A stretch of 63,958 nt of DNA, filler included, from Octopus bimaculoides (taxonomy: Eukaryota): assembly GCF_001194135.2 (NCBI RefSeq). It is 7 parts of 7 records of this genome, joined end to end, with 100 filler letters (N's around TTAATTAATTAA, not from the genome) between each part and the next. Parts side by side here need not be neighbours in the genome. Positions count along the whole stretch, not along the records: positions 32,886 to 39,846 come from NW_026394471.1; 6 more parts are not named here. One strand, 5' to 3'. A program made the translations under genes and the position numbers. This document shows, one piece after another, positions 1 through 63,958 of the stretch (the first letter of the stretch is position 1; each line of letters opens with the position of its first letter). Under the pieces are notes generated by a model, which did no database searches, was not told where the DNA came from, and was given only the letters and a program-made list of their open reading frames with translations.

Positions 1-1404
1 AGAGAGAGATTTAGGGGAGGGGCAGAGATGGAGAGATGTAAGGGAGCGAGAGAAAGGCGTGAGGGACAGGAGAATCACGGGGGGGGGGTGATACAAGGAA
101 GGAAAAAGGGAAAGGGTGATGAGGGGGTTTGATGATACCTCCTTCCCTCCCTCCCACCTGTCTTGGAGGCCCTGTAAAGGGCGTTGGACATTGCCTTCTT
201 TTCAACTAAAAGTTAAAAAGGTAAAAGCAACCATGTCACAAGGAGGATCAACTCAAACAGACACAGAACACTGTGTGCTTACGAAGAATGGCTCATTAGT
301 ATTTCTTAATTATAAGCACAGGTGTGGCTGAGTGGTTAAGAAGTTTGCTTCCCAACCACATGGTTTTGAGTTCATGTCCCATTGTGGGGCACCTTGGGCA
401 GACAAATGTCTTCTTCTATAGTCCTGGGCTGACCAGATGCATTGTGCTGCATTGAGAGGGGAGAAAACTTGTATGGCAACATGATGCACCTACAGCATGC
501 AAAAGGTTGAGGTTAACCCAGAGGTAAAAAAAGAAAAGAATAAATCTCAGCAAGACCAATCACCATCATCATTTAAGATAGGTTTCCCATGCTAGCAAGG
601 TTGGATAGTTTGACACAGTCCGACAAGCTGCAGCGCCATCAAGCCCTCAACGTCTGCCTAAAGAAAAACCATTTTGCAAACCCAGCCAAACCATTCCAGC
701 AATGATGATGATGATGATGATGATGATTTCAAATTTTGACACAAGGCCAGCAATTTTAAGGGAGGTGGGTAAGTCTATGTTGACTCCAGTGTTCAACTGG
801 TGTTTAATTTTATCGACCCTAAAGGGATGAAAGTTAAAATCAACCTCAGAGGAATCTGAACCCAGAATGTAAAATGACTGGAAGAAAATCCCTCTAAGCA
901 TTTCATCCGACTTGCTAACGATCCTACCAGTTCGCTACCTAATGATTATAACGACAACAGCGACACCAATGGTGGTGATAAATAAATGTGATTGGCTGCC
1001 TAGAATTGTTTCAAGTACTAAAACTTACAGTACTATTTACTAATGCTCGTTTGTTGATATCACATTAGCCACTAATTACAGGCAGTTTTCAACGGTTCCA
1101 GCAATGGCTCCTGTCTCTTCTTCTTCTTCACCCTCCTCTCTGTACCACACATACCACCACTACCTATCCCTCTCCCCAACTCCGACAATCTCAACATATA
1201 ATTAATATTTATCGATAACATAAGACGCTTCCAACTACATGTTGGTCGTCTTCCAACTGTAAGGAAAAAAAAAAAAAGAAATGTTCCATAATCATTGTTT
1301 AATTATCGGACTTTGCTACTTGGTCTGTTCAAAACTACATATTTGCTTTCCGACTCAAGGGGGGGGGGGACAATGATTTGCTCACAATTGTATCTCTGTC
1401 TTGT

Positions 1405-1810
1405 GTTTGTCACTAGCAACTTTAGATTGCCTGTTATCTAGTCTTCCAAGTGTATCACTAACAAGGATAAATATTGCTTTGAAGTCAATCCCTTCAACTT
1501 CGAATGTCACTAGTAACTCTAGATTGCCTGCAAAGTAAACTCGTCACCAACAAATTTTCACTAGCAATTCTAAATTGCCTGTTATTTTGTCTCCCAAACG
1601 TGTCACTAACAGAAATACAGACTGCCTCAAAATTAATCCCTTCACCATCAGAATGTCACTGGCAACTTACCTTTCACCTTCGTAGTGTCACTAGCAATTT
1701 TAGATTGCCTGCTATCTATTCTCCCAAATGAGTCCCTACAAAAATATAGAGATTATCTGAACATTAGTCCCTTCACATTCAGAGTGTCACTAGCAACCTT
1801 CTAAATCCAC
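1405..1810. repeat. Degenerate minisatellite with GTCACTAGCAA..TAGATTGCCTG core
   Basis: Core recurs near 1409, 1506, 1558, 1656, 1686 and 1785, followed repeatedly by ATCCCTTCA..AGAAT. Confidence 0.75.
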
Positions 1811-3190
1811 TCGCAGGGCTTGGTTGGCCTGCTGTGTTAGAAAAAGAAGCCCAAGGTGCCAAGCAATGAAACTGAACTCAAAACACCGTGGTTGAGAAGC
1901 GTATTTCTTAACTACACAGCCACAGAGACAGAGAGTAAGAGGGAAGAGAAAGTGCAAAAAAGAAAACATGAGATGGGATAGGCTCACACTCAAAAGCTAT
2001 TAGTTTTTACTTGTGAGAAACGGAAACGGTTAACAAAGACACTTCAAACATAGACCTTCTTTGGAACATTGGCAGAGAAAAGAGAAAAAGGAAGAGAAAA
2101 TACATAATAAGGGGTAAATAAATAAAAGGAAGAACTGAGATAAAACTGCCAACATGCATTGCTGTGTTGAGTGTAGTGGTGGAGGTGGTGGCAGGGAAGG
2201 GGACAATGGTGGCAACAGGGGAGATGGTTAGGGTTAGCAGGAAGGGCATTGGTAATGGTCCCGGAAAAATGGCATGAACATCACAGCTTCACCAGGTACC
2301 AAATCCCAACTACCATCTGGTGAGCTCTGAGAGGTCTTTCCAGACTAAAGAAATAATAAACACAGCCATCTCAAATGACAAAGGAGAGCCTCTATGTGGT
2401 TGTCCAGCAAGCCAGAAATAGCAGCCAAATCTTTTTTAAATCACACAAGATAAATAAAAAGGTAACATCAGATGATATCATGGTGGATATATCAAGTCTG
2501 GAAGAATAGAAAAATGGGATGGTCATGGTTGGAAGGTCTGATCAGAGGCCAGATAGATCAGTATTGAGTAGGGATTGAATGACAATGATAAAATAGCAAA
2601 AAAAGATGAAAAATAGTAAAGGAATAGGCATGTGAGCCACAACATCCAGGAAACTAAAAATAGGGGGGACAGGGTCCTCAACCCCCTACCCCTATGTCAG
2701 AAGGAAGAATGAGTGAGTGTTAAAGTGCACTTAACTGTTTCTCTTGCCCTCATCAGAGAATGTGGTTGACAAGTGAAACAGTAGCTGTGGTGGGGGTGGA
2801 ATCTGGGGCACAAGATTGCCCCCTTTGAAAAATTGCGATGAAAACCGTTTTAATTAAAGTGAATAAAGAAGAAAAACAAATTCCTTTAATATTAGAAATT
2901 TAATATGTTTATCTCAAGTCAACTCTGGGTGTGTGTATAAAATCCACAAATTATACATACACACATAACCACACACATACACACATATATATACCAACAT
3001 ACACAGCCACATACACAAATAAAATTTATATATACATACACACAACATATATATATATTAGATATCTATATATACATACACACACAATCAACATATATAT
3101 ACACACACACACACACACACAGTGTATTTACATGTGTGTACATATTACATATAGCGAAGCAGAACACATACAATCATCCACGCACGACAT

Positions 3191-3227
<37 letters not shown>

Positions 3228-3466
3228 TAGGGTGTACATTTAGGATGTTTACATCTCAACAAGTCATGTGCAACCTTCCTTATGTCCAATAATGCACATG
3301 TGTGTGACAGAGAGGCTGGAGAAGGAGGAGGAGGAGAAAGGATTAGGGGTTGAGAAGATGGCAGGGTGTAACAGAAGAAAAGTTTAGGCAGAAAGAAGAG
3401 GGAAGGAGTAGGGGGGGAGGAAGAATATTTGACATCATTTAATTTGCAAAATTTATTATTTTTATT

Positions 3467-3497
<31 letters not shown>

Positions 3498-3563
3498 TCA
3501 TTATTATTATCATTATTATTATTATTATTATCATTATTATCATTATTATTATTATTATTATTA

Positions 3564-3612
<49 letters not shown>

Positions 3613-4007
3613 NNNNNNNNNNNNNNNNNNNNNNNNNNNNNNNNNNNNNNNNNNNNNNNNNNNNNNNNNNNNNNNNNNNNNNNNNNNNNNNNNNNNNNNN
3701 NNNNNNNNNNNNNNNNNNNNNNNNNNNNNNNNNNNNNNNNNNNNNNNNNNNNNNNNNNNNNNNNNNNNNNNNNNNNNNNNNNNNNNNNNNNNNNNNNNNN
3801 NNNNNNNNNNNNNNNNNNNNNNNNNNNNNNNNNNNNNNNNNNNNNNNNNNNNNNNNNNNNNNNNNNNNNNNNNNNNNNNNNNNNNNNNNNNNNNNNNNNN
3901 NNNNNNNNNNNNNNNNNNNNNNNNNNNNNNNNNNNNNNNNNNNNNNNNNNNNNNNNNNNNNNNNNNNNNNNNNNNNNNNNNNGGGCAATAAAGGAATTAT
4001 TATTACT

Positions 4008-4165
4008 CTCAGAGTGGTTGGCGTTAGGAAGGGCATCCAGCTGTAGAAACTCTGCCAAATCAGATTGAAGCCTGGTGTAGCCATCTGGTTTCACCAGTCC
4101 TCAGTCAAATCGTCCAACCCATGCCAGCATGGAAAGCGGACATTAAACGATGATGATGATGATGA
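4008..4165 (+). mobile_element. Family C retroposon 3' end with (ATG)n tail (RTE-like tail, inference)
   Basis: GAGTGGTTGGCGTTAGGAAGGGCATCCAGCTGTAGAAA...GCATGGAAAGCGGACATTAAACGATGATGAT. Other copies at about 560-650(-), 6730-6900(-), 8955-9110(+), 10665-10830(-), 16560-16640(-). Confidence 0.7.
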
Positions 4166-4704
4166 TTAATGCAGTGAGCTGGCGGAATTGTTAGCATGCT
4201 GGACAAAATGCTTAGCAGTATTTCACCTGTCTTTATGTTCTGAGTTCAAATTCTGCTGAGGTCGACTTTATTTTTCATTCTTTCAGGGTTGATAAATTAA
4301 GTACCAGTGAAACACTGGGGTCGATATAATCAACTAGCCGCTCCCCCAAAACTGCTGCCCTTGTGGAAACATTTGAAACCACTATTATTATTATTATTAT
4401 TAAGGCAGGGAGATGGTAGAATTGTTAGCATGCTGGACAAAGGAGCTTAGTGGCATTTTGTCCATCTTTATATTCTGGGTTCAAATGCTGCAGGGGTCAG
4501 AAGGTCACAAGGTATTTTATTCCACACTCTAAATGAAGTGCATGGGAGAGTGTGTTTGCATGTCCACATGTTGCGTGCATGTGCCCAACCACATGTGCCA
4601 ACAAGAGGATTGACCAATGCCAGCCAAGGTGTCAATGTAGACAAACCCTTTGACAAATCCGCATGTCAGATTAAGACCGACAGAATTATAGCTGTGTGTG
4701 TGTA

Positions 4705-4763
<59 letters not shown>

Positions 4764-4911
4764 ACTTATTTTACCTGGAGATAATTACAAGATTAAGGAT
4801 GGTTTAAGTAGTTCAGACTGCGATACATGGATGGATGGGTGGATGGATGGATGGATGGATTGTTGATTTTATTTTTGTTGTTGTAGTTTAGCCAAACGTC
4901 AACCAGCTGAC

Positions 4912-5034
4912 CTAAAGTCTGAGAGATGTCCCAGCAGCCGTGAACAATCTCAGCCTTTGTTCGGACCACAATGTATTTAAGACCATATATTATTATTCCA
5001 ATGTGTCCAGACAGTAGAGTGTAAATCCAAAGAG
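4912..5034 (-). CDS. Candidate 123-nt symmetric (phase 1-1) exon
   Basis: CCCACAG acceptor and TAG|GTCAGC donor. Only one open frame, LWIYTLLSGHIGIIIYGLKYIVVRTKAEIVHGCWDISQTL. Phase-compatible with 11127-11218. Confidence 0.2.
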
Positions 5035-5501
5035 CTGTGGGTGTTATTTCTAGCAGATTGAGCAATAACAGCCTCATTTGCTTGTTTATCTCAAAGAGAG
5101 AGAGAGAGAGAGAAAGAGAAGGAAAGAAAGAGAAAGATAACGGAATTAGTAGAAGAGAGAAAGAGAAGGAAAGAAAGAGAAAGATAACGGAATTAGTAGA
5201 AAAGAGGAAAATGACAAGGAAAGGCCAAGTATATTTGCTAACAAAGAGATGCCTTTGTTAATTAGCTGCGTTGCCGTGGAAACGGGTGTTATAAGGAATA
5301 AGAAATGTAATTACACATGAAACATCACAAAGTACACAAACTGATAGGGAGGGGGTGGGGTGGATTATAGTGGGGGGTGGAGAATAATAATAAACTGGAC
5401 ACTTTAGTGTTGACTTTTATTTTCAATCGTTATGTTATCTTTCGCTTGCTACAGTCATTGGATTGCGGCCATGCTAGGGCATCATCTTCAAGGGTTTAGT
5501 T

Positions 5502-5732
5502 CAGTAGTTTTCAACCAGGGTCCATATGATCTTTGGGGAGCGGGGCCTATACAAAATTTTATTGTTAAAATTTACATCCAATAAATCGATTATACTTTAA
5601 CAATGCACAATATTTTGACAATTTTTTTTTTTTATACAATTCCTAATAATATTTAATTCTAAAAATATAAACAGGCTAAGAGGGTCCAACTGAATAAAAT
5701 AGGAATTAGAAGGGGCCCATGGGTAAAAGCTG
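5502..5732. mobile_element. hAT-type MITE inserted in a SINE
   Basis: Starts CAGTAGTTTTCAACC and ends with degenerate GGTAAAAGCTG. 8-bp TSD GTTTAGTT (5494-5501) / GTTCAGTT (5733-5740). Splits a family-A SINE tail. Confidence 0.65.
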
Positions 5733-6121
5733 GTTCAGTTGAACAAACTGGCCCCACGAGTTCCTTTTTTTTTCTTTGCATATCTGGTATTTATGCTATT
5801 AGTCCCTTATTGAAACCCTTAAGTTACAGGGATGTAAACAAACCAACATTGCTTCCTGCTCTTCATGTTCTGAGTTGAAATCCCTGACTTTGCTTTTTCA
5901 TAATTTCAGGATTGATAAAAAAAAAAGTACCAGTTGAGCGCTGGGGTCAATGTAATTGAATTCCACCCACACTCCAAATTTTTAGGCTTTGTACCTATAG
6001 CAGCATGGTTCTGGGTTCAGTTCCACTGCTCAGCACCTTGGGCAAGTGTCTTTTACTATAGCCTCGGGCTGACAAAAGCCTTGTGAGTGGATTTGGTAGA
6101 CGGAAACTGAAAGAAATCTGT

Positions 6122-6171
<50 letters not shown>

Positions 6172-7075
6172 GAGTGTATGGAAAGTGTTGAGCCTCAAAA
6201 AAACAAAACATGGTTCAAGATTTCTGATGAAGGCTTCAAGACTCAAAATATTTCATACATCCCTCGTATATATGTACATATGTATGTATGTATGTATTTG
6301 TGTCTGTGTTTGACCCCCACCATGGTAGTGGAAGTAGTATTGGCTATGGTGGTGGTGGAAGTAGTACTGGCTATGGTGGTAGTGTCAGTAGGATTGGTTG
6401 AGGTGGTAGTAGGGAAGACAGTAGTACTGGCCGTAGTAGAGATGCCAATAGCAATATCGATGCTGGTGGTAGCAGCAACATTGTTGAGGAAGCAGTTTGA
6501 TGTCCAAGTTGAAAGTGATCAGAGGAAATATCCTATCATATCATATCATATACATACATAGTCAATACTTTATCAGAAACCAGTGATAGACTTTCATATA
6601 TTATTGATAATATATTGATAGATTGATTGGTTTGCCTGTTGTTGTTGTTCTATTGATGAGATGTACATTTATGCCATCTGGTGCATTCATCAAAATATTC
6701 CAGTGAAGGAAGAAAGTCAGTTGATTAGATATCATCATCATCATTTAACGTCCATCATTCATGCTGGCATGGGTTAGATGGCTTGACAGGGGCTGGCAAG
6801 CCAGAGGATGGCACCGAGTCCCCACTGTTTATTTTGGAATGGTTTTCATGGATGGATACCCTTCCTAACTCCAACCACTTTACAGGGTGGACTGGGTGCA
6901 TAGTATAATACAAGAGCAGCTGTGTGGTAAGTAGCTTGCTTCCCAACCACATCGTTCCAGGTTCAGTTCCACTGCGTGGCACCTTAGACAAGTGTCTTCC
7001 ACTATAGCCTCGGACCAACCAAAGCCTTGTGAGTGGATTTGGTAGATGGAAACTGAAAGAAGCCCGTTGTGTGTG

Positions 7076-7187
<112 letters not shown>

Positions 7188-10131
7188 ATTAAACCCTTTG
7201 GCATAAGTGAATTAGTCATTCGCTTGAAGATCATACACGTGTGCATGAAACCAATGGTAGCAGATACAGGTCATAAAATATGAATTCTATTACTATTGAG
7301 CATTTTTATGTTGACCTCATTTTTTATATATTCTATACACACACACACACGAGAGGGTTAGGAGATATGGAAGGAGGGGGGAAAGGAGAGAGAGAGAGAG
7401 AGAGAGATATAGATGTGCAAAAAAGTACAAAAAGAGGTAAGTTTCTACTTCAATGACCACCACCACCGCCTGGTCAGCTAGGAGTCATTCTAGCATGACT
7501 TTCCAGATAATAGCATTTGCAATATTTCCCAATGGAAGAATGGAATAGTTTTGGGTCTTGGAAACACTCAGGCGGTCTCTCTTCAGTTTTGTTTTTACCA
7601 ATTCCACAACCATTACTGCCATCATAATATAACCACCACCACCACCACCACCACCACCACCACCATTAACAATAATGATGGCAATGATAGTGGTGGTTGT
7701 GGTGGTAGCAGTTATGATACTGGTGGTTGTGATGCTGGTGATGATGATAGTGGTAGCAATGATGATGATGATGATGATGATGATGATGGTGATGATTAAA
7801 GTGAAACAATATTCTTTGATTTGATTGGGGTTTTTTTCTTTACTTATTTTCTTTTAATCAATTTGTTGGGGTTTTTTTTTATTGTTGCTTTTCAGTGCTT
7901 TTTTTTTGTTTTTTGTTCTATTTATTTATTTTCAAATAAACATTCGCTGTTCATTGCCACATGAAAGACGATTGAAGAAACAATTGATGCTTCAGTTGGT
8001 TGAAATATTCCTGGTGATAGCAGAAGAATATGTTGTATGTATGTGGGGTGGAGGGATGGTTTGTAGTGTAAATATCTAAGAGGAAAGAATCTAGAAGAAG
8101 AAAGGAAGAAAGAACTAATGAAGAAAACAGAAAAATGGAGAAGGAATGGAAAGAGAAGATGGAGAAAATGAAAAGGAAAAAGAAGATGGAGAGGAGGATG
8201 GGAAAGACATGGATGGAGACGGGAAGAGGGAGAGAGAGAGAGAGAAGGAAAATGGAAGTGGAGAGAAGGATGAGGAGGAGGAGATTGTGAAGAAGGTAAA
8301 AAGGCAAGAAAGGAGAACACGAGGAAAGAAGAGAAAGAGGCAGGGAAAAGGGAAGGAAAGCGAATGATGTGGAGAAAAAGAAGGGGGGGGGACGAGAAAG
8401 AGAGAGAGTAGAATAGGGGGAAAGAGAGGAAGGGGGAAAGAGAGAGAAGGGAGAAGAAAGGGGAAGAGAGGAGGGAGAGGGGAAGGGGTGGGTGGAAAAC
8501 AATAGAAAGATAGAGTTCCAAGATCAATACTTGGTGTTGATATTCAAAGAACATTAGCCATCATTGTTTTGGCAACACTTCACAGTCCTTCCACTACTAC
8601 CCATACCATTATTCCACAACACACCACATATACTACACTACGGTACCAACATCCCATAAAACACACAACAACGACGACCACCACCAAAGTTCAAATCATA
8701 CAGTGCAGAGATGTCAGTCTCCAGCAAAGCTCTCGAGGATCCGACAAGATAGACATAGGCAGGTAGAAATGTAGGAAGGAAGGAAGAATAACATAAGCAG
8801 GTAAGTAAATTAAAAAAAACAGGTAGACAAACAGACACAGAGAAACAGATAAACAAAGGAAATGCATTAGCTGACTTTCTATTCAGTAAAGGTTTTCAAA
8901 ACAAAGGCATCTGAAGAAAATTGGCTGCCTACGAAATGGACACATCCTGGCAGTTACACTCTTGAGTGGTTGGCATTAGGAAGGGCATCCAGTCACAGAA
9001 AACCATGCCAAATCAGACAGGAGTCTGGTGCAGCCTTCCAGCATACCAGCCTAGTCAAATCGTCCAACCCATACCAGCGTGGACACTGGACGTTAAATGA
9101 TGATGATGATGAATATGGAAGCACGTACAAGTCTTGTGTTCATCTGCTTCACGGAGTAGTAATAGCTAGCTGGTATTTTTGAAAATCCCTTTGAATGCAC
9201 GAGATATTCACCGATAGGACACAGAAACACATACATGCGGATAGACAGACCTGCATTTGCACACAGATATATGTACAAATACAACCACACACACACACAC
9301 GCAAATCACAAACACATGCAGATAGAGAGACAGATAGACATATGCACAGACATAGATTCACATAGAAAGAGGTATACATGCAGACGCATATGCCCACACA
9401 CCAGTAAGCTCTCCTTCCACAAGTTCTGTCAGCAAAGAGCGAGGAAAGAAAAAGAAAAAGAAAAAGAAAAGGGAGGGAAAAAGAAGAGAAGAAAAGAACA
9501 GAATGCAAATTCTATAATTTGAAGAAATGTAAGAATTCCAAGATGGAAGTGGCTTGAAGATAACAAGAGTTACAGGGAGGAGAAGCAATGTGTGTGTGTG
9601 TGTGTGTGTGTGTTTTTGTATGCATATTTATATTTATTGGAGCAACAATATATGTGAGAGAGTGCGTGTATGTATATACATACGTACACATATATGCGTA
9701 CATCTATGTGTATGTCACATGAAAAGCAAATACACACACACATCTCTATTTTATATATTAGATATACACCCACACACACACCTACACACACATGTGCATA
9801 CACATATGTGCATACATACATATATATGAGATTAAAATATTATCTGAATACCAGAATCCGGAGATTATACAGTCTTAAAGAACTGAAAAGGTCACCAGTA
9901 GGTAAGAGAGGGGTGGTGTGTTCTTGGAGGGATACAAAGATATTAGTGGGAACTGCAAGGGAGAAAGGGGAAAGAGAGTTGAATAAGGGGCAACATGCAA
10001 AAGGGGCTGCAAAAGAAAGAATACCTAAGCACAGCTGACTATGTTAGCGCTCGTTCGACTATTGTGAAAGAGGAGTCTACAGATTTACAGAATGAAGAAT
10101 ACTGGAGCTATCTTTTAGTTTTTTGTTTTTG

Positions 10132-10343
10132 TTTGTTTGTATCAGTCCTTGAACTGTGGCCATACTGGAGCACTGCCTCGAAGGGTTTCAGTTGAATAAA
10201 TTGACCCAAGTACTTATTTTATCAGTTTCTTTTGCTGAACTGCTAGAGACATAAGCAACCCAACACTAGCTGTTAAGAGGTGGGGGACAGACACATACAT
10301 GGATGAATATATGTATGTATGTATGCATGTATCTGTGTATGTA

Positions 10344-10398
<55 letters not shown>

Positions 10399-10414
10399 GC
10401 ATGTATGTATCTGT

Positions 10415-10462
<48 letters not shown>

Positions 10463-10640
10463 ATATATATATACACACGACAGGCTTCTACACAGTTCCC
10501 ATCTACCAAATTCACTCACAAAGCATTGGTTGGCCTAGGGCTATAGTACAAGACTACTTGCCTAAGGTACCATACAGTGGGACTGAACTGAAGACCTCAT
10601 GGTTGCAAAGCAAGCTTCTTAACCACACAGCCATGCCTGC
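10132..10640 (-). mobile_element. tRNA-derived SINE family A, full-length copy
   Basis: tRNA-like head with GGTTCAG box, CORE-like ACCTTGGGCAAGT, TGTGAGTG(G/A)ATTTGGTAGA block, internal (TA)/(CA) microsatellite and conserved tail. Probably one of the octopus OK/OR SINE families (inference). Confidence 0.8.
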
Positions 10641-11126
10641 ACCTATATATGTGTAGCGACCTTCCTCGTCATTTAACGTCCACGTTCCAATGCTGGTAAG
10701 GATTGGATGGTTTGGTAGGACCTGATGGGTCCAAGCACTGTATCGTGCTCCAAGTCAGCTCCGGCATGGTCTCTATGGCTGGATGCCCTTCCAAATGGAC
10801 TGAATGCTTTTTGTAGACCAATGAGCACTAGTCAGGTCACCATGCTGCTTACAAGACTACGAAGCCCAAGAGAGGGGTTGGCTTTATGCTGGAAGATGAG
10901 GGGTTGGGGAAGAACAGGTTAATGTAGAGACCCTAAAACCACATGGTTGGGAAGCAAGCTTCTTACCACACAGCCACACCTCTGCTTATCTATGCTGACT
11001 CTGCTAGTTTGCCTCTCCTACTCATCGCCATCATTTCACTGTCTCTTCAGTAAGAGGCTGAAATAGCAAATCCTTTCGATTCTTTCTTCATATCTACACA
11101 TTCTCCTTAAAGCCACAATTCTTTAC

Positions 11127-11218
11127 CTGGAGAAGGGAGGTGGTGGAATTTCAGAATTCCAATACGAAAATTGGATTTTAAGTTGAAAACTTCTCCATCA
11201 ATATTCACACGGTGTTGG
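11127..11218 (-). CDS. Candidate internal exon of an unidentified gene
   Basis: AG acceptor at 11219-11220 and CAG|GTAAAG donor. A single open frame, QHRVNIDGEVFNLKSNFRIGILKFHHLPSP. No family recognised. Confidence 0.35.
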
Positions 11219-11384
11219 CTAAATTTATTTTGGAAATATTGATTTTAACAACGCTAATGTTAAATTAATAGAAGGCTGTTTATGTTATGCAATAAATTGT
11301 GTTGTATATGAAACTGCATTTCTTTCTCTCTCTCTCTCACCATAAGTAGGGGAGGGGGAATTGGGACGAATTGAAGAAGAGGTG

Positions 11385-11538
11385 AACAGGCTGTGTGGTT
11401 AAAAAGTCTGCTTTGCAATCAAGTAGCGTCAGGTTCAGTCCCACTACACAGCACCTTCACCAAATGCTTTCAACTATAGCCTCAGGTCAACCAATGCCTT
11501 ATGAGTGAATTTGGGAGATGGAAACTGTGAGAAGCCAG

Positions 11539-11583
<45 letters not shown>

Positions 11584-11730
11584 TATATGGCTCTCCACCC
11601 ATCATCTGAGAATCAGTGTTGGTTTGTTTACATCCTTGTAAGTTAGCAGTTCAGCAAAAGGACCAATAGGAGGAGTACCAGTGTTAAAATAGGTAGCAGG
11701 GTCAATTTCTACAACACCTTAACCACTGGA
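11385..11730 (+). mobile_element. SINE family A, diverged copy
   Basis: Head GCTGTGTGGTTAAAAAG...GGTTCAGTCCCACT, internal (GT)n, partial tail. Confidence 0.7.
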
Positions 11731-13050
11731 CTAGGTGTACCCAACGATAACTAACAAGGTCAATGAAACAAGCAGCAATAAAGTAAGTATTGAGAGGAGC
11801 GGTCCATTTATAATCACCTGTACTTTTCCCAAGAAGGCAATGTGCTCCAGCCTGGCCACAGAGCAATGACTGAAACTAATAAGCCAGTTATGAAATAAGA
11901 CACAGACCCAACAGGACAACAGCTGATTAACGACCTCACTGGTTTAGACAGCCATGACTGTGCGGTTATTGCAATCACAGGTTTTGGGTTCAGTCCTACT
12001 GCATGGCACCCTGGACAAATGTCCCCTACTATTGTCGAGTTATATTTATTATTTACTATTTTCTTTTTATTATTTCACTTGAAACTATGGCAATGGTGAG
12101 AACAACTCAGTAACCATTCACACGGATAACCAGCCACAAAGTAAATAGTATTGTGAAATAGGTAAAAAGTGATTGAGTCACACACACACACAGATACAGA
12201 TACAGGCAGACAGACAGACAGACACCTCTTCTAAAATAGTGTTAGACACCATTAAAATGCAGAAAGGTTTGAAGTGCGGATTAGATGTGAGACATATTCA
12301 AAGCATAAAGACGCAAAGGATATAGAACGAAACTGGTGCGATGAAAGATAAAGAAATAAACACACACACTATTATGTGATGCAAAACAATACCAGCTTTT
12401 GTTTGAAGTGTGTTGTGTGTTAGGTTTGTCACGTAAGGCAAACAAGAATTACAAATACATGTACACACACATGCATATGTTTATGCATATATACATGCCC
12501 ATACACATACACACAGACGCCTAAACTGTAACCCCAAAAAGTACTTTTCACGATGTAGTCCATGCAATACCAGCTCAGAATGTATAATAAAACTCTTGTA
12601 CCTGTTTTTGTCTTTTGTTTGCTCTCTCTCTTTGTTTGATAGAGGACTAGTTGGCTCAGTTTACAAACCTTTCTTGCAACATTCCAGTCACATGTTTGTA
12701 GTACCAGAGCTGTGATTTCTCAGTGCAAAGAAGCAACAGCTTGAGGTGACATTTTATAATAAGCCAGAGGTTCTTTCCATTGCCAGCGCTTACCTGTTTT
12801 TAAAGCAAGCAGGTTTTTTCTTTTGTTCCACAGGTTTGTGAAAGCACAAAGCAATCAGTCACAGATTCAACAAGAAATGTCAACATTGCCATATCAAATG
12901 ACAAGGACAAGTGTGGAATACAAGCATTCTTGCACATTCACACACAAAAACATAACTGATCTTGGTGGGATTTGAGCACAAAGGGCATGGCTGAAATAAA
13001 TACCACAAGGCATTTTGTCCTATAATCTAACAACTTTACCAATTTGTCCT

Positions 13051-13470
13051 TTAACTCTTTAGCATCTGGCTAAAATATTCTACCAGTTTTATGTTCAAAC
13101 TTACCAGATCTGGCCTCTTGTGCCTACCCTACAATGTCATTCTAAGAGTAAAACAACTACTTCATCAGAAGTTTGAAGCTTCAAGATAAAGCATGATTAA
13201 TACAAAACAATATGAATAAATAAGAATTATATTCGAGAGAGAAATCTGAATGCCAGAGGGTTAAACCAGCCATATTTAGCCCAAAATATTGTGTGTTTTA
13301 TGTTCAAAGTGCCCACATCTGGCCTCTCACACTTACCCTACAATGTCATTCTAAAAATAAACTGTTACATCATTGAAATCTCAAAGCTACAAGATAAAGC
13401 ATGATTAATTCAAAACGTGAATAGATAAGCATTGCATTTGATAGAATAATTTGAATGCTGAAAGGGTTAA
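13051..13470. mobile_element. piggyBac-like (TTAA) MITE, internally dimeric
   Basis: TTAA-CTCTTTAGCAT ... ATGCTGAAAGGG-TTAA ends. An internal ATGCCAGAGGG-TTAA at about 13250-13264 separates two related units of about 200 bp. Confidence 0.65.
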
Positions 13471-13755
13471 GTAACAAGGTCATATATTTTAAGGGAGAGT
13501 CTAGTTGATCCCTTTAGCCCTTGGTACTTATTCAGTTGTGCACTTAAAGGATGGGAAGTGAAGTCAACCTTGACAGGATTTAAACTCTGAAAGTAAAAAG
13601 GACATAACTGAAAAGAGGAAGGCATTTGGTTTGCCATGAAAGGAATTGTGGAATTGTGGCATTTAATCAGAGTTTAAAACCGTTTTTCTTATGCTTAACA
13701 TGAAATGTTTCCAACCATCAGGTAGAGAAAGACGGAGAGATATACGTGTCTGTGT

Positions 13756-13789
<34 letters not shown>

Positions 13790-13879
13790 AGACTGTCACT
13801 GTGACATATAGCTGTGTGTGGGTGGATGTGTGTGTGTGTGTAGACAGATAAAAAGACAGTGACGGGGTGGAGGAGAGAA

Positions 13880-13914
<35 letters not shown>

Positions 13915-13968
13915 AAGAGANNNNNNNNNNNNNNNNNNNNNNNNNNNNNNNNNNNNNNNNNNNNNNNN

Positions 13969-14000
<32 letters not shown>

Positions 14001-14646
14001 ACAGATGGGGAGAGAAAGAGTGACAGAGGGGAAAGAGAGAGAGTGACAATGGGGGGAGAGGAGGAGAGAGGGGGGATAGAGAGAGGGGGAGGGGTAGTAA
14101 CAGAGAGAGCAATAGTGAGAGAGAGACAGAAAGAAAGAAAGAAAGGTACATACATCAATAAAATGCTAATAACCGACAGAGAAGTAATCGGTGCTGAAAT
14201 GCTGCACTGGCAGAAATACATGGAAATCAGTTGTGCAAGTGAATGTGCATTTACGTGCAAGTGAATGTGCACATGCATGCAAGCATGAGGACACAGACGA
14301 TTCCCCCCTTGGTCACATTGGTTGATTAAAAGCTGAAACGGAAAGTTTTATGTAACTTGAATCATATGTAGTTATATAGATATATATATATATATATAGA
14401 TATATATACACACACATATATATACCTTAGATATACAAATACAAATATATATATTTGCATATACTTGTATTAAGCATATACATAATATGCACACATGTAA
14501 GAGTGTCAATATACGTATATATATCTACACACACACACAACCAAACATAACCATGTGCGTGTATATATATATATTTACATACAAATATAGCTGTATATAC
14601 ATACATACACAAATATAGCCATATATATATATACACAAAAACAGCC

Positions 14647-14679
<33 letters not shown>

Positions 14680-14761
14680 TAAAGACACAAACAGCCGGAT
14701 ATATACATATATATATACACACAAACATAGCCGTATGCATACATATACACACAGACATAGC

Positions 14762-14799
<38 letters not shown>

Positions 14800-29655: not shown

Positions 29656-30267
29656 TGCATTGTTCCAGTGTAATAATCTATATGTTAGTCTTAGATATAG
29701 CAAATATATTCCTTTCTTTTCTTTTTTTTTTTGTAATGGGAGTTTGGTGGCAATAAGGTGAGAGGGAAAAGGATGAGGGAGATCGGAAAATGTATTTTTG
29801 GTGTGTCGTGACGTTTAACTCCATAACTAAGTCTTCTTGATTAATTTATCTAGCTGTCAAGTTGTGGTCGTGGCTCGTTAGCTTCTTATTCCTGTTGCAA
29901 CCGTGGTTTCTGCTCTTCTTTCCTCTGAACGTTTGTCTTTCTAACAAAAAAAAGACAAAAAAAACAACCAAACACTACCACCACCGCCGACGACAACGAG
30001 AACAACAACAACAACATGCTAGGGAAAGTAGCGAAATTTCCCTCATATTAATATTCACTGTGTTAAATAAAGAAGATTACATTGGATAATGTAGTCCTTG
30101 ATACTCCTCAAATGGGAGAGTCATTGTTGGATTTGTTTTGATAATATGTTTGCTTAATAAAAGTTGAACTGAAGTCCACACAACAGCAACAATGACAATA
30201 ACAACAGCAAAACCAACCCCAAACAAAGCCGACATCAACAACACAAGCTAATGATAGGGAAATGGAT

Positions 30268-31621
<1,354 letters not shown>

Positions 31622-31827
31622 TTGTAAAGCTGTTTCATAAAATGTACAATCAATTAATTATTTGATTTAATTGGTAATTAAAATAAGATTATAATCAACA
31701 AATTCAACGTTTTATTTGGTAATTAAGTTAAAATTTAACAAAGAGTGGTAGCGAGGCCACAATTTATTTAAAGTTTGTCTTCGTGTTGTGGTTATTGTTA
31801 TTGTTGTTGCTGTTGTTGTTGTTGTTG

Positions 31828-31918
<91 letters not shown>

Positions 31919-31919
31919 T

Positions 31920-32140
31920 AAGGCGGCGAGCTGGTAAAATCGTTAGCAGTCAGACAAAATGCTTGGCTGTATTTCGTTTGTCATTACGTTCTGAGTTCAA
32001 ATTCCGCCGAGATCGATTTTTGCTTTTCATTCTTTCCGGGGTCGATAAAATGAGTACCGGTTGATGACTGGGCTCGATGTAATCGACTAGCACCCTCCCC
32101 ACAAATTTCTGGTCTTGTGCCAAAATGTGCAACCATTATT
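31920..32140 (+). mobile_element. SINE family B (about 210 bp, (ATT)n tail)
   Basis: GGCGGCGAGCTGG head, GAGTTCAAATTCC B-box, GTCGATAAA..AAGTACC body, ATT tail. Other copies at about 727-940(-), 4170-4500(+), 5850-5995(+), 13500-13640(-), 17080-17210(+), 24147-24446(-), 40690-40905(-), 51070-51260(-), 52500-52700(-), 53840-54050(-). Confidence 0.85.
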
Positions 32141-32328
32141 ATTATTATTGTTGTTGTTGTTATTGTTTGGCTTAGGAGCGAGTCACGTTATGATCAAAAG
32201 TGTTTCAGTTCTATTCTATTAAGTGTTTCGTGTTTCACATGATCTAGCGTTATTTTCTGTTTTGAGACGTTAAAGCGTGATTTGAGGGAGATTTTGCTGC
32301 TATTTCTTACAGTGAAGTCAAGGGATCT

Positions 32329-32387
<59 letters not shown>

Positions 32388-32732
32388 GTAGTTATGCATA
32401 CATGTATGCATAGGCATATATGTATGTATTCATGTATGTATGCGTGTATGTACACATATATGTATATATATATTCTTTTATTCTTTCTTTTATTCTTTTA
32501 CTTGTTTCAGTCATTTGACTGTGGCCATGCTGGAGCACCGCCTTGAAGGTCTTTACGTCGAACAAATAGACCTACAGACAAATCGACCCCAGGACTTATT
32601 CTTTGTAAGCCTACTACTTATTCTATCGGCCCCTTTTGCAGAACTGCTAGGTTACGGGGACGTAAACACACCAGCATAGGTTGTCAAGTGATGTTGAGTG
32701 GGTGGGTGGGACAAACAGACACACAAGCATAC

Positions 32733-32767
<35 letters not shown>

Positions 32768-32885
32768 TAAATACATATATATATANNNNNNNNNNNNNNN
32801 NNNNNNNNNNNNNNNNNNNNNNNNNNNNNTTAATTAATTAANNNNNNNNNNNNNNNNNNNNNNNNNNNNNNNNNNNNNNNNNNNN

Positions 32886-33202
32886 GATTCCCAGACCGGG
32901 CGTTGTGAGTGTTTATACCTAAAGCTCCACGAGGCTCCAGCAGGGGATGGTGGCGAACCCTGCTGTACTCTTCCACCACAACTTTCTCTCACTCTTACTT
33001 CCTGTTTCTGTTGTGCCTGTAATTCAAAGGGTCAGCCTTATCGCACACTGTGTCACGCTGAATATCCCCGAGAACTACATTAAGGGTACACGTGTCTGTG
33101 GAGTGCTCAGCCACTTGCACGTTAATTTCACGAGCAGGCTGTTCCGTTGATCGGATCGACTGGAACCCTCGACGTCGTAAGCGACGGAGTGCCAACAACA
33201 AC
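32886..33202 (+). mobile_element. Family D-related SINE with a different central segment and (AAC)n tail
   Basis: 3' 150 bp clearly homologous to 61270-61425. The 5' end is cut by the scaffold linker. Confidence 0.7.
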
Positions 33203-33289
33203 ACAGACCCTTGGCCAAGGAGCCAGCCACGAATTGGGAGCGAACCTCGAATTGTGTGCTGTATTAAATTCAGACGAACATTCGACTCT

Positions 33290-33870
33290 GTTTCCGTCAC
33301 AGCTAATAAATAAATTTATTTTTTTTAATTCGCGGGTAGATATATACAGACCTTTGGCCCAAGGTGCCGCAAAGTGGGAACGAACTCAAAATTAAGGGCT
33401 GCGTTAAGTTTCAAACAAGCAGCCGACTTTGTTTCCGTGAAAACTCGGAGAATTAACTTCGGAGATTTCCGTAACAGCTGATAAATAGATCGCATCTCTC
33501 CGTGACAGCTTATAAATGGATATTAAATTTAGGGGTCCTAGGGGGTATATTTGGAAAGACGTGGGATTGAACCCGGAAAAATATGCTTCGTTAATTTCAG
33601 CAGCGGTTTACGGAAAGAACCGAAGTGATTTGCCGTGTTTACTATAAACAAACCTTCGGCTATTTCCGTGACAGCCGAGAAATAGATATTAAAATTACCA
33701 TCCTGGGGTAATTATATAAAGATCCTTGCTTAAGGGGGCCACTAATTAGGAACGAAACCTTAATTAAAATACTTCGTTAATTACAGCAGGGGTTTACGGA
33801 AAAAACCGAAGCGATTCCGCCGTGTTTACTATAAACAAACCTTCGGCAGTTTCCGTGACTACTCGGCAGT
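33290..33870. repeat. Diverged CpG-rich tandem repeat (period about 186 bp) with six TTTCCGT-ACAGC-like motifs
   Basis: 90-bp block at 33586-33675 recurs at 33772-33858. Motif at 33291, 33432, 33466, 33497, 33663, 33850. Confidence 0.75.
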
Positions 33871-34037
33871 TTTAACTTCCGGGTAGAATAAGCTTGTTTT
33901 TTTTCTTCTTCTTCTCCTCCTATCTAACACCTTAATCTACCATCCCCCCTCTCTTTATATCTCAACCGATGTTAGGACGAACGGAAGGGGAGGGGGAGGA
34001 ACAAACAGACATATATATGTATATATACGTATATACG

Positions 34038-34110
<73 letters not shown>

Positions 34111-34323
34111 NNNNNNNNNNNNNNNNNNNNNNNNNNNNNNNNNNNNNNNNNNNNNNNNNNNNNNNNNNNNNNNNNNNNNNNNNNNNNNNNNNNNNNNNNN
34201 NNNNNNNNNNNNNNNNNNNNNNNNNNNNNNNNNNNNNNNNNNNNNNNNNNNNNNNNNNNNNNNNNNNNNNNNNNNNNNNNNNNNNNNNNNNNNNNNNNNN
34301 NNNNNNNNNNNNNNNNNNNNNNN

Positions 34324-34609
34324 GGGCTTCTTTCAGTTTCCGTCTACCAAATCCACTCACAAGGCTTTGGTCGGCCTGTGGCTATAGTAGAAGACATTTG
34401 CCCAAGGTGCCACGCAGCGGGACTGAACCCAGAACCATGTGGTTGGTAAGCAAGCTATATATACATATATATATATATATAGGAGGGGCTTCTTTCAGTT
34501 TCAGTCTACCAAATCCACTCACAAGGCTTTGGTCGGCCCCGAGGCTATAGTAGAAGACACTTGCCCAAGGTGCCACGCAGTGGGACTGAACCCAGAACCA
34601 TGTGGTTTG

Positions 34610-34651
<42 letters not shown>

Positions 34652-34775
34652 CTTTCCGAAGTCACCACGAAGTGGGGGCTGAACCCTAGAACCACATGAC
34701 TTATAAGCAAGCTACTTATCACACAGAACCACTCCAACAACGGGGCTTCCTTTCAGTTTCCTTCTACCAAACCCC
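34324..34775 (-). repeat. Tandem SINE-A head units (head plus (TA)n), minus orientation
   Basis: Two complete heads of about 130 bp separated only by (TA)n, plus a scrambled partial copy. Confidence 0.85.
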
Positions 34776-34954
34776 ACAATCTGTTATTGAATTAATCCTT
34801 TCATTTTTTTCTCTTTTTCCAGATTAAAATCTTAAAACCGACCACTTTTTAAAATCTGCCGACGTGTGTCCTTAACAGGGAACCAGCCCCTGCTACAGCA
34901 ATAACAGACGGCCCCATACTCTTATCGCTGTGCCTTCTTCTCCAAACCCTCGCA

Positions 34955-35129
34955 ATGTTTCATTCGGCAAACCTCCAGATGTTACAGAGGACCAGGCGCC
35001 CGAATGCCCTTCGTACGTACTTTGGCCCATCGGCTATAGTCCCGGGAAGGGAGCCCTTTCGAAGGGGCCTCCTATACAGCACAGTCACAGCGGTACTCCT
35101 CGTCGTAGGGGCCGTTTTAACCTGGTTGA
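34955..35129 (+). CDS. Coding exon of a small two-TM membrane protein, PIRT/TMEM100-like (N-terminus and TM1)
   Basis: Strong acceptor TTTTTTTCTCTTTTTCCAG ends at 34822. First ATG of the exon is at 34955 (gcaATG). Open frame MFHSANLQMLQRTRRPNALRTYFGPSAIVPGREPFRRGLLYSTVTAVLLVVGAVLTWL runs to a canonical donor A|GTAAGT (phase 1). Unique, GC-richer island among repeats. Confidence 0.7.
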
Positions 35130-35186
35130 GTAAGTAATATTTCTTTAACTATTATTTTAGAAGCCTTTACAGGCCCCTTGACCGTT

Positions 35187-35674
35187 GAAAAATCGCGTGG
35201 TTCTGGGGTTCAGTCCCCACTGCGTGGTGGCTTCGGAAAGTGTCTTCTACTATAGCCTCGGGGCCGACCGAAGCCTTGTGAGTGGATATGGTAGATGGAA
35301 ACTAAAAGAAGCCCCTCCTATATATATGTGTGTGTGTATATATTTGTATAGCTTGCGTACCAGCCACATGGTTCTGGGTTCAGTCCCACTGTGTGGCACC
35401 TTGGGCAAGTGTCTTCTACTATAGCCTCGGAGCCGACCGAAGCCTTGTGAGTGGATATGGTAGACGGAAACTGAAAGAAGCCCCTCATATATATATATAT
35501 ATGTCTGTATATATATATATACATAACTTGCATACCAGCCACATGGTTCTGGGTTCAGTCCCACTGCGTGGTGGCTTTGGAAACTCTTCTACTATAGCCT
35601 CGGGGCCGACCAAAGCCTTGTGAGTGGATTTGGTAGACGGAAACTGAAAGAAGCCCCTCCTATATATATATATA
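35187..35674 (+). repeat. Tandem SINE-A head units, plus orientation, period about 175 bp
   Basis: Three heads ending GAAGCCCCTC followed by (TA)n. The array continues into an N gap. Confidence 0.9.
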
Positions 35675-36159
35675 NNNNNNNNNNNNNNNNNNNNNNNNNN
35701 NNNNNNNNNNNNNNNNNNNNNNNNNNNNNNNNNNNNNNNNNNNNNNNNNNNNNNNNNNNNNNNNNNNNNNNNNNNNNNNNNNNNNNNNNNNNNNNNNNNN
35801 NNNNNNNNNNNNNNNNNNNNNNNNNNNNNNNNNNNNNNNNNNNNNNNNNNNNNNNNNNNNNNNNNNNNNNNNNNNNNNNNNNNNNNNNNNNNNNNNNNNN
35901 NNNNNNNNNNNNNNNNNNNNNNNNNNNNNNNNNNNNNNNNNNNNNNNNNNNNNNNNNNNNNNNNNNNNNNNNNNNNNNNNNNNNNNNNNNNNNNNNNNNN
36001 NNNNNNNNNNNNNNNNNNNNNNNNNNNNNNNNNNNNNNNNNNNNNNNNNNNNNNNNNNNNNNNNNNNNNNNNNNNNNNNNNNNNNNNNNNNNNNNNNNNN
36101 NNNNNNNNNNNNNNNNNNNNNNNNNNNNNNNNNNNNNNNNNNNNNNNNNNNNNNNNNNN

Positions 36160-36298
36160 ATGTGATGGGCTTCTTTCAGTTTCCGTCTACCAAATCCACT
36201 CACAAGGCTTCGGTCAGCCCCGAGGCTATATTAGAAGACACTTGCCCAAGGTGCCACACAGTGGGACTGAACCCAGAACCATGTGGTTGGTAAGCAAG

Positions 36299-36334
<36 letters not shown>

Positions 36335-36465
36335 GAGGGGCTTCTTTCAGTTTCCGTCTACCAAATCCACTCACAAGGCTTTTGTCGGCCCGAGGCTATA
36401 GTAGAAGACACTTGCTCTCCCACCTCGCCAAGGTGCCACGCAGTGGGACCGAAGCTGGAACACTG
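36160..36465 (-). repeat. Tandem SINE-A head units, minus orientation
   Basis: Two heads separated by (TA)n. Confidence 0.85.
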
Positions 36466-36587
36466 TGGGTTAGCAAATACACTCCTTTTGGTTCAAACCT
36501 CACCTTTACATTCTAATCTAACTAATTAAAATTAACGAACAAACACACACATAACGAGATATTACTAATTACTCTGATTTCTTTCAG

Positions 36588-36730
36588 GTTTCAACAATAT
36601 ATTCGGGGCCCGTACGTCCATGACCGGCCCCTTGCTAATCGCCTTATCACTGGGCCTTAGTTTTTGTTCCCTCCGACAGTTTATAATCGCTAGAAAACAA
36701 CGACGCAGGGCCACACGCGAACAAATCAGG
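36588..36730 (+). CDS. Next coding exon of the PIRT/TMEM100-like gene (loop, TM2, basic tail)
   Basis: Acceptor CTAATTACTCTGATTTCTTTCAG with a branch-like CTAAT. Phase 1 matches the previous exon: (S)FNNIFGARTSMTGPLLIALSLGLSFCSLRQFIIARKQRRRATREQIR. The 3' end is uncertain: donor AGG|GTTCGT after 36730, or read-through to TAA at 36797-36799. Confidence 0.7.
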
Positions 36731-36857
36731 GTTCGTATATATATTAATATTATTTTCACACGACCCTACCCACCCTTAACAGTATTTGAGCTTTCGTAAC
36801 CCCCATTTCGTTAAACCCATTGTAATTAAATGGTCCCTAATTCTTTCACATCATCAT

Positions 36858-37442
36858 CATCATCATTTAACGTCCGCTTTTGGACGGTTTCACTGAGGAC
36901 TGGTGAAACCGGATGGCAACACCAGGCTCCAATCTAATGTGGCAGGGTTTCTACAGCTGGATGCCCGTCCTAACGCCAACCACTCAGAGAGTGTAGTGGG
37001 TGCTTTGTTGGACGATTTGACTGAGGACTGGTGAAACCAGATGGCTGCACCAGGGTCCGATATGATTTGGCAGAGTTTCTACAGCTGGATGCCCTTCCTA
37101 ANNNNNNNNNNGTGTAGCCACCTGGTTCACCAGTTCTTAGTCAAAACATCCAACAAAGCACCCACTATACTCTCTGAGTGGTTGGCGTTAGGAAGGGCAT
37201 CCAGCTGTAGAAACTCTGCCAAATCATATTGGACCTTGGCGTTGCCATCTGGTTTCACCAGTCCTCAGTCAAATCCTCCAACAAAGCACCCAGTGCACTC
37301 TCGGAGTGGTTGGCGTTAGGAAGGGCATCCAGCTGTAGAAACCCTGCCAGATCATATCAGACCCTGGTGCAGCCATCCGGTTTCACCAGTCTTTAGTCAA
37401 ACCGTCCAATCCATGCTAACATGGGAAAGCGGACGTTAAACG
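36858..37442. repeat. Fold-back of family C arrays
   Basis: Left arm 36865-37100 (2 units, minus) and right arm 37112-37442 (plus) around an 11-N gap. Outer ends TTTAACGTCCGCTTT / AAAGCGGACGTTAAA. Confidence 0.75.
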
Positions 37443-37775
37443 TACATAAAGTAAATAAAGAACGATTTTTCAAATTACAGCCTTAAAACTGGGTCACCGT
37501 GTCCCATATCAATCAGGGTTAACGACCACGTTGATGAATTTTGACACACAAAGAAATAATTAATTGACGCTAATTATATAGATATTACCTCACTAATAAT
37601 TACGGTCACGCTGGTGCAATGCCTTAAGCTAATTAAAACCGTTTAAGACGTCCTCATGGCTATTCTAATTACGTTTTTCAAACCATAATTAAGGAATTTG
37701 GAAACCATGTAATATATCTAAGCCCACGATGTGATCTAAGCCCTAGATCTTAAAAAGGGGACCGAGTGCTGTTAG

Positions 37776-37797
37776 CCCTAACCCTAACCCTAACCCT
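37776..37797 (+). repeat. Short interstitial telomere-like (CCCTAA)3 tract
   Basis: CCCTAACCCTAACCCTAACCCT. Confidence 0.6.
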
Positions 37798-38114
37798 GAC
37801 ATCGTAAAGTTCCCGACTAGATCACCACAACAGCAAGATGAACATCTTGTAAGATGGATATAGCAAAGAAAATTGAGGGTTAATATATTTAAAAAAACCG
37901 TAACCAGGCTTGATTTATCAGTGACCCCAAAAGCTGAACCTAGATGGTCTTAATGCCTATTTAATTTCGTCTCCTGGACCCTAGTTTATCAGTTCTGGGG
38001 GTCTTTATTACAAGTGGCAATTTAGAATAAGTATTGAGGTTCATTTAATCTATATATGCCTTACGACAAAAACTGATATTTAGGTCATGGTGACCTATTT
38101 TCGTGAAGATTTTG

Positions 38115-38845
38115 GCTGAGGACTGGTGAAACGGAATGGCTGCACCATGCTCCAATCTACAGCTGGAGGCCCTTCCTAACGCCAACCACTCCGAGAGTGT
38201 AGTGGGTGCTTTGTTGGACGATGTATAGTGGGTGCTTTGTTGGATATATTGATTGAGGACTGGTGGACCAGATGGCTACACCAGGCTCCAATCTACACTT
38301 GGATGCCCTTCCTAACGCCAACCACTCCGTGAGTGTAGTGGGTGCTTTGTTGTACGATTTGACTGAGGACTGGTGAAACCAGATGGCTGCACGAGGCTCC
38401 AATCTACTCCTAGATGCCCTTCCTAATGCCAACCACTCCGAGAGTGTAGTGGGTGCTTTGTTGGATGATTTGACTGGGGACTGGTGAACCAGATGGCTGC
38501 ACCTGGCTCCAATCTACACCTGGATGCCCTTCCTAACGCCAACCACACCGAGAGTGTAGTGGGTGCTTTGTTGGACGATTTGACTAAGGACTGGTGAAAC
38601 TAAATGGCTACACCAGGCTCCAATCTGATCTGGCAGAGTTTCTACAGCTGGATGCCCTTCCTAACTCCAACGCTACAATAGGCTGGACGGTTTGACTGAG
38701 GACTTGTGAACCAGATGGCTACACCAAGCTCCAATCTGATCTGGCAGAGTTTCTACAGCTGGATGCCTTTCCTAACCCCAACGCTACAATGGGCTGGACA
38801 GTTTGACTGAGGACTTGTGAACCAGATGGCTGCACCAGGCTCCAA
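38115..38845 (-). repeat. About 110-bp satellite derived from the family C internal segment, 7 units
   Basis: GACT(G/T)GTG anchor at 38121, 38258, 38368, 38479, 38589, 38701, 38812. Confidence 0.9.
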
Positions 38846-38849
38846 TCTT

Positions 38850-39703
38850 ACACTTGCCCAAGGTGCGACGCAGTGGAACTCAACCCGGAACCATGTGGTT
38901 GGTAAGCATGCTATATATATATATATACAGACATATATATATATATATATAGGAGGGGCTTCTTTCAGTTTCCTTCCACCAAATCCACTCACAAGGCTTC
39001 AGTCGGCCCGTGGCTATAGTAGAAGACACTTGCCCGTGGTGCCACGCAGTGGGGGCTGAACCCAGAACCATGTGGTTGGTACGCAAGCTATATATATATG
39101 TGTATGTATATATATNNNNNNNNNNNNNNNNNNNNNNNNNNNNNNNNNNNNNNNNNNNNNNNNNNNNNNNNNNNNNNNNNNNNNNNNNNNNNNNNNNNNN
39201 NNNNNNNNNNNNNNNNNNNNNNNNNNNNNNNNNNNNNNNNNNNNNNNNNNNNNNNNNNNNNNNNNNNNNNNNNNNNNNNNNNNNNNNNNNNNNNNNNNNN
39301 NNNNNNNNNNNNNNNNNNNNNNNNNNNNNNNNNNNNNNNNNNNNNNNNNNNNNNNNNNNNNNNNNNNNNNNNNNNNNNNNNNNNNNNNNNNNNNNNNNNN
39401 NNNNNNNNNNNNNNNNNNNNNNNNNNNNNNNNNNNNNNNNNNNNNNNNNNNNNNNNNNNNNNNNNNNNNNNNNNNNNNNNNNNNNNNNNNNNNNNNNNNN
39501 NNNNNNNNNNNNNNNNNNNNNNNNNNNNNNNNNNNNNNNNNNNNNNNNNNNNNNNNNNNNNNNNNNNNNNNNNNNNNNNNNNNNNNNNNNNNNNNNNNNN
39601 NNNNNNNNNNNNNNNNNNNNNNNNNNNNNNNNNNNNNNNNNNNNNNNNNNNNNNNNNNNNNNNNNNNNNNNNNNNNNNNNNNNNNNNNNNNNNNNNNNNN
39701 NNN

Positions 39704-39741
<38 letters not shown>

Positions 39742-39846
39742 CGATGGGCTTCTTTCAGTTTCCTTCTACCAAATCCACTCACAAGGCTTCGGTCAATCCG
39801 AGGCTATAGTAGAAGACACTTGCCCAAGGTGCCATGCAGCGGGACT
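38850..39846 (-). repeat. Further SINE-A head tandem units spanning an N gap
   Basis: Units at about 38850-38910, 38945-39090 and 39742-39846. Confidence 0.8.
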
Positions 39847-39946
39847 NNNNNNNNNNNNNNNNNNNNNNNNNNNNNNNNNNNNNNNNNNNNTTAATTAATT
39901 AANNNNNNNNNNNNNNNNNNNNNNNNNNNNNNNNNNNNNNNNNNNN

Positions 39947-40180
39947 ATGGGAACTGCCCATATCCTACGTAAAATACTGTCTATGTGATCTCAAATTTTA
40001 AAGCAAACACATAATTTTCTTATGGTTTCTTAAACATTCACTAGAACAAAACTGTACAAATCCAAATATATGGTACCCTAGGCATAACACCTACATGAAC
40101 TTCTAACTTGTTGTCTCTTGAGGTCTCTGGGTGAGACTTGGATCCAACTTGTACAAATGCAAAACAAAAGTCAAACATAA
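39947..40180 (+). mobile_element. 3' end of another R4/Dong-type lineage
   Basis: MGTAHILRKILSM* (39947-39988), about 190 nt of UTR unrelated to the other two UTRs, then (AAT)n at 40181-40245. Confidence 0.75.
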
Positions 40181-40247
<67 letters not shown>

Positions 40248-40625
40248 CTGTGCAGAAGTACGCTGAAAAATAAAGTAAACCAAATTAGCTGATGAATTAA
40301 AAACATTATGGATGTTAAGGAATGCGTGTTATCATCCCAATTGTAATAGGCACAGCTGGCATGAAACACAAGCATTTGTTTAAAGACATTCACAGATATT
40401 CTATAAGGATAGGCATTGGCATGTACCAGAAAATAGCAATACCAGGATTTGTAAATATTGTGACTGCATTTTCACACAGCATTTATTAACCTCGAACAAT
40501 TTTATGCATATTTTCCAATATGTACGTAATTTATTTTTTTCGCGATAGGAAACCTCTGCAATATTTTAAAAACATTAACGACAACAACAACAACAACAAT
40601 AATGATAATAATAATAATAATAATA

Positions 40626-40673
<48 letters not shown>

Positions 40674-40904
40674 CATTGTTATTATGATAATAATCTTTCC
40701 TGGTATAAGAAAAAGGCCTGAAATTTGAGGGGAAGGGGCTAGTCGATGTAATCGCTCCCAGTGTACAACTTGTATTTATTTCGTTGACCCTGAAAGGATA
40801 AAAGTCAAAGTCAACGTCGGTGGAATTCGAACTCAGAACGTAAAGACGGACGAAATGAATGCCTCTAAGCATTTTGCCCGGAGTGCAAACGACTCTGTCA
40901 GCTA

Positions 40905-40978
<74 letters not shown>

Positions 40979-41154
40979 TTTTACTCTTTTACTTGTTTCA
41001 GTCATTTGACTGCAGCCATGCTGGAGCACTGCCTTTAATCGAAGAAATCGACCTCATGACTTATTCTTTGTAAGCCTAGTACTTATTCTATCGGTTTCTT
41101 TTGCCGAACCGCTATGTTACGGCGACGTAAACACACCAGCATCGGATAAAGTTC

Positions 41155-42490
41155 GGGATGGACGTTCACAAGCACTACTAGAATTTTTTGAATCTTGTCA
41201 GGCAGGCATTAGAGAAAGCCTTAANNNNNNNNNNNNNNNNNNNNNNNNNNNNNNNNNNNNNNNNNNNNNNNNNNNNNNNNNNNNNNNNNNNNNNNNNNNN
41301 NNNNNNNNNNNNNNNNNNNNNNNNNNNNNNNNNNNNNNNNNNNNNNNNNNNNNNNNNNNNNNNNNNNNNNNNNNNNNNNNNNNNNNNNNNNNNNNNNNNN
41401 NNNNNNNNNNNNNNNNNNNNNNNNNNNNNNNNNNNNNNNNNNNNNNNNNNNNNNNNNNNNNNNNNNNNNNNNNNNNNNNNNNNNNNNNNNNNNNNNNNNN
41501 NNNNNNNNNNNNNNNNNNNNNNNNNNNNNNNNNNNNNNNNNNNNNNNNNNNNNNNNNNNNNNNNNNNNNNNNNNNNNNNNNNNNNNNNNNNNNNNNNNNN
41601 NNNNNNNNNNNNNNNNNNNNNNNNNNNNNNNNNNNNNNNNNNNNNNNNNNNNNNNNNNNNNNNNNNNNNNNNNNNNNNNNNNNATTTCTGAATGGCTGGA
41701 TGGCTTTCTCCTCCTCGTCGCAAAACGATCACGTTCCTATATTTGGGATGCCTTTGATTTTGTATCTAAAATCAACAACTTTTTAAGCGCCGAGGCAGTA
41801 TTGAGAACTGTTTTTGGTAACCATGGATGTTTCTTTCTTATATCTTAATATTGACCACAATGAAGGGGTAGAAGCATGCATGGATGCCTTCGAAAAGCGG
41901 TCAAACGAAAGTATTCCATCAAATTTACTCTGTAGATTATTGAGGTTTGTGTTAGAAAGTAACACAATGAAGTTGAGACAAAGATTTTACCACCAGACGA
42001 AGGGTTGCGCCATGGGTAGCCCCATGGTAGTTAATTTCGCTAATGTTTTATGACGAAATTCGAGACACAGTTACTGAAGACATTCAAATCCCTTCATGGT
42101 CATGAACCAATACTCCGGTTACAGTACATTGGCAACGTATTTTTTGTCTGGGAAGGATCACAGGATACTTTAATGGACTTCCTGCATTTTTGTGATTGTT
42201 ATTTACGTCTAGTTTTTCAAAAACTAGCGTTGAATTTTTGGACACAAAAGTCAAGTTTTCTGGAGGCAGAATAGTGAAAAAGTTATTTTGCAAGCCGACG
42301 TCATCCAACATTTATCTCCACCGCCCCTCCGATCATCCACATCATCTTATTCGGTCAAATCCGAAATCCCAATTTTTGAGCATAAAACGGATTTGTACTG
42401 ACAGTGCATATTCTCAAAAAATATTCTGAATCTACCCCACTTTCACTTCTCAGAATGTATGAGGAGAAATATGTTTGCTGGTTATTGACA
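41155..42490 (+). mobile_element. Degenerate Penelope-like element (PLE) reverse transcriptase, interrupted by an N gap
   Basis: ISEWLDGFL..SYIWDAFDFVSKI; LVTMDVSFLYLNIDHNEG; YHQTKGCAMGSPMVVNFAN; VEFLDTKV; KPTSSNIYLHRPSDHPHHLIRSNPKSQFLSIKRICTD. These match PLE RT motifs. Confidence 0.85.
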
Positions 42491-42622
42491 TCACGCCCTG
42501 GAGGAATGAATAAGCTGACAGGAGAATATCATCAAATTTATACAAAACTGTTTGATTGAATATTCTTCTTTCTCTCTTTTTCTTTNNNNNNNNNNAAAAA
42601 TGTAATAATAACAACAATAATG

Positions 42623-42705
<83 letters not shown>

Positions 42706-42706
<1 letters not shown>

Positions 42707-63958: not shown

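Follow-up and report, generated by a model that had tools for sequence, protein, structure and literature searches.

The closest described systems for the protein considered here are two small vertebrate membrane proteins, PIRT (Pfam PF15099) and TMEM100 (Pfam PF16311), together with membrane adaptors of Nedd4-type ligases that carry PY motifs, such as NDFIP1/2, yeast Rcr1/2 and, by its architecture, TMEM51 (Pfam PF15345). PIRT, of about 130-140 aa, modulates TRPV1 and TRPM8, is expressed in peripheral sensory neurons and has a basic C-terminal helix that binds PIP2 and calmodulin. It has a conserved N-terminal block (SPESKDLLxSxTASxLCxSSRSESxW), of which SxTASxLCxSSRSxSxW is invariant, and the R-S-E-S site of PIRT is reported to be 100% conserved (PMC7175203). 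A CRAC cholesterol motif (L/V..Y..K/R) was described at the outer end of helix 1, and the C-terminal helix is a basic continuation of helix 2 (PMC7175203). An invertebrate relative of PIRT or TMEM100 is mentioned in no paper found by literature searches.

The window analysed here is a stretch of 63,958 nucleotides from Octopus bimaculoides, and the locus lies in the piece at positions 32886-39846. The reading that we favour, and consider rather probable when all its parts are taken together, is that a lophotrochozoan family which has neither a name nor a Pfam entry is represented here by coding exons 1 and 2 of its octopus orthologue, the encoded protein having a PIRT-like hairpin and putatively acting as an adaptor.

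Two coding exons between repeats

A previous sequence-only reading of the window had proposed a spliced gene made of two unique islands between repeats, joined by phase-matched splice sites, and both the sequence and its translation confirm this. The features of the locus are:

34823..34954, plus strand: putative 5' UTR of the first coding exon, with a possible acceptor (...ttttccag) at 34822; 5' limit inferred
34955..35129, plus strand: coding exon 1, 175 nt, phase 1 at its end; donor TTGA/GTAAGT at 35129/35130
35130..36587, plus strand: intron 1, GTAAGT...tttctttcag, with acceptor tttctttcag/G at 36587/36588; its length rests on the estimated gap size
35198-35674, minus strand: SINE-like repeats in intron 1, from repeat calls
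35675-36159: assembly gap (N) in intron 1, wholly intronic
36164-36476, plus strand: the same SINE-like repeats in intron 1, from repeat calls
36588..36730, plus strand: coding exon 2, 143 nt, phase 1 to phase 0; donor CAGG/GTTCGT
36731..36799, plus strand: start of intron 2, donor GTTCGT; VRIYINIIFTRPYPPLTVFELS* is intron read-through, not protein

The sequence and its frame-0 translation show an in-frame stop upstream of 34955, with no other in-frame ATG between this stop and 34955. Translated, exon 1 gives the MFH start, which is conserved, together with the motifs ALRTY and EPFRRG and helix 1 (LLYSTVTAVLLVVGAVLTWL), and exon 2 gives the short loop (FNNIFGARTSMT), helix 2 with its initial GP and the basic patch ARKQRRRATREQIR. 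The spliced product is identical to the peptide reported before (MFHS...LTWLSFNNIFGARTSMTGPLLIALSLGLSFCSLRQFIIARKQRRR...), and the ORF track, as had been observed, shows only the first exon, as a 60-aa ORF listed at 34955..35137. In tblastn searches of the piece with relatives, each exon was matched (E 1e-9 to 1e-24), exon 1 over 34955-35128 with a best E of 6e-24 and exon 2 over 36587-36730/36736, and the read-through past 36739 gave no homologue match at significant E. The homologues, from at least 20 species (29 relatives), are colinear over the exon 1/exon 2 junction with zero residues missing. The two islands are real exons, correctly spliced, of one gene. The sequence-only reading extended to 36799, where the read-through ORF stops, and this has to be revised: exon 2 ends at 36730, in phase 0 as in Lottia, and the remainder belongs to the intron.

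Both exons lie in unique DNA, flanked by 163-170-nt SINE-like repeats with (TA)n tracts. The tRNA and Rfam scans of the piece gave no match that would assign the repeats to a class. The N gap at 35675-36159 hides no exon of the conserved protein, because the homologues run back to back here with no residue missing and the Lottia gene is interrupted by an intron at this very codon, in the same phase. The continuity of the frame across the gap is determined by the splice sites, and the gap is harmless.

A lophotrochozoan family and a probably truncated gene model

A phmmer search against 1.84 billion proteins gave a best E of 1.6e-35, which, like the tblastn values of the exons, far exceeds what chance would give, with more than 20 representatives between 1.6e-35 and 1e-7; 29 representatives were found at E<=1e-3, of which 14 also pass E<=1e-10, with query residues 1 to ~100 aligned to the N-termini of the targets. 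Word-index homology searches returned only the fragment itself, or five proteins when a profile was used, and it was the exhaustive HMMER search that revealed the family. The relatives come from gastropods, bivalves, a brachiopod (Lingula) and cuttlefish; the named sources are all molluscs and Lingula, and all are annotated as “uncharacterized”. No relatives outside Lophotrochozoa were found at E<=1e-3 among the 1.84 billion proteins, and no Pfam domain reaches its gathering score in the octopus peptide or in the relatives. Uncharacterised proteins of the same family include Sepia esculenta P0031 (267 aa), Lottia gigantea LOTGIDRAFT_161553 (XP_009055167.1), Aplysia californica LOC101850997 (XP_005110660.1), Haliotis LOC124283681 and Argopecten XP_069117460.1.

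The N-terminal 100 residues of the octopus protein are colinear with the molluscan relatives at 40-64% identity, and these proteins share the MFH start, ALRTF, KEPLRRG, G-x-x-x-T, FGG, TGP and RQFxxARK. In the alignment MFH stands at residue 1 in all relatives, and the invariant or near-invariant residues G38, G52, T56, G72 and F90 are all present in the octopus peptide. The gene structure is conserved as well. Lottia gigantea agrees with octopus in both intron positions and in their phases, with exons of 178 nt (phase 1) and 140 nt (phase 0), and in both species the family intron sites lie after the LTWLG/S codon (phase 1) and ~14 residues past the basic patch (phase 0). An orthologue in other cephalopods, which the sequence-only reading had proposed to look for, was found in Sepia esculenta: its mRNA encodes a protein 62% identical over all 106 aa with one 1-residue gap, and its CDS is contiguous in mRNA contigs, to which at least 11 RNA-seq runs contributed. 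A cephalopod orthologue thus exists and is transcribed. In O. vulgaris an intronless paralogue is present.

The 106-aa product ending at 36730 is the same as a public predicted protein, UniParc UPI0006959765. The octopus gene had been described as hidden, and it is not, because this very product is already public. The public model is, however, probably a 3'-truncated fragment. It ends after exon 2, whereas the relatives, which are 135-716 aa long, run 30-600 residues further. Most close relatives have a tail with two PPxY motifs besides one that is TVIMD-like, and in some the C-terminus is QETI or VTI, which is PDZ-ligand-like. In subfamily A the [PL]PxY pair stands at ~150 and ~182, ~30 residues apart, with P151, P152, Y154, P182, P183 and Y185 nearly invariant; subfamily B has no PPxY. 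Judged from Sepia and the other relatives, the octopus gene would have a comparable tail of its own. Within 32886-39846, where 3.1 kb of downstream sequence is covered, no tail exons were detected by tblastn of 40 relatives, and a tail HMM run on six-frame fragments gave at most 1.8 bits. A full-length Octopus orthologue was not found in the databases searched, and an exact-product lookup returned no contig on record for the 106-aa peptide. In cephalopods many introns extend well beyond 3 kb, and it is therefore expected that the tail exons are missing from a 7-kb piece. The octopus gene model, probably truncated, is marked as one to be repaired.

It might be argued that the two exons are what is left on a short scaffold of a gene that was duplicated or is decaying, or belong to an over-called model, and give no functional octopus product. 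Repeats swamp the locus, the 106-aa fragment is the only product on record, the 3.1 kb downstream hold no tail exons, and the intronless O. vulgaris paralogue implies that the family was copied in octopods. Yet both exons have an open frame, canonical splice sites and conserved phases, and they keep all the invariant and near-invariant residues named above as well as the near gap-free identity to an expressed Sepia orthologue, while the missing tail exons are what long cephalopod introns would lead one to expect. We regard a dead or partial copy as extremely improbable. The favoured assignment to the lophotrochozoan family also brings a gain in annotation even if the protein is no homologue of PIRT, as a conserved, expressed, Pfam-less lophotrochozoan membrane family is now defined by sequence, motifs and intron positions.

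The hairpin in comparison with PIRT and TMEM100

The two exons encode a basic, disordered cytosolic N-terminus beginning with MFH, two membrane helices joined by a loop of ~10 residues and a basic extension of helix 2 into the cytosol. Both ends are placed in the cytosol because of the positive-inside rule. The two-TM hairpin with a polybasic patch, as it was first read from the sequence, is in agreement with the AF2 model, in which the helices span residues 33-60 and 71-105 (pLDDT 70-82, pTM 0.36); the patch RKQRRR follows directly after helix 2, and in the model helix 2 runs through it, to residue 105. A sequence search of the PDB gave only matches at noise level (E 0.06-2), all to a single hairpin in subunit 3 of cytochrome oxidase, and this likeness was rejected as compositional.

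In a scan of 24,736 Pfam families, a comparison that had been suggested together with the initial reading, PIRT was the best match of the octopus peptide (19.9 bits, E 6.5e-4), but the gathering score of 30.6 bits is not reached. PIRT is also the Pfam family matched by most relatives (15 of the 24 at E<=10), none of which exceeds 19.9 bits. Comparison by hhalign with 28 real PIRTs gave Prob 91.8%, a score of 42.4 and P 7e-7 over TM1, loop, TM2 and basic patch, ~68 mostly hydrophobic columns, and the probability was still 89.8% without the window's own sequence. In the controls, reversed profiles scored 13-15, TMEM51 and IFITM3 14-15, and 150 within-segment shuffles had a mean of 16.6 and a maximum of 31.3, the PIRT score being 6 SD higher. 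The invariant G52, T56 and G72 of the family align with the invariant G69, T73 and G93 of PIRT, and P73 with P94. The PIRT set was retrieved from mammals, birds and reptiles only; human PIRT served as bait only, and the real PIRTs retrieved with it were used (best 94% identity, to a PIRT from Macaca nemestrina according to the source). The sequences used for TMEM100, TMEM51 and IFITM3 were validated only by their Pfam scores, of 231.8, 331.3 and 103.4 bits, respectively.

Like PIRT, the octopus protein has a two-helix hairpin with both ends cytosolic, a basic pair and a helix breaker ahead of helix 1, the motif G-x-x-x-T inside that helix, (M)xGP opening helix 2 and a basic stretch extending helix 2. 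Unlike PIRT, neither octopus nor any relative has the N-terminal block, and the alignment begins at residue 33. LTWLSFNNIFGAR aligns to the CRAC motif LAYTLK of PIRT and is without its tyrosine, and the octopus loop is 4 residues shorter. Furthermore, PIRT ends ~25 residues past helix 2, whereas the relatives are longer and carry PPxY tails. The basic helix ARKQRRRATREQIR resembles the C-terminal helix of PIRT in charge only, not in sequence, and its binding to PIP2 or calmodulin is putative. Basic residues past a membrane helix are generic under the positive-inside rule.

The octopus protein shares with TMEM100 the hairpin type, G-x-x-x-T in helix 1 and the basic patch past helix 2, but a GP at helix 2 is absent from TMEM100. 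Scored against the Pfam model of PIRT, TMEM100 reaches 19.3 bits, and by hhalign 89.7%, which is close to the values for octopus (19.9 bits, 91.8%). The direct comparison gave less: the octopus peptide had no match to the TMEM100 Pfam model at E<=10 (gathering score 34 bits), 4 of the 24 relatives matched it at E<=10 (best E 0.039), and hhalign against TMEM100 gave Prob 50-57% and a score of 29-30 over 36-37 columns of helix 1 and loop only, which is within the best-shuffle range of the PIRT control (max 31.3). The resemblance of the hairpin to PIRT thus appears faint but specific, and the octopus protein is probably a remote relative of PIRT, about as close as TMEM100 is. It is not a member of the PIRT family, because it falls below Pfam's own cut-off. 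Of the PIRT/TMEM100-like character given to the gene by the sequence-only reading, the part that stands is the likeness to PIRT, as best Pfam match and with an hhalign value over all controls; the sub-threshold score, the absent N-terminal block and CRAC tyrosine and the 50-57% link to TMEM100 speak against the rest.

A stronger version would make the protein a true molluscan orthologue of PIRT/TMEM100, that is, a short protein with two helices whose basic C-terminus would bind phosphoinositides and, in sensory neurons, would tune TRP channels. This is consistent with PIRT as the best and most recurrent Pfam match, with the 92% in hhalign and its matching invariant residues, and with RKQRRR placed directly after helix 2, the helix continuing through the patch in the AF2 model as in the C-terminal helix of PIRT (PMC7175203). 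However, 19.9 bits against 30.6, the features of PIRT that are absent, and a direct TMEM100 link of only 50-57% argue against it, as do relatives of 135-716 aa with PPxY tails instead of proteins of ~135 aa. Orthology is not demonstrable across the gap between Lophotrochozoa and vertebrates, and a literature search on mollusc, octopus or Aplysia gave no paper mentioning PIRT. We consider such orthology very unlikely, and a TRP-modulator function of the octopus protein, with a sensory or nociceptive role, is speculation.

A putative adaptor and its possible origin

The favoured reading of a family protein with a PIRT-like hairpin includes a mechanism, in which the protein would be a membrane-anchored adaptor. 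The hairpin and the basic patch may anchor it at the inner leaflet close to acidic lipids, and possibly to partner channels or receptors, in a PIRT-like manner. Proteins with WW domains (Nedd4-type ubiquitin ligases) and PDZ scaffolds could then be drawn in by the PPxY tail, known from relatives, and the recruited ligases or scaffolds would set the abundance or the placement of the partner. Against the adaptor part it has to be said that PPxY and the C-terminal T-x-I are short motifs, whose binding is putative.

With the tail of the relatives, the architecture resembles that of NDFIP1/2, Rcr1/2 and TMEM51: a small membrane anchor and a disordered cytosolic tail with at least two [PL]PxY motifs. 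The RCR Pfam model gave weak matches (E 0.003-0.006), and the O. vulgaris paralogue scored 21.7 bits against TMEM51 (cut-off 25.5), via TM2 and the PY motif; the octopus peptide itself had no TMEM51 Pfam match. The motif context YAPPSYSEV resembles YYVPSYEEV of TMEM51. The likeness to PY-motif adaptors is nevertheless confined to short motifs, and the TMEM51 hairpin is unrelated (hhalign 0.5%). TMEM51 was also considered as the true vertebrate counterpart, on the grounds of two TM helices and a PY tail with YxxPSYxEV, and it was rejected, as hhalign gave 0.5-6% and blastp showed the motifs only.

These data bear on the question whether the hairpin came to resemble PIRT by convergence, since tight packing needs small residues and a helix-starting GP. 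In that case the family would be an independent lophotrochozoan invention whose function lies in the PPxY/PDZ-ligand tail, a Nedd4-adaptor analogue of NDFIP, RCR or TMEM51. Several observations point this way: no relatives at E<=1e-3 and no intermediates outside Lophotrochozoa, a Pfam match below threshold, an alignment of only ~68 hydrophobic-rich columns, tail motifs nearly invariant in subfamily A, and the sub-threshold matches to PY proteins (RCR, E 0.003; the O. vulgaris paralogue against TMEM51, 21.7 bits). On the other hand, the PIRT score lies 6 SD over shuffles that preserve the composition of the helices, two-helix proteins without relationship have scores of 13-15, each of the three residues invariant in the family coincides with one that is invariant in PIRT, and TMEM51 is unrelated beyond the PY motif (hhalign 3-6%). 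Convergence is, in our opinion, somewhat unlikely, though it is to be taken seriously.

If the remote relationship to PIRT that we prefer is one of true descent, a wider scheme can be drawn, which we put forward as a doubtful and quite improbable proposal. PIRT, TMEM100 and the lophotrochozoan family would all have branched from a single hairpin superfamily, ancient and bilaterian, whose original task was to link membrane channels or receptors with Nedd4-type ligases and scaffolds. The mollusc hairpin, facing channels and lipids, would have kept the PPxY/PDZ-ligand tail, the vertebrate proteins PIRT and TMEM100 would be derived forms without it, and a PIRT-type regulator would act on the sensory channels of cephalopods. 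True homology would make the octopus protein the first invertebrate relative of the pain-related TRP modulators and would point to an ancestor whose tail recruited ubiquitin ligases. It would also provide a candidate accessory subunit for the octopus TRPV and TRPA channels, which are now being characterised as nociceptors (PMC12919962).

Exons of the octopus gene and their join

The proposed exons are the two unique islands of the repeat-rich piece at positions 32886-39846. The sequence-only reading had joined two such islands at phase-matched splice sites, and translation of exons 1 and 2 joined in phase 1 reproduced its peptide exactly. The ORF list contains just the 60-aa ORF of exon 1 and an ORF of exon 2 starting from an internal Met.

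Exons of the octopus gene (a slash marks the splice point)
34955-35129, + strand: exon 1, 175 nt; start ATG at 34955, the first in-frame ATG past a stop; donor TTGA/GTAAGT
36588-36730, + strand: exon 2; pyrimidine-rich acceptor tctgatttctttcag/G; donor CAGG/GTTCGT

The octopus exon 1/2 junction has a counterpart in the Lottia gigantea gene, where an intron falls in the same codon with the same phase. Lottia exon 1 has 178 nt (phase 1) compared with 175 nt in octopus, and the end of Lottia exon 2 (140 nt, phase 0) aligns with octopus 36730. The matches of homologues to exon 2 end at 36730-36739. Together with the Lottia exon end, this indicates that the peptide proposed earlier holds up to 36730, while the residues added at its C-terminus, up to the stop at 36799, are intron read-through. 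The gene also proved not to be hidden, since a 106-aa protein identical to exons 1 and 2 (to 36730) is deposited in UniParc/MetaClust as UPI0006959765. The splicing observation is therefore confirmed with two corrections, the end of exon 2 and the public status of the gene.

The run of N at 35675-36159 is wholly intronic, flanked by SINE-like copies on the minus (35198-35674) and plus (36164-36476) strands, and its length does not affect continuity of the frame, which the splice sites determine. In all relatives, the match to exon 1 runs directly into the match to exon 2 with zero residues missing (e.g., LTWLS/FNNIFGA in octopus and LTWMG/FNNVFSG in Sepia). Three gastropod isoforms (P0018, P0028, and P0033) have 3-4 extra residues (SRR, IRRS, LYM) at the position aligned to 35129/36588. 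These differences suggest alternative splice-site use at a conserved intron, which would make the extracellular loop longer. Colinearity of the relatives, the Lottia intron, and this isoform footprint bear on whether the gap hides a lost exon and whether its two flanks belong together; they show that the join is sound.

A lophotrochozoan family of hairpin proteins

The exhaustive HMMER search of 1.84 billion protein representatives found 29 relatives at E<=1e-3, 14 of them at E<=1e-10, and the N-terminus of every one aligns with query residues 1 to ~100. The sources that carry a name are gastropods (Haliotis, Lottia, Patella, Aplysia with two paralogues, Lymnaea, Biomphalaria, and Pomacea; further, Arion, Nucella, Candidula, and Elysia), bivalves (Mytilus, Argopecten, Solemya, and Mercenaria), the brachiopod Lingula, and Octopus vulgaris (a paralogue). 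The named relatives are labeled uncharacterized or hypothetical throughout, and no family member reaches the Pfam gathering score of any model. With 62-64% identity, the nearest relative is a protein of 266/267 aa. The 1.1-1.5-kb contigs that encode it derive from at least 11 sequencing runs, two of which are published Sepia esculenta larval RNA-seq; thus, a transcribed cephalopod orthologue with an uninterrupted coding sequence exists. Database searches for a full-length Octopus orthologue returned the 106-aa fragment alone. Either the gene is absent from current Octopus annotations or wrongly modeled in them, or the word-index search fell short of full-length entries; the Sepia orthologue, by contrast, was readily assembled from RNA-seq.

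The family alignment reveals a conserved order of MFH start, ALRTF, KEPLRRG, helix 1 (G52 and T56 invariant), loop FxDVFGG, helix 2 (opening with invariant G72, then P), and RQFxxARKR. AlphaFold2 with a 24-sequence alignment places helices at residues 33-60 and 71-105 (pLDDT 70-82) after a disordered N-terminus. Basic residues lie on both outer flanks of the hairpin and just one in the loop; by the positive-inside rule, both termini would be cytosolic. In full-length relatives, a T[VI]IMD-like motif follows at residue ~130, then two [PL]PxY motifs at ~150 and ~182. The subfamily nearest to the octopus gene keeps the PPxY residues nearly invariant, and the C-terminus of some members reads QETI, VTI, or VTL. 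Neither tblastn with relatives nor a tail HMM found tail exons in 32886-39846; the short, gapped scaffold has most likely cut off the 3' part of the 106-aa octopus model. The gene itself is already public as a truncated, unnamed model, and the gain lies in defining a conserved lophotrochozoan family and in linking its hairpin to PIRT with statistical support, though not proof.

The O. vulgaris paralogue (P0021, 196 aa, 10001-10591 of locus L002, OX597819.1) is 41% identical in the hairpin. Its coding sequence is intronless, whereas conserved introns interrupt the gene of the present piece and that of Lottia, and it looks like a retrocopy that retained LPSY and PPSY motifs. Against Pfam TMEM51, P0021 scores 21.7 bits (threshold 25.5) via helix 2 and the PY motif.

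Relation of the hairpin to PIRT and a possible adaptor role

Among 24,736 Pfam models, PIRT is the top match of the octopus peptide (E 6.5e-4; residues 39-102 aligned to positions 50-114 of the 128-position profile), although its 19.9 bits lie under the cut-off of 30.6. When 24 N-terminal domains were scanned separately, 15 matched PIRT at E<=10, more than any other family, and four matched TMEM100. A PIRT profile was built from 28 diverse sequences of 135 retrieved proteins, all with PF15099. In hhalign, the mollusc family matched it with a score of 42.4 (Prob 91.8%, P 7e-7) over 68 columns covering the pre-helix 1 region, helix 1, loop, helix 2, and basic patch, and with 44.2 (89.8%) after removal of the octopus sequence itself. 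As controls, reversal of one profile gave 13-15, 150 shuffles of PIRT columns within helix, loop, and tail segments gave a mean of 16.6 (SD 4.1, maximum 31.3), and the unrelated two-helix proteins TMEM51 and IFITM3 gave 15.3 and 13.7 with the family N-terminal domain. The three invariant columns of the family, G52, T56, and G72, align with invariant G69, T73, and G93 of PIRT, and P73 aligns with P94. Human TMEM100 scores about the same against PIRT (19.3 bits with the Pfam model, 89.7% in hhalign), so the mollusc hairpin and TMEM100 are equally close to PIRT. The direct match of the family to TMEM100 is weaker (50-57% in hhalign).

However, the invariant N-terminal block of PIRT is missing from the mollusc family, the stretch aligned to the PIRT CRAC motif (PMC7175203) has no tyrosine, and the mollusc relatives are far longer, with PPxY tails; basic residues behind a membrane helix are a generic feature. 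The octopus protein was therefore classed as a PIRT-like hairpin, probably a distant relation, outside the PIRT family, so that of the proposed PIRT/TMEM100-like identity the hairpin similarity stands and membership does not. As the search of 1.84 billion representatives detected no relatives outside Lophotrochozoa, a large phylogenetic hole separates the families; the same result leaves convergent origin of a tightly packed hairpin as a possible alternative. The link between the family hairpin and PIRT is statistically supported, but unproven.

The octopus exons encode a two-helix membrane hairpin and a basic helix extension; only in the relatives is there a disordered tail that carries a pair of PPxY motifs and, in part of them, a PDZ-ligand-like end. 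PPxY is recognized by WW domains and C-terminal S/T-x-hydrophobic by PDZ domains. On this basis, we infer that the protein would be a membrane-anchored adaptor: it would recruit scaffolds or Nedd4-type ligases to the inner face of the membrane, where the hairpin could contact channel partners beside them. NDFIP and Rcr proteins play the same recruiting role from different anchors, and a similar hairpin makes the contacts of PIRT with TRP channels. TRP-modulator and nociception roles for the octopus protein are speculation. TMEM51, considered as an architectural analogue, has the PY motif context as its sole shared feature.

Repeats around the gene

The piece is repeat-rich animal DNA with many gaps. 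Copies of its repeat families, 80-92% identical, surround a gene on an O. vulgaris chromosome, which indicates an octopus-type genome.

Repeats in the piece
34324-34650, 36164-36476, 39740-39846, + strand; 35198-35674, - strand; 38850-39115: SINE-like unit, 163-170 nt, (TA)n-ended
36880-37101, + strand; 37116-37440, - strand; 38100-38850, + strand: second family, tandem arrays of 110-128-nt units

No tRNA (ARAGORN) or known RNA (Rfam) was found in the SINE-like unit. Its copies form short tandem arrays in both orientations surrounding the exons, assembly gaps lie in or adjoin their (TA)n tracts, and the unit occurs several times in the O. vulgaris locus at 80-92% identity. Two arrays of the second family lie in opposite orientation on either side of the 10-N gap at 37103-37112, as an inverted repeat, and copies are also present in L002 at ~12190-12325 and ~20260-20396. 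At the left end of the piece (32886-33192) lies a further dispersed repeat, which shares 87% identity with L002:7566-7879 over 320 nt. Positions 37776-37799 hold (CCCTAA)3 then CCCTGA, a short telomere-like run in an interstitial position.
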